From positions 116,897 through 180,896 of the forward strand of contig CAXBMO010000013.1 in the NCBI GenBank assembly GCA_963977015.1: a DNA stretch of 64,000 bases, in the 5' to 3' direction. Each line of letters opens with the position of its first letter. Within the stretch, counting starts at the first letter, position 1. Below the pieces are notes generated by a model, which searched no databases, was not told where the DNA came from, and saw nothing but the letters and a program-made list of their open reading frames with translations. Below, piece by piece: positions 1-64,000 of the stretch. Source of the stretch: an uncultured bacterium. Its GTDB lineage: Bacteria > Verrucomicrobiota > Verrucomicrobiia > Verrucomicrobiales > DEV007. The position numbers and the translations under genes are program-made.

Positions 1-724
1 AGTGCGCGGCGTGAAAGTGGGCTACTTCTTCAACCAACTCGGGAGCAATTTCGCCGGCACGATGAACCTCAAGCTTGGCGTCTGGATACTCCCGAGCGGT
101 CTTGTTGAGATGGCGTTTGAAGTTGCCTCGCGTTTTGCGAGGGAGCGATTTCAGAAACGCGTCCAGACTCTCCGGCATTTCGAGAACGGGACAGGCTGAA
201 TAGCATCGCTGATAGTGAAAAGTCCCGTCTTTCCAGAGATGCAGTCCCCTCATGGCCCCTGCCACCCAGGCCTGTTCCCGAACCTGGCTTAGTTCCAGGT
301 AAGTCCCGTTCCGCCGGGCCCAATTCAGGATCTCGCGGAGCAGTTCGGCGGCGCTGGCGGAATCGGCTGCGAGAAAATCCTGGTGATCGCCGACACCGTC
401 AGCGGCGAACCGCAGGCGACGTCCCTTTTGGTAGAGCGGAGCGATGCCAATGGTCTTACCGTCGCGCTGGAGGGAGAAAACCAGCATCTCATCATAAGCG
501 TGGGCGAAATGTCGATACCAACCGCGATTCCAACTGAAGCTTTGGAAGGGGCCGGAGACGGAGGATTGGGCCAGGGCGTTCCAGGCGGACTGAAGTCGAT
601 CGAGCCCGTTGAGGGAATGGGTCAGTTGAAAGGCTGGGGCCTCTCCGGCAAGGTGGTGCGAACGAGAGGCTGGAGCGACGGCCTCGGAGTTGAGTGGAGC
701 GAGTTGGGCAATTGAGAGTTCCAT
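1..724 (-). CDS. GNAT family acetyltransferase (CelD/BcsL-like, Acetyltransf_6), runs off the left edge of the window
   Basis: Not in the ORF track; translated by hand from ATG 724, open to position 2. Motifs LQSAWNAL, PFQSFSWNRGWYRHF, IGIAPLY, GDHQDFL and CPVLEMPESLDAFLKSLPRKTR are typical of the family. Confidence 0.8.
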   Translation of the reverse strand, partial: MELSIAQLAPLNSEAVAPASRSHHLAGEAPAFQLTHSLNGLDRLQSAWNALAQSSVSGPFQSFSWNRGWYRHFAHAYDEMLVFSLQRDGKTIGIAPLYQKGRRLRFAADGVGDHQDFLAADSASAAELLREILNWARRNGTYLELSQVREQAWVAGAMRGLHLWKDGTFHYQRCYSACPVLEMPESLDAFLKSLPRKTRGNFKRHLNKTAREYPDAKLEVHRAGEIAPELVEEVAHFHAAH

Positions 725-749
725 GTCAAATATGATGGAAATTATAGAA

Positions 750-778
750 AAGATAATCAGAGCTGAGAAAATTGGCAA
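750..778 (-). promoter_or_regulatory. Possible sigma70-type promoter of the acetyltransferase
   Basis: Minus strand TTGCCA-N17-TATCTT, 25 nt upstream of the ATG at 724. Confidence 0.35.
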
Positions 779-866
779 GCCTCGAGCTGTTTTTTCTTTC
801 TCAACCGGCTCTCCCCTTACTCAATTGCGGGTGGACCTGCACAAACTGCGGGCTTCGTCGGCCCGA

Positions 867-2336
867 CTATTTAAAGAATCCCTTCAGCAGGTCGGTTCCC
901 ATCTTGATCGCATCGTCTTTTGCTTTCATGGGATCACTCACCACGCCACGCCCAAAGTCCATCGCCGCGTCAATTCCGGCATCCCGCATTTGGGCAACCA
1001 AGTCATGGGTTGGTTCGCTGACCGTTCCGGAGACGTTGATATCCGTCCACAGGTAGCCATCGCGGGAATCCACAAATACGGTGCGCTCTGCTCCAGGAAT
1101 GAGTCGCAGGGTGCCGGGAACGATTCCGAGTTGAAGCACTCCCGAAAGATCCTTTCCTTCGATATCCAGACTGCCGGACAACTTTGCCAAACCGTCAGAT
1201 TGAAGATCAATATTTCGAATTTCGGTCCGACTTCCTTTTCGACTGAACTCGGCCGATCCTCCATCGCGAAGCGCGATTCTCCGAAAGCGGTCGTTTTTCG
1301 TGTAGGTGCCAAGGAGGTCGAGAACCGGTAGAGCTTCGATGACGCCTTTGTCCAGAGTAACGGTTCCCACCTGAATCGCTGATTCCATGTCATTGGGATC
1401 GCCTGTCATGGTGGCCTCAGCTTTCAGGTTTCCCTGGAGTCTGCGCTGCCAGGTATCAGCCACCAAGTCACGAATATCGAGGTCTGTTATATTCGCACGA
1501 AGAAGCATATCACCCTTGGCATCATCGCCGCCCATCTTGATATCACCTTCTACACGGAGTTTGGCATCGGACCCGAAACCGATATCCGCTTTTGATATGT
1601 AGAACTCGTTCTTCTCCAGATTCCAATTCAGATCGACTTCTTGAATCTTCAATTTTTCAGATCCGGTGCCTTGAATCGTGCCCCCGACGCTTTGAATTCG
1701 CAGCGAATTTTGAGCAGATGTCGGCGTGATGGTGGTTTGAATGCCGGTCGCCTGAAATTTTTCGTCCCCTTTTTCCCAGTAGAGATTCACATTCGAAATC
1801 CGCGTTGTATCGACTTCAATCTCTTTTGGCAACAGCGCCGCCAGCGCATTTGGTTCTCCCTCTTGGGCTGCCATCTCAACTTCCCGGCTTTTCTGATTCG
1901 CTTCGGCATAGGTACCGGGAAGTCGATTTTCGGATAACACGACATCGAGTTGGGAAACCGTGATCTCCGGGATCTTCCAGACTCCTCTCTTGAAATGTTC
2001 GGTGCTGAGGTCCAGCTGGGCGCGAACGCCTGCGACATCCAGTTTCGCGAACCCGGCGTCCTGGTAGCCTCGGGCTGTCAGGCGATCGGTAAATGCCGAC
2101 GAGTCTTGCCAGGTGACAGATTCAATTTGGCCTGCCGCTTTGAGATTCTCAGACAACACGTTGGCCAGCATTTCGCGGAATTTATCGCTTCGGACGTAGT
2201 TTTTGGCGGCGGAAAGGGCTCCAAAAACCACGATTACCAACGAGATAATGAAGACAGCCAGTCCAATTCCCGCTCCGGTGAAGAAATTCTTACTGACGTT
2301 GGATTTGGTGGCGGGGGTCGAACGGCGTCTGCTCAT
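867..2336 (-). CDS. Membrane-anchored AsmA-like beta-rich protein
   Basis: 489 aa ORF with one N-terminal TM helix followed by amphipathic beta-strand repeats. Confidence 0.6.
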   Translation of the reverse strand: MSRRRSTPATKSNVSKNFFTGAGIGLAVFIISLVIVVFGALSAAKNYVRSDKFREMLANVLSENLKAAGQIESVTWQDSSAFTDRLTARGYQDAGFAKLDVAGVRAQLDLSTEHFKRGVWKIPEITVSQLDVVLSENRLPGTYAEANQKSREVEMAAQEGEPNALAALLPKEIEVDTTRISNVNLYWEKGDEKFQATGIQTTITPTSAQNSLRIQSVGGTIQGTGSEKLKIQEVDLNWNLEKNEFYISKADIGFGSDAKLRVEGDIKMGGDDAKGDMLLRANITDLDIRDLVADTWQRRLQGNLKAEATMTGDPNDMESAIQVGTVTLDKGVIEALPVLDLLGTYTKNDRFRRIALRDGGSAEFSRKGSRTEIRNIDLQSDGLAKLSGSLDIEGKDLSGVLQLGIVPGTLRLIPGAERTVFVDSRDGYLWTDINVSGTVSEPTHDLVAQMRDAGIDAAMDFGRGVVSDPMKAKDDAIKMGTDLLKGFFK

Positions 2337-2418
2337 GTTCTCGAAAGGTTCGGTGGTCCATCATCCTGTCAAAGACTCGAAGGTTTTGCTAGCTCTTTGG
2401 CGAAAAGTTCCCTAAAAA

Positions 2419-4143
2419 TTGCGCACCGTGCTCGAACTCGAAAACATCCATTTTACGATAACGGCCGACGGCGAGGAGCGTCATTTGCTGGAAAAAGTAT
2501 CGATCAAAGTTCCCCGAGGTCACTTTATGGCAATTGTCGGCCCATCAGGTTGCGGAAAGTCGACGCTTTTGAAGACCGTTGCCGGAATCAATCTGGAAAG
2601 TGCTGGCGATATCAAGTGGGATGGAAGAAACCTGTCGGAAGACGGCGATCTGGAGCCCTGGGAGTTTGGTTATGTTCCTCAGTTCAGCATCGCCTACGAC
2701 GAGCTTACGGTGGAGGAAAGTATCGACAACGCGATCAAGCTCAAAGTGAAGACTCGGGGGCGTGGCGATATGGAGAAAATCGCGGACCGAATCATTGAGC
2801 AGGTGGGATTGGATGCGATTCGGGATAGTCGGGTTGCCGTCCTTTCCGGAGGTCAAAAACGTCGCCTGGGATTGGCGCTGGAAATGGCGACGAATCCTGA
2901 CCTGCTTCTCTGTGACGAGGTAACCAGTGGTCTGGACCCAAAAAGTGAAAACGAGATTGTTCAACTGCTTCACAAGCTCGCCAAAACCGACAATCGAATT
3001 GTAATTAGCGTAACCCACAGTTTGGGAAACCTTGACCTGTATGATTCTGTTCTGGTTCTTTATGAGGGAAAAGTGGTCTACCACGGCCCTCCTCGGGCGT
3101 TGAATCACTATTTTGGCGTCGGCGAGGCTGAAGATGTGTATCCTGCGTTGGCAAAACGTGAGTCCGAGGCGTGGCGAATTTCCTGGGAAAAGCACGCGGA
3201 AGCCTATTACCAGACCGTTCCCGGAATGATGGAAGGCCCGGTTATTCGAACCGAGGAGGAGCAGGCAGAGAGAAAGCAAAAGGCCAGAGGCCCTGGGTTT
3301 TTTAGCCAATTGGCGGTGTTGTCAGAGCGTCGCTGGAAGATCTTTTTTCGCGACAGAACCCAACTCTTTTTACAGATGGCGATGTTGGTGATTTTTCCGA
3401 TTATTGTCGTTCTGTTCGCCTTTGATGGTATTCCGGATTTGAAGCGGCCTTCTGATACGCGATCGAATAACCTCGAGGCAGAGATTCGCGAAGAACGGAT
3501 GATCACGGAGAACCGAATGGAGGTGGGTGGTCTTCTTTCCGGGTTGGTCATGTTTCAGGTTGTACTTTTGTCACTCATGGGGTCCAACAACTCGGCCCGG
3601 GAAATTGCCGGTGAACGCGAAATTTTCGAAAAGGAGAAACTCGGAGGGCTGAAGACGATGAGTTATTTGGGGAGCAAAGTGATGTTCCTCTCAGTTCTCG
3701 TCCTGGTGCAATCGTTGTGGATGTACCTTTTTGTTTCAGTGTTTGCCCAGATACCGAGTTTGGCGATCGCGCATGCCGCGATGCTGGTTCTCGTGAACGC
3801 CGGGATGACGGCGGTTTGTTTGGGCATTTCCGCGTCCATGAAATCCGCGGACCAGGCATCACTCCTCAGCATTTATCTCGTCGGATTTCAATTGCCCCTT
3901 TCCGGGGCCGTTCTCGCATTGCCCAAAATTCTTGAACCGGTGATCACACCGTTTATTTCCGCCTACTGGAGTTGGTCTGGAATCATCAAGTCTTTGGAAG
4001 GACGGTTTCTAACGGCTGCCGAGCAGGTCACGGAGGCCCATTTGAATGGATTGCCGATCTGCATTTTGGTCCTGGTTGCCCACCTGATGGTCGGGATGGT
4101 CATCGCCCTGATCGGGGCGAGCAAGGCCCGATGGGCGCACTGA
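2419..4143 (+). CDS. ABC transporter, fused ATP-binding and permease domains (ABCG/ABC-2 type)
   Basis: Walker A GPSGCGKS, signature LSGGQ, Walker B LLLCDE, six C-terminal hydrophobic segments. Exact start uncertain. Confidence 0.9.
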   Translation: MRTVLELENIHFTITADGEERHLLEKVSIKVPRGHFMAIVGPSGCGKSTLLKTVAGINLESAGDIKWDGRNLSEDGDLEPWEFGYVPQFSIAYDELTVEESIDNAIKLKVKTRGRGDMEKIADRIIEQVGLDAIRDSRVAVLSGGQKRRLGLALEMATNPDLLLCDEVTSGLDPKSENEIVQLLHKLAKTDNRIVISVTHSLGNLDLYDSVLVLYEGKVVYHGPPRALNHYFGVGEAEDVYPALAKRESEAWRISWEKHAEAYYQTVPGMMEGPVIRTEEEQAERKQKARGPGFFSQLAVLSERRWKIFFRDRTQLFLQMAMLVIFPIIVVLFAFDGIPDLKRPSDTRSNNLEAEIREERMITENRMEVGGLLSGLVMFQVVLLSLMGSNNSAREIAGEREIFEKEKLGGLKTMSYLGSKVMFLSVLVLVQSLWMYLFVSVFAQIPSLAIAHAAMLVLVNAGMTAVCLGISASMKSADQASLLSIYLVGFQLPLSGAVLALPKILEPVITPFISAYWSWSGIIKSLEGRFLTAAEQVTEAHLNGLPICILVLVAHLMVGMVIALIGASKARWAH

Positions 4144-4239
4144 CAGGAAATTTAACGTTTTCAAAACAGTTTAGGGAAATATACTCATTGAAAGGGCCTC
4201 TCCAAATCCCCGGACAACAACTTTTGCTACCATAAACAT

Positions 4240-4671
4240 ATGCCTCGTCGAGCCAGTTCAGGAATCAGCACCGGTCAAATCATTGGTCTCGTGGCCGGTG
4301 TCGTCTTCATTCTGGTCATCATGTTTGTGATGGCCTTGGTTCTGATGAAGGGAAACTTTCTGGGCGATGGTGAATCCCGGCCGCCGACAGCCAGCTCCGA
4401 GCTGAATTTGGATGACTACATGAACAACGCCAACTCGATGCGCGGAAACGCCTATCGGGTGACGGGGAAAGTGGAAGAACAGCTCAAGTGGACGCCTTCG
4501 CGTGGACGACTTTACAGTGTCACCGTGACCCAGGGGACTCGTTCTCCCATTCCAATTCTGATTCCCCAGAGTTTCAGCCATGTGAACATCGAGAAAGGCA
4601 GCGAATTCACTTTCGTCGTTGAGGTTGGCAATGACGGCGTCCTCATCGCTCGTGAAATCAAACAAGGTTAA
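4240..4671 (+). CDS. Membrane-anchored hypothetical protein (possible OB-fold)
   Basis: 143 aa with an N-terminal TM helix, then a beta-rich domain (YRVTGKVEEQL). Confidence 0.65.
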   Translation: MPRRASSGISTGQIIGLVAGVVFILVIMFVMALVLMKGNFLGDGESRPPTASSELNLDDYMNNANSMRGNAYRVTGKVEEQLKWTPSRGRLYSVTVTQGTRSPIPILIPQSFSHVNIEKGSEFTFVVEVGNDGVLIAREIKQG

Positions 4672-4687
4672 ACGCAGAAAAACACCC

Positions 4688-6616
4688 ATGAAAACCCGGC
4701 TTTATCTACTTCATACGGCAATCTTTGCTGCATCCGGCCTGGCGCTCCAGGCCCAAGTTTTCACCCCTCAATCGACCGGCGGAGGCCAACAAGGGGGAGG
4801 GAATTCCGGCGGACCTCAGAATACCACCACGGTGGTTACAGAGGACAACAGCAATCAAGGGGACCAGAACATCATGGGGAATGTTCTTCCCCTCTTCGAT
4901 CCTTCGTCCGAGACGATGATGTTCGAAGGTCAGATGTGGGACATCAACGACAACCGCGTCTTCAACGCGAGATTCGAAAAGTATCTGAATTCACCTCCCG
5001 CCATGAGCGAGGAAGATATCAAATATCGCGAAACGATTGCCGGCATTCGCGAAGCGCTGTCTCCCCATAATAAGCAGCGAGGCGGGCGTCCTGATATGCA
5101 GCGAGCCGTCGCTTTATTGGAGCAGGCTGCGCGTTTTAAGCAGGATTCGAGAATGTCGGAGTCGCTTGCCAATGCCATCTATCGAGTTTGGTTGGCCCGC
5201 AAAAGCGTGGGAAATCTGGAGAAAGCCAATGAACGCCTCCGCGAGGAACGGAAAGTGGCCGTGCGGAATTCAGAGATTATCGGCGAGGGAAGCAAGCTAA
5301 GTGGCTCAAGCAGCTCCAATGAAGAGGATGAGCAAGCCAAAGCGCAGGCGGGAGACACGGTTTCTCGACTTACGCTGCTGGGTGAAGAAGCGACCCGTTA
5401 TACCGAAATTCAGGCCAAAATCACGGCCAACGAAGGGAAAATCGCCATTTCCGATGTGCAAAGCCGGCTCGAATTTCAGTCATTGATCGTCCAGTTCTTT
5501 ATGCAGCGCCGTTTTGAGCATGTCATCATCGCCGCTCGGCTCTATACGGAGTTTTACTCAGATGGGGCAGGGAAAATTGATTTCAAGGAAGGGTCGGATG
5601 CCGAGAAAATGTTTAAGGAGACCGCTGGCTTTGATCCTACCGTAACGACGCTCGACACACTGGCAAATGAAGCCATTCAGGATACCAAAGACGCCGTTGA
5701 GGCGTTCAGCTATCTCATTGAGAAAGATGAGCGGGCAAGCGCGAGCAAGCGATTGATGGAGGGGTTTGTGGTCGGTGAGCACCTTCCCCCGATTCAAACG
5801 ATCTCATTGGAGAAGAAACAATCGATTCTCACATTCGTAAGAGCCTACAATCAGCTTTTGTCCTCGATCGAGGTCAAGGATTACGAATTGGCGGAAGAGA
5901 AAACGGACGAATTGCGCCAGTTAGCAGGTGATTTTGATCACTCCAAGCCGATGGCGGCCATCAATATCGCCAAAACCACCAGCAGTATGCATATCCAGAC
6001 GGCGGTGAATGCCGCGCTAACTGGGGATAAGGAGACTTTTCAGGAGAACATTGGAGCCGCGGCGCAGATTTGGCCGACCAATCCTGAATTGAAGCGGGCA
6101 TTTGATCAGACGAGTGAGATGAACAATGTCCAGATCCAAACGGTGAATGACCTGGATCGATTGATCGCAACGCGCAGTTTCCGGCAGATATACAACGACC
6201 AAGCCCGCTACATTGGTGCGGTGGGAATGACGAAAGACACGGAGCGTCAGGATGCGCTCAAGCAGATCATTGGGAATATCACCAAGATTGATATTGCCAT
6301 TCAACAGGCTCAAAAGCTGGAGCAGGTCGGGAATGCTTATGGTGCGTGGGAAACCGTGGAAGAGGTGTTCAAGGAGTTTCCAGATGATCCGCCACTGAGT
6401 AAGGCACGTTCAGATTACGCGACCCAAGTCGCCACTTTTGTCAGTGCCCTAAAGAAAGCCGAGGAACTGGAGGAGCGTGATCAACATGGGTCCAGTCTGG
6501 CATGGTTCCTGAAATCCAGACAAATGTATCCGGCCAGTTATTTTGCAGCCCAGGGAATCGGCCGACTCGTTGAAGAAGTTCTTCCCGATTCTACGGGTGG
6601 AACCGGTCTCGAGTAG
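4688..6616 (+). CDS. Large secreted alpha-helical hypothetical protein
   Basis: ATG 4688 gives a signal peptide (..ALQA) and a Gly/Gln-rich linker, followed by a helical, coiled-coil or TPR-like body. Confidence 0.75.
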   Translation: MKTRLYLLHTAIFAASGLALQAQVFTPQSTGGGQQGGGNSGGPQNTTTVVTEDNSNQGDQNIMGNVLPLFDPSSETMMFEGQMWDINDNRVFNARFEKYLNSPPAMSEEDIKYRETIAGIREALSPHNKQRGGRPDMQRAVALLEQAARFKQDSRMSESLANAIYRVWLARKSVGNLEKANERLREERKVAVRNSEIIGEGSKLSGSSSSNEEDEQAKAQAGDTVSRLTLLGEEATRYTEIQAKITANEGKIAISDVQSRLEFQSLIVQFFMQRRFEHVIIAARLYTEFYSDGAGKIDFKEGSDAEKMFKETAGFDPTVTTLDTLANEAIQDTKDAVEAFSYLIEKDERASASKRLMEGFVVGEHLPPIQTISLEKKQSILTFVRAYNQLLSSIEVKDYELAEEKTDELRQLAGDFDHSKPMAAINIAKTTSSMHIQTAVNAALTGDKETFQENIGAAAQIWPTNPELKRAFDQTSEMNNVQIQTVNDLDRLIATRSFRQIYNDQARYIGAVGMTKDTERQDALKQIIGNITKIDIAIQQAQKLEQVGNAYGAWETVEEVFKEFPDDPPLSKARSDYATQVATFVSALKKAEELEERDQHGSSLAWFLKSRQMYPASYFAAQGIGRLVEEVLPDSTGGTGLE

Positions 6617-6652
6617 CCCCGGATTCCAACTGGAATCAACCATTTGAGAACC

Positions 6653-6687
6653 CAAAAAAAAGGGAGCCAATATTGGCTCCCTTTTTG
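6653..6687. terminator. Bidirectional rho-independent terminator
   Basis: A-tract-GGGAGCCAAT/ATTGGCTCCC-T-tract between convergent genes. Confidence 0.8.
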
Positions 6688-6717
6688 GTAAAATGGTAAA
6701 ATGGTAGAATGGTTTAT
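6686..6717. repeat. Short 8-nt tandem repeat (TGGTAAAA-like, 3-4 copies)
   Basis: tggtaaaa tggtaaaa tggtagaa tggtttat. Confidence 0.6.
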
Positions 6718-6722
6718 CGAGA

Positions 6723-7175
6723 TCAGCCCTTAAAGAAGTAGCGGGTGCTCTTGAGCTTACCGCGCTTGCCGACAACGCCTTCTTCGAGAAGTTCTTTAAG
6801 TTTTTTGGCCGTCGTTTGATAGTGAACGCCAGACTTGTCACTAATCTCTTTCTGGGAAAGGCCATCTGCTCCAGCAGATTTAACCGTTTCGACCGTCCGG
6901 TTGGTAACGTCTTCGCTGCTCATGCGGGTTCTCTTACCGCGCTTCTTTGCAGCAGGTTTGGACTTAACAGTGGTAGGAGCAGCTTTTGGTGCTGCTGAGC
7001 GTGTCCCGCGTGAGGCAGGAACGGATACTCCACCCGCGGAATGAGCCAATGCTTGTTGCTGAGCAGCTTTCAGTTCAGCTTCGAGCAGATTCACACGGCG
7101 CTTGAGTAGGGCCGATAGCTCATTTTCTACGCGAGCGATGTCTTTGTCTAATTGAGCGATATCGCCAGTATTCAT
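6723..7175 (-). CDS. Small basic DNA-binding protein: coiled coil, Ala/Lys linker and C-terminal winged HTH
   Basis: Heptad N-terminus (IAQLDKDIARVENELSALL), KKRGKR linker, and GLSQKEISDKSGVHYQTTAKKLKELLEEGVV..STRYF wHTH pattern. Confidence 0.75.
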   Translation of the reverse strand: MNTGDIAQLDKDIARVENELSALLKRRVNLLEAELKAAQQQALAHSAGGVSVPASRGTRSAAPKAAPTTVKSKPAAKKRGKRTRMSSEDVTNRTVETVKSAGADGLSQKEISDKSGVHYQTTAKKLKELLEEGVVGKRGKLKSTRYFFKG

Positions 7176-7506
7176 ATTAGCGGTTGTTCCTCTAAATAGT
7201 CAGCTATGTCAATATGGTTTTTTATAATTAGAGTAAAACTGAGGGTGTTTACATAATTATCTAGGAATTATCTAAGATAACCTAATCAGAAGAGCCTGTT
7301 CACCTTGCGAAATTTTAGAATGAACGCAAACTGTTCAGTCGAACAGCTTTCCGGGGCAATTTTGAGGTTTACAAATGGAGATTCGGCCTTTAATTCCGCG
7401 CACTCGAGTCCAGACAACTGCCGTTGGTCCTTTGGGGGGAACGAAACAAATGAGTTTCGTTTCACGACTCGCCCAAAAGTAACCCGGCTTTCATCAGAAA
7501 ATACCT

Positions 7507-8586
7507 ATGCCTACTACACTTGCTCGCTTCGAGATGCCGAAGCACCTCGTCAAAGACGATGATACCGCGACCGATACCTACGCTCGCTTCACCGCCGAAC
7601 CTTTCGAAGGCGGATACGGTCACACCATTGGAAACTCCCTTCGACGAGTTCTTCTCTCCTCTCTGGAAGGTGCTTCCATCACTTCCGTCCGCATCGCCGG
7701 TGCCCCCCATGAGTTCACTTCGCTTCCCGGCGTCGTTGAAGATGTGACCGAGATCATTCTGAACCTGAAAAAGATCCGGTTTAAGCATTTCGAAAACAAA
7801 GATCCCGCGACGATGACCATTTCGGTCGACAAGCAGGGAGAAGTCACCGCTGCAGACATTCAAGAGGTCCAATATGAGATCATCAACAAAGATCAGGTGA
7901 TCTGCACGCTCGACCGCAAGACCAAATTTGAGGCCGATATTGAAGTTCGGGTAGGTCGCGGATTCAATACCAGCGAAGACAACAAATATCCGGAAATGCC
8001 AATCGGTGTTATCGCGATCGATTCCATTTTCTCTCCGGTTCAGCGCGTTCGCTACGGCGTTGAGGCAACCCGTGTTGGTCAGCGCACGGACTACGACAAG
8101 CTGGTTTTGGAGATGTGGACGGATGGTCGTGTTGAGCCTTCCGACGCGTTGCTTCAGGCTTCCGCAATTCTTCGCCATCACTTGGATGTCTTCGTTCACT
8201 ACGATGATGACTTGGTGAGCTTCATTGAAGAAAAAGACATCGATACCGAGGAAAACGCCGAGCTGAAGAAGCTTCTGAACATGAGCGTGAACGAGATCGA
8301 GCTGTCTGTTCGTGCTGCGAACTGCCTCAACAATGCTAATATCACGACCGTCGGCCAGTTGGCGATGAAGAGTGAGGCAGAAATGCTCAAATACCGCAAC
8401 TTCGGTAAGAAATCGCTCAACGAGATCAAGGAAAAGCTGGCCGAACTCGGTCTTTCCCTTGGGATGCAGTTCGATCCAGCCCTGTTGGAATCACCCTATC
8501 CAAGTCCGCTTTTGGGTGAGCCCAAGCCTCGCGCAGGCGGCTTGACCGATTTGATTGAAGGAAATCTTGCAAATTACGAAGACTAG
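7507..8586 (+). CDS. rpoA: DNA-directed RNA polymerase subunit alpha
   Basis: EPFEGGYGHTIGNSLRRVLLSS, HEFTSLPGVVEDV, ELSVRAANCL, RNFGKKSLNEIK. Confidence 0.99.
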   Translation: MPTTLARFEMPKHLVKDDDTATDTYARFTAEPFEGGYGHTIGNSLRRVLLSSLEGASITSVRIAGAPHEFTSLPGVVEDVTEIILNLKKIRFKHFENKDPATMTISVDKQGEVTAADIQEVQYEIINKDQVICTLDRKTKFEADIEVRVGRGFNTSEDNKYPEMPIGVIAIDSIFSPVQRVRYGVEATRVGQRTDYDKLVLEMWTDGRVEPSDALLQASAILRHHLDVFVHYDDDLVSFIEEKDIDTEENAELKKLLNMSVNEIELSVRAANCLNNANITTVGQLAMKSEAEMLKYRNFGKKSLNEIKEKLAELGLSLGMQFDPALLESPYPSPLLGEPKPRAGGLTDLIEGNLANYED

Positions 8587-8632
8587 GCTCGATTGACGCC
8601 CCGCTTAATTTCGATACCGATCACTTACTGTC

Positions 8633-9070
8633 ATGAGACACCGGCGTAAAACTGTTAAACTTCAACGCGATTCTGCCCATCGCCGTTCACTGCTTGCCAA
8701 CTTGGCCTGCAGCTTGATCGAGCACGGTCGCATTCGCACCACCTTGGCAAAAGCTAAAGCCCTTAAACCTGTGGCCGATAAGCTTGTGACACTTGGAAAG
8801 CGCAACGAACTTGCCAAGGAAAAGTCCAAGAATGGTTCTCCAAAGGTGACTCCGCAGACGCTTCATGCTCGTCGCCAGGCTCTCGCGTTTCTGCGTCAGG
8901 AGCAGGCCGTGAAGAAGTTGTTTGAGGATATTGCACCTGCTGCCGCTGGTCGTCAGGGTGGCTATACTCGAGTTGTGAAGCTGGGGCCACGCGCGAGCGA
9001 TTCGGCTCCCATGGCTTTTGTCGAGTGGGTGGATTCACCGGTTTCCGCTGGTGATTCCGACGACGATTAA
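8633..9070 (+). CDS. rplQ: 50S ribosomal protein L17
   Basis: MRHR..KL.R..AHR, IRTTLAKAK, GGYTRVVKLGPR..D.APMA; directly follows rpoA. Confidence 0.99.
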   Translation: MRHRRKTVKLQRDSAHRRSLLANLACSLIEHGRIRTTLAKAKALKPVADKLVTLGKRNELAKEKSKNGSPKVTPQTLHARRQALAFLRQEQAVKKLFEDIAPAAAGRQGGYTRVVKLGPRASDSAPMAFVEWVDSPVSAGDSDDD

Positions 9071-9100
9071 GCAAGGGGATCATTCCCAATCCTAATTTCG

Positions 9101-9138
9101 AAAAACGCGGTGTCCTTTACGGATGCCGCGTTTTTTTG
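9101..9138 (+). terminator. Rho-independent terminator after rplQ
   Basis: aaaaacgcggtgtcc-tttac-ggatgccgcg-ttttttt. Confidence 0.85.
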
Positions 9139-9199
9139 TGGTTGAGGAGGCTGTTCCGAAGGCAACGGAAACTACCGCCCTACCAACGAATGGTTCCGT

Positions 9200-9574
9200 T
9201 TAGCGACTGCTGATCGCATCCGTTACGATCGGCTTCGCCCGAATTGTTGCTGCGGGCGATGGTGCGCTGGCTGGAATTTTGATCTCTTCTTCGCCTTTGG
9301 TTGGCGAGTCTGCGCCCGACTGCTTGGAATCCTCCCGGGCAAGCGCGGCCGTTGCAATTTCGAGGGACGCGTCGCCTCCGACTGGAACGAGATCCTCTGG
9401 AGCCATTGGCTTGAGACTGGAGAGGTATCCAACGTTTTTGACGTTGGAGCTGAAGGAGCCCAGATAGCGGGGAGTCACCTCAAAATGCTTTGGCAATAGA
9501 TAAGTAGCCGTAATTAACCCTCCTGCTGCAACTGCATACATTGAGCCAATCCAAGGGTTTCGTTGCGAAGGCAT
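9200..9574 (-). CDS. Small hypothetical membrane-anchored protein
   Basis: 124 aa ORF with an N-terminal hydrophobic segment; no recognisable family. Confidence 0.45.
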   Translation of the reverse strand: MPSQRNPWIGSMYAVAAGGLITATYLLPKHFEVTPRYLGSFSSNVKNVGYLSSLKPMAPEDLVPVGGDASLEIATAALAREDSKQSGADSPTKGEEEIKIPASAPSPAATIRAKPIVTDAISSR

Positions 9575-9678
9575 TAAACAGGTTCCGAGCTACGATTAGG
9601 TTGCGAAGACGATAATTGAGAAAATGTTAGCAGGGCATCATTCAGACTGCCAGCCAATTTTCGCTTCGGTTCCGGCGA

Positions 9679-11361
9679 TCAGGACTCTTGAAGATCAAAT
9701 TCCGGATAGGCGGTCGTTGCATGTTCGCTGAAGTCGAGTCCGGCAGCCTGGTCTTCGTCGCTGGCCCGAAGCCCCAGCCCAATTTCAACGGCTTTGAAAA
9801 CGAGGATGCCAATCAAGTAAGCAAGTCCACAAATGGCCGTAATCCCAAGCAGCTGAATCAGGAAAAACTCGAGGCTGAAAGGGCCGACCAGAGAAACCGC
9901 AAGGGTTCCCCAAACACCAGCATAGAGATGGACCGGCACGGCCCCGACCACGTCATCCAATTGGCGGTTCTCCAGATAAGCGATTCCCCATGCGGCGAAC
10001 AGCCCGGCAACCCCGCCAATCAAGAGTGCGACCAGGGGATGGATTTGATCGGCCGAGGCGGATACGGCAACAAGCCCGGCCAGAATGCCATTTAGCGCGA
10101 AGTTTAAATCACTTCGACCACGTTGACGCCAGACTGACAGGGAGGCGAAAACGGAACCTCCTGCCGCCGCAATTGCGAAATTCACCGAAATTCGGCCAAC
10201 AGTTTGGATCTCATAACCAGCGGAAAGGGTTTGTCCAAGCCCCAGTCCAAACCAGCCCAGCCAAACCAGCAATGTTCCCACCGCAGCCTGCGGAAGGCTA
10301 TGTCCGGTGACGATCTTGGGAAGACCATCATTGCTGAACCGTTCATGTCGCGGACCGAGGATCTTAATTCCCGCCAAGGCGAACGCTCCGCCGATTCCAT
10401 GAATGACTGCTGAACCCCCAAAATCGACAAAGCCCAGTTTTTCAAGCCAACCCAGGGAGCCTGGGTAGCCAAAGTAGCTGACTCGCGATCCCCAGGCGAA
10501 TTGGGCAAGGAGCGGATAAACCACTCCGGTAAAAATCAGGATCACGAGAAGATAGTTTCCGAACCGGGTTCGCTCGCCCGTCGCTCCGGAACAAATGCTT
10601 GCAGCTACGACCACAAATCCGGATTGAAGCAGCCAGAAACTCCAGATCGAGTCGCTCGCGCTCGTGTGGGTGATCCACGCGAAATCAATCCCAAACATCA
10701 GCGGAAACCCGGCAAAAACAAACGTCGCCATTCCAATGGAGAGGGTCAACATCGCTTTCATCACCGCATTGACCCCATTGCGGGCATGCGAAAGTCCAAT
10801 CTCCCGGACCGCAAAGCCGATAATCATCAGAAAAACGCATAGAGATGCGAAGAAGAGCCAGGTTGGTTGGGGAGTATTCTCCGTCGAGGTCGGGGGGGGG
10901 AGAGTGGCTTGGGATGGGGGCGTTCCCACTTGTTGAGTCGCGGGAGGGCTGTTCGGCTCGGAGATCCCTTTTAGCGGCGAGTCCCTCAATGGACGCAGGG
11001 AACGCTCTTGCTTCAATGCATTGAGTTCGGCTTGAAGAATACGAAGGTTTATCGTGTTCTCTTGGGTGGCCGCGGCCGACGCTTCCAGCGCTTCGAATTC
11101 TCTTCTCAGGTCGCGAAGTTTTTTCTCGTTCGCCGCTGCGTTTACGGCGTTCTCATAAATGGCTTTCTCGTTAAGATTCGCACTGGGAGATGGAGGTTGG
11201 CGGGTGGCTTGGACTTCGATGCGGGCGCTCAATTCATCGAGAGCGTTGCGAAGCTCATCGAGTTTGGAATCGACCGAAGGTGTCGAGTTCTGGGCGAGCA
11301 GGGGAAGAGCCAGAAGCTTGAAGCAGAAGATCAACAAGGCGGTCTGGAAGCCATTTCGCAT
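9679..11361 (-). CDS. amt: Ammonium transporter (Amt family) with signal peptide and extra N-terminal coiled-coil domain
   Basis: SGATGER, DFGGSAVIH, LGPR, NGILAGLVAVSA, DDVVGAVPVH, GLDFSEH. Confidence 0.9.
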   Translation of the reverse strand: MRNGFQTALLIFCFKLLALPLLAQNSTPSVDSKLDELRNALDELSARIEVQATRQPPSPSANLNEKAIYENAVNAAANEKKLRDLRREFEALEASAAATQENTINLRILQAELNALKQERSLRPLRDSPLKGISEPNSPPATQQVGTPPSQATLPPPTSTENTPQPTWLFFASLCVFLMIIGFAVREIGLSHARNGVNAVMKAMLTLSIGMATFVFAGFPLMFGIDFAWITHTSASDSIWSFWLLQSGFVVVAASICSGATGERTRFGNYLLVILIFTGVVYPLLAQFAWGSRVSYFGYPGSLGWLEKLGFVDFGGSAVIHGIGGAFALAGIKILGPRHERFSNDGLPKIVTGHSLPQAAVGTLLVWLGWFGLGLGQTLSAGYEIQTVGRISVNFAIAAAGGSVFASLSVWRQRGRSDLNFALNGILAGLVAVSASADQIHPLVALLIGGVAGLFAAWGIAYLENRQLDDVVGAVPVHLYAGVWGTLAVSLVGPFSLEFFLIQLLGITAICGLAYLIGILVFKAVEIGLGLRASDEDQAAGLDFSEHATTAYPEFDLQES

Positions 11362-11393
11362 GATGGGGGAGGGAGATGGAATCGTTCGGCTGG

Positions 11394-12347
11394 CTAAAGG
11401 TTCGTGGTTTGAATCAGGTCAAAAAGTTCGGTTCGAATCCGTTCCCGTTTCACGCGGTCCGGAATTCGTGCGGTCAGGGCATCACCAATTTCTCGAAATT
11501 GGTCGGGAGACGGTAGGTCTCCATAAATTGCGCGTTTTGTTTTAAGCTCGTGATTCAAAAATAGCGAGACTGTTTGTCGGCTCATTACCTTCCCAAGAAC
11601 GCGGGTTAACGATTTCCGATAGGCTTCCCAGCTCAATCCGTCGTTAGCCTCTTGGTGAAGAGCTGGCGCAGGATAGTTTTCCGCCTCCTGTGGAAGTGGG
11701 GAAGGAGCTGGTGGTGACTCCTGAGCCAGGTTGCTAGTCGGCAAATTCTCGGGAGGCTCCAACTCCTCCGGTTCAGGGGGCGTGGGGGGAGTTGGCGAAT
11801 GAAGGAAGGACGAGGACAGATTCTCCTCTTCCTCCGCACGAGGAATCACCAAGTTCTGCGGCAGTGGCTCGGCTGGGTGTACCGTAAGCCGGTCGTCAGT
11901 CAGCGCCCGATTTCGCCAGGTTTCGGGTAAGCTGAGACTGACCTCAGACCGGGACAGAACCTGCTTCTTTCCCGGTTTCGCCGATTTTCCATGTTCGATG
12001 CGGTCGAGATCATCCAAAAAGTTGTGGCCAATCACACAAACCTCATCGGTGTCTTCCGGATCGCGATGCAGGATCAAAAGCCGGTAATCTTTCAGGGCCA
12101 GCAAGACCACATTGCCGCCATCGAAGCCCAGAACGATTTCTTCGACACTTCTGCCCTGCCGTTCGTAAGCGGAAACCACGTCCTCCATAATCTCGCTCAT
12201 TCGTTCGAAGCGATCTTTGGGCAAAGCCATTCGGTTCAACAATACGGTCGCACGGCGACTGAGGCAGACACCACGAACGCCGTTGATGTGCTCAAGGGGG
12301 GCGATGCTACGCCTTAACTCTGACTCTGTGAAACTTGCGCTCGTCAT
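11394..12347 (-). CDS. Roadblock/LC7-like N-terminal domain, Pro/Glu linker and helical C-terminal domain
   Basis: Start at ATG 12347. LEHINGVRGVCL..VEEIVLGFDGGNVVLL matches the roadblock alpha-beta pattern. Confidence 0.6.
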   Translation of the reverse strand: MTSASFTESELRRSIAPLEHINGVRGVCLSRRATVLLNRMALPKDRFERMSEIMEDVVSAYERQGRSVEEIVLGFDGGNVVLLALKDYRLLILHRDPEDTDEVCVIGHNFLDDLDRIEHGKSAKPGKKQVLSRSEVSLSLPETWRNRALTDDRLTVHPAEPLPQNLVIPRAEEEENLSSSFLHSPTPPTPPEPEELEPPENLPTSNLAQESPPAPSPLPQEAENYPAPALHQEANDGLSWEAYRKSLTRVLGKVMSRQTVSLFLNHELKTKRAIYGDLPSPDQFREIGDALTARIPDRVKRERIRTELFDLIQTTNL

Positions 12348-12366
12348 TTCCCTCGATGGGGGCGGA

Positions 12367-12696
12367 TCAGTCTGGCTTGAGGTGCTCCATTGCCTCGGAA
12401 TATCGGAATCGGCGATTGGCCAGAAGGCCATGAAGCGGATTGGTTTCCTGGTCCGGACCGTCCTCAAACCGGAAGGCCATCGTCTTGCCGTTTTCAGCGA
12501 TCGATCCGTGGGAAATACTGCTCATGCCCAGCTTGGAACCGAGTGCCTGGGCATACATTTGCAATTGGGTCAGTTCATCGGCGAATTCCTCGGTATCCTC
12601 TTGGCCGGTCGAGCCTTTCACCATCTCGTCTTCCACCAGAAAAAAACGCACAGATGCCTCTTGGGACGCCGCATTTCGTTTTTGTTTGGGATGCAT
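12367..12696 (-). CDS. Small hypothetical protein, possibly roadblock-like
   Basis: 109 aa, co-oriented with the next gene across a 19-nt gap; beta-beta-alpha-beta-beta-beta-alpha pattern. Confidence 0.5.
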   Translation of the reverse strand: MHPKQKRNAASQEASVRFFLVEDEMVKGSTGQEDTEEFADELTQLQMYAQALGSKLGMSSISHGSIAENGKTMAFRFEDGPDQETNPLHGLLANRRFRYSEAMEHLKPD

Positions 12697-12866
12697 GACC
12701 GTATCAAATGCTAATTGGTGGACCGATGGAGTGTAAAGCCAGTTTTCTCCTCGGGAAAGCCCTGGATGCTGTGCTCAATCCCCATGGAAATCGCAAGGGG
12801 CAAAATTCGGACGATTCAGCAATTGTTCAGTTTCGGATTGGGAAATCAGGACGAGAAACTCGCACC

Positions 12867-14321
12867 CTAGAAATCGCGAAATGGTCCTCTCGGTTCGGAC
12901 TGCGCCATTTGGTTCTCCCAAGCCGCAAACCGCAATTTGAGGCGCTCGAGAACTTCAGGCCGGGACGCTGATTGGTCGTTCTTCTCTCCCATATCCCGTG
13001 ACAGATCAAACAGTCCCTTACCGGCGGCACTTTCCACCCATTTCCAGTTGCCGATTCGCGCGGCGCGATCGCCTCGGCGTTGCCAGAACATCTCCTTTCG
13101 AGGCGAAGCTTTTTCGCCCGCCAAAACCGGCGTCAGGTCGAAGCCATCCAATTGCAATCCATCGGGAGCTACGTTGCCGGTCGCAGCCAGAATGGTTGGA
13201 AGAACCTCGAGGCTGGTCAAAAACTCGTCGTTCACCTCACCGGCGGGAATCCTGGCAGGCCAACGGACGAGGCAGGGAACCCGGAGCCCTCCTTCGAACA
13301 TCTGTGCTTTGTGCCCCCGAAGCGGTGAATTGTCGGCCCCTCCGGAACCGCCGTTATCAGAAAAGAAGATGACGAGGGTATTCGTCGCGAGGTCCGAATC
13401 GTCCAGGAAATCCAGAATTTCACCGATCCCGGCGTCCATGCACGTCACCGATGCGCGGTAGTCCCGAGTCCGGGCCTCTTTCGTGACCATTTCCCCTCCT
13501 TCGTTGAAGGGTGGGTGAACGTATTTTTTAAATTGATCAACTTTCCGCACTTCCTTCTCCACCGGCGGATAAAGGTCTTGGAATTCCGGTGGAGCTTGAA
13601 CCGTTGAGCGAATCTTGGGATCCAGGCTGGACGAGTTATGAGGAGCATTGAAGGGGACGTAGAGAAAGAACGGCTTGTCGTGGTTCTTGCGCAAAAACCG
13701 CATCGCTTCCCGCTGGAAAAGGGTAGTGCAGTAGATGCCCTTGTCCTCCTCCGTCAGAGCATTGTTCCGATACATGCTTGGAACGCCGTATCGCTCGTGA
13801 GTGTAATAGTCGATGCCGGTGTTCACGAACCCGTAGAACTCGTCAAATCCGCGGGCCAGGGGAAGAAATCGACGATGGATACCGAGATCCCACTTGCCGA
13901 AGATTCCGCTTTGGTAGTCCTGATTTTGAAGAAGCGCCGGTATCAGCACCTCCTTCGTGTCCATCCCGGCGACGCGCTCGAAGGTATATCGGTATTCGTG
14001 ATCCGGGTATTTGTAACCATAGTCCGGCGCCTCATTTCGAAACATGTCGGAGGTGCCGTTTCGCTGCGGATAGCGGCCCGTCAGAAAGGCGCCCCGTGAC
14101 GGGGTGCAGGCAGGCCACGCCACATAGAAGCTGGTGAGGCGGACTCCTTCCCTTGCCAAACGATCCAGATTCGGCGTCTGAATGTTATTGGCGCCAATGA
14201 TCCCGAGATCGGCGTAACCCTGATCATCTGAGACAATCAGAACCACGTTGGTGGGCGCTGCAAAGGTGACGCCCAGAAAGCAGGCGACAAGGAACGGAAT
14301 GAATGGCGCGGGAGTTTTCAC
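12867..14321 (-). CDS. Sulfatase (formylglycine-dependent, arylsulfatase A-like)
   Basis: Signal peptide, SDDQG, CTPSR, GKWDLG, SDNG. Confidence 0.95.
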   Translation of the reverse strand: MKTPAPFIPFLVACFLGVTFAAPTNVVLIVSDDQGYADLGIIGANNIQTPNLDRLAREGVRLTSFYVAWPACTPSRGAFLTGRYPQRNGTSDMFRNEAPDYGYKYPDHEYRYTFERVAGMDTKEVLIPALLQNQDYQSGIFGKWDLGIHRRFLPLARGFDEFYGFVNTGIDYYTHERYGVPSMYRNNALTEEDKGIYCTTLFQREAMRFLRKNHDKPFFLYVPFNAPHNSSSLDPKIRSTVQAPPEFQDLYPPVEKEVRKVDQFKKYVHPPFNEGGEMVTKEARTRDYRASVTCMDAGIGEILDFLDDSDLATNTLVIFFSDNGGSGGADNSPLRGHKAQMFEGGLRVPCLVRWPARIPAGEVNDEFLTSLEVLPTILAATGNVAPDGLQLDGFDLTPVLAGEKASPRKEMFWQRRGDRAARIGNWKWVESAAGKGLFDLSRDMGEKNDQSASRPEVLERLKLRFAAWENQMAQSEPRGPFRDF

Positions 14322-14380
14322 TCCTGACCAACCGTGGGGACAGGCATTCTGTCAACGCCGCGAACCTGACCAAGCTGAGG

Positions 14381-15142
14381 CTATTCAAGCGGCCCTGAGA
14401 CCACGGATGGCGTTCTGATATCGATCGTTTCGAGACCCAACAACTCGATGAAGGGAACGTCGCCGGCTTTATTCCACTTCACCTTTACCCGGCATGCGAT
14501 GAAATCGTCATAGGGAACGTTCGCGGCGACAGCCTTGCCCAAATCAGAGTCTTTCAGGGCAAAGAGATCGACACGCTTTTCTGTTTTGGGCTTCCAGTCG
14601 GCGATCAGGCGAATCTTCTCACCGTTCAGCGGAATCTTCTCGTGCTCGGATAGGATGTTGCCACGGTAAAGGCCCATGCGGAAAAACCGCGGGGAGTCCT
14701 CTTTCTTTTCAAGGAAGCTTTCCACTGGAGTGTCGTAGGCTTGGGCGAACGTCTCCCAGTCAACCTTGAAGGAATCACCGTCTTCCACCACGGAAACCCT
14801 GACATAGTCCTCCAGTCCTTTCACAACGAGGTCCGCCCGAACCACGTGATAGATCTCTTTGCTGGGAATTCGTGTCGCTCCCGTTCCTCGTACCGCCAGC
14901 ACCTCTTTTCCCATCCACTCGAACTCGGCGTAGTGTTTCTCCATCACGGGTTTTAGAACCTCGGCATCGAGTACGTATTGGGCGGCCTCTTCCCAGGTTT
15001 TCGCTTGGAGGAAATCGCGGAGAACGGTGCCGGCTTCGTTGGCTTTCTTCAGGAGGGCCTCTTTCTGTGCAGCATCGATTTGAGCCGAGATCGGCTGAAT
15101 GGAGGGAACCAGAACGGCAAGGGCTAGGAGAAGGGGTCTCAT
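14381..15142 (-). CDS. Secreted hypothetical protein
   Basis: Start at ATG 15142 gives a signal peptide; contains FKVDWETF. Confidence 0.7.
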   Translation of the reverse strand: MRPLLLALAVLVPSIQPISAQIDAAQKEALLKKANEAGTVLRDFLQAKTWEEAAQYVLDAEVLKPVMEKHYAEFEWMGKEVLAVRGTGATRIPSKEIYHVVRADLVVKGLEDYVRVSVVEDGDSFKVDWETFAQAYDTPVESFLEKKEDSPRFFRMGLYRGNILSEHEKIPLNGEKIRLIADWKPKTEKRVDLFALKDSDLGKAVAANVPYDDFIACRVKVKWNKAGDVPFIELLGLETIDIRTPSVVSGPLE

Positions 15143-15595
15143 CGCGTAACCCCTTCTGGAAGATTTCAAAAGTTTCAAGCAGCAAAAAGTGATGATTCAG
15201 TCAGGAAGGAAGAGAGCTGGAAGGGAGGGGGCGCTGGAAAGCGAATTTGGACTCAAAAGAGACTAGAGAATTGGGAAAAGATACCATTCAAGATTGTCAA
15301 TATTTCCAAATGAAAATGGATGGTATTTCAGGTGGTCTTGAAATACTGAACGGTGAAAAGCTCTATAAGGTGCTGATGGGGAGCGGGTTACGGGGGATCT
15401 TGAGCGGTTGTTTGCGAGAGTTCACAAATATTTCATTGTCTTTTTCGGCGTCCTCTTCCAGAAATTGCCTCCTTCTTCGGAAGGGGCTGCGACTTGAACG
15501 GATATTGTGACGAACTCGTTTCATTATGTATCTGGCCAATCCGCAGTTAGCGCCCTAAAAATGGCGCGCACTTCACACTAACTAACACTAACTAA

Positions 15596-16732
15596 ATGAA
15601 GAACCTAACAGCAAAACTGATTGGTGGATTTGTTCTCCTTACCGGCCTCGCCTATGCGGGACCAGGCAAGGAGATCGTCATCGAGCCAGAAACACCCAAA
15701 ACCTTCTGTGATCACTATGGTGATGTCCTCGGGCTTGCCAAGCTTTACGAAGGCGACGGTCCTCTTATTCAAGAGATCAAACTGATTGGTCGTTATCACG
15801 GTCAATACCACAACACCGAGTCCGATTTGGGCGACGATAGCGATTGGGAAAACCGCCGCTTCCGTTTCGGTGTTGGCGCTACCTTTCTCGAGAACTTCGA
15901 GTTTGAAGGCCAATTCAACCTGAAGAACGACTTCAGCGAGAGTGGACGTCTCTTCGAGACAGTTGAAGATCTTACCATCTCCTGGGAGCCCAATGACGCC
16001 TGGGGAATTACCGTTGGTAAGCAAAAGCCGAAAGTCACTCGTGAATACTCCACTTCTTCGAAGCGGATCAAGACGATCGAGCGCTCACAGCTGGTGAACC
16101 AAATCGTTCCTGACAAAGCAGGTGGTATCGTTCTTACCTTGAACGATGTCGCAGGTTTCGAAATCGACCTCGGTGGATTCACGGGCGACGCTGGCGATGA
16201 CTGGGATCTTCCCGACTTTGACGGCGGTTACGGTCTCTATGCTCGGATCGGTCGCGAGATCACGGAAGCAACAGAAGTTCGTTTCGATTACTTCTACAAC
16301 GACGGTGATCCAAACAATGGTGAGTTCGAAGACTTCGGAAACATCTTCTCTCTTAACTCCAGCAGCGACTGGGATCGGATGCACCTGGTGACTGACCTCA
16401 TCTATGCAACCGGCATCAACGGTGAAGCTGACAATTTCGGTGTCGTTTTCATGCCTTACTATGACATCACCGACAAGTTGGAAGCTGTTTTCCGCTACAC
16501 CTACTCCAACTCGGATCGCTTCAACGGCCTCGACGAGCAGAGCCGCTACGAAGACGACGCGTCTGGAGCCATCACTGGGGACGCATACAACGCCTTCTAC
16601 CTGGGACTGAACTACTACATCTGCGGCGACAAGCTGAAGTTGATGAACGGTGTTGAGTATGCCGACATGAGCGGTGGTGCGGTTGAAAATGACTGGTGGA
16701 CGTTCTTCACTGGCGTTCGCATGTATTTCTAA
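15596..16732 (+). CDS. Outer-membrane porin (OprO/OprP-like)
   Basis: Signal peptide, RRFRFG, VGKQKP, SSKRIKTIERS, C-terminal Phe; strongly biased codon usage. Confidence 0.85.
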   Translation: MKNLTAKLIGGFVLLTGLAYAGPGKEIVIEPETPKTFCDHYGDVLGLAKLYEGDGPLIQEIKLIGRYHGQYHNTESDLGDDSDWENRRFRFGVGATFLENFEFEGQFNLKNDFSESGRLFETVEDLTISWEPNDAWGITVGKQKPKVTREYSTSSKRIKTIERSQLVNQIVPDKAGGIVLTLNDVAGFEIDLGGFTGDAGDDWDLPDFDGGYGLYARIGREITEATEVRFDYFYNDGDPNNGEFEDFGNIFSLNSSSDWDRMHLVTDLIYATGINGEADNFGVVFMPYYDITDKLEAVFRYTYSNSDRFNGLDEQSRYEDDASGAITGDAYNAFYLGLNYYICGDKLKLMNGVEYADMSGGAVENDWWTFFTGVRMYF

Positions 16733-16767
16733 GCTGAAATACGGTTTTCAAAAACACACTTAATTTT

Positions 16768-16798
16768 GAGCGGGGTCCGAAAGGATCCCGCTCTTTTT
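16768..16798 (+). terminator. Rho-independent terminator after the porin
   Basis: gagcggggtcc-gaaa-ggatcccgctc-ttttt. Confidence 0.85.
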
Positions 16799-16939
16799 GT
16801 GTCTCGTGTTGTGGTCAGTTGAGATGACTTCGAGGAACTCCTCCACTTCCGATCAATTGGTAGGATCAGTCCGGCATCTGCGTTTAGAAGGTGTTTGGCA
16901 TTTGCACAATCCACCAATTGAGGGCCTGTTCAGCCATTC

Positions 16940-17560
16940 ATGTCCAACGTGACTCGCCAGGGAATTCTTTGCGTTGTCTCCGGTCCCTCGGGATCTGGGA
17001 AGACGACTCTTTGCCATCGTTTTGCCGAGGCAGATGCCGGAGCCATCTACTCAGTCTCTTGCACGACCCGGCCGCCCCGGGAGGGCGAGGTGGATGGCGT
17101 GGATTACCACTTTCTCTCCCATGAGGAATTCGAGGAGAAAATCGCGTCAGGGGAACTGCTGGAGTTTGCCCAGGTCCACGCCAGTGGTCGCTACTACGGC
17201 ACGCTGAAACAGCCGGTGATGGAGGCATTGAGCCAGGGGATCGACGTCTTGATGGATCTCGACGTGAAAGGGGCGGAACAGGTGCGCGCTTTGGAGGACT
17301 CTACGGTTCGTGCCAGCCTGATTGACGTGTTTATCCTTCCTCAATCCTTGGACGAACTCATGGATCGGGTGCGAAAACGCGGCCCAATGACTCCGGAAGA
17401 ACTGGAACTGCGGATGAAAAACGCCAACGAGGAGATGCAGCATTGGAAGGATTACCGCTACGCCATCCTCAGCGGAGACAAGGAAGCCGATTTTGCCGAG
17501 TTCGGCGCCATTATCCAGGCCGAACGCCACCGTTCTTCTCGGCTCGATTTGGTCGATTAG
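16940..17560 (+). CDS. gmk: Guanylate kinase
   Basis: SGPSGSGKTT, SVSCTTRPPREGEVDGVDYHF, YYGT. Confidence 0.97.
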   Translation: MSNVTRQGILCVVSGPSGSGKTTLCHRFAEADAGAIYSVSCTTRPPREGEVDGVDYHFLSHEEFEEKIASGELLEFAQVHASGRYYGTLKQPVMEALSQGIDVLMDLDVKGAEQVRALEDSTVRASLIDVFILPQSLDELMDRVRKRGPMTPEELELRMKNANEEMQHWKDYRYAILSGDKEADFAEFGAIIQAERHRSSRLDLVD

Positions 17561-17640
17561 GGGGCGTTCATCAATGAGGAACAGCTTGCGCGTCCGTCAT
17601 CATTTTCATACGCTCCCTGAAGCGATGTTCGAGTAATGCT

Positions 17641-18273
17641 CTACGAGCAGATGTAATCGCGCATCGTGCCGAAAATGATCGTCATGGAGAGTGCTCCGGC
17701 GTCAGGAAATCCTACCGAACGTTCACCCAGCGTTTTGGCGCGTCCCATGGTTGCGACCATCGCCTTGCTGGCTTCCTTGCCGGCTTCGGCCGCCTCAGCA
17801 ACTGCGGTAATCGCTTCCGGGAGTGACAAGGTCTGAACCTCCTCCGCTTTTTCGGCTGCGGGAACCAGAGCGTCGATCATCGTCTTGTCACCAGGCTTGG
17901 CTCCACCGCGCTTCATCACGCCGTCCGCCGCTGAGCGGAGCCATTTGGCCAAGCCTTGGGAATCAAGTTTCTCGCTGCCTTTCAGCTCTTTGCCGCCACG
18001 AAATACCGTGCCAAATACCACTCCGGACGCACCGCCCATCGAGGACATCATGGCTTTTCCGGTAGCAACAAGCGGCTCGTCTACCGTTGAGAACTCTCCG
18101 GCGGAAAGTGCCTCTTTCGCGGCGTTCATTCCGCGCGACATCCCAATTCCGTGGTCGCCATCGCCCAAATCGCGATCGGCTTGTGAAAGCTGGGGTTCGG
18201 CGACGATGATTGCGTCGGCAACCAGGTGAAGCATTGCCGTTGTTTCCTCGGCATTCAGGGATTCTTTAGCCAT
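17641..18273 (-). CDS. dhaL: Dihydroxyacetone kinase subunit L
   Basis: GDGDHG, GGASG, GAKPGDKTMIDAL, GRA..LGERS.G.PDAGA. Confidence 0.92.
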   Translation of the reverse strand: MAKESLNAEETTAMLHLVADAIIVAEPQLSQADRDLGDGDHGIGMSRGMNAAKEALSAGEFSTVDEPLVATGKAMMSSMGGASGVVFGTVFRGGKELKGSEKLDSQGLAKWLRSAADGVMKRGGAKPGDKTMIDALVPAAEKAEEVQTLSLPEAITAVAEAAEAGKEASKAMVATMGRAKTLGERSVGFPDAGALSMTIIFGTMRDYICS

Positions 18274-18332
18274 CGCAAAGTTTTGGCGCATTCCGCGCGA
18301 ATCATCAATCTAAAACTCCCGTGGAGACCGCC

Positions 18333-19373
18333 TTAAGCGGTAATCGTCTCCATCTTGCTGTAGCAGATTGATTCGCAGGCGGGATTCCAGTAGCTCTTCA
18401 ATTCATCGTCCAAGCGGGTGATGCTGAACGAAATCCCGGACATTTCCTGACAGGTAACGAGTGGGCCAACCATCGTGTCGTAAATTCTGACACCGCGCTC
18501 ATTGAGAAATTGCTTCGCCTTTTTGAGGCAGATCAGGCACTCCATCATCGTGGTCGATCCCAAACTGTTGACGAAAAAGATCACTTCGTCGCCGGGTTTG
18601 AGCGCCTCGACTTCAGGATCTTCGGTAAAGTCTTTGAAGATCAGGTCCAGCATCATTGGCGTCAGCTCATCAGCGGTCGTCATCGGAATTTCTCCGACTC
18701 CCGGTTCCCCGTGAATCCCCATTCCCAGGCCGATCTTGTCCTCGTCAATGTTGAACGTCGGCATTCCCGTGGCGGGGATGGAGCCCGGGCTCATGGAAAC
18801 GCCAACCGAGCGCGTTTGCAGCACGATCTTTTTCGCGGCGGCTTCAAGTTCATCCAGACTGGTTGCCGTCTGCGACGCGGCTCCTGCCATCTTCACAATC
18901 GGCACCAAACCCGCGATTCCACGGCGCTTTTCTTTCTCCGTTGGAGGCGCCGAGCAAACGTCGTCCGAAATCAGCACCGTGCGGACATCGATATCCTCGT
19001 CCTCGGCATCCTCTGCGCCGATGTCGAAGTTCATGACGTCTCCGGCGTAGTTTCCGTAGAGATAGAGCACGCCGTTCCCCTTGTTCACCGCTTGAGTCGC
19101 CTCGAAAACGATGTCGGGGGTGGGCGCCGCAAAGATGTCGCCGCAGGCTGCGCCATCCGCCAGATTGCGCCCAACCAATCCGTGATAAATCGGCTCATGA
19201 CCGCTCCCGCCACCCACCAAAAGCGCCACTTTGTTGTCTGGAATGTCCTTTTTGACAATTGACCGGCGACCGACTTTGACGCACTCGCCATCGTAAGCGT
19301 CGACCAACCCGTCAAGGAGTTCATCGGCGACGTTCAGGGGATCATTGATCAGCTTTTTTTGGGTAAGACTCAT
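18333..19373 (-). CDS. dhaK: Dihydroxyacetone kinase subunit K
   Basis: GGGSGHEP, NYAGDVMNF, RRGIAG, GMGIHGEPG. Confidence 0.92.
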   Translation of the reverse strand: MSLTQKKLINDPLNVADELLDGLVDAYDGECVKVGRRSIVKKDIPDNKVALLVGGGSGHEPIYHGLVGRNLADGAACGDIFAAPTPDIVFEATQAVNKGNGVLYLYGNYAGDVMNFDIGAEDAEDEDIDVRTVLISDDVCSAPPTEKEKRRGIAGLVPIVKMAGAASQTATSLDELEAAAKKIVLQTRSVGVSMSPGSIPATGMPTFNIDEDKIGLGMGIHGEPGVGEIPMTTADELTPMMLDLIFKDFTEDPEVEALKPGDEVIFFVNSLGSTTMMECLICLKKAKQFLNERGVRIYDTMVGPLVTCQEMSGISFSITRLDDELKSYWNPACESICYSKMETITA

Positions 19374-19631
19374 GATAGGGAATTTCGAAAACTATCGTGC
19401 TGACTAAAGGACGAAATTCGTCCCTGCCAAGGACTTTTCCGTTTCCCTGTGCCACAATCAAATCTTGTCCCGAATTGGCGCGTTCGATCGTGTTGTCAGG
19501 GCGCCGAAGTCAGAAAGTGTTGATCCAAGAGATTCAAGATGTGAAGGCGAATGGTTCAAGTGCCAGTCAGGAATGAGGTTTTGACAGAGTGATGGGAGAG
19601 GAATCATGGTTGTGATGGAATGTTTAAGCTC

Positions 19632-22600
19632 ATGAAAACCCCGATTCGATTTCTGGCATTCTGCGCTCGCCCGTCAGGCTTGGTGCACAGACGTAAAACG
19701 GGACACCGGCCCGTTCTTCCGAAGACTCCCGCCAATCGACCGCGCCCGTCGTCCGCCGGAACGGGCCGGTGTCCCGTTTTACTTTTTCTCGTCGTGTCGC
19801 TCACCCTCAACGTCGCCCTCGCCGAGGATCCCGATGCCGACACCTCCGTCGCCGGCAACGACCAGGTCGCCGAGATCATCAAAACCTACGGCGGACGCGG
19901 CACCCTGGCCGATGACACGCCGCCGACTCCGGCCGAAGAAGCGGTGAAGCAGTTCAAGGTCCGCGAGGGGTTCGAAATCGAGCTGATGGCTTCCGAACCG
20001 GCGGTGACGCAGCCACTCTTTGCGACGTGGGATTCGCGCGGGCGGATGTGGGTGGTGCAATACCGGCAATACCAGTTCCCCGCCGGGCTCAAAATCCTGC
20101 GCTACGACCAGCACCTGCGCGCTGTCTTCGACAAAGTCCCGGAGCCGCCGCCGCATGGGCCGAGGGGCGCGGACGTGATCACGGTGTTTGAAGACACCGA
20201 TGGCGATGGATTCTTCGACACGCACAAGGACGTCATCACTGGGCTGAACATCGCCACCTCAGTGCAGGTCGGCCGGGGCGGGATTTGGGTGTTGCAGCCG
20301 CCGTATCTGCTGTTTTACCCGGATGCCGATGGCGACGATGTGCCGGATGCCGATCCTGAGGTGCACCTGTCCGGGTTCGGGCTGGAGGACACCCATGCCG
20401 TCGCGAACAGCCTGACCTGGGGGCCGGATGGCTGGCTTTACGGCGCGAACGGGAGCACGACGACGGGCAATGTGAGCAGCGCGGTGACGAAGAACGTGCA
20501 GTGGCAGGGCCAGTGCATCTGGCGCTATCATCCGGAGACGAAGGTGTTCGAGATTTTTGCCGAGGGAGGCGGGAACACCTTCAGCCTGGAGATCGACGCG
20601 AAGGGCCACATTTTTTCCGGGACGAACAACGGGAGCACGCGCGGGATGTATTATCCGCAGGGCAGCTATGGCAAAAAGGGCTGGGGCAAGCACGGGCCGC
20701 TGACCAATCCGTATGCGTTCGGGTTTTTCGAGCACATGCGACACGAGGGGGACAACCGGCGCTTTGCCCAGGCGTTCTGCATTTACGAAGGCGGGTTGTA
20801 TCCGGAGGAGTTCGATGGCGCGATCGTGGCGCCCAACTCGCTGCACAACGTGGTGTGGCTGAGCAAGCGGATACGGGATACCTCGACGTATCGAACCGTG
20901 GACGAGGAACCGCTGGTGCAGACGGAGGATCGGTGGTTTCGGCCGGTTTGGTGCGGGGGCGGGCCGGACGGTTGTGTTTACATCGCGGATTGGTACGATA
21001 CGCGGTTGAGCCATGTCCGTCCGGTGGACGATTGGCACAAGAGCAGTGGGCGGATTTACCGGGTGAAGCCAGTGGAAGATCCCGGAATGAAGTCACCGGC
21101 GGACTTTACAAAAGCAGGCGTGGGTGATTTGACGGGTTGGAGTCTTTTTTCGACAAATCCATGGGCCCAGAGGAGGGCAGTTCTTGAGCTTGGATGGCGA
21201 AATGAAGAGAATGACCAAATTGTTGAACTTTTGGAGTCGTTCGTGATGGTTGAACGGAAAGAATGGTATGGATTGAGTGAAAGGATCTTGGGTGGAACCA
21301 TCGGTGAGGACGGCGCTCCTCAAGACGTTCTCAACGAATTCGCGGATCAAACGGCTTTAGGTGCGATTTGGGCATTGAACGCGCTCAACGAACGGAATGC
21401 GTTTGCTGAGTTTCTCTCCAAAACGGAGAGTCCAGACGTTCGAAGGTGGATTGTGCGAATTATGGGGGATCGTCGAGAAACTCTTCCCGGATTTGTTGAC
21501 CTTGCCCGCACCGAGCCCGATGTCCAAGTCCGCGCCCAACTCGCCTCCACCGCGAAACGTCTCCCTTCTGAAGCCGCGCTCCCGATCATCGAGCAACTCC
21601 TCCGCCGCAGCGAAGACCTTGAGGATTTACACATGCCGCTCATGATCTGGTGGGCGCTGGAGGCACATGCGGAAACCGGGCGCGAGGGCGTAATCGCGAT
21701 GCTGAGTAATCCGGAAGTTTGGTCGTTGCCGATGTTGCGCCAACACATTGCGGCGCGCCTCATGCAACGCTACGCGATGGCGGGAGGCGAGGAAAACCTG
21801 GCGACGGCGGCGAAGCTGCTCGAACTCGCGCCTGATGAGGAAGTCCGTGCGGAACTCCTTGTCGGCTTGAATCGCGCGTTTCAGGGCCTGCCGATGCCGA
21901 AGCTGCCGGATGCGCTTTCCGAGGCTTTGGCCGAATACGAGGCATCGCAGGGCAGTTCCCCGCTCGTCCTCAAACTGCGCCAGGGCGATGCATCGGCGAT
22001 TCCGGACGCGGTGAAGGCCGCGACGAGTTCGGCGACGAATCTGGTCGAGCGAATCGAGCTGGCCAAGGCGCTGGGAGATACCGGGAACCCGGCTGCCCTG
22101 GCCGCGTTGCTCAAACTCATCCCGAACGACTCCGAGCACGCTCTGCAACGCGTCGCGATGCGCGCGGCGGCGAAATTCGACGACGAACGGGTCGCCAAAA
22201 CGATTTTGGGCCGCTACAACTCGAGCATCAGCAACGAGCACGACGTCCGCGGCACGGCCAATCGCGTCCTCGCGAGTCGGGCTTCGTGGGCCAAGGCATT
22301 CCTCGATCAGATCGATACCTGGCACATTCGCGCGAACGAAATCCAGCCCGACGTTGTCCAGCAACTCCGCATTTTTGACGAACCGGAAATCGCCGCGTTG
22401 GTCGAGAAACATTTCGGGAGAGCCGGAACGGTCTCCTCGCCGGAAAAACTTGCCGAGATGGCTCGAATCAAGACCGCATTGGCAGGCAAAACCGGCAGCG
22501 CCGAATCTGGCCGCGTGATTTACACTCAGCGCTGCGCCGTTTGCCACAAGCTTTTCGACGAAGGTGGTGCGATCGGGCCGGAACTGACCGGCTACGAACG

Positions 22601-22901
22601 CGGAAACCTGGAGTTCTGGCTCCCCGGCATCCTCGATCCGAGTCTGGAAATCCGCGAAGGCTACGAAACCTACGTCGCCCGGCTCAAGGACGGCCGCGTC
22701 CTCACCGGGATGATGGCCGCGCAGGAGCCGCAAACCATCACTCTGCGTGATCTTGCGAACCAAACTTCCATCGTGAGTCGAGCTGATATCGCGAGCCTGC
22801 AGGCCATTCCGATTTCGCTGATGCCGGAAGGATTGCTCGGCGGGTTGAGCGAAGCGCAATTGGCGGATTTGTTCGCCTATTTGAGCCTGACGGCTCAGTG
22901 A
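19632..22901 (+). CDS. PVC-type heme-binding CxxCH protein (propeller dehydrogenase-like domain, HEAT-like repeats, cytochrome c)
   Basis: GFEIELMASEP, WDSRGRMWV, LTWGPDGWLYG, CAVCH, IGPELTG, SLMPEGL. Confidence 0.9.
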   Translation: MKTPIRFLAFCARPSGLVHRRKTGHRPVLPKTPANRPRPSSAGTGRCPVLLFLVVSLTLNVALAEDPDADTSVAGNDQVAEIIKTYGGRGTLADDTPPTPAEEAVKQFKVREGFEIELMASEPAVTQPLFATWDSRGRMWVVQYRQYQFPAGLKILRYDQHLRAVFDKVPEPPPHGPRGADVITVFEDTDGDGFFDTHKDVITGLNIATSVQVGRGGIWVLQPPYLLFYPDADGDDVPDADPEVHLSGFGLEDTHAVANSLTWGPDGWLYGANGSTTTGNVSSAVTKNVQWQGQCIWRYHPETKVFEIFAEGGGNTFSLEIDAKGHIFSGTNNGSTRGMYYPQGSYGKKGWGKHGPLTNPYAFGFFEHMRHEGDNRRFAQAFCIYEGGLYPEEFDGAIVAPNSLHNVVWLSKRIRDTSTYRTVDEEPLVQTEDRWFRPVWCGGGPDGCVYIADWYDTRLSHVRPVDDWHKSSGRIYRVKPVEDPGMKSPADFTKAGVGDLTGWSLFSTNPWAQRRAVLELGWRNEENDQIVELLESFVMVERKEWYGLSERILGGTIGEDGAPQDVLNEFADQTALGAIWALNALNERNAFAEFLSKTESPDVRRWIVRIMGDRRETLPGFVDLARTEPDVQVRAQLASTAKRLPSEAALPIIEQLLRRSEDLEDLHMPLMIWWALEAHAETGREGVIAMLSNPEVWSLPMLRQHIAARLMQRYAMAGGEENLATAAKLLELAPDEEVRAELLVGLNRAFQGLPMPKLPDALSEALAEYEASQGSSPLVLKLRQGDASAIPDAVKAATSSATNLVERIELAKALGDTGNPAALAALLKLIPNDSEHALQRVAMRAAAKFDDERVAKTILGRYNSSISNEHDVRGTANRVLASRASWAKAFLDQIDTWHIRANEIQPDVVQQLRIFDEPEIAALVEKHFGRAGTVSSPEKLAEMARIKTALAGKTGSAESGRVIYTQRCAVCHKLFDEGGAIGPELTGYERGNLEFWLPGILDPSLEIREGYETYVARLKDGRVLTGMMAAQEPQTITLRDLANQTSIVSRADIASLQAIPISLMPEGLLGGLSEAQLADLFAYLSLTAQ
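19693..19782. repeat. REPIN-like element: perfect 24-bp inverted repeat with a 42-bp spacer
   Basis: gtaaaacgggacaccggcccgttc (19693-19716) and its exact reverse complement (19759-19782). Each arm has an internal AACGGG/CCCGTT palindrome. Confidence 0.85.
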
Positions 22902-23020
22902 CGGAGCCGAATTCCTGAGTTTTCGCGAAATCGGTTCGTAAAATCTCGCCTTGCAAAGTCACCTCGCCTGTAAATGGATACCCTTTCACCCTTATCATAC
23001 CCTAGACCCTGGCTTTTCTC

Positions 23021-24271
23021 ATGGAACGTAGAGTTGTCATCACCGGAATCGGAGTCCTGTCTCCGGTCGGAAATAATTTAGAAACCTTTTGGGAGTCGAT
23101 CAAAGCTGGTCGCAGCGGAATTCGTCGGCTTGAGTCGCTCGATACGACGGAGTATCAGTGCAAGATTGGAGGAGAAGTCGTGGACTACGACCCCAAGGCG
23201 TATTTCAACAATCCCAAGGATGCGAAGCGCGCCGATCGGTTCACGCAATTGGCCATGGGCGCTTCCAAAATGGCCGTCGAGCATTCGGGAATCGATTTCG
23301 AGACGGTCGATCGCAATCGCATCGGCGTCATGGTTGGCTCTGGCATTGGTGGCTTGGACACGATCGAACGCAACCACACCGCATTGATTCAGAAGCATCC
23401 TTCCCGCGTTTCGCCCTTTGTGATTCCCATGATGATCACGAATATCGCGAGTGGCATGGTTTCGATGGAGTATCAGCTTCACGGACCAAACATGTGTATC
23501 GTGACCGCCTGCACCACGGCGAACAACAACATCGGGGAAGCTTGGCGGATCATCAAATTCGGCGACGCAGATGCGTTCATCGCCGGTGGTTCCGAGGCCT
23601 CCATTTCCCCCATGGGCCTCGCCGGTTTCGGAAACATGAAAGCGCTGTGTAGCAACCGGAACGATGATCCGGAGATTGCTTCCCGCCCGTTTGATGTCGA
23701 TCGCAGCGGTTTCGTCATGGGTGAAGGTGCCGGTTGCGTGATGATGGAAGAGCTGGAACACGCCAAAGCCCGTGGCGCGAACATCCTGTGCGAACTGGCG
23801 GGCTATGGCGTCAGCGCCGATGCCTATCACATGAGTGCACCGCATCCGGATGGAATCGGCGCCAGCATGTGCATGGAAAACGCCTTGCGTCACGCCAAGT
23901 TGAATCCGGAAGACGTTGATTATGTGAACGCTCACGGAACTTCAACATCGCTTGGAGACATTTGCGAAACCAAGGCGATCAAGCAGACCTTTGGCGATTA
24001 TGCGAAGGATGGTCTCATGGTTTCCTCCACCAAGTCGATGACCGGACACCTGCTCGGTGCGGCTGGCGGAGTCGAACTCGCAGCCTGCGCAATGGCGATT
24101 CGTGAAGGTGTTGTTCCTCCAACGATCAATCTCGACAATCAGGATCCCGAGTGTGACTTGGATTACGTGCCCAACGAAGCCAGAGAGGTGAAGATTTCGG
24201 CCGCGGTCAGCAACTCGTTCGGCTTCGGCGGTCACAACGCTTCTGTCGTGTTGAAGAAATTTGAAGACTGA
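23021..24271 (+). CDS. fabF: 3-oxoacyl-ACP synthase II
   Basis: RRVVITGIG, TAC, SRPFD, NAHGTST, KSMTGHLLGAAG, SNSFGFGGHN. Confidence 0.97.
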   Translation: MERRVVITGIGVLSPVGNNLETFWESIKAGRSGIRRLESLDTTEYQCKIGGEVVDYDPKAYFNNPKDAKRADRFTQLAMGASKMAVEHSGIDFETVDRNRIGVMVGSGIGGLDTIERNHTALIQKHPSRVSPFVIPMMITNIASGMVSMEYQLHGPNMCIVTACTTANNNIGEAWRIIKFGDADAFIAGGSEASISPMGLAGFGNMKALCSNRNDDPEIASRPFDVDRSGFVMGEGAGCVMMEELEHAKARGANILCELAGYGVSADAYHMSAPHPDGIGASMCMENALRHAKLNPEDVDYVNAHGTSTSLGDICETKAIKQTFGDYAKDGLMVSSTKSMTGHLLGAAGGVELAACAMAIREGVVPPTINLDNQDPECDLDYVPNEAREVKISAAVSNSFGFGGHNASVVLKKFED

Positions 24272-25458
24272 TGATCAAATCCCCTACGTTTCTCCTGTTG
24301 CTCGCGACAGCCTGGCTGACGGGCATCGCGCAGGCTGATTGGCTCCAGTTTCGGGGCTCCGACAGCACCGGCGTCGCCGATGGAGAAGCTCCGGCAGAGT
24401 TTCGTGGGGAGGATTCGATTGCCTGGAGTCTCGATCTACCCGGTCGAGGCTTGTCGAGTCCCATCGTGATTGGCGATAATGTCGTCGTCACGGCCGCAAG
24501 CGGTCCGAACCAGGAATTGCTCCACATCATTTGTGTCGACGCCGGCAATGGCGAAGTCCGGTGGGAGCGTCGATTCTGGGCAACGGGTCGAACCATGACT
24601 CACAAGAAGACGTCGGTCGCCGCGCCGACTCCGTGCAGCAATGGTGAACTCATTTTCGCCTACTACTCGTCAAACGACCTCTTCTGCGTGGATCTGGAAG
24701 GCAACCTGCAGTGGTTGCGTGGGCTGGGTTACGATTATCCGAACGCCAGCAACAGTCTCGGCATGGCCTCCTCACTCCTCGTGACGGACGACGCGTTGAT
24801 CGTCCAGAGCGAAAACGATAGTGAGAGCTTTGCTGCCGGGCTGGATTTGAGGACCGGCGAGAATCTTTGGCGGAAAATGCGGCCCAAGGGAGCCAACTGG
24901 ACGTCGCCCGTCGCGTTTGGGGCTGAAGTGGTCGCGTTGCAATCCACCAAAGGCGTTTTGGCCGTCGTTCCCTCGACCGGATCAGAACTCTGGAACTTTG
25001 AAGGAGGCGCCTCTCCAACTCCCAGTTCCGTGGTTAAAGACGGCGTTCTCTACGTTCCTTCCAACGGAATCACCGCCTTGAAACCCGATGGGAAAGGTGG
25101 GCCTCCACAAAAACTTTGGACCAATGGCCAGATCAGCCCGGGAACTGGTAGCCCGATTGTCATCGGCGACCGCATTTACTCGATCAAGGGGAGCTTTGTC
25201 GCCGCCGCCGACCTCGCGACGGGCGAGGAAATCTGGAAGATTCGAGCCGATGGTCCCTTCAGCTCGTCACCGGTCGCTGCTGGGAATTTGATCTATCAGT
25301 TCAACGAGCAGGGACGTGGCGCAATCATCGATGTCAGTGGTGAAGAAGGCGAAGTGGTCAGCCAAATTGAGCTTGGCGAAGTCATTCTCGCCACGCCCGC
25401 CATCGATGACGGCGCGCTCTATATCCGCAGCGACGGACATCTCTGGAAGCTGCAGTAA
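24271..25458 (+). CDS. PQQ-binding-like beta-propeller repeat protein (BamB-like)
   Basis: Signal peptide, DWLQFRG, SSPIV, repeated G...W propeller motifs. Confidence 0.88.
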   Translation: MIKSPTFLLLLATAWLTGIAQADWLQFRGSDSTGVADGEAPAEFRGEDSIAWSLDLPGRGLSSPIVIGDNVVVTAASGPNQELLHIICVDAGNGEVRWERRFWATGRTMTHKKTSVAAPTPCSNGELIFAYYSSNDLFCVDLEGNLQWLRGLGYDYPNASNSLGMASSLLVTDDALIVQSENDSESFAAGLDLRTGENLWRKMRPKGANWTSPVAFGAEVVALQSTKGVLAVVPSTGSELWNFEGGASPTPSSVVKDGVLYVPSNGITALKPDGKGGPPQKLWTNGQISPGTGSPIVIGDRIYSIKGSFVAAADLATGEEIWKIRADGPFSSSPVAAGNLIYQFNEQGRGAIIDVSGEEGEVVSQIELGEVILATPAIDDGALYIRSDGHLWKLQ

Positions 25459-25480
25459 CGTCGGAGAAAAATCCGTTGGT

Positions 25481-26179
25481 CTAGCCTGACCACGAGCTGT
25501 AAATGCTCACCTTCGTTCCACTGCGCGTGTTGTCGTAGATCAATTGAGCCGCACTGTAGGGAAGCCTGACACAACCCGCGGAAGCCGGATAGCCGGGAAG
25601 ATGCCCGGCGTGCACGCCGTAAGCGCTCGAGCCCAGCCGCATCCAATACGGCATGCCCACGTGATAGATGTTTGAAACTTTTCCGCTGCGAACGCGCTCG
25701 CTCATCGTGAAGGTGCCACGCGGCGTGTATTTGCCAGGACGGGCTGACGAGATCGGCGTCCGCACTGCAATTTCGCCATTCACCAACAGATAAGCGCGTT
25801 GCCGACTGATATCGATCACCACTCGGGTGTTGCTTCGAGTGCTTCGATTCAGCGCACGTTGGCTCACCACATACGGGTTCGACGTTGATTGGGGAGCACT
25901 CGGTTTTGGTGTCGGAGCTGCTGCCGGTTTCGGTGCGAAGAACGACTGCAACGGGCGGGCCTTCGGGATTTGCTCGCGCGAAGTTGTCGTCCGCCGGTCC
26001 CGCATCTGCTTGCGTCGGCTACTTCCGTACTTTTTCCAACGGCTCCCGCCAAAAAGCCCGGTCTTTGCTCGTTGTGCGACGGGGCGGGACTCCGAACGCG
26101 GTTCTGCAGACAGCTCAGGAATGCTGATTGAGGAAATGCCGATCACCACGGCGAGAAGGGAAGGGAGAGGTAGTTTCAT
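25481..26179 (-). CDS. L,D-transpeptidase (YkuD family)
   Basis: Start at ATG 26179 with signal peptide; TPRGTF, MPYWMRL, GVHAG..PGYPASAGCVRL. Confidence 0.9.
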   Translation of the reverse strand: MKLPLPSLLAVVIGISSISIPELSAEPRSESRPVAQRAKTGLFGGSRWKKYGSSRRKQMRDRRTTTSREQIPKARPLQSFFAPKPAAAPTPKPSAPQSTSNPYVVSQRALNRSTRSNTRVVIDISRQRAYLLVNGEIAVRTPISSARPGKYTPRGTFTMSERVRSGKVSNIYHVGMPYWMRLGSSAYGVHAGHLPGYPASAGCVRLPYSAAQLIYDNTRSGTKVSIYSSWSG

Positions 26180-26277
26180 CGTTCTGAGGAGTAGACCGAT
26201 TTTACAGACACCATAGCGATTAGGAAGGCAAAAATGCGCGCCGCGTCCTCCGACCGGGAATTTGCCGCCCTTCAAGC

Positions 26278-27159
26278 TTACTTTACCGAAAACGAGAATG
26301 CTCCGAGGTCGCCCGCGTTGTAGTGATAGTCGCCGGGTTCGGCCTCGAGGATTTTACCGAGCGCTCCGCAGATGATGACTTGGCCTTTGGTTAGTGGGAC
26401 TCCCTGATCGTGGGCAAACTGGGCGAGCCAGAGGGCGGTTTCCCACGGCCCTTCCCAGCAATCGGAGCCCTTGGCCGTGTTGATGACGTCCCCGTTCCGG
26501 CTGAGGTTGAGGGGGATGGCTTTGGGGTTGATCTGGTCTTTCGCGACGGGGTGGCCAACGATGTAACCGGCAGCGATGACGTTGATGGCGGCAAGTTCGG
26601 CGGCGGTCGGTCGTTCGCCGGCGGGGCCTTCCCAATCACCTGAGATCAGTTCAATCACCGGGATGATACCGGAGATATGCTGCTGGAGCTCGTCCACGGA
26701 TTCGGGGCGTTTGAGAAGGGGCGAGCCGATCGTAAATCCAATTTCGCATTCCAATTTCAGGCCGGGAAAGCGTTGCCGGGAGATGACCGGCGAATCGCGG
26801 CCCTCGAATCGTCCGGAAGCCCGAAGAATCGCGCCAACCGGTTCGGTGATGCCCAACCATTTCTGGCCGGCGGGCGTGACAACGCCACCCTTGATCCCGC
26901 CAATCCCGTCGTCATCGAGCGTTTGTTGGACCCAGGTGCGTTGGATCTTGTAAGCCTGTCGAAGATTGAGCTCCGGCGCGATCCGGCTCAGGGCGGGGAG
27001 CGGTTTGCCCGCATTCCACGCCGCGACGAATGATTCCGCGAGTTCTTCGGCGGTGGACCTCGAGTGCTCGACCGCAGGTTCGGCGGCGTTGAGAGAGGAG
27101 CCCAAAAGCGGGGCAACGCCAACGAGGGCGATTAGGAGGATTCGGGTGAAACGTCTCAT
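26278..27159 (-). CDS. 2-keto-4-pentenoate hydratase-like protein (FAH superfamily) with signal peptide
   Basis: AYKIQ, G.KGG, LECEIGF, PVIEL, LWLA, GQVIICGAL. Confidence 0.8.
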   Translation of the reverse strand: MRRFTRILLIALVGVAPLLGSSLNAAEPAVEHSRSTAEELAESFVAAWNAGKPLPALSRIAPELNLRQAYKIQRTWVQQTLDDDGIGGIKGGVVTPAGQKWLGITEPVGAILRASGRFEGRDSPVISRQRFPGLKLECEIGFTIGSPLLKRPESVDELQQHISGIIPVIELISGDWEGPAGERPTAAELAAINVIAAGYIVGHPVAKDQINPKAIPLNLSRNGDVINTAKGSDCWEGPWETALWLAQFAHDQGVPLTKGQVIICGALGKILEAEPGDYHYNAGDLGAFSFSVK

Positions 27160-27183
27160 GAGTAGTTGTGATTCGTTGGCGGG

Positions 27184-28053
27184 TTACTGACCTCTCAAGT
27201 GCTTTGCCAAAAACTTCAAGACGAGTTCCTTCTCGCGGGGAGTCCGTTTCCAACCGTGGCCGGAACCGTTGACCACTTCCAGATGGACGTCGAGACCGGC
27301 TTCCCCATAGAGCTTTGCAAACCATTCGGATTGATCGAGGAAAACCGTGCGGTCCTTGTCCCCATGAAAAATGAGAAGGGGCGGATCGTCATCGCTGATG
27401 TAAGTTGCGGGACTGGCGATCCGTGCGGCTTCAAGGTTTTCCTTCACGGGACCACCCAGCAATTTGTAGACGCCGCCTTCGGGCTCATCGGTTTTGGCGG
27501 GTTGATTTTCTGAACGCTTCACAAAGTCACTGGGACCGTAGTAGTCGATCACGCCCTGCACGCGGGACGATTGATCCGCGTGGCCTGCCGTTGTTCCTTC
27601 CAAATCCGTGACCCCGCCACTGGTTCCCATCAGCGCGGCGAGATGGCCGCCTGCGGAAGTTCCCGCGACGACGACTCGTGAGGCATCGTAGCCATAGTCG
27701 CCGGCGTTTGCTCGAAGCCAGCGGAGCGCCCCCTTGCAATCATGAATTTGAGCGGGAAACAACGCTTCGCTGCTGAGCCGATATTCCACGCTTGCGACGG
27801 CGTAGCCATGGTTGGCAACCCAGTTGAGGCGGCAGCGTTTCCGGTCACCCGACTGCCAGCCACCTCCGTGGATAAAGAGGAGGAGGGGTGGGGCTTCAAT
27901 TCCCTTGGGCATATGGAGATCGAGAAAAAGTTCAACACCATCAGGTTTGGCGATCGCGATCTTTTCAAGAAGTTCGACCTCGTTCTCTGCGAATGCGTTG
28001 GCCGGCAGGGATGCGAGGAGAAGAAGCGGGACGATGATTTGCGGGCTTTTCAT
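27184..28053 (-). CDS. Secreted alpha/beta hydrolase (esterase/lipase)
   Basis: HGGGW, GTSAGG, HGDKD, GSGH. Confidence 0.92.
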   Translation of the reverse strand: MKSPQIIVPLLLLASLPANAFAENEVELLEKIAIAKPDGVELFLDLHMPKGIEAPPLLLFIHGGGWQSGDRKRCRLNWVANHGYAVASVEYRLSSEALFPAQIHDCKGALRWLRANAGDYGYDASRVVVAGTSAGGHLAALMGTSGGVTDLEGTTAGHADQSSRVQGVIDYYGPSDFVKRSENQPAKTDEPEGGVYKLLGGPVKENLEAARIASPATYISDDDPPLLIFHGDKDRTVFLDQSEWFAKLYGEAGLDVHLEVVNGSGHGWKRTPREKELVLKFLAKHLRGQ

Positions 28054-28077
28054 GGGGGTGAAGCAAAGGCTTTCAGG

Positions 28078-28842
28078 TTAGGTAAAGTCGGCGTAGCGAG
28101 TTCCAAGAGGCGTGTTGAGGAGTGACCCTGCCAGGTTGACCAAGCCCTTCACGATGGCGTCGAACAACAGCTTTCCTTTTTCTGCACTCGCGAGGTCGGG
28201 GCGCCCGGTATAGCCGTTGGCGGTCCGCTGGAACATGTCGCGACTGAGATAGAAGCCGTGATTCGTGTCTGGGATCAACTCTCCCGCGTTCGCCAATTCA
28301 TCGGTCTCCACCAGGTCCGGGCGGATGTGAAGCATCAATGACGTCTCAAACTCGCAGGCGTGGCCGACAAACTTGTGCTCTCCCTCCAGAATTGCCTCGC
28401 GCTCGGACTCCGCAACGGACCAATAACAACCGGCGGCGAGAAGGGCATCCAAATACAGGGGTTGAAGTTCACGCACCGCCATCTTCATCGGATCGGTATT
28501 GCCACCGTGGCCATTGAGAAAGAGAACCCGCTTGAACCCGTCATCGAGAAGTGAGCGGGCCACGTCACAGAGGGTCGCAACATAAGTATTAAGGGCCGTG
28601 TTGAGGGTTGAGCCGATCCGCAAATGATGGGCGCTCGCTCCCAGCCAAATCGTTGGTGTCAGCAGCAACTGAGTGGCCAGCTCTTTTTCGAGAGCTTCGG
28701 CGATCGCGCTACAGAGAATGGTGTCGGTCCCGGTTGGCATGTGGGGGCCGTGTTGTTCCACCGCTGCGATGGGAATCACAACAAGGGTGTTCATGCGATC
28801 GAGCTTTGTGAGCGTGGAAGAGGTCAGGTGCTGATAAATCAT
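28078..28842 (-). CDS. Creatininase family amidohydrolase
   Basis: EQHGPHMP.GTD, NGHGGN, HACEFETS. Confidence 0.92.
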   Translation of the reverse strand: MIYQHLTSSTLTKLDRMNTLVVIPIAAVEQHGPHMPTGTDTILCSAIAEALEKELATQLLLTPTIWLGASAHHLRIGSTLNTALNTYVATLCDVARSLLDDGFKRVLFLNGHGGNTDPMKMAVRELQPLYLDALLAAGCYWSVAESEREAILEGEHKFVGHACEFETSLMLHIRPDLVETDELANAGELIPDTNHGFYLSRDMFQRTANGYTGRPDLASAEKGKLLFDAIVKGLVNLAGSLLNTPLGTRYADFT

Positions 28843-30335
28843 GACGACGTTTCTGGCGGATGGTTTTTCATTACATGAGCGAAGGTCAGACGGGTTTCCC
28901 TGGCTGGGAACAAATAGCTAACGAAGTATCCCAGAACCAGGGAAAGGCCGAACCCGATTGGCCAATACCAGACCGAGAACCAGTCGGCGCGTTGATACAT
29001 CAGCACCAGTGTCACGATGGTTCCGAGCGAAACGCTGAGGAGGACACCCTGCCAGTTTGAGCGCTTTGAAAAGAGCGCGAGCACGAAAATCGCGAGGAGG
29101 GGGCCACCAAACGCAGCGGTGAGTTTCTTGGCTATGGCGAACACATCCCCCAACGGACCGACGAGGCAGGCCAAGGCGACCGAGAGTCCTCCAATGATGA
29201 GAAGGAGGACCCGGATGGATCGAAGCTCGCCCAACGCCGTGCTTGGGCGAAGTGATGGGAACAGGCGATCCCGGAAATCAACGACAACCGCGGTGGTGAC
29301 CGAATGAATCCCGGAGTCAATGCTGGACATGATTGCGGCAATCAGAGCGGCAAGAAAGAGGCCGCCAAGTCCGGGGGGGAAATGAAGCCGAACAAATTCG
29401 GGCAAGGCGCGATCCGCGACATTGGTTCCGGAGCCCAATTCGGCGGGATGGAGCGAATACCAACTGTAGAGGGCAACGCCGATCATGAGCAAGCCGGGCA
29501 AGACGATCCACATCCCGAGCAAATTGATGGCCGCGCCGATCTGGGAGGTCTTTTCCGATTTGGCGGAAAGGTATCGCTGCACGGCCACTTGATCGACCCC
29601 AAAAGCGGAGAGGCCCTCCAGAAAGATGCCGATGAGAATTGCCCAACTGCCATAAGCCAGGGTCATCGATGGTTTGAAGTCGAGCACCAGGCCCTCCCGG
29701 CCATCAAAATACGCGTGAATGACCTCGCCGAACGTGGATTCGCTCTTTGCCAGGATGAGTCCGACCGAAAGGAGGATCGTCAGCGCAAAGACAAAGAACT
29801 GAATCACATCCGTCCACATCACCGCGCGCAACCCACCGAGCATGGTGTATCCGATCGACACGATTCCCAGGATGATGATAACGCCCGTTTGCGAAACGCC
29901 GGCAACATTGGCAACCACGAGGGAAGCCGCATACGTCGCCGAGGCCATCCACCCAATCCGCAGCAGAATAAACAGGCCACTGGCCAGCGCGCGAACCGAT
30001 ACATGGTAGCGCAGCTCGAGATATTCATAAGCGGTCTCGACCTTGAGCCGTGCGTAGACCGGGATGAAAACCCAGATGACGATTGGCGTCATCAGGGTGA
30101 ATGCGACTAACGAGAGGCCGATGCGAAGGCTGTTGCCGAAGGCCGCGGCGGGATAGAACACAAATCTGTTGGAAGAGAAAAGGGTCGCCATGACGCTCAA
30201 TCCAACGACCAACCAACCCATCGAACGATTCGCAGCGAAAAATTCGCTGCGGGATTGGTTGTGGCCGAAATGAACGCCGATCCCGACGAGGGCAATGAGG
30301 TAAACGGCGATGACAACGAGGTCGAGAACGTGCAT
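28839..30335 (-). CDS. Sodium:solute symporter (SSS family)
   Basis: TAYEYLE, GGLRAVMWTD, DQVAVQRYL, AAIMSSIDS. Confidence 0.92.
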   Translation of the reverse strand: MHVLDLVVIAVYLIALVGIGVHFGHNQSRSEFFAANRSMGWLVVGLSVMATLFSSNRFVFYPAAAFGNSLRIGLSLVAFTLMTPIVIWVFIPVYARLKVETAYEYLELRYHVSVRALASGLFILLRIGWMASATYAASLVVANVAGVSQTGVIIILGIVSIGYTMLGGLRAVMWTDVIQFFVFALTILLSVGLILAKSESTFGEVIHAYFDGREGLVLDFKPSMTLAYGSWAILIGIFLEGLSAFGVDQVAVQRYLSAKSEKTSQIGAAINLLGMWIVLPGLLMIGVALYSWYSLHPAELGSGTNVADRALPEFVRLHFPPGLGGLFLAALIAAIMSSIDSGIHSVTTAVVVDFRDRLFPSLRPSTALGELRSIRVLLLIIGGLSVALACLVGPLGDVFAIAKKLTAAFGGPLLAIFVLALFSKRSNWQGVLLSVSLGTIVTLVLMYQRADWFSVWYWPIGFGLSLVLGYFVSYLFPARETRLTFAHVMKNHPPETSS

Positions 30336-30454
30336 TGGGATTTCAGCCGACCCTAGGGGAGCGGATGAGAAGTTGCAATGGTCTCCATCCGTGTTCGTTT
30401 GAAAAGAGGCTGGAACTTTCCCGGCGAACCTGAAACGATCACGGCCAACGCAAC

Positions 30455-31372
30455 ATGAAAACTCGCCGCCAGTTTCTCTCAGGTTCGGTTTCCGCCGCAG
30501 CGGGCTTGGCTGCTGCCGGGTGTCAGGCCTCGACGTCTTCCGACTTCATCGATGCCCACGTTCACGTCTGGACGCCGGACACGCAGCAATACCCGCTCGC
30601 GTCGAATCATACCAAGGATCAGATGAAGCCGGCGAGTTTCACACCCGAAGAGCTGTTCGCGCACGCAAGACCGGCAGGCGTGTCACGAATCGTCCTCATC
30701 CAGATGAGTTTCTACGGCTTCGACAATTCGTACATGCTCGAGGTGATGAAACGTTACCCTGGAGTCTTTGGCGGCGTTGCGGTGATTGACGAGCATGCTC
30801 CAGATGTGGTCTCGACGATGGTGAAACTGAAAGGGCTGGGAGTTCGCGGGTTTCGGATTCGTGCGACGAAAGCAATGGCGGAAGGATGGCCCGAGTCAGC
30901 GGGGATGGTCGAGATGTGGAAAGCCGGTGCAGAACACGAGATCTCCATGTGTCTCCTTGCCGATCCTGATTCGCTTCCCGGAGCGCTGAAGATGTGCAGG
31001 CAATTTCCCGATACTCCGGTGGTGATTGACCATTTCGCCAGAATTGGCGTAAGCGGAGTGATCCATCAAGCGGACGTCGACCAGCTCTCCCGCTTTGCTG
31101 ATTGTCCGAAGGTCAAGGTCAAGACCTCAGCCTTCTATGCGCTCGGAAGGAAGACCGTTCCTTATGATGATCTTGGCCCGATGATCAAGCAACTCCGCGA
31201 CGCGTTCGGACCGGAACGGTTGATGTGGGCGAGCGATTGTCCCTATCAAGTGGTTGACGGTCATCGTTATGCCGATTCGATTGCCCTGATTCGGGATCGA
31301 CTCGATTTTCTGACGGAGGACGACAAACGGTGGATGCTGCGAAAAACGGCGGAAAGCGTCTTCTTTGGTTAG
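30455..31372 (+). CDS. Amidohydrolase_2 family protein with Tat signal
   Basis: TRRQFL, IDAHVHVW, VIDH, MWASDCP. Confidence 0.9.
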   Translation: MKTRRQFLSGSVSAAAGLAAAGCQASTSSDFIDAHVHVWTPDTQQYPLASNHTKDQMKPASFTPEELFAHARPAGVSRIVLIQMSFYGFDNSYMLEVMKRYPGVFGGVAVIDEHAPDVVSTMVKLKGLGVRGFRIRATKAMAEGWPESAGMVEMWKAGAEHEISMCLLADPDSLPGALKMCRQFPDTPVVIDHFARIGVSGVIHQADVDQLSRFADCPKVKVKTSAFYALGRKTVPYDDLGPMIKQLRDAFGPERLMWASDCPYQVVDGHRYADSIALIRDRLDFLTEDDKRWMLRKTAESVFFG

Positions 31373-31373
31373 G

Positions 31374-32480
31374 CTAGCCTCCATCAAAATTCATGACGAC
31401 GTCTTCATAAAATTGGGCGGCAAACTCGACTTGTGCGAGGTCCACAAATTCCGTGGCGGCATGTGCCTGGTCGATCGAACCCGGACCAAAGATGATACTT
31501 GGGATTCCGGCGCGAGAAAGCTTCGTGGCATCGCAGCCGAAGGGAACCCCGATGGGTTCCGGATTCCCTCCCAACCGATTCATCACGTCCTGTGAGATCT
31601 TGACGATTTTGGAATCCAAAGGCGTCTCCATCGCTTCGTCGATCAGGTCTGGAGGTAGGAACTCGGCATCGATGCCGGCAAGCAGCGCCTGATATTCTGC
31701 GAGAACCTCGGTTGCGCGCTCGCCGGGGAGCATCCGGCGGTCCACGGAGATTTCACAGCGATCGGGAACAATATTGACCTGAGTGCCGCCCTTGATGGTT
31801 CCCACCGAACAGGTCGGAGAGCCAACCAAAGGATGCGCGTTTGCGGCGAGTCGCAGATGATCGTTGTCGATCGCCTGGAGCACCTTGGACATCTCCATGA
31901 TTGCGCTTTTCCCAAGGTGAGGCTTTGCGCTGTGGGCGGCTTTGCCGTGAGTTCGGATTTTCCAGCGGAGAACGCCTTTGTTCGCCGTGACGATCCGATT
32001 CAGGGTTGGTTCGGCGACAATGGCAGCCTCAGCCCCGGGGAGTTGGTCGATCAAGCCAAGAACGCCGCGGTAGGCATGTTCTTCATCGATGACCGCCGCA
32101 AGCCAAACCTCGCAGGGAGGCTCTTTCAGATTGGTTAGTGCAAACGCCATCGCGGCAAGACCGGACTTCACATCCACTGAACCTCGCCCATACAGTTTGC
32201 CGTCTCGAATCTCCGGTTCGAAGGGGGAGATGTCCATCTCGTTGGCATGAACCGTATCCATATGCGCTTCCAGGACGATTCGACGATCGGGATTCCGCCC
32301 TGGAATGCGTGCGATGACATTGGGGCGGCCGGGGAGAACTTCATCAAGGGAGACGTCAATGCCCCGGCTCTTCAGGAAGTTTTCCAGCCAAAGAGCGACA
32401 TCCCGTTCGCCTGGACCCGCCCATTCGGGATTGACGCTGTTGATCCGCACGAGTTCGGCGAGAATATCGGTTACGCCCAT
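31374..32480 (-). CDS. M20 family metallopeptidase/deacylase (ArgE/DapE-like)
   Basis: HMDTV, YGRGSVDVK, DEE, AHS, GPG...AH...E. Confidence 0.92.
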   Translation of the reverse strand: MGVTDILAELVRINSVNPEWAGPGERDVALWLENFLKSRGIDVSLDEVLPGRPNVIARIPGRNPDRRIVLEAHMDTVHANEMDISPFEPEIRDGKLYGRGSVDVKSGLAAMAFALTNLKEPPCEVWLAAVIDEEHAYRGVLGLIDQLPGAEAAIVAEPTLNRIVTANKGVLRWKIRTHGKAAHSAKPHLGKSAIMEMSKVLQAIDNDHLRLAANAHPLVGSPTCSVGTIKGGTQVNIVPDRCEISVDRRMLPGERATEVLAEYQALLAGIDAEFLPPDLIDEAMETPLDSKIVKISQDVMNRLGGNPEPIGVPFGCDATKLSRAGIPSIIFGPGSIDQAHAATEFVDLAQVEFAAQFYEDVVMNFDGG

Positions 32481-33595
32481 GCGCTGAGAACCTCCGTGAG
32501 GCAGTCAACGTCCTGCATCTGATTGTATCCGTGAATCGAAACACGCAATCGGCCAGCCTGGTGCATGACGTGGATGTTATGCTCCAAAAGAGAGTCGTTG
32601 AGCTCTCGATCCCGCGAATGTTGAAAGGATACAATGCCAGAACCATTCTCCGGTTGAGGCGGCGACATCGTTGGGATTCCCAGTTGATCCAGATTGTGAT
32701 GGAGGCGGCGGACAAGCCCGTCGGCATGGGCTGCGAGATGGGGAATGCCGATCCCGCAGAGGTAGTCCATTCCGGCCCGGAGAGCATAGATGGCCGGGAA
32801 GTTGGGCATTCCCACCGCGAAGCTTGCCGCTCCCTTCATTGGTGCGGCCCGTTCAAATCGATCCGGTTCAAAGGCATTCTTGAGGTGAAACCAACCACCG
32901 GCATACGTCGTGAGGCGGTCCGCGACGGTTTCCGGGATCGCGACCACGCAACCCCCGTGAATTCCGAGTATCCATTTGTGGGTGCTTGAGATGATACAAT
33001 CCGCATCCAGACAATCCAACTCAACCCGGCCGAAGGCCTGCGTTACGTCGACGGATAGAATCGCGTTGGGCGCCAACTCGCGAACGAGGCTGCGAAACGG
33101 CCCCCATTCCATCCGATAACCCGTTAGGAAGCTCACCAGTGAAACCTGCACCAGTTTGGTTCTGGTAGAGAGCAATTGGGCCAATGGATCCAATTTGAGA
33201 ACGCCTTTGTGATGCTTCCAAAGACCTACCTTGGGAGAATTGGGCGATCGAATCCATGGGGTGGCTCCAGCCGGGAAATCCAAGTCGGAGATCACAACCT
33301 CATCATCCGGATTCAATTGGAGGGCCGACGCCAGGAGGTTGTAGGCCTCCGAAGCGCAGGAGCAGAATGCCACTTCTTCAGGCGTTTTTGCAAGCATGCC
33401 TGCTGCGATCTTCCTGCACCGCTCCAATTCCTCAAAATGGAAGTCGCGGCCTTTCATCCCGAGAGACTTGTCACGCCAGTAGGTCTCCAGCGCTTCATGC
33501 ACGGCCAGGGGCGGAATGCCTTCCGCCGCCGAGTTGAGATACACGTTATCCTTGAGCAAAGGAAAGTCACTCTCACGGCTGTTGAAGGAAAGCAT
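32471..33595 (-). CDS. Aminotransferase class V PLP-dependent enzyme
   Basis: YLNSAA, VDVTQAFG, SSTHKW, LRVSIHGYN. Confidence 0.9.
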   Translation of the reverse strand: MLSFNSRESDFPLLKDNVYLNSAAEGIPPLAVHEALETYWRDKSLGMKGRDFHFEELERCRKIAAGMLAKTPEEVAFCSCASEAYNLLASALQLNPDDEVVISDLDFPAGATPWIRSPNSPKVGLWKHHKGVLKLDPLAQLLSTRTKLVQVSLVSFLTGYRMEWGPFRSLVRELAPNAILSVDVTQAFGRVELDCLDADCIISSTHKWILGIHGGCVVAIPETVADRLTTYAGGWFHLKNAFEPDRFERAAPMKGAASFAVGMPNFPAIYALRAGMDYLCGIGIPHLAAHADGLVRRLHHNLDQLGIPTMSPPQPENGSGIVSFQHSRDRELNDSLLEHNIHVMHQAGRLRVSIHGYNQMQDVDCLTEVLSAWA

Positions 33596-33741
33596 TCGTT
33601 AAGCTGGAACAGAAGGGCGCGAAATCAAACGGGCGGCTGCTTCGGCTCGATGCGCGGGGACTTGGTTTGGCGATTGCCTACGGCGACGGCAGTGGTGGCG
33701 CCTTACGGTTCATCCTTTCGCCTTCAACCGTGCTCGCATCT

Positions 33742-34938
33742 CTACCGAAACAAATCCGGACTTGGCCAGCGGTCTTCAATCCCCCGGATCTGCTCCTCCA
33801 CCGGCGGCTTGACTTTGGGCCAGCTGTGCGGGCGAATCCGGACGATGCGCCCAGGGCGGAAGCCTTCCAGCACGAGCGGAATTTGGATCTGCACCTGAAT
33901 CCCACTGCCGCCAAAGGCTGGGTTTTTCTCGGATTTCTCCACCGCGACCACCCTGCCATCCATTCCATCATGGTCCGGCCAAAAGGTGCGCAGGGTGTCT
34001 TCCGCTGCGGCCATCTGAGCGCCTGTATTGGGCGTGAAATCGGCATAGAGTGATTCGTCCATGCCGCCAAATAGCGTCGCGGTCACGGTTGCCTTTCCGA
34101 ATTCTCCATGGCTGACGGCATCGACCCGGGCCGGCATCCAACGCAGGCGGATGTGGCGCACGTGGCTGCCTTTTTGGCGATCCGTTGCGACCTTCATCGC
34201 AGCGTCGTCGAGCCAAACGTCGGCGGCGTGGAATTGTTGGTAAAGATACCGGGGGTGCCAGGTCAGGCCGAGCTGGATTGCCTGCCCATCGAAGTTCTTC
34301 TTGCCAGATGCCGGCCAGGATCCATCTGCGATGAGATCGGTGAGTCCGAGCAATTCGCGACCGCGCCAGATGCGGGTGGAGCTGTCGATCGTGACCTTGT
34401 GCTCGCCGCCAAGCCCTTCGCCACCGTCCTCCCGATCAAGGCTGGCGATCAGTTGACCTTCTACACCGTTGATCTCCACGGCGGTCAGGTTCCAGGCTTT
34501 GCCTTCGCGCAGACAGAGGCTCGGACCGTCCTCCAGCAGAATCGCGTGATTCTCAGCAGGCTGCGTCACGTTGTTTCCCTTCACCACGGGGACGGAGGAG
34601 GTCTTCGGATCGGGCGGGAGGTAGAAGCGGCCATACAGCACGGTTCCGATCGGAATATCCCGCAACTCGGCCGGCGCGCCGCGATAGCGGATCATGCCGT
34701 AGGGCAACATGGCGAAGTGATGCAGTTTGCCTTCGTGGTAGTGGCCGTTCACGTGCAAGCGCAGGCTTCCGCGCCGATTCACGTGATCGACGAAGACGAG
34801 TTCGCCGCGGTAGGATTTGGCTTCCTCGATGGGTGGAAACTGCCCCGGTTCCGGGCGGAATGGTTCGTCATCGGCAATCGCAATTGGTCCGATGCAAACC
34901 AGAAGGAGTAAGCAAAATGAGAAGGTGGTTCGACTCAT
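33742..34938 (-). CDS. Secreted hypothetical protein, last gene of the DUF1592-DUF1552 operon
   Basis: 398 aa with signal peptide; its start overlaps the DUF1552 stop codon. Confidence 0.75.
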
Positions 34939-36287
34939 CCCAAATCCAGTTCGCGGTTGCTATCGCCAAAGTTCTCCGTTTCCACACCCATCTTCTGCGC
35001 CATGGTCAGGAGGAGGTTACTCATGTGCGCATCGCTGTTTGCGGGGCGGCCACAGAGGCGGTAGTGCGTCCCTGGCTGATCCAGTTGGTATCCGTCGAAG
35101 TGTCCCTGGTTGTGGTCGAGGTGGCGCCCATGCTTGAGCCCCAGGCCGGTTCCACCGGCGAACACCAACGGCAGGTTGGCGTTGCCGTGGCTGTGCCCGT
35201 AGGCCATGCCGCTTCCGAACAGCGCCATCGTGGTGTCGAGCAACGGACTGCCGTCGAGGTCCTTGGTCTCGGCGAGGCGCGAAAGAAAATACCCAAATTG
35301 CTCGACCGCAAACGTGTCACTCTGGGTCAGCGCTTCCATGTGATTGGGATCGCCGTTGTGATGGCTTAGCGCGTGGCGCGACTGGGTGATGCCCAGCTCG
35401 GGAATCGGCAAGCCCTGACCTTCCAAGCCGCTACTGAAAGTGGCGACCCGGGTGGCGTCGGTCTGAAATGCGAGCACGATCAAATCGTAGACGGTCCGAA
35501 AATATTCGCCGGCCTCGGTTTGCGGCACGTCCCGATTGGCGCGCTTGCGATCGGTGTCTGCAATTGACGGGCGCGGAACGTCGAGCCAGGCGTCGGCGCG
35601 ATCGGTGCGAATCTCGGTTTCCCTGACTGCGTTGAGATACTGCTCCAGACGTCCCTTGTCCTCCACTCCCATTTTCGTTTCCAGCTTGCGAACTTCTTCC
35701 AGATTCGAGTCGAGCACGCTGGCCTTGCGTCGCAGCGCCCGCCGTTGGGCTTCCGTGCCGTTCTTGGGTTCCTCAAACAGGTGAGCAAAAATCTGACGGC
35801 AGCGGCTCATTCCCGGAAGCCGGATTCCGTCCGCGGTCCAGGCCAACGACTCGCCCTTGTTCGAAACCTCGAGGGAATGAAAGCGAGTGTGCGGTGACGT
35901 CACTTCCGCCATTTTCTGGTCCACTGAAATCGTGTTGCGATCCGTAGGCCCAAGCTTTCCACCCGTCAGCCAAATCTTTTGGCAGTTGTGATGATGACCC
36001 AGTCCGCCCGGATGGTGCATCCCACTGATCGGGGTGACCACGTTGCGGTGTTTTTCCAGCGGCTTGAGCGAACGCGAAAATTCGAAGTCTTCCCCGGGCG
36101 TGGTGATTTGAAAGTCGAGCGTATTGACGCCGTTCGGGATGTAGACGAACGCGCTGCGTTTTGGCTTGTGAGCTTCAGCCGCTCGGGCGGGGTTCATGCA
36201 TTCGAGAAGCGGCAACGCGATAAAGCTGCCGAGTCCGCGCAACGCATGGCGGCGATCGATCAACCAGGATTGGGTTTGGATATTCAT
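34935..36287 (-). CDS. DUF1552 domain protein (Tat substrate)
   Basis: [45 protein letters not shown]. Confidence 0.9.
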
Positions 36288-36292
36288 GAAGT

Positions 36293-36341
36293 TTTTAGCG
36301 GTTAGCTTTTAGCTTTTAGCTTTTAGCGGTTAGCTCTGAGC
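36293..36341. repeat. Heptamer tandem array NNTTAGC x6 plus 1 degenerate copy
   Basis: ttttagc ggttagc ttttagc ttttagc ttttagc ggttagc tctgagc. Confidence 0.95.
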
Positions 36342-36682
36342 TTCTGGAGAAATGCGTTAAGCATGCGTTTGATTTCGGTGAGTTCGGTGGTGATTTGGCT
36401 GAATTGGGGCGGAGAAAGGTATTGGAGATCGTGGGAGAGAATGAGTTGGTATTCCAACTCCGTTGCGGAGCCCATACTGTGGTCGAGGAACCGCGCAAAA
36501 TCCGCGTCCGAATTTCTGCCACAGCCTTCCGCGATGTTGGTGGGCACGGAAGAAGCGGATCTTCGCATTTGTGAGATGAGACCATACCTTTCTGAATTCG
36601 GAAATTCCTGGGTGATGCGGTAAATTTGAAGCGTGAGTTGGTGCGATCTCTCCCATATTTGCAACTGCCGAAAATCTTTCAT
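36323..36682 (-). CDS. Four-helix-bundle protein (23S rRNA intervening-sequence protein / Avd-like family)
   Basis: MKDFRQLQIW, FP.SERYGL.SQMRRSASSVPTNIAEG, GSATELEYQL; GGAG ribosome-binding site just upstream. Confidence 0.93.
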   Translation of the reverse strand: MKDFRQLQIWERSHQLTLQIYRITQEFPNSERYGLISQMRRSASSVPTNIAEGCGRNSDADFARFLDHSMGSATELEYQLILSHDLQYLSPPQFSQITTELTEIKRMLNAFLQKLRANR

Positions 36683-36692
36683 GGCTCCTAAA

Positions 36693-36727
36693 GCTAATTG
36701 CTAACTGCTAAAGGCTAACGGCTTTGA
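36693..36727. repeat. Heptamer tandem array GCTAANN x4 plus 1 degenerate copy, inverted relative to 36293-36341
   Basis: gctaatt gctaact gctaaag gctaacg gctttga. Confidence 0.93.
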
Positions 36728-39147
36728 ATCAATTCAGACAGGGCGACTGCGCGCACGACGTCTTTGAGTCGGGATTCGTTCCTTTTCGCCTCCGAGACAA
36801 TGGACTGGATTTCATCGTGGTCATCCACCGTCATGACGCGTCGCAGGGCGTAGGTGCAGAGGTGCTCGACGAAAGCTTCCAAAAAGCGGTCACGATCCTC
36901 GAGCAAAAGCTGTTTGAACTCGTGAGCATTCGCGAACTCGCGTCCATCCGGCAAGATGCCGCTGGGATTCACCGGTGGATCCTCGCCCTTGCCTTTCTCC
37001 ACCCGTTCGTGGGTGCGCCATTGACCGATCGCGTCGTATTGATCAAACGCCAGGCCGAGCGGGTCAATATTGCGATGACAGGCGGCGCAATTCGCATCCT
37101 GCGCGTGCGCTTCCAGCTTTTGGCGAATCGTTGCCTTGGGACTGTCCGGTGGATTCGGTTCAATTGGATCGACGTTCGCCGGCGGTGGTGGCGGGGTTTT
37201 GCCGAAAATCGCCTCGCTGAGCCAGACTCCACGATGAACCGGGCGATGCCGCGTGCCGTCAGACGTAAGCCCCAGAATGGCCCCCGTCGTCAGAAGGCCG
37301 CCGCGGTGAGCTTCCTGAGGCAGCGAAACGCGTTGAAAACCCGAGGTTTTGGGATCGGGCAAGCCGTAGAATTCGCACAAACGCGGATTCGCAATCGTCC
37401 AGTCGGAACTGATGAACGTATCAAGCGGCAGGTTGTTGGCGAAGACTTCGCGGAAGTAGTGCACCACTTCTTCGCGCATGCTCGCCTCCAGCCACACGTC
37501 GTATTTCGGGTAGAGCTTGAGATCTGGCGGGAACATTCCCAGACGATGCAATTGGAGCCATTGCCGGGGGAAGTCGTCCATGAACCGGTCGATTTTTGAA
37601 TCCTCCAGCATGCGGTCCACCTGCGCTGCCAGGTTCGCGCGGTCACCGGTTAGTTTCCCTTCCCGGGCAGAATCCCAAAGTGCTTCATCCGGCATCGAAC
37701 TCCAAAGGAGATAGGAAAGGCGGGAGGCCAATTCATAGTCCGTTAGTCTTTCGCGGGGAGTTTCTTCTCCCTCGACCAAATACATGAAATTCCGGGAGGT
37801 GAGCATCCCGAGCAGTGCCACCTGATAGGCTGCGAACACTTCTTCACCGGCCTTGCGCTCCGAATCGTAGGAACGCAGGTAGGGCTCGAGTTCCGTCCGC
37901 GATACCGGGCGACGCCAGGCGCGCTCGGCGAATCGTTGCAGATGATTGGCAACCTCTTCTTCGGTCGCACCTTCACCCGGCAATAGCCCTTCTCGGGTGG
38001 CGATTTCGGTTTCGCTGACGATCGGGCCTTCCCACTCAATCCAGTCCAACAGCACGGCCGAGTAAATGCCATTTCCCTCTTCATCGAACATCTTCGGCGC
38101 CGTTGGATTCAGCAATTGGGTTTCGCTGCTGTGGGTGAAGATGTAATGCGAGCTGGAGAGCGCATTGCGATAATGCCCGCCTTTCTGCCGGTTGATGATG
38201 TCGGTCGCCACGACATTGAAATCGAGGTTCGTGGGCATCTCCAAAAACACTTCGAACTCGATGATCTCCGGCTCATCTTCCGTTGCGAGAATATCGAGCT
38301 CGATCAGCCCCTCATTGGCTCCCTCAACGGTCGCTTGGCCAATCCGAAGATGCGGTGTCTGCCCGCCGGGGGGACGAATTCCGCTCACCTGCATTCTTGC
38401 GCGATACAGCCCGCTCTGTTCCGGACCAATGTGGCCAAACCAGTTCGATCTCAGGGCCTGTTGCGTCCGTCCCGGAAAAATCAGGGCCCGCAGCGGACGT
38501 TTGATTCCAAACCGATCGAGGTATTGCTGCTGAGTTTCCCCCCCGCGATAGCGCGTATCCGCCGCGGTCTTGAGCACTTTCTTGGGATCGACCGGTTTTT
38601 CGGGAAACGCCCGGGTCAGCACCGTCTCGGCCGCGCGGTAATAGCGTTCCACGTGAGAGGGCGCCAGCGAAAGCTGCGATCCGATGCGCTCAAAGCCGTG
38701 CCAGCGCGGATCCTCGTTCAACTCACCCGGTTTGGCTGGATCATAGCGCACGCCGAGCAGATCGTAGACCGTGTTCTCGTATTCCCTGCGGCTCAGGCGG
38801 TAATGTGCCACCGGCGGGCGCGCCGCCATGCGGGCTGCGCGGCCTTCGCGAATGCGGGAATCAAGCTGTTCGATCACCGTCGCGATTTCGTTTTCGGTTG
38901 GCAGCGGTTCGTCTTCCGGCGGCATTTCACCCGAATTGATTCGCTCCACGATCTCCGCCCAAAGATGGCCATTGGCACCGGATTTGAAATCGCGCGACAA
39001 CTCGTCGATTCGGAGGTCGCCCTTTGCCTTGTCCGGGCCGTGGCAACGCACGCAATGCGTTTCGAGAAATGGCTCAAATGGTTCTGCGGCGGAAAGGATC
39101 GTTGCCGGGGAAAAACAGGCGACGATAATGAAAAACAAACGGGTCAT
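36715..39147 (-). CDS. DUF1592/DUF1588 family protein with planctomycete cytochrome c domain
   Basis: [52 protein letters not shown]. Confidence 0.92.
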
Positions 39148-39415
39148 GTATGGGGTTAGCTATGGGGATTCACGTTGCGGGCGAAGCCTGATTTTCATTT
39201 CATCAGAAAAAATAAGGGAGAACGCGCTCATTTCCCGGTTCTCACGGCACACTCTGAGACCAGTGTCACAGTCAGCCTGAGCAGGCAAATTGATAGCTGG
39301 GTTTCCGCGTGTTCCATCGACCATCGAACGGGGCCTCCCGTAAAGTGGGCATTTTAAGCCTTCTTTTTTGTTAGATTGTGGCGCGCCAAGCTAAAGAGTG
39401 GTGAGATTATCAGTC

Positions 39416-39991
39416 ATGCCCCGCCATTTCGTTCCATCAATTCCCGATTCCGATGCCCCATGGGCGGGATATGTGGCGGAGATCGCACGGGCTCAGCCGG
39501 GGCTGCGGGCCTTTTTGCGAACACTGCTGCCTTGTGCCGGAGACGCGGATGACGTTTTGCAGGAAACCAACCTGGTGCTGTGGCAGAAACGCGAGGAATA
39601 CGATTCCAGCCGCGAATTTGGTCCTTGGGCCCGTCGCATTGCCTATTTTCAGACGCTGGCGCATTTGAAGCGGCGTACCCGGTCCCGGGAGTCACAATTC
39701 AGCGATGAGATGCTGGAACAGTTGGCGGTTGAGACCGAGCGGCGTTCGGATGCGCTGGAGGATCGCCTCCAGGCGTTGCGGTCCTGTCTGGAGAAGCTGC
39801 CTGAAAAAGACCGTGATTTGGTGAAGGCGCGCTACGCTACGGGGGCTTCCGTCAAAGCCATGGCCGGTGACATCGGCCGATCGGCGGATGCGGTGTCGAT
39901 GCACCTGTATCGGTTGCGGCAAAAGTTGGCCGGCTGCATCGCGCAGTCGCTGAAGCTCGGTGATTTCCAGGCGAAAGGAGGGGAGGGATGA
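39416..39991 (+). CDS. ECF-type RNA polymerase sigma-70 factor
   Basis: DADDVLQETNLVLW, F..WAR.IA, LRSCLEKLP, L.RLRQKL..CI. Confidence 0.93.
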   Translation: MPRHFVPSIPDSDAPWAGYVAEIARAQPGLRAFLRTLLPCAGDADDVLQETNLVLWQKREEYDSSREFGPWARRIAYFQTLAHLKRRTRSRESQFSDEMLEQLAVETERRSDALEDRLQALRSCLEKLPEKDRDLVKARYATGASVKAMAGDIGRSADAVSMHLYRLRQKLAGCIAQSLKLGDFQAKGGEG

Positions 39992-41580
39992 GCACGCCTC
40001 GCTTCTCAGAACTTCTACAACAGGTGTTGAACGGCGATCGCGACGATATCTCAGCAATTGAGAGCGCGATCAACGAGGATGAGACTCTCCTGGCCGAGTA
40101 TCTGGATCAAGTCGAGCTGGACGCCTTGCTGAGCTGGGAATTGGGGGACGAGGTCGTGGAAATGGATGAAACGGTTGCTGCTGAAAAGGTCATCTGGTGG
40201 CGATTCGCGTCTGGACCGCTCGCCAAGGTCGCCGCGGTGATTCTATTGCTCGGTGTGGGCTTTTTCCTGGGGCGGCAGCGGTCAAACGACAACTCCGCCA
40301 TCGTCTCATCTGCGCCTGTTGCCGTGTTGATCGATAGCGAGGACTGCGAGTGGGAATCGGGGGAGATGCCGCATTCATTTGGAGCCTCATTTGCTGCCGG
40401 CGAAACCCTCCGCATCAACTCGGGAATTGCCCGATTCGCCCTTTGGAGTAAGGCGGGAGTTGCCATTGTCGGACCTGCGGAAATTGAGCTCGTTTCCAGC
40501 GAAGAAGTCTCGGTGCGCTACGGGAGCGTGAGCGCCTTTGCGCCGGATGAGGCCATTGGATTCAAGCTGACCACGCCGGATGTGGAGATCGTAGATCTGG
40601 GGACTCGGTTTGCGGCCAGTGTGAGGCAGGATGGCACCACCGATGTGCACGTGTTTGAAGGAGAGGTTTCGGTGCAGAGCCGCAAGAACCATCCGTCGGG
40701 AGAACTCGTGACCACGGGCCAGGCACGGAGATATCACTCGGGCGGCGATCAGCGCACGGAAATCGCGATTGCACCGGAGCAATTCGAGGAGCCGCCGGAG
40801 TTGGAGCAGTTGCTGGCGTTCACGGCTTCGAGGAATGGCGCTTCCGGTTTGGAAACCCGGGCCGAGATGGCGAGCGAACCGGGGGTGATTGCCGCCCATC
40901 GCTTCGTGGGCGCGGGTGGGGAATTGGACGGGCAATATGGGGGAACGGGGTTTGCCGCTCAACCCTGGTGGGCGAGTCCGGACTTCACCCGGGTCATTCC
41001 CTTGGTGAAATCCCATTCCGGAGGAGCCCGCGCGGGGGGGTATCTACTGGTGCGCGGGCGAGACAAGGCGGAGCCGTTTGTGGCCAACCGATTGAGCCGC
41101 AGGTTGGCCGGGGAATTGCCGAACACGTTCTTCTTCACCCTGCGGGCGAGTTATCACGGACTCGATGAGGACGATTTTTTCTCGCTCTGGATCGATTCGA
41201 ACGGGAGAGAGGACGCGACGCATGCCAATGTGCCCACGCTCGGGATTCGCGAGGGTCGCTATTTCGCCCGTCTCGACGTTGAGCATGCTGCGGTTGCGGG
41301 GAATCCACGGGACGGTGAGGAGTTTATCATCGTCGGCCGCTATGTTTGGAATGCTGAGGACCGGCACGAAGAAATCGCCCTTTGGATCAATCCGTCGGGT
41401 GCTGACGCTGCTTCGCCTGATGCCGTGTTGCAAAGGCCGATGGCGAAGGCGCCTTCCGGGAAGTTTTCTTACCTCGGGTTACGAATTGGGAAACATACCG
41501 AAGTCAGCGACCGTTTATTGATTCACAGTTTTGCGGTCGGCACCAAGTTCCCATCGGCTCTTGCCGCAGTTGAGCCCTAA
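39988..41580 (+). CDS. FecR-family anti-sigma factor with C-terminal beta-sandwich domain
   Basis: Overlaps the sigma stop codon; one TM helix; GPAE, TPDVEIVDLGTRF, VHVFEGEV. Confidence 0.88.
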   Translation: MSTPRFSELLQQVLNGDRDDISAIESAINEDETLLAEYLDQVELDALLSWELGDEVVEMDETVAAEKVIWWRFASGPLAKVAAVILLLGVGFFLGRQRSNDNSAIVSSAPVAVLIDSEDCEWESGEMPHSFGASFAAGETLRINSGIARFALWSKAGVAIVGPAEIELVSSEEVSVRYGSVSAFAPDEAIGFKLTTPDVEIVDLGTRFAASVRQDGTTDVHVFEGEVSVQSRKNHPSGELVTTGQARRYHSGGDQRTEIAIAPEQFEEPPELEQLLAFTASRNGASGLETRAEMASEPGVIAAHRFVGAGGELDGQYGGTGFAAQPWWASPDFTRVIPLVKSHSGGARAGGYLLVRGRDKAEPFVANRLSRRLAGELPNTFFFTLRASYHGLDEDDFFSLWIDSNGREDATHANVPTLGIREGRYFARLDVEHAAVAGNPRDGEEFIIVGRYVWNAEDRHEEIALWINPSGADAASPDAVLQRPMAKAPSGKFSYLGLRIGKHTEVSDRLLIHSFAVGTKFPSALAAVEP

Positions 41581-41597
41581 AAAATCCCGCCTTGTTG

Positions 41598-44500
41598 ATG
41601 AGTTTTCCAAACCCCCAAACCTTGATCCTGACTCTCGCAGCGATTGCCGTGGGAACGAGCGGTCTTTTCGCCAACGAACCCAGGATCGCCGACGATGGTT
41701 TTGCCTCGGGCAGCCTGGCGGAGGGTGTTGGCTTTAACGGTGAATGGAAAATCTCTGCCCAACAGACGGCGAGGATGGATGAGAGCCGACCAGGCGTTCT
41801 GATCCGGGGAAACGGGGATCGGGACAATGCTCTGCGCCGCGAACTGGCGTCTCCGATTCGCGACCGCGAGCTCTTTGTGCGTTTCAATCTCCGCTATGAA
41901 CCGCCAAAGGATGACAGTGAGTTTTTCGTGCTTTGGCTCGATCGGCTCGAAGGCACGGACCGGTCAACCCATGCCGAGAACGTCCCCAACATCGGCGTGC
42001 ATGTGGCAACTTCGGGCCCGAAGAAGGGCAAGGCAGTGTTCATGGTTCGCATTGGCCCGGCCAATACCGCGTTCAGTTCTGTCGAACTCGAGCGCGGCCG
42101 CGATTATGTCGTGGTTGGGCGTCTTTCGAAGTCGGAAGCAAGCGCTCGGGCGGATTTCGACCAGTTTGCGTTGTGGGTGAACCCGAAACCGGACGGGCAG
42201 GACGAACCGGTCGCCACGATCCGGCATTCCCAGAGCGTTAATTTTGTGCGTTGGATCGGCTTTTCCACGGGCCGGAAAACGGAGCCGGAAGATCGCGTGT
42301 GGATCGATGACCTCGTCCTCAGCCGTAGCTGGAAGGATCTCATGAAGGCCGTTAGTCCGCCGGCCCTGGCCAAGGCGCCCGAGCCCCTGCCGGGCGCACC
42401 GTGGGAAGGCAAGGTGGACTTTGCGCACGACGTTTACCCCTTGTTGAAATCACGCTGTTTCAAGTGCCATTCGGGAGCGAAACCGAAGTCCGGTTACCGG
42501 CTGGATGTCCGCGACGAGATTCTGGGATACAGCACCGGAGATCCGTTGGCAGAGCCAGGCAAGGCGCGATCAAGCCGCCTGCTCGAAAAGGTCACCGAAT
42601 CCAATCCCGAAAACCGCATGCCTCCGGTCGAGGGAGGCGGTTCACCGCTGACCGAATCTGAGATTGGCTTGCTCGCGGCGTGGATTGAGCAGGGAATGGC
42701 GTGGGATGAGAAACTTCTCCCCACTCCAAGCATCGAGACGGATCATTGGGCCTTCCAACGCATCGTTCGCCCGGAGGAGCCCAACGTGAAGCGTTCCAAC
42801 TGGATCCGCACACCGGTTGACGCCTTCATTGCTGCCCGGCAGGAAGCAAAAGGCCTCACTCCTGCGGCTGAGGCGTCTGCCCAAACTTTGGTGCGACGGC
42901 TCTATCTTGATCTCATTGGCCTGCCACCCACTCCTGAGCAACTGGAAGCATTTTTAAAGGCTTCCGCGGACGATCCCGAACGTGCCTACGGGGCCCTGGT
43001 CAATGACTTGCTCGACTCGAAGCATTATGGCGAGCGTTGGGGACGCTATTGGCTCGACCTTGCGCGTTGGGCGGAAAGCCACGGTTACCAGCACGACATC
43101 CCGCGCCCCTATGCATGGCGATATCGGGACTATGTCATCGCCAGCTTCAACGACGACAAACCCTACGATCGCTTTCTAACCGAACAACTCGCTGGAGATG
43201 AGTTGCAGCCGTATTCGGATGAAAACCTGATCGCTACCGGCTTCCTTGCCTCGGCCCGCATCAGCGGTAACAACATGGACAAGGCCGCGCAGCGCAATGA
43301 TGTGCTGGTCGATATCACCAATGCCACAGGCAGCGCGATCATGGGGCTGACGATGGAATGCGCGCAGTGTCACAATCACAAGTTCGATCCCATCAGCCAA
43401 CGTGACTATTATCGGCTCCAGGCTTTCTTCGTGAATGGCCAACTCGGCAACGTATCGCTGGCGGCCCCGGAAACACCAAACCCGACCGATCTGCAAAACT
43501 GGATGGCGAGAGGCGCCTACAAGTTCTACATGAGTGAGGCGGGGAAGCTGGTCCGGGCGAAACGCTTTGCCCACACCAAACAACCCCACACCTGGGGGTT
43601 CCATGCGCCTGGTCAAAGCGTCCCGCAGATCGAGCGATTGCCCGTGGTGAATCGCGACCCGATCCGATGGAACGCCGAAGATCTGAAAAACCGGCGCGCG
43701 CACATCCTGATCCGAGGGGACGTTTCACGGCCCGGGCCTGCCGTGACCGGAGGCTGGCCGGGAGTGTTGGGATCAACGCCGGTGAAGCCGAATGGACTCA
43801 GCCGGACGGAGTTCGCACAATGGCTGACAAGTCGCGACAATCCCTTAACGGCTCGCATTTGGGTCAACCGATTGTGGCAATGGCATTTTGGGCAGGGCAT
43901 TGTCGCCACGCCGAGCGATTTTGGGACGCAGGGATCGCCTCCAACCCATCCCGAGTTGCTCGACTGGCTCGCCGCGGAATTGATGGAAAACGGGTGGAGC
44001 ACCAAGCATCTGCATCGCCAGATAGTGCTCTCCGCGACCTACCGTCAACGGCGCCTTCACGATGAGGCGAATGCCGCGATTGATCCTGGAAACCTGTTCC
44101 TCTGGAATTGGCCGCGGCGCCGCCTCGAGGCAGAGGCGATTCGCGATGCCACGCTCGTGGCGACGGGCGAGCTCGACGAGTTGCTTGGCGGTCCCAGCGT
44201 CCCTCCCGAACGCGAGGAAAGGGCCCTGCGCCGGACGCTCTATCTTTATCAGAGGCGGAGCGAAATGCCCACCGCGATGAAGATGTTCGATTCACCGGAG
44301 CTGGTCGTCAGTTGTTCGCAGCGCGGCGTTTCAACGGTGGCCCTTCAGCCACTTTATCTGCTCAATAGCGGTTTCATGATGCGCCGGGCCGAAGCCTTGG
44401 CGGAGACCGTGTCGCTTTCCGCTCCAGACGACGTGACCCGGCAGGTGGAATTGGCGTTTCTCCGAACCCTCGGGCGCGAACCAGATGACGACGAACGCGA

Positions 44501-44600
44501 GCGCTCCCAGGCAATGCTCACAACCGCCGATCCCAAAGCCGCGTTGGTGCGGTTCTGCCACGCGTTGTTGAACCTCAACGAATTCATTTACATCCCATGA
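41598..44600 (+). CDS. DUF1549/DUF1553 (PSD1) and planctomycete cytochrome c domain protein
   Basis: [60 protein letters not shown]. Confidence 0.93.
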
Positions 44601-46030
44601 CTCGATCTTCACTGATTTCACGCCGCGCCATGCTGGAGCGCAGCACGCTGGGGTTTGGCTCGATTGCCCTCGCCTCGACTCTTGCGCAGGATGGGTTGCT
44701 TGCCGCCGTTCGGGAGGGGGATCATACGAGGCCGCACCTGATTGGTCCGCACATGCCACCGCGGGCGAAGAACGTCATTTTCCTCTTCATGAGTGGAGGT
44801 CCCGGGCAGACGGATACCTTCGATCCCAAGCCGTTGCTGCGAAAGTTGGAGGGGGAACCCGTTCCGCCGAGTATCGCGGTTAATGTGCCGAAAATTCCGC
44901 GCTCGGGCGTGAATTCGCCGCTGATGGCTTCGCCCTTCAACTTCAAAAAGTATGGAGAGAGCGGCATTCCGGTTTCCAAGCTTTTTGCCGAGACCGCGCA
45001 ACATGTGGATGACCTCTGCGTCATCCGATCCGTGAATCACCGCATCCCGGTGCATGGTCCCGGCGAATGTGTTGCGCTGACCGGCACCGCCCTCGGAGAT
45101 CGCCCCAGCATGGGAGCTTGGCTAACCTATGGTCTCGGCAGTACGAGTCGGGATCTGCCTGGGTTTGTCGTCATGCTTTCCAACTCGACGGGGCCCGCGC
45201 CCCAGCGGCCGGGGTGGGGGCCGGGGTTCCTGCCGTCGAAATACCAGGGCACGGTGGTTGATGCAAAGAACGGGGTGCCTTTTACCAAGATGCCGGCGAT
45301 CTACAATGAGACGAATCGCCGCCAGCAGCTCGAATTCATCGATTGGATGAATCGGAACCATCTCGACAAGCAGGGCCTCGATTCTGAGTTGGAAGCACGG
45401 ATCGCATCCTACGAACTGGGTTACCGCATGCAGACATCCGCGCCGGAAACGTTCAAGATCGACAAAGAGTCAGAACACATTCGTCGCCTTTACGGTCTGG
45501 ACGACAAGGTCACCTCGGAGTTTGGCAGTCAATGCCTGATCGCGCGGCGCTTGGTTGAGAAGGGCGTGCGCTGCATTCAGCTCCGTAATGGAGGCTGGGA
45601 CGCCCATGGCAGTCTTGAAAGCAACCACCGCAGACAGGCCAAAAGGGTTGACCGGCCCATCGCCGGGCTCCTTACGGACCTCAAACAACGCGGCCTGCTA
45701 GATGAGACGCTGGTCGTTTGGGGCGGTGAATTTGGACGCACTCCAACGACTGAAGGCAGCGCCACCGGCGCGAAGCGCGGCCGCGACCATTCCCCGGCAG
45801 GCTACACCGTCTGGATGGCAGGAGGTGGTGTGAAAGGTGGGCAAATCATTGGGGCGACCGACGAACTGGGCTTTGTTCCCGCCGAGCGTCCGCTTTCCCC
45901 CGCCGATCTTCATGCCACCATTCTCAGGGCTCTCGGACTCGATCAATACCGGGTCATTTACAGCCACAATAATCGCGACGAAATCCCGACCGTTTTCGGA
46001 GGGGAAGTGGTTCAGGAAGTGTTTGCGTAG
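44597..46030 (+). CDS. DUF1501 domain protein (Tat substrate)
   Basis: [42 protein letters not shown]. Confidence 0.93.
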
Positions 46031-46174
46031 TTTGTTGGATGGTCAGCGCTTCGACGTTCAAGGCCGCTTGAGAGTGTGAACACCGGTTTCGAGGAATTCC
46101 GATTCCTTCAAGGTGAAATCAGCATGTGGATTTGGGCTATGGAAGTGATTCGACGCTCCAGCTAGCCTCCGAGC

Positions 46175-47041
46175 ATGCCAAATCCATGGACTGGAATCGG
46201 AAACCCCTATACCCGAAAGGAAGTTATCGAACGGCTTCGGGATACCCTCTCCAAAGGTGAGGCGATCATTGCTGCCGGGGCCGGGACCGGGATCAGCGCC
46301 AAATTCATCGAGAAAGGCGGCGCCGACCTGATCATCATCTACAACTCGGGCCGCTACCGGATGATGGGGCACGGTTCAATTGCGGGCATGATGGGCTATG
46401 GTGATGCGAACGCCGTCGCGATGGAGATCGGCGAATTTGAGGTGTTGCCGGTCGTGGAAGAGATCCCGGTGATCTGCGGCGTCCATTGCACCGACCCGCG
46501 CCGCCGCATGTGGCATTGGCTGCAACAGGTGAAGGCGATGGGCTTTTCCGGGATGAACAATTTCCCGACCCACAGCATCATCGATGGCGACTTCCGAAAG
46601 CAGCTCGAGGAAACCGGCATGGGAACGCACAAGGAGGTCGAGACCGTGGCGCTGGCTCGGAAGATGGACCTGTTTTCGATCGTCTACGTCGCGTCGCCAC
46701 AGGAGGCGAAAGACATGGCGGAAGCCGGTGCGGATGTCATCATCGCGCATGTTGGCTGCACCGTGGGTGGTTCGATTGGAGTGACGAACGCCGCGATGTC
46801 GTTGGAGGGGGCGGCAACGGCAACTCAAGCAATCATCGACGCCGGGAAAACCGTGCGTGATGACGTGATCTACCTCTCCCACGGCGGGCCAATTGCGACG
46901 CCTTTGGACGCCGCCTTCATCAATGAACGGACCGACGCGGTCGGGTTTGTCGGCGCGTCGAGCTTGGAGCGAATGGCCGTGGAAGATTCCCTCACCAATC
47001 TCACCAAGGAGTTCAAATCCATCCCGCTGAAACGGAAGTAG
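46175..47041 (+). CDS. Phosphoenolpyruvate hydrolase-like TIM-barrel protein
   Basis: GAGTGISAK, IYNSGRYRM.G.GS, NFPT, HGGPI, GASSLER. Confidence 0.9.
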   Translation: MPNPWTGIGNPYTRKEVIERLRDTLSKGEAIIAAGAGTGISAKFIEKGGADLIIIYNSGRYRMMGHGSIAGMMGYGDANAVAMEIGEFEVLPVVEEIPVICGVHCTDPRRRMWHWLQQVKAMGFSGMNNFPTHSIIDGDFRKQLEETGMGTHKEVETVALARKMDLFSIVYVASPQEAKDMAEAGADVIIAHVGCTVGGSIGVTNAAMSLEGAATATQAIIDAGKTVRDDVIYLSHGGPIATPLDAAFINERTDAVGFVGASSLERMAVEDSLTNLTKEFKSIPLKRK

Positions 47042-47120
47042 CGGAATTTGTCAAAAATTCCGACCTCAAAGTTGATTGATTCGCCGGAAGATTTCGCATC
47101 TTCCACTACGCACCAAAACA

Positions 47121-48674
47121 ATGACGAAAGCCCCCAAAACCATCGCTGTTCTCGGCACGCTCGATTCGAAAGGAGAAGAGCATGCCTTCGTGGCTGAGCT
47201 GATTCGCCAGAAAGGCCACACGCCGCTTCTCATCGATGTGGGAACCGGTGCCGAACCGACGGTCCAACCGGACATCACGCGCTTTGAAGTCGCGGCTGCC
47301 GGAGGAATCGATCTCGCGGCGCTGATGGAAGGACGAGATCGCGGCCAATGCGTCACCGCGATGAGTGAGGCGGCTCCCAAACTGGTCGGAAAGCTTGCGG
47401 CGGAGGGGAAGATCGACGGAATCCTCTCGCTCGGTGGCGGCGGTGGAACCGCGTTGGGATCGGGCGCGATGCGTGGCTTGCCGGTCGGGTTTCCCAAGGT
47501 GATGGTTTCCACCTTGGCGAGTGGCAATACGGCGCACTACGTCGGCTCGAAGGATATCACGATGATTCCGAGCATTGTCGATGTGGCCGGACTAAATCGA
47601 ATCTCGAAAACCATCTTCACTCGTGCGGTTGGCGCGATTTGCGGGATGGTCGAATCAGAGGTCGCGCCAAGTGGAGAAGATCGTCCTCTCATCGCGGCGA
47701 GCATGTTCGGCAACACCACGGAATGCGTCGACGCAGCCCGCGCAATCATGGAGGAAGCTGGCTACGAAGTCCTGGTTTTCCACGCCACCGGCACCGGCGG
47801 CAAAACGATGGAGACGCTCATCGATGATGGTCTGATTTCCGGCGTGCTCGACATCACCACGACCGAGTGGGCGGATGAGCTATGCGGCGGCACGCTGAGC
47901 GCCGGGCCAACCCGACTTGAAGCTGCAGGCAAAGCCGGTATTCCCGCGATTGTCACTCCGGGTTGCCTTGATATGGCCAATTTCGGCGCTCGGGAGACGG
48001 TTCCCGCGAACTACGAGGGACGAAATTTCTACATTCACAACCCGCAGGTTACCCTGATGCGCACCACTCCGGAGGAATGCGCCCAACTCGGAAAAATTCT
48101 CGCCGAAAAAGTCAACGCCTACACCGGCCCGGTCAGCGTGCTCCTTCCCACCAAAGCCATCAGCATCATCAGCGCCGAGGGACAACCATTCCATGATGCC
48201 GCAGCTGACGCGGCCTTGTTTACCGCGATTAAGGAACATCTCGCGCCCCACGTGGAGTTGTTCGAGATCGATGCGGAAATCAATGCTCCCGAATTCTCGA
48301 CCGCGTGCGCGCACGCGCTTCTCAATCACCTCGACCAAGCTTCATCCAACGCTGCACCAACGACCATGCCTCAAGTTAAACATTACGGCTGTTTTCAATT
48401 CAAAGCCGGAACGACCGAAGAAACCATAGCCGCCTGTTTTGCCTCGATGGAGGGAATGGTCGGGAGGATTCCGGGATTATTGGATTTCCACTACGGCCCC
48501 TACGATTCCGCCGAAGGCTTGAATGACGAGTACACGCACGGATTCATCATGACCTTTGCGAGTCCCCAGGCGCGTGACGAATACCTTCCCCATCCAATCC
48601 ACGAGGCGGTGAAAGATGTGGTCGTCCCAAATCTGGAACGGGTTGTCGTGTTTGATTTCAACATGCCCGCTTGA
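47121..48674 (+). CDS. Tm-1-like (UPF0261) ATP-binding protein fused to a C-terminal Dabb (stress-responsive A/B barrel) domain
   Basis: GTLDSKGEE, GGGGGT, PKVMVST, SMFGNTT, FHATGTGG, then KH...FQFK..YTHGF.MTF..RDEYLPHPIH. Confidence 0.88.
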   Translation: MTKAPKTIAVLGTLDSKGEEHAFVAELIRQKGHTPLLIDVGTGAEPTVQPDITRFEVAAAGGIDLAALMEGRDRGQCVTAMSEAAPKLVGKLAAEGKIDGILSLGGGGGTALGSGAMRGLPVGFPKVMVSTLASGNTAHYVGSKDITMIPSIVDVAGLNRISKTIFTRAVGAICGMVESEVAPSGEDRPLIAASMFGNTTECVDAARAIMEEAGYEVLVFHATGTGGKTMETLIDDGLISGVLDITTTEWADELCGGTLSAGPTRLEAAGKAGIPAIVTPGCLDMANFGARETVPANYEGRNFYIHNPQVTLMRTTPEECAQLGKILAEKVNAYTGPVSVLLPTKAISIISAEGQPFHDAAADAALFTAIKEHLAPHVELFEIDAEINAPEFSTACAHALLNHLDQASSNAAPTTMPQVKHYGCFQFKAGTTEETIAACFASMEGMVGRIPGLLDFHYGPYDSAEGLNDEYTHGFIMTFASPQARDEYLPHPIHEAVKDVVVPNLERVVVFDFNMPA

Positions 48675-48887
48675 CCCTGAATGGCCCCCCCTGAAAACCC
48701 TCATGAATCCGGCCCGCCTCTGGCTGCACCGCTTCCTGCCTGTCGCTCGCTATATGTTTGCGGACGAGCGACTCTCGAATTTCGTGGTCATTCTCAACGG
48801 TGATCAGGGTTATGCTGGCCTGGGCTGTTTTGGCGGCGCCAAAGCTGTGGCAAACGCGAATCCCGTAACAACGAGTAAAAACTGGAT

Positions 48888-50297
48888 ATGAAATGCGCGC
48901 ATCGAATCTTCGCGGTAGCAGCCGCTGGTCTGACTTTGTTCGGGGTGAATCTGGGTTGGGGACAACAGGACGTTCCAAAGCCGAATATCATCCTTATTTT
49001 TGCCGATGACCTCGGTTATGGTGACCTGGGGTGTTATGGCTCGCCAGTGAACACTCCTGAGATTGACCGATTGGCGAGTGAGGGCTTGCGCGCGACCGAT
49101 TGTCTCGTCGCGGCCAGTGTCTGCGGCCCTTCCCGAGCCGCCCTGATGACCGGGCGGTATCCGATGCGGGCGGGGCATCCCATTTCACGGCACAATACCC
49201 CGAAATACGAAAACTACGGGATCGCTTCGGAGGAGGTGACCATGGCGGAATTGCTGCAATCCGCAGGGTATTATACGAAAATGCTCGGCAAGTGGCACCT
49301 GGGGTTTCACGTGGAAGGATCTCATCCGCTCGACGCTGGGTTCGACGATTATTTGGGGCTTCATGGCAACTACTCCAATCAGCATGGAGACCACGATACT
49401 GTTTACCGGAACCGCGAGGTGCTGGAAGAGAAGATTGCTTTCACCAAAGTGACGACACTCTATACCGATGACGCAGTCGGCTTTATAAAACAGGAGCGAG
49501 AAGAACCGTTCTTTCTCTACTTCGCCCATCACATTCCACATACGCCGATTGAGCCCAGCGCGCCCTTCAAAGGCAAGTCCGGGAAAAAGGGAGGCAAGTA
49601 CGGCGATTTCGTGTTGGAGCTTGACCACAGCGTTGGCCGAATTCGAGCAGCGGTGGAAGAAGCTGGTATCGCGGAAAACACCCTCATCGTGTTCCTTTCA
49701 GATAACGGCCCCGCCAAGAATGGCTCAGCGAAACCGTTGAGCGGCGGAAAGTATGTTACGATGGAAGGCGGCCAGCGCGTTCCGGCGATCTTCTCTTGGC
49801 CGGGGAAAATTCCAGCTGACAAAGTTTCGGATGCCATGATCACGAGCATGGATTTGCTGCCTCTTTTCTCCCATCTCGCGGGCGCGCAGCTTCCGACTGA
49901 CCGGCAGATCGATGGGAAGAACATCATCGAACTCTTGACGGGAGAATCGGAGCAAAGTCCGCACGAATATTTCTACTACTACAACGGCTTGAATCTGCAG
50001 GCGGTGCGAAATGAGAGGTGGAAACTGCATCTTCCGCGATCTATTGACGATCAGCCCTATTGGGCGAAACGAGCCGGAGGAAATCCTAAGAAGCTCTATA
50101 CAAGTCTGAAGGAACCGATGTTGTTTGATCTGCAGGCTGACATTGGTGAACGACAGAATGTCATTTCCCAACACCCGGAGATCGTCACGGAATTGATGAA
50201 GGAAGTGGAGCGTGCTCGCGCCGAAATCGGTGACGTTGATGTCACAGGCTCCGATCAGCGTCCCCACAACCTGTTGGACCCCAACTCGAAAGACTAG
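48888..50297 (+). CDS. Sulfatase
   Basis: ADDLG, CGPSR, GKWHLG, SDNG. Confidence 0.95.
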   Translation: MKCAHRIFAVAAAGLTLFGVNLGWGQQDVPKPNIILIFADDLGYGDLGCYGSPVNTPEIDRLASEGLRATDCLVAASVCGPSRAALMTGRYPMRAGHPISRHNTPKYENYGIASEEVTMAELLQSAGYYTKMLGKWHLGFHVEGSHPLDAGFDDYLGLHGNYSNQHGDHDTVYRNREVLEEKIAFTKVTTLYTDDAVGFIKQEREEPFFLYFAHHIPHTPIEPSAPFKGKSGKKGGKYGDFVLELDHSVGRIRAAVEEAGIAENTLIVFLSDNGPAKNGSAKPLSGGKYVTMEGGQRVPAIFSWPGKIPADKVSDAMITSMDLLPLFSHLAGAQLPTDRQIDGKNIIELLTGESEQSPHEYFYYYNGLNLQAVRNERWKLHLPRSIDDQPYWAKRAGGNPKKLYTSLKEPMLFDLQADIGERQNVISQHPEIVTELMKEVERARAEIGDVDVTGSDQRPHNLLDPNSKD

Positions 50298-50306
50298 AAG
50301 ACCATC

Positions 50307-51800
50307 ATGACCAAGAGGATAATTTTAGGGATGGGGCTGATGTGCCTTGCGGCCTTGCAAGGCCAGAATGCGTTCGCGGAAACCCCGCAAACTCCCAACG
50401 TGATCTTCATCCTCATGGATGATATGGGCTACAGCGATGTTAGTTGCTATGGCGCAAAGATGGTCAGCACTCCGAACATCGATCGCATGGCGGCGGAGGG
50501 GCTTCGCTTTACCGACTTCCATACCGGCGCCTCGATTTGTTCGCCTTCACGAGCGGCCTTCCTGACCGGCGCTTATCCTCAACGAAACGGCCTTTATCTG
50601 GGGATCAACCCGAAGCGGGAAGCACATTGGTTTCTAGGCTTGAACCCGGATGAAATCACGATTGCGGAACAGTTCAAGTCGAAGGGCTACAACACCTCGA
50701 TGATTGGGAAATGGCACCTGGGAATGCAGGAGAAGTTTTCGTATTTTCACCAGGGTTTTGATCATTACTACGGGGCGCCGGAGAACATGGGCCACAGCGC
50801 GTTGTTTCGGGATGGCAGAGAGGTGGTCTACAAGCAGGCGCCGCTGGAGAAACTGACAAGCCTCTATACCGAACGGATTGTCAAACAGATCGGCGAGTTC
50901 AAGAATGAACCCTTCTTTATTTACTACGCCCACAACTATCCGCATACCCCATACAAGGCGGGGCCGAAGTTCAGAGGATCTTCCAAAGGAGGGGTGCGTG
51001 GCGATGTGATCCAGGAGCTGGATTGGAGTATCGGGGAAGTTTTGAAAGCTCTGGAGACAAATGGCATCCTGGAAAACACCCTGGTCATCTTCACTTCCGA
51101 CAATGGAGCCACCTCAAACCAGTATTGCCAGCCTTACAGCGGCACCAAGTATGTTTCCCTGGAGGGCGGCCACCGTGTACCGTTTATCCTCTATTGGAAA
51201 GGCGTGATCCAGCAGCCAGGCGTGGTGGATGTTCCGGTCAATGCCATGGATCTGTTTCCGACGCTGAGTGAAATGATCGACGCGCCTATGCCTGAAGACC
51301 GGATTTATGATGGTGTCAGTCTAACCCCGTTATTTTCAGGCGAGGAAATTACCCGCACCGCTGAAACGCCATTCTACTATTACAACTGCGAGAACCTGCA
51401 AGCGGTCCGCGTCGGCGATTGGAAGCTTCATGTGCCGCGTACGAAGGAGCAGATTCCGTGGTGGGGAAGGAAGCTGCAGCAACCGATCGAATCACCGCAC
51501 TTGTTCAACATTGCGGCGGAACCGGATGAGAAAACGGATCTCGCCGCGCAACACCCGGAACGGGTTTCGGAAATGATGAAGTTGGTCGAGGAAACGCGCC
51601 TGAAATTGGGTGAATTCGGCGAACGAGGATCAGAACAACGGCCGACCGGAACCCTCTTCCCCGAAGTGCCGATTCTGAGCAATCAAGCCCAGGACTGGGA
51701 TTCCCTGCCCGACGCGGAAAAGGGGCGGGCGAAAACGGAATTTGAGGGCGGCCACGGCGCGAAGAAGAAACCCAAAGGGAAGAAGCCGAGCAAACTGTGA
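50307..51800 (+). CDS. Sulfatase
   Basis: MDDMG, CSPSR, GKWHLG, SDNG. Confidence 0.95.
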   Translation: MTKRIILGMGLMCLAALQGQNAFAETPQTPNVIFILMDDMGYSDVSCYGAKMVSTPNIDRMAAEGLRFTDFHTGASICSPSRAAFLTGAYPQRNGLYLGINPKREAHWFLGLNPDEITIAEQFKSKGYNTSMIGKWHLGMQEKFSYFHQGFDHYYGAPENMGHSALFRDGREVVYKQAPLEKLTSLYTERIVKQIGEFKNEPFFIYYAHNYPHTPYKAGPKFRGSSKGGVRGDVIQELDWSIGEVLKALETNGILENTLVIFTSDNGATSNQYCQPYSGTKYVSLEGGHRVPFILYWKGVIQQPGVVDVPVNAMDLFPTLSEMIDAPMPEDRIYDGVSLTPLFSGEEITRTAETPFYYYNCENLQAVRVGDWKLHVPRTKEQIPWWGRKLQQPIESPHLFNIAAEPDEKTDLAAQHPERVSEMMKLVEETRLKLGEFGERGSEQRPTGTLFPEVPILSNQAQDWDSLPDAEKGRAKTEFEGGHGAKKKPKGKKPSKL

Positions 51801-53212
51801 ACCAGCCGACTTATTTCAAAAAAGCGGTAGTCTGGCTCGTTGCTTTGGTTGGGCTGCTTGCATGGGCCGAGGCCAGGGACGGTAGACCCAATTTCGTTAT
51901 CATTTTCACCGATGACCAGGGCTACCACGATCTGAGCTGTTTTGGCGGGACGCATGTCTACACACCAAATATCGATCAGATGGCAGCTGAGGGGGTGCGG
52001 CTGACCAGCTTTTATGTAGCGGCACCGCTCTGCACGCCGTCACGAGCAGCTCTCATGACCGGGTGTTATCCGGCACGGATTGATATGGATGTGCCGTCTT
52101 CCTTGGAGATCGAGATGAAGCATATTCCGCCGGGCAGAAAGTTTCCCGTATGTTTGGCCGGCGACGGAAAGGGGCTGAATCCGAAGGATTTGACCATTAC
52201 TGAAGTGGCTCAATCCGCAGGCTACAAAACGGGTATGTTTGGGAAATGGCATCTGGGTGATCAACCCGGGCTTTTGCCCACCCGTCAGGGTTTTGAGAAG
52301 TACTTTGGGATTCCCTACAGTCACGACATTCATCCGCAACACCCCCGGCAGAAGTATTTCAATTTTCCGCCGCTGCCGCTGCTGGAAGGTGAAACCGTCA
52401 TCGAACTGGACCCGGATGCGGACTATCTGACGCGACGGATTACCGAGCGCGCGGTCGATTTTATCAAGCGCAATCAGGATGAGAATTTCTTCCTCTATGT
52501 GGCGCACCCATTACCACACGCCCCCTTGGCGGCCTCACCTCAGATCAAGAAAAAATATGCTCGGCATCTGGAAGGGAATGGCATCGGCAAGCCGGGTATC
52601 TTTCTATCTGCGATTTATGAAATCGATTGGTCCGTGGGTGAGATTCTGAAGGCCCTCAAAGAGCAGGGAATCGATGAGAATACCATCGTGCTTTTTTCGA
52701 CGGATAACGGACCAAGCAAGGGGTCCGCCAAACCCTTGAGTGGTAAGAAGGGAAGCACCTTGGAGGGTGGGCAACGGGTGCCTACAGTGATTCGCTGGCC
52801 GAAAGGAATCCCAGCCGGAAGGATCAACAACCAACTGCTCACGGCAATGGACGTGCTTCCCACCTTCGCAAAACTCAGCGGTGCACAACTGCCGGAGGAT
52901 CTTGTGATCGATGGCAAAGACATCATGCCAACGCTGGCAAATGATGCGGAGAGCCCACACGAGTTTTTCTTCTACGCACATTGGGGCGTGCAGGAAGGGG
53001 TGCGCTGGAAGTCTTGGAAATTGCGGATCATCGAAGGCAAGGAAGCTCTCTATAACCTGGATGAGGATATTGGTGAGAAGAAGAATCTTGCGGCGAATCA
53101 TCCCGAGATCGTTCAACACCTCAAAGCGGCGATGCAGGGTTTCGAGGAAGAGATGGAGGCGAACCGTCGTCCAGCAGCGTTTGTGGAGAATCCCGTCCCT
53201 CTAACCAAATGA
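51797..53212 (+). CDS. Sulfatase
   Basis: TDDQG, CTPSR, GKWHLG, TDNG. Confidence 0.95.
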   Translation: MNQPTYFKKAVVWLVALVGLLAWAEARDGRPNFVIIFTDDQGYHDLSCFGGTHVYTPNIDQMAAEGVRLTSFYVAAPLCTPSRAALMTGCYPARIDMDVPSSLEIEMKHIPPGRKFPVCLAGDGKGLNPKDLTITEVAQSAGYKTGMFGKWHLGDQPGLLPTRQGFEKYFGIPYSHDIHPQHPRQKYFNFPPLPLLEGETVIELDPDADYLTRRITERAVDFIKRNQDENFFLYVAHPLPHAPLAASPQIKKKYARHLEGNGIGKPGIFLSAIYEIDWSVGEILKALKEQGIDENTIVLFSTDNGPSKGSAKPLSGKKGSTLEGGQRVPTVIRWPKGIPAGRINNQLLTAMDVLPTFAKLSGAQLPEDLVIDGKDIMPTLANDAESPHEFFFYAHWGVQEGVRWKSWKLRIIEGKEALYNLDEDIGEKKNLAANHPEIVQHLKAAMQGFEEEMEANRRPAAFVENPVPLTK

Positions 53213-53337
53213 ACCGTCAGCCCACGATGTTTACAATCAGCCTCTCAGTTCCTAACCTGAAAACCTGAATGCGCCGTATTGGATCAAGACGTCCCCAAAG
53301 AATCCATCTCGAAAGATTAAAACTTGAAATCATCAGA

Positions 53338-54891
53338 ATGAAAAACCTACCTCCAATCCTGGCACTGCTCGTGCTCTCTTTGTCGCCCGTTCTGGCAGAG
53401 GCGAAACCTCCTAACGTCGTGCTGATCTTTGCCGACGATCTCGGCTACGGCGATCTCGGCTGCTATGGAGCAACCAAACTCAAAACCCCGAATATCGACA
53501 AATTGGCAGCCGAAGGCCGACGGTTCACCGATGCGCATTCGGCTTCCGCGGTATGCACCCCTTCGCGTTACGGCCTGTTGACGGGGGAATATCCCTTTCG
53601 AGGCAACGGCGGCAAAGGGCTTTGGGGACCGGCGCCGATCACGTCTCCGCTGTTGATCCCTACGGAAACGGTGACGATTGCCGATATCTTCAAGAAGAGC
53701 GGCTACGATACCGCCGTGTTTGGCAAATGGCACCTGGGGTTCGGTGAGGGACAGAACGATTGGCAGGAACCGCTGAGCCCGGGGCCGCAAGACTTGGGGT
53801 TCGACTACTATTTTGGGATGCCGGTGGTGAACAGCGCGCCGCCTTATGTTTATGTGGAGAACGATCGCATTGTCGGCAGCGATCCCGATGATCCGTTGGT
53901 ACACTTGGGCAGAAATCCAAAAGAAAAACCGACGCCAATCACACCCATTCCGCCAAAAGCCGCTCAACGCAGCGCGAATCAGTTTGGTGGCGCGGTTGAA
54001 GCGCACAAGTTATTCAACGATTACGAAGTTGGCACCACGTTGACCAAAAAGGCGACCGAATGGATCAAGTCCCGCGAGGAGAAGCCGTTTTTCTGTTATT
54101 TCTCGACGACCAACGTCCATCACCCGTTCACCCCGGCCAAGCAATTTCAGGATACCAGCGAGTGCGGCGTTTACGGCGACTTCGTCCATGAACTCGACTG
54201 GATTGTCGGACAGGTGATGAAGACCCTTGATGAGGCCGGCGTTGCGGAGAACACCCTTGTGATCTTCACCAGTGACAATGGCGGGATGTTCAATCACGGA
54301 GGGCGCGAGGCTGCAAAACTGGGGCACAAGATCAATGGCACCCTCCTCGGTTCGAAATTCGGGATTTGGGAAGGCGGGCATCGCGTTCCGTTCATCGCCT
54401 GGTGGCCGGGGAAGATTGAGGCGGGCAGTGTTTCCGATCAATTGCTCTGCAGCGTGGATCTGTTGGCTTCGTTTGCCGCGGTGACCGGTCAGGAACTGAG
54501 TGACACGAAAGATAGCATCAATATGCTTCCGGCGTTGGTTGAGAGCCCAAGCGAGCCACTACGCACGGAAATGTTCATGACGCCCAACAAACCTACCCAC
54601 ATGTCTCTGCGGAGAGGGAAGTGGATGTATATTCCGGCGAAAAGCGATGGAGGGTTTCGAGGTTCAAAGCCCAGTCAACACGCCTGGGGTGGTGCCGCCG
54701 TCACCACGTTGGTCGGCACTCCCAATAGTGATATCGAGGACGGCAAGATCAAGAAAGGCGCTCCGCCCGCTCAGCTCTACGATCTGGAGGCCGACCGCAA
54801 CCAGTCGAAGAATCTCTATAACGAGTATCCTGAGGTGGTGCAGGAGATGGAGGCTGCTTTGAAGGAGGCCAAGGCTCAGCGTGGCAAATAG
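53338..54891 (+). CDS. Arylsulfatase
   Basis: Start at ATG 53338 with signal peptide; ADDLG, CTPSRY, GKWHLG, SDNG. Confidence 0.95.
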   Translation: MKNLPPILALLVLSLSPVLAEAKPPNVVLIFADDLGYGDLGCYGATKLKTPNIDKLAAEGRRFTDAHSASAVCTPSRYGLLTGEYPFRGNGGKGLWGPAPITSPLLIPTETVTIADIFKKSGYDTAVFGKWHLGFGEGQNDWQEPLSPGPQDLGFDYYFGMPVVNSAPPYVYVENDRIVGSDPDDPLVHLGRNPKEKPTPITPIPPKAAQRSANQFGGAVEAHKLFNDYEVGTTLTKKATEWIKSREEKPFFCYFSTTNVHHPFTPAKQFQDTSECGVYGDFVHELDWIVGQVMKTLDEAGVAENTLVIFTSDNGGMFNHGGREAAKLGHKINGTLLGSKFGIWEGGHRVPFIAWWPGKIEAGSVSDQLLCSVDLLASFAAVTGQELSDTKDSINMLPALVESPSEPLRTEMFMTPNKPTHMSLRRGKWMYIPAKSDGGFRGSKPSQHAWGGAAVTTLVGTPNSDIEDGKIKKGAPPAQLYDLEADRNQSKNLYNEYPEVVQEMEAALKEAKAQRGK

Positions 54892-55031
54892 ATTGAGAGA
54901 TGAATCGACTCCTCCGGAAGGAATATCAGCCGCTCTCCATTCGCTATTTCCAACAACAGGAAGAAGCGAAACGATCCTCCCAAATTGGGCCCCGGAACAA
55001 CGATCGATAATCACCCAATTTTGAAGAGTCT

Positions 55032-57644
55032 ATGAAGAAAAGGATTATCAGCGCGCTCCTGGTTATGGTCCCCTGGCTTCTCTGTCAGCCATCTTTGGGC
55101 GGAGAAGTCGCGAATCCTGACACCCATCCCTACGCCGACCCGGCGACTCACCGGGAAGGCTATGCGCATGCTGGCGCCGTGGTCAACGAAGCCCGTGTCT
55201 ACGACTTTTACCAACGACAGGCTGATTTCTACATGGCGATGCCTCCACAAGAGCGTCCTGCATTATTGCCGGCTCACCCCGGACTGGATGCCGGACTTCA
55301 CGGCCATTGGGGGAAGCACAACCAGAATCAACACAAAGACGGTCGCTGGAATGAGGTCGAGATCGGCTCAATCATTTCTCACGTCACTCGAGGTAATCCC
55401 AAAGAACTGGATCTCGTGGTAAAGGGCATCAACGTGAAGCTGGGTGATGGTATCGCGGCCTGTTTTGATCCGGAGTCGCTCAACTATCGGGCCATCTGGG
55501 ATGGTTGGCTCAGCTTCAATCCCTTTCGCTGGGGCTCCTCGCGAAATACGACCATCACCGGAACGATGCGATTTGCCCAAAAGGACCCGATCCCGTTGGA
55601 AGATGGTCGATACCTGGGGCTCTACCGCCATGGCGACCGGGTGATCTTTCATTATCGCGCTGGTGAAGTTGAGATCCTCGACAGCCCCGGCGTTCGCGAT
55701 GGCGAATTCGTTCGCACGGTGGAAGTCATCAGCGCGGGTGGCAGAGAATCGCTCCCTGAGCTGCCCGGGCCTGCCCCGGAGTATGGGGAACTTGCCCAGT
55801 TCACCCAAGGCGGCGAACCCGCTTGGTCCGAGACCGTGAAGACGGAAGTGATCATGGGGGCGTCAAAATCCAGTTCGGCCTATGTGGTGGATACGTTGGT
55901 CGTTCCGTATGAAAATCCCTACAAGTCGGTGATGCAGCTAACCGGTATCGCGTTTGGCTCTGACGATACCCTGTATGTATCCACGCTGGTGGGTGAAATT
56001 TGGTCGATCAAGGAGGACCCGGCTCAGCCAAATCAACTCATTTGGAAGCGCTTCGCCTCGGGGCTCAATTCGCCATTCGGTCTGCACTGCGATGAGGATG
56101 GCCTGTTCGCGCTCGAGCGCGGTCAGATTCTCCGTTTCCACGATCTCAATGACGATGGGGAGGTCGATTACTACGAGAGTTATGCCAACGACTTCCGCGA
56201 TCAGGGCAAGAGCCATACCCACACGTTCGGTCTTCACCGCACTGCGGATGGTGCCTTCCACTTCACTCAAAAGGAACAGATCATGCGAACGTCGCCGGAT
56301 CGGGTAACGCGCGAGGTCGGTTACGGGATTCGAAATGGAATGGGAATCGGCGGCTCGACTGACTATTTCTGGATTGGCCCCCAGGAAGGAACCTGGACTC
56401 CGGCATCCAGCATCATCGAAGTTGAGGAAGGCAACTACTATGGCTTGCCGCGTGGTAACGAACCCAATCCCATCTCGGCACCCATCTGTTTCATCCCCAG
56501 GGGGATCGATAATTCAAACGGCGGGTTTCTCGAAATCACCTCCGATCGATGGGGACCGTTCCAGGGATCACACGTCGGACTGAGCTTTGGCGCCTGTTCT
56601 CACTATCTCATTTTGCGAGATGCCGAAGGCCCCAAACCACAGGCAGCGACCGTTCCGCTTGAGGGCGAATTTCTAGCCGGAGTCGTTCGGGGAGCCTTTC
56701 GCGAGAGCGATGGGCAGCTCTACGTCGTTGGCCTCGACGGATGGGGAGACTATTCGCTCGAAGATGGCTGCCTGCATCGGGTGCGCTACACCGGTGGCGA
56801 AGTTCACAAGCCATCTGCCTTTCAGGTTTTCGAGAATGGGATCCGGATCGATTTTCCGATGTCCCTGGATCAAGAAGCTGCCACGCAGGTGTCGAACTAC
56901 CTGGCCCAGACTTGGGAGTATGTTTTTTCCAAGGGCTATGGATCTCCGGAATACTCTGCCAACTCGGATCAGGTCGGCCACGATGTGGTTGAGATTGCTT
57001 CAGTTCATCCACTCGAGAATCCGAACTCGATCTTTGTCGAAATCCCTGAACTGGAACCTACCATGGTTCTTTATCTGCGGATGCACCTCAAAACAGGCCA
57101 AGGCGCTCCGTTCAAGACGGATCTGTTTGCCTCGACGATGTACCCACAGCCCTACTTCGGTTTTGAGGGCGCGATGCCACCACGCGAAGGAAAATCCACC
57201 GAAATCGCTCTACGAATCAAGTCCTCCAAGCCCGGTTCGAAACGCAAACAAACTGGTGAGGTGATCGAGGGCGCAAGGGAGTTGGTTGTCAACGCGATCA
57301 GCGGTCTCCGCTACGAACAGACTTTGCTCGAGGTGAACCCCAGGGAGCCCATCGCCCTGAAATTTGTGAACAAGGATGTGATGCCGCACAATCTCGTCAT
57401 CGTCGCGCCGGGCGCCACGGAGAAAGTGGGAATGGCCTCCTTTAAGATGTTGAACGATCCCGAAGCCGGCGAGAAGAACTACGCACCCGATCTGCCGGAG
57501 GTCCGCCTGGTGGTGCCGGTGATCGCCCCCAACCAGGCCCACACTCTCTACTTTCGAGCTCCGGGGAAGAAAGGCGACTACCCGTATTTATGCACCTTTC
57601 CCGGGCACTGGCAAGCGATGCAGGGCATCCTGAGAGTTCGTTAG
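55032..57644 (+). CDS. DUF6797-like propeller protein with C-terminal azurin/auracyanin-type cupredoxin domain
   Basis: Signal peptide, WKRFASGL..PFGL, QEGTWTPAS, MPHN...YPYLCTFPGHWQAM (type-1 copper ligands). Confidence 0.82.
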   Translation: MKKRIISALLVMVPWLLCQPSLGGEVANPDTHPYADPATHREGYAHAGAVVNEARVYDFYQRQADFYMAMPPQERPALLPAHPGLDAGLHGHWGKHNQNQHKDGRWNEVEIGSIISHVTRGNPKELDLVVKGINVKLGDGIAACFDPESLNYRAIWDGWLSFNPFRWGSSRNTTITGTMRFAQKDPIPLEDGRYLGLYRHGDRVIFHYRAGEVEILDSPGVRDGEFVRTVEVISAGGRESLPELPGPAPEYGELAQFTQGGEPAWSETVKTEVIMGASKSSSAYVVDTLVVPYENPYKSVMQLTGIAFGSDDTLYVSTLVGEIWSIKEDPAQPNQLIWKRFASGLNSPFGLHCDEDGLFALERGQILRFHDLNDDGEVDYYESYANDFRDQGKSHTHTFGLHRTADGAFHFTQKEQIMRTSPDRVTREVGYGIRNGMGIGGSTDYFWIGPQEGTWTPASSIIEVEEGNYYGLPRGNEPNPISAPICFIPRGIDNSNGGFLEITSDRWGPFQGSHVGLSFGACSHYLILRDAEGPKPQAATVPLEGEFLAGVVRGAFRESDGQLYVVGLDGWGDYSLEDGCLHRVRYTGGEVHKPSAFQVFENGIRIDFPMSLDQEAATQVSNYLAQTWEYVFSKGYGSPEYSANSDQVGHDVVEIASVHPLENPNSIFVEIPELEPTMVLYLRMHLKTGQGAPFKTDLFASTMYPQPYFGFEGAMPPREGKSTEIALRIKSSKPGSKRKQTGEVIEGARELVVNAISGLRYEQTLLEVNPREPIALKFVNKDVMPHNLVIVAPGATEKVGMASFKMLNDPEAGEKNYAPDLPEVRLVVPVIAPNQAHTLYFRAPGKKGDYPYLCTFPGHWQAMQGILRVR

Positions 57645-57709
57645 CACTGCCTGACTCCGTGATAGTGTAACGAGAAGAAGTAGTAGTACAATTTGTCATT
57701 GAAGATCCC

Positions 57710-59104
57710 ATGAATATACGTCCAGCGTTCGTATCCCTGATTGTCCTGTTCCTGAGTGTCACCGGTGTCTTGGCGGCAGATCCGGCGGCCTCCAAGCCCA
57801 ATATCCTGTTCATCTTTGCCGATGACTGGGGATGGGGGGATCTTAGTTGTCATGGCCATCCCTATATCAAGACCCCCAATATTGACCGGTTGGCCAATAA
57901 GGGCACGGATTTTACCAACTTCACCGTCGCCAGCGGAGTGTGTTCGCCCAGTCGCGCGGCGATTCTGACGGGAAGGTTTCCGGCCCGGTTCGGAATCAGC
58001 GGGCATTTCGCCAGCGTGAGGTCCAATACGAATCGGAAGATGCCCGACTGGTTGGACCCCGGGGTGCCGACGCTGCCACGAATCCTTCAGGAAGCCGGTT
58101 ACCTGACCGGACACTTCGGCAAGTGGCACCTGACCGGCAGCGAAGTTGCCGACGCCCCGCGACCCGAGCTCTATGGTTATGACCGGGTCGGTGCCTACAA
58201 TTGTTCCGGCGAACTCATGCCGGTGCACGACGATGCGAAGAACGCGGTTTCCCTCATCGAAACGAGTCATCGGGAAGGAAAGCCGTTTTTCATCAACCTG
58301 TGGGTTCATGAGCCTCACACGCCGTTCCATACCGTTAAAGAGTATGAAGACCGGTTTCCTGACTTGCCCAAGGCCGACAACATCTATGCCTCCGTTCTTT
58401 CCCACGCCGATGATCGCATCGGGCAGGTTTTGGATGCGCTGGATCGTCTCGGGATGACTGAGAACACCCTCGTGATCTTCAGTTCCGACAACGGGCCCGC
58501 TGGAAGCGGAAAAGCAGGGAAGCTGGTCATGAAGAATGATCCCGCGACCGGTGATGGCTATTTCGGCGCTTCCATGGGGACGACCGGGGGGCGCAAGGGC
58601 CGCAAGCGTAGCCTCTTTCAGGGTGGAGTAGGGGTTCCGTTTCTCGCGCGGTGGCCGGGCAAAATTGAAGCTGGCGGTCGCGATGATGTTTCGTGGATCT
58701 CTGCCGTGGACCTGCTCCCGACGTTTTGTGAAGTCGCCGGAGCGGACTTGCCTGCGGACTTTCAGGCGGATGGCAAAAGCCAGCTTGCGGTGTTGACGGG
58801 GCAGCCGGAAGCTCAGCGGGAAAAGCCCCTTTATTGGACGAGGCACAGCGCCGGAGGATCGGGACCCGGCCAAATTGGAGAATACGCGATTTTGGAGGGC
58901 AAATGGAAGCTCCTTGCCGACAATGAATCCAAACAGGTTGAACTCTATGATGTCAGCCAGGATGCCTTGGAGAGGGTGGATTTGAGTGCGCAATTTCCCG
59001 AGCGCGTCGCGGATCTGACTCAGAAGCTCAAGGAGTGGAAAAAGTCACTCCCCGAGGAGGTGGATGCGGGCGTGAAGTCCAAATTGCGGAAAAACACCGG
59101 GTAG
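57710..59104 (+). CDS. Sulfatase
   Basis: ADDWG, CSPSR, GKWHL, SDNG. Confidence 0.95.
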   Translation: MNIRPAFVSLIVLFLSVTGVLAADPAASKPNILFIFADDWGWGDLSCHGHPYIKTPNIDRLANKGTDFTNFTVASGVCSPSRAAILTGRFPARFGISGHFASVRSNTNRKMPDWLDPGVPTLPRILQEAGYLTGHFGKWHLTGSEVADAPRPELYGYDRVGAYNCSGELMPVHDDAKNAVSLIETSHREGKPFFINLWVHEPHTPFHTVKEYEDRFPDLPKADNIYASVLSHADDRIGQVLDALDRLGMTENTLVIFSSDNGPAGSGKAGKLVMKNDPATGDGYFGASMGTTGGRKGRKRSLFQGGVGVPFLARWPGKIEAGGRDDVSWISAVDLLPTFCEVAGADLPADFQADGKSQLAVLTGQPEAQREKPLYWTRHSAGGSGPGQIGEYAILEGKWKLLADNESKQVELYDVSQDALERVDLSAQFPERVADLTQKLKEWKKSLPEEVDAGVKSKLRKNTG

Positions 59105-59320
59105 ACGGCGGTGGGGCGGCAGTTGCGGCCGCGAATCTGCAGGTGGGATGAAGCCCTGGCGATCATCCTTCGGGTCGTGCGCGCGAGCACGCTCTGGAAG
59201 CGATCCGGCCTGCCTGAGACGGGCGAAAGACCGGCCATTTGAACCGCCGGACCCGAGATTGGAGCAATTTTCCCGCAAATCCTTTGAACGATTCATCGTG
59301 TAAAGATTCAGAGCCCACCG

Positions 59321-61681
59321 ATGATCCCAAAATCGCTTTCCGGTTTCCTGCAATCAATCGCCAGCCTTGTGCTGGTATTGGTGTTCCCCTGCCTGTCCAC
59401 GGGAGCCGATTTCGTGCGGGATATCGAGCCGATTCTCATCGATTATTGCTTCGATTGTCACGGGGACGGCGTGAGCAAAGGCGATTTTTTGCTGGATGAC
59501 TACGAGAAGCTGGATCAGCACCTGACCGACCACGATCTCTGGTTCACGGTTTGGGAAAACACGCGTTCGCAACTCATGCCGCCTTCCGGCAAGAAGCAAC
59601 CGTCGGCGGAGCAGCGCGCGATGCTGAAGGACTGGATCGAACGGGAAGTTTTCAAGCTGGACCCGGCCAATCCAGATCCCGGGCGCGTCACGATTCGACG
59701 GCTCAATCGGGAAGAATACGAAAACACGATTTACGACGTCTTCGGGCATCGTTTTAACGCGGAAGCAGCGTTCCCGCCAGACGATACGGGCTACGGATTC
59801 GACACCATTGGCGATGTGCTGAGCATCTCGCCGTTGCTGATGGAGAAATACGTCAACGCGGCGCAGGAAATCGTCAGCAAAGTGGTTCACACAACGGGAC
59901 CGGTGATTCCTTCGAACCACCGCCGGGCGGATCAATTCGTCAGCGAGAAAAAGCGCAAGGCCAACTGGATTCCGTTCGACCAGCCGGATGCGTTCACGTG
60001 CAAGCTTTCCATAGGCTACCCCGGCGACTACCGGTTGCGGTTGGACTACAAGCTCAATGGCGCGGATAACGACACAGCCAACACGGCGCGGGTGGAAATT
60101 CGGGTAAACGGAAAGTCGGCTGGCAAGAAATTCCTGGCGTGGGGCGACACCCAGACGCAATCCATTCAGGTCCAGGCTCCATTCATCAAAGGCGAGAATG
60201 TGATCGAGATCGAGCTGACTTCCGTGGATCCGGCGGGCAAAGACGAGCGGACGCTTGCCTTTCAGGGCGACAGACTCCACTTCGATGGCCCGCTGGACGG
60301 AAGCCATCGCGTGTTTCCCTCGAACTACGAGAAGATCTTCATCGATGGTCCGCCTCCGGAGGACGATGCGGCGCGAACGGCTTATCTGCGAAAGTTGATC
60401 GATCATTGGGGGCTGCGACTTTTGCGTCGACCAGTGAGTGAAGGGCGCGCGAAGAGGTTGATGGAATTGGCGCAAGCGAGCCAAGAGCTGGAGAACGGTT
60501 TCGAAAAAGGCGTCGCTCAGGCGTTGACGGCGATTTTGGCGTCACCGCGCTTTTTGTTTCGGGCCGAAGTCCAGCCGGAGCCGAATAACCCGGGCAAAAT
60601 CGTCCCGATTGTTGAATTCGCGCTCGCGTCCCGGCTTTCCTATTTCCTCTGGAGCTCGGCGCCGGATCCGGAGCTGCTGCAACTCGCGGCGGAAGGCAAG
60701 CTCCGCACCAACCTGCGGCAGCAAATCGACCGGATGATCAAGGACCGCAAAGGCGAGCGTTTCGTGAAAAACTTCACCGGTCAGTGGCTCCAAACCCGGG
60801 ATTTGGACCTGATCTACTTCGACCCGCGCCGCATTCTTAACATCGACGACCAGAAAGAGGCTGAGAAATTCTACAATTACCGAACCAAAGAAGCCATGCG
60901 GTGGGAGACCGAGAAGATGTTTGAGCATGTGCTGCGCGAAAATCGCCCGGTCACGGAACTGCTTGTCGCGGACTACACCTTTTTGAATCAATACACCGCC
61001 TTGACCTATGGCATCGAGGGCGTCGAAGGCCGCGACCTTCGGAAGGTCAGTCTGCCGCCGGATAGCCCACGTGGCGGAATTCTCGGGCAAGGCACGTTCC
61101 TGGCCATTACCTCGAATCCGACCCGGACTTCGCCGGTGAAGCGCGGACTTTTCGTTTTGGAAAACCTTCTCGGCACCCCGGCGCCACCGGCTCCAGAGGA
61201 GGTTCCCTCCATCGAACAACAGCGCCGGAAAAAGGAAAATCGCGAACTGACCATGCGCGAATTGATGAAAGTGCATGCCGAGGAAGCGCTCTGCGCAAGC
61301 TGCCACGCGCGGTTCGATCCGATCGGGTTGGCGCTGGAGAATTACAACGCCCTCGGCATGTGGCGCGAGGAAGAAGGAGGCACGCCGATCGATGCCGGCG
61401 GCAAATTGATCACCGGTGAACCGTTCGCCAACGCCAAGGAGCTTTCCAAAATCCTGGCGACCGAACGAAAAGACGATTTTTACCGCTGCCTCACCGAAAA
61501 ACTCCTCACCTACGCCATCGGCCGCGGGGTCGAGTTTTACGATGCGCCAACCATCGAGAAGATCGTGGAAAACGTCGATGCGAACGGTGGTGGAATGATG
61601 AATCTGATCTACGGAATCGCCGAAAGCGTTCCTTTCCAGAAACGCCGAGGCGATGGAAGCCTGCTTTCTTTGAACCCCTGA
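59321..61681 (+). CDS. DUF1592/DUF1588 family protein with cytochrome c domain
   Basis: CFDCH, RRLNREEY, LASRLSYFLWSS, TSPVKRG, CASCH. Confidence 0.92.
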   Translation: MIPKSLSGFLQSIASLVLVLVFPCLSTGADFVRDIEPILIDYCFDCHGDGVSKGDFLLDDYEKLDQHLTDHDLWFTVWENTRSQLMPPSGKKQPSAEQRAMLKDWIEREVFKLDPANPDPGRVTIRRLNREEYENTIYDVFGHRFNAEAAFPPDDTGYGFDTIGDVLSISPLLMEKYVNAAQEIVSKVVHTTGPVIPSNHRRADQFVSEKKRKANWIPFDQPDAFTCKLSIGYPGDYRLRLDYKLNGADNDTANTARVEIRVNGKSAGKKFLAWGDTQTQSIQVQAPFIKGENVIEIELTSVDPAGKDERTLAFQGDRLHFDGPLDGSHRVFPSNYEKIFIDGPPPEDDAARTAYLRKLIDHWGLRLLRRPVSEGRAKRLMELAQASQELENGFEKGVAQALTAILASPRFLFRAEVQPEPNNPGKIVPIVEFALASRLSYFLWSSAPDPELLQLAAEGKLRTNLRQQIDRMIKDRKGERFVKNFTGQWLQTRDLDLIYFDPRRILNIDDQKEAEKFYNYRTKEAMRWETEKMFEHVLRENRPVTELLVADYTFLNQYTALTYGIEGVEGRDLRKVSLPPDSPRGGILGQGTFLAITSNPTRTSPVKRGLFVLENLLGTPAPPAPEEVPSIEQQRRKKENRELTMRELMKVHAEEALCASCHARFDPIGLALENYNALGMWREEEGGTPIDAGGKLITGEPFANAKELSKILATERKDDFYRCLTEKLLTYAIGRGVEFYDAPTIEKIVENVDANGGGMMNLIYGIAESVPFQKRRGDGSLLSLNP

Positions 61682-61707
61682 ACGCCAATTTCTACCAATC
61701 AACAGTC

Positions 61708-63093
61708 ATGGACACACCTGCCAACTTCACGAACCCAAACCTTGAGCGTCGCCGTTTTTTGCGAGGACTCGGTGCCTTGGTCGCTCTGCCGACTTTCGAA
61801 TCTCTCTTGCCCGCCAAGGCCTTCGCCGCTTCCGCCCAGGCCGGACGTGCCGTCACCGAAACCGGCGCTCCGATGCGCATGGGCTTCGTTTACATTCCGA
61901 ATGGCGTGAACGTCAAAAATTGGGCGCCAACCGGAACGGGTCGCGATTATCAACTCGGCAAAACGCTGCAGCCAATCGCCGATTTCCGGAACGATTTCCA
62001 GGTCATCAGCAAGCTCATGCACGACAACGGTTGGGGCAAGAAGGACGGCGGAGGCGATCATGCCCGGGCCAACGCCACCTTCCTCACCGGCGCTCGCCCG
62101 CGGAAAACGGCCGGTTCGGACATCCAGCTCGGGATTTCGGTCGATCAGGTCGCGGCGAACCACATTGGCGATCTGACGCGGCTATCCTCGCTGGAACTGA
62201 CTTGCGCGTCGGTGCGCACGGCAGGCCGTTGCGATTCCGGTTACTCCTGCGCCTACCAATTCAACCTTTCCTGGCGTTCCGACACCACTCCAATGACGCC
62301 GGAGCCGGATCCGCGCCTGGTTTTCGAACGCCTCTTTGGCCAAGGCCAGGGCAGCGAACGCAAACTCAACTTCCAACGACGCCAGGAGCAGCAGCGCTCG
62401 GTTCTCGACTACGTCATGGAAGACGCGCAGTCGCTCAACGGTCAACTGGGCCGGAACGATCAGCAGAAGCTCGACGAATACCTCACCGGCGTTCGCGAGA
62501 TCGAGAAAAAGATCGAAAAAGCCGAGCGCTTCCCGCTTCCCGACCCGGGCGTCGCAGCCCCGTCCGGCAAGCCTTCCGATAAGAAGGAATACATCCGGTT
62601 GATGTACGACATGATGATTCTCGCCTTTCAGACCGACTCGACCCGCGTGGCCAGTTTCCTGCAGGCCAACGACGGCGACAACCGGTCCTACGAGGATATC
62701 GGCGTTTCCGAAGGTCACCACACCCTGTCCCACCACCAGGAGAAGCCGGACAAACTCGCGAAGATCGCCAAGATCGACCTTTGGTACATGGAGCAGTTCA
62801 ACTACTTCCTGACGCGGATGCGGGAAACGAAGGACGTCGATGGCAATTCCCTCCTCCACAACTCGATGATCGTCTACGGCGGCGGCCTCTCCAACGGCCA
62901 GCGTCACGCCCACGACAATCTACCCGTCATCCTCGCTGGCAAAGCGGGCGGCAAGCTCAAAGCCGGTCAACACCTCGATCCCGGTTCCGACGTTCCCATG
63001 ACCAACCTGTATCTCAGCATGCTGGACACGCTGGGCGTTCCGGATCAGGAAAGAATTGGAGACTCGACTGGTCGGTTGACGGGAATCAGTTAG
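61708..63093 (+). CDS. DUF1552 domain protein (Tat substrate)
   Basis: RRRFLRG, YIPNG, ISVDQ, CDSGYSCAY, LAFQTDSTRV. Confidence 0.93.
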   Translation: MDTPANFTNPNLERRRFLRGLGALVALPTFESLLPAKAFAASAQAGRAVTETGAPMRMGFVYIPNGVNVKNWAPTGTGRDYQLGKTLQPIADFRNDFQVISKLMHDNGWGKKDGGGDHARANATFLTGARPRKTAGSDIQLGISVDQVAANHIGDLTRLSSLELTCASVRTAGRCDSGYSCAYQFNLSWRSDTTPMTPEPDPRLVFERLFGQGQGSERKLNFQRRQEQQRSVLDYVMEDAQSLNGQLGRNDQQKLDEYLTGVREIEKKIEKAERFPLPDPGVAAPSGKPSDKKEYIRLMYDMMILAFQTDSTRVASFLQANDGDNRSYEDIGVSEGHHTLSHHQEKPDKLAKIAKIDLWYMEQFNYFLTRMRETKDVDGNSLLHNSMIVYGGGLSNGQRHAHDNLPVILAGKAGGKLKAGQHLDPGSDVPMTNLYLSMLDTLGVPDQERIGDSTGRLTGIS

Positions 63094-63328
63094 GGTGTGA
63101 AAGCCAAGCTCGTTGCAAGAATGCACGAGACGTCTTTTTCCATTTCACGCCGCGAAAAGGGACCTGAGCGTGCTCTGTGACTGACCAGCAACGCCGCAAT
63201 TGAGCGATTCGAGGTATTCCAACTCGTTCAACCTGCCTACAAACATCCCAGGTTTAATCCGGGAGTAGGTCGAAACGGATTTGTAAGGTGGATTGAAGTC
63301 GCCATAACGAAAATCTCGTTAACAAGCC

Positions 63329-63952
63329 TCATCTTTTGTTCACTATTCCGAGGGTTCTATGAAACGTTTTGTGTACCACTGCGCTTGTTTCTTCGGCCAA
63401 TTCAGCAGACGACACCGTTCTGCCCGTATCACGGAACCACTGTTCGGTTTCAAAGCTTTCTAGTTTAAGACCAACAAGCCCAGTTTTATAGAATATCTCA
63501 AAAAGATTGTATTTAAAGTCCCGCGGGCTACTACGCGACTCTGCAACTAGCATTGCCGCTTCCGAAATACCTACCTCCGGTGGTTGTTCGCTTGTCACAA
63601 CACTTAAACAGAGATCTTCAATTTCCGAATCCAATATCTTTGACAACTTGAAGGAATGAGTTCGGCTTTTTAGAATAGAGGTAAACTCCAAGAGATCTGG
63701 AAAGTCCGCAGACCACTCATCAGCTAGAGCACGGAGACGTGTGCGTGAATAGTTACCCTCAGCAGTCCGAATCTGTGCCGCCTTGAGTTTAGGTGAGTTA
63801 TTAGCCTCTAAAATACATTCGTTAAAAAACGCAATAAGGTCCCGTGGACGGGAAATCCGCTCCGTAATAAATTTATCGATCTCTTGTCGGTTTATACTTT
63901 GAGGCATTATATCAGAATACCCCACCTCTTGCTTGGTATACTGATATCCAAC
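63329..63952 (-). pseudogene. C-terminal part of a P-loop ATPase-like protein (Sll1717-like), apparently interrupted at 63952
   Basis: Low-GC ORF with RISRPRDLIAFFNEC, AEGNYS..RL.AL.DEW, FYKTGLVG and VHKTFHRTL; abuts an IS-like end. Confidence 0.55.
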
Positions 63953-64000
63953 TGACCTGATCCAGAAAGCTGGACACCTCAAAACGATAGTTCTGCTAGG
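63953..64000. mobile_element. Probable terminal inverted repeat of an IS3-family insertion sequence, continuing beyond the window
   Basis: TGACCTGATCCAGAAAGCTGGACAC resembles IS3-family ends (5'-TGA.CTG...AAAG.TGGACA). No transposase is visible in the window. Confidence 0.5.

Follow-up and report, generated by a model that had tools for sequence, protein, structure and literature searches.

A gene of 119 codons for a four-helix-bundle protein of the PF05635/TIGR02436 family lies, together with two inverted arrays of heptamers, in the interval between the stop codon of a DUF1592 gene and the start codon of a DUF1552 gene. We are confident that this feature is real and that it represents a passenger cassette. 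Judged by the alleles of its relatives, the junction slot is shown to be gained, swapped and lost, and the gene is shown to belong together with its arms, whose repeat is specific to the clade. The reading that we prefer, to which we give a probability of about 0.5, is that of a slowly spreading passenger, which would replace the stop-to-start interval of an operon and be lost again by deletion, and whose ring protein probably recognises the cores of its own repeats.

A bundle gene between two inverted arms

Open reading frames, profile matches and the positions of the repeat cores agree with the original prediction, which had placed this gene, framed by inverted heptamer arrays, between DUF1592 and DUF1552 genes in the window (the whole stretch of 64,000 nucleotides analysed; Table 1). 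The paralogous DUF1592-DUF1552 pair elsewhere in the window is indeed separated by a gap of 26 nt. On the mRNA strand, the left arm consists of four perfect TTAGC cores (36718-14, 36711-07, 36704-00 and 36697-93) followed by TTAGG at 36691-87, and a fifth in-register AGC (36723-21) lies within the upstream coding sequence. The four to five units first counted are therefore present, but the array enters the upstream gene two codons further than had been stated. The right arm begins with GCTCA at 36341-37 and continues with six GCTAA cores down to 36299-95.

Table 1. Features of the cassette and its host genes (positions 34935-39147 of the window, minus strand)
Feature	Positions	Strand	Basis
Upstream host gene, 810 aa, PSCyt1/PSD3/PSD5/PSD4(DUF1592)/PSCyt3/PSD2	36715..39147	-	ORF list and Pfam domains
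Left arm: in-register AGC, four TTAGC cores at 7-nt spacing, out-of-register TTAGG	36687..36723	-	
Four-helix-bundle gene PF05635/TIGR02436, 119 aa	36323..36682	-	ORF, profile matches and structure model
Right arm: a degenerate core and six perfect GCTAA cores, 7-nt spacing	36293..36343	-	
5-nt spacer (ACTTC), last right-arm unit to DUF1552 start codon	36288..36292	-	
Downstream host gene, DUF1552 (PF07586), 450 aa	34935..36287	-	

As had been proposed, the arrays supply both the TAG of the upstream gene (36717-15, a piece of a left-arm core) and the TAA of the bundle gene (36325-23, a piece of a right-arm core), and stop 5 nt short of the DUF1552 ATG. The last two codons of the upstream gene and its stop overlap the left arm, and the final codons of the bundle gene are built from right-arm units. 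The upstream product ends in QSR*; 63 of 72 relatives end in -KR*, and the penultimate Ser is found in 4 of 120 junction alleles (L007, L010, L014 and L324), all with the repeat type of this locus. The GC content of the bundle gene (49.7%) is below that of its neighbours (58.4% and 59.6%), as had been suspected. The two arms are 75-87% complementary, and the predicted fold of a 456-nt mRNA pairs them (z = -2.8; as stable in 0 of 100 shuffles), in keeping with the idea that they can pair on the message. By comparison, both flanks scored at least 0.65 in none of 400 gene ends from the genome of the locus.

The stated absence of rRNA, reverse transcriptase (RT) and transposase at the locus also held, as Rfam gave no match in the window, and Pfam scans of its ORFs (6, then 45) returned no transposase or RT domain. 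No promoter- or terminator-like site was found within the cassette. Its two ends share no direct repeat of 10 nt or longer, and no empty site is near enough to define short duplications. In a close strain, represented by one contig, the right arm is two units (14 nt) shorter. A further contig, in which the arms are joined via 25 other letters (depth 2, with 28 letters on its shorter side and 88% likeness), may derive from another organism and was discarded.

Two neighbouring features of the window are recorded here in their own right. A 398-aa gene directly after DUF1552 (33742-34938, minus strand) has no Pfam or NCBIfam match, and a gene that looks similar sits between DUF1592 and DUF1552 in locus L036. 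Five clustered sulfatase genes (48888-59101, plus strand) lie just before the second DUF1592-DUF1552 pair.

The bundle protein and its repeats across the family

The protein matches PF05635 with 141.6 bits (cut-off 33.8) and TIGR02436 with 138.8 bits (cut-off 24). Its predicted model (pLDDT 96.5, four helices) superimposes on 2GSC (Xcc0516) with Z 21.1 and an rmsd of 1.0 A over 113 aa. Against Avd it reaches Z 15.1 (8ub7) and 14.7 (4dwl), with unrelated bundles at 13.1 or less; the Avd profiles stay below their cut-offs (NF033474, 35.5 vs 80 bits; PF22296, 30.5 vs 40 bits). Within the family motif GxxRxxxSxxxNxxE (PMC3936711), R41, S45, N49 and E52 are invariant or nearly so in 54 sequences, and Q38 stands at the position of the motif G. 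The five-chain entries 2GSC and 2RLD, together with PMC4990558, suggest that the protein is a homopentamer. Values of dN/dS between 0.06 and 0.14 in 9 of 11 cassette-gene pairs (the other 2 being saturated) indicate that it is under purifying selection. We know of no catalytic site in the bundle protein.

Genes of the PF05635 family occur in 44 of 61 sampled genomes of the phylum, with up to 23 copies. In the literature they are described within cas loci (PMC3936711) or merely listed as strain-specific (PMC8700078). Other family members proved to be flanked by inverted arrays, as had been anticipated. The 195 profile matches yielded 185 distinct loci of sufficient length, 178 of them with complete flanks; arrays of 7 or 8 nt were present on both flanks of 100 of these 178 loci and on at least one flank of 158. 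As the loci are top matches and mutually related, these counts are descriptive. Among 400 control gene ends of the genome of the locus, none had arrays on both flanks, and 7 and 8 had one on a single flank. The arms are inverted at 119 loci and direct at 21, and the inverted match score reaches at least 12 in 72 of 87 phylum-wide loci vs 5% of cross-locus pairs. Under a crude ORF rule, 94 of 150 loci have both neighbours in the same direction as the gene. The median distance is 4 nt between the upstream stop and the first unit, and 11 nt between the last right-arm unit and the ATG that follows (87 loci). The arms keep a fixed polarity with respect to the gene, with G>C in the upstream arm at 49 of 54 loci and C>G in the downstream arm at 46 of 54.

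Copies within one genome bear differing units. The genome of the locus (G000) holds further PF05635 genes at C31:10253, C51:2615, C6:309966 and C43:25595 (L003-L006), three of which have arrays of their own units; L006 is partial and has no array. On plasmid pPg_01 of the cultured cyanobacterium Pseudanabaena galeata CCNP1313, a gene of the same clade (L262:2501-2860, 66%) with long GCTAA arrays is flanked by cas6 and cas4 within a type I-D CRISPR operon. Matches were obtained in 35 of 72,556 plasmid records, most of them cyanobacterial. Throughout the genome of the locus, orphan arrays were found at 5 of 887 co-directional junctions vs 3 after shuffling, so that few clear cases are shown here. 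It also has gene-less hairpins of short-unit arrays (C6:108355-108470, C24:74917-75033, C30:2089-2225, C31:33620-33707 and C41:21367-21470) and lone arrays of the unit type of the locus (C28:71621, C39:32746 and C4:349875). Stop codons are present in 37 of 75 repeat units vs 30.6 in shuffled ones (93 of 2000), a signal too weak to use.

The original prediction asked whether the repeat unit follows the protein clade, and it does. At the DUF1592-DUF1552 junction, clade A is accompanied by A arms in 10 of 10 cases and clade C by C arms in 5 of 5, while clade B has B arms on the right in 9 of 9 and on both sides in 8 of 9. A protein and its closest counterpart from a different genome have the unit in common at a rate of 0.27 vs 0.11 in within-genome permutations (0 of 2000; 88 loci). 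Units are shared in 48% of cross-genome pairs at a protein distance below 1 and in 4-9% beyond 1.5; the overall rank correlation is just -0.06. Outside this junction, the GCTRA unit of the locus accompanies 38 of 65 close homologues, from 11 phyla, but only 1 of 87 phylum-wide loci; the downstream neighbours of these homologues, which could be called at 27 loci, belong to 17 gene families. Gene and arms are thereby shown to travel together; the covariation, seen only among close proteins, does not establish binding and would equally arise from plain hitch-hiking.

The locus had been read as a mobile or regulatory "mRNA intervening sequence". Its first element, a discrete cassette of gene plus arms, stands; excision at the RNA level has so far gained no support, neither a strand bias nor a G-U bias being found. 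According to this explanation, which we consider unlikely, the arms pair, RNase III cuts the stem, the RNA of the bundle gene is released and the operon message is split or re-tuned. The stable fold of the arms, their fixed polarity and the presence of an RNase III gene (rnc) in the genome speak for it, as does Coxiella burnetii's 23S intervening sequence (IVS), where the same gene family and heptamers meet an RNase III site that lies where the first repeat begins (PMC4990558). Against it, the sense duplex is the stronger one in just 59 of 118 loci, mismatches compatible with G-U pairing (151) are not in excess over A-C mismatches (145; 118 loci), and at the window locus the antisense duplex is more stable than the sense duplex (-46.2 vs -36.5 kcal/mol). 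Arms-only, right-only and direct-orientation arrangements are common, and cleavage without religation would part a coupled gene pair.

The spacers, too, are scarcely complementary. In 43 clade-A loci the variable core base agrees between arms at 0.91 vs 0.54 in shuffled controls, an agreement which partly reflects shared ancestry. The two spacer bases barely agree (0.15 vs 0.11 shuffled, 370 of 5000), and the second one alone does so mildly (0.44 vs 0.33, 17 of 5000). Five conserved core nucleotides separated by freely varying spacers are what one would expect of arrayed binding sites rather than of a substrate for a nuclease, although a helix with periodic loops may also account for the pattern.

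Gain, exchange and loss at the DUF1592-DUF1552 junction

Both sets of junctions were found via DUF1552 and not via the cassette. The genome set comprises 70 loci, 62 of them with an adjacent upstream gene end, and the metagenome set 80 of 120 stretches, 64 of them usable. Among 120 distinct junction alleles, 37 carry a gene, 33 are at most 20 nt long, 15 have the right arm only, 9 both arms, 1 the left arm only, and 25 are of other kinds; arm states follow a strict motif rule with three unit types, by which L014 scores as right-only and L302 as left-only, both being two-armed by eye. Empty orthologous junctions, for which a search had been suggested, are thus well represented. We also looked for the observations named beforehand as contrary evidence, namely orthologous operons that always carry the gene without repeats and family members without inverted arrays, and neither describes what we found.

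Among the passengers of the junction are members of four PF05635 clades and GxxExxY genes, besides a RAYT-like gene, a DUF7638 gene and further ones. A DUF1552 tree with 71 rows, which includes 8 loci picked by cassette, requires at least 36 changes of the states scored by eye, and 13 changes in the presence of clade A. Within the genome of the locus, 2 of the 23 DUF1592-DUF1552 junctions found carry a PF05635 gene, each with its own unit; the second cassette (L002, G000:C45:3876-4193) is 59% identical to the first and has a CAG/CTG-type unit. At another such junction (L248, G000:C6:314736-315077) lies a GxxExxY gene with an internal TAG and a longer-repeat hairpin on each side.

Several single alleles illustrate the variety of inserts. 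A RAYT-like gene (NF047646 71 bits, cut-off 80) with palindromic repeats occupies L360:711-1391, and in L351 a similar insert has a clade-B right arm kept behind it, which suggests layered insertions. A DUF7638/DUF7639 gene is present at L319:452-1381, and a reversed pair with a weak aspartyl-protease match at L018:787-1381. L008 contains a reversed, broken gene that, by eye, we take to be Rpn-like. In L136, a GxxExxY cassette with copies of its arm and 3' end represents a partial tandem duplication.

It is shown in part, by synonymous divergence, that two sister pairs share their cassette far more recently than their flanks. The cassette and DUF1552 dS values are 0.22 vs 0.88 in L127/L147 and 0.05 vs 0.40 in L043/L044; in three other pairs the two values are equal, and the cassette gene is therefore not simply slow-evolving. 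In both sister pairs identity climbs near the host stop and drops near the next ATG, with no raised identity in the adjoining 100 nt of either flank. L143 and L150, whose flanks are 89% and 91% identical, hold a GxxExxY gene and a clade-C gene, respectively.

Loss by deletion, usually sparing the right arm beside the downstream ATG, is likewise shown in part by sequence alleles. L315 and L354 have internal cassette deletions, L341 and L363 are right-arm-only sisters of the filled L353 and L347, and L324 retains the arm-made Ser codon with only the right arm left. Right-only and left-only alleles stand at 15:1. This retention, together with the fixed polarity of the arms, hints at a constraint specific to one strand, the simplest being that the right arm would serve as downstream leader. 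At the opposite end, the cassette may reshape the last codon of its host. CGC is the final host codon in 0 of 23 PF05635-filled vs 32 of 43 gene-less alleles, and in 3 of 17 vs 23 of 41 in the metagenome set; on independent pairs the contrast has a median p of 0.06, which is suggestive without being proof.

In the main host clade, the identity of the cassette rises with that of DUF1552 (rho 0.82 over 78 non-independent pairs), which makes vertical descent with loss a large part of the history. The top paralogue identity within a genome is 34-61% (fetched copies from 8 genomes; assemblies can collapse identical repeats), which gives no sign of current within-genome spread. Cassettes are 69-76% identical in cases where DUF1552 is 48-55% identical, and 58-61% where it is 80-81%. 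Such identities suggested a jump between host paralogues, a candidate that was not confirmed, since the AU test does not reject the host-congruent grouping of L037/L046/C45 (p 0.146). Synonymous divergence is raised at the 3' end of the upstream gene, but equally so in gene-less pairs, and was therefore dropped as a sign of flank co-conversion.

Small genes might simply be swapped into the slot by homologous recombination, the arrays being hitch-hiking products of slippage and the function of the protein unrelated. Many unrelated inserts at one junction, the variation of unit number between close strains and a mosaic inside the gene of L044/L047, which ordinary homologous recombination explains, are consistent with such a plain slot. 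We regard it as highly improbable, as the arms flank the family across phyla in unrelated contexts with fixed polarity and inverted geometry, their cores are conserved while spacers vary, and in the two recent transfers the raised identity stops short of the adjoining 100 nt on either flank.

Control of the downstream DUF1552 gene, another part of the original prediction, looks unlikely. A host-beneficial regulator would require that the ring on right-arm mRNA sets downstream translation, each pair of paralogue and unit forming an orthogonal control module. Purifying selection on the protein, the retained right arm close to the next ATG, the up to 23 diverse paralogues per genome with differing units and the translational role that MacGregor proposed for TAACTGA repeats just ahead of start codons (PMC4679880) would all suit this idea. 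We nevertheless find a dedicated regulator improbable: 83 of the 120 junction alleles are gene-less, unrelated genes substitute for the cassette, the same clade precedes 17 unrelated gene families, frameshifts are present in 2 of the genome set's 10 clade-A copies, and the gene is found at so few of the junctions in its own genome.

An enzyme encoded elsewhere, such as an Avd-style RT, a REP-associated tyrosine transposase or the GxxExxY nuclease, could instead move the cassette as a non-autonomous element. In favour of this, the protein shares the fold of Avd, which binds RNA stem-loops in the complex of diversity-generating retroelements (DGR; 10.1101/2023.10.23.563531), GxxExxY and RAYT-like genes use the same junction, and GxxExxY genes have inverted arms at 21 of 32 loci vs 5% across loci. 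Their copy numbers also rise with that of the cassette (rho 0.65 for GxxExxY, 0.54 for Y1_Tnp), but a PIN control correlates about equally (0.55), and we rejected both as mobilisers identified by co-occurrence. RT presence correlates weakly with cassette copy number; an RT was found in only 2 of 9 genomes with at least 7 copies (assemblies may miss multi-copy introns), and no mobiliser could be identified. The three RVT_1 matches in the genome of the locus are all on other contigs, with none among the window ORFs. Near-identical paralogues are lacking, and no match occurred in 50,697 phage records. Altogether, we judge a mobiliser acting in trans to be quite unlikely, and return to the slowly spreading passenger as our preferred reading.

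Relation to known systems and a possible mechanism

By our tests the cassette is not a member of the rRNA IVSs, the DGRs or the insertion sequences (IS); in its way of working it resembles a minimal mobile element or an IVS that bears an ORF. With respect to IS and MITE criteria, it has no transposase (only PF05635 and a weak bAvd match) and no near-identical copies. The ORF-bearing 23S rRNA IVSs of Coxiella burnetii and Leptospira resemble it in that a PF05635 gene is looped out by terminal inverted repeats, and they share heptamers, a GC content below that of the host and a sporadic distribution (PMC4990558). In Coxiella the heptamers, of variable number, lie ahead of the S23p ORF, for which an old proposal held that it served mobility (PMC4990558). 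Unlike these IVSs, the cassette stands in a protein-coding operon with protein genes as neighbours, and none of 176 family loci matched a fragment comprising the 5' half of 23S. Whereas the window protein is under purifying selection, the ORF in Coxiella has been characterised as decaying (PMC4990558).

Minimal mobile elements are defined by exchange via homologous recombination in the flanking genes. As in Neisseria, where alternative small loci occupy one syntenic position (PMC1797815), our junction holds alternative loci between the same conserved flanks. The cassettes differ in owning clade-specific inverted arrays, in recurring at unrelated junctions across phyla and in showing no co-conversion of the flanks at 100-nt resolution. 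Avd, a pentameric, S23-like RNA-binding barrel (10.1101/2023.10.23.563531), has the same fold, but the window protein stays below the Avd cut-offs, no RT lies nearby and none was found in most cassette-rich genomes. GxxExxY genes (TIGR04256/PF13366), which resemble the cassette in their inverted arms and junction slot, belong to an unrelated PD-(D/E)XK nuclease family, and their arms are by eye of longer period (about 9-10 nt). In the open literature we found no paper on GxxExxY genes with inverted arms, nor a description of a gene-plus-arms cassette in protein operons.

In Beggiatoaceae, runs of the heptamer TAACTGA likewise lie right before start codons within operons, some overlapping the upstream stop; they were reported without a mechanism, and the main text of that report makes no mention of four-helix-bundle proteins, S23 or intervening sequences (PMC4679880). 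Units of the ACTGA type occur on PF05635 arms in L081, L094, L104 and L234. Cyanobacterial STRR is another orphan intergenic heptamer repeat. Orphan heptamers before bacterial start codons may be cassette debris.

How the slowly spreading passenger might operate can be outlined as follows. The cassette, consisting of left arm, bundle gene and right arm, would lodge in the stop-to-start interval of an operon. A pentameric ring would bind its own arms at their invariant 5-nt cores, with RNA or single-stranded DNA as the most likely target. This binding would help the cassette replace the junction interval of the recipient by way of the host's recombination, using short stretches of homology close to the stop and start codons. 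Thereafter the right arm would act as the leader of the downstream gene, which could explain why it survives deletions. Additionally, arm pairing may draw the upstream stop near the downstream start, thus softening polarity.

More tentatively, PF05635 genes might form the core of enzyme-free mobile elements found across phyla, in which a pentameric ring reads its own clade-specific heptamer code and drives a precise replacement of the stop-to-start interval. In that wider picture, which we hold to be possible and the less probable of our own proposals, rRNA IVSs would be landings in 23S genes, and orphan heptamers would be leftover right arms serving as leaders.

For annotation, our findings imply that PF05635 genes should not be taken as functional members of their host operons, be these CRISPR, transport or DUF1592-DUF1552 operons. 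The one-to-one pairing of clade and unit at a single junction offers a ready test of specificity and, if binding holds, a source of natural orthogonal protein-repeat pairs. If true, our reading would give a biological role to PF05635, a very common orphan family, and would tie it to the origin of ORF-bearing rRNA intervening sequences and to the unexplained heptamers before start codons.
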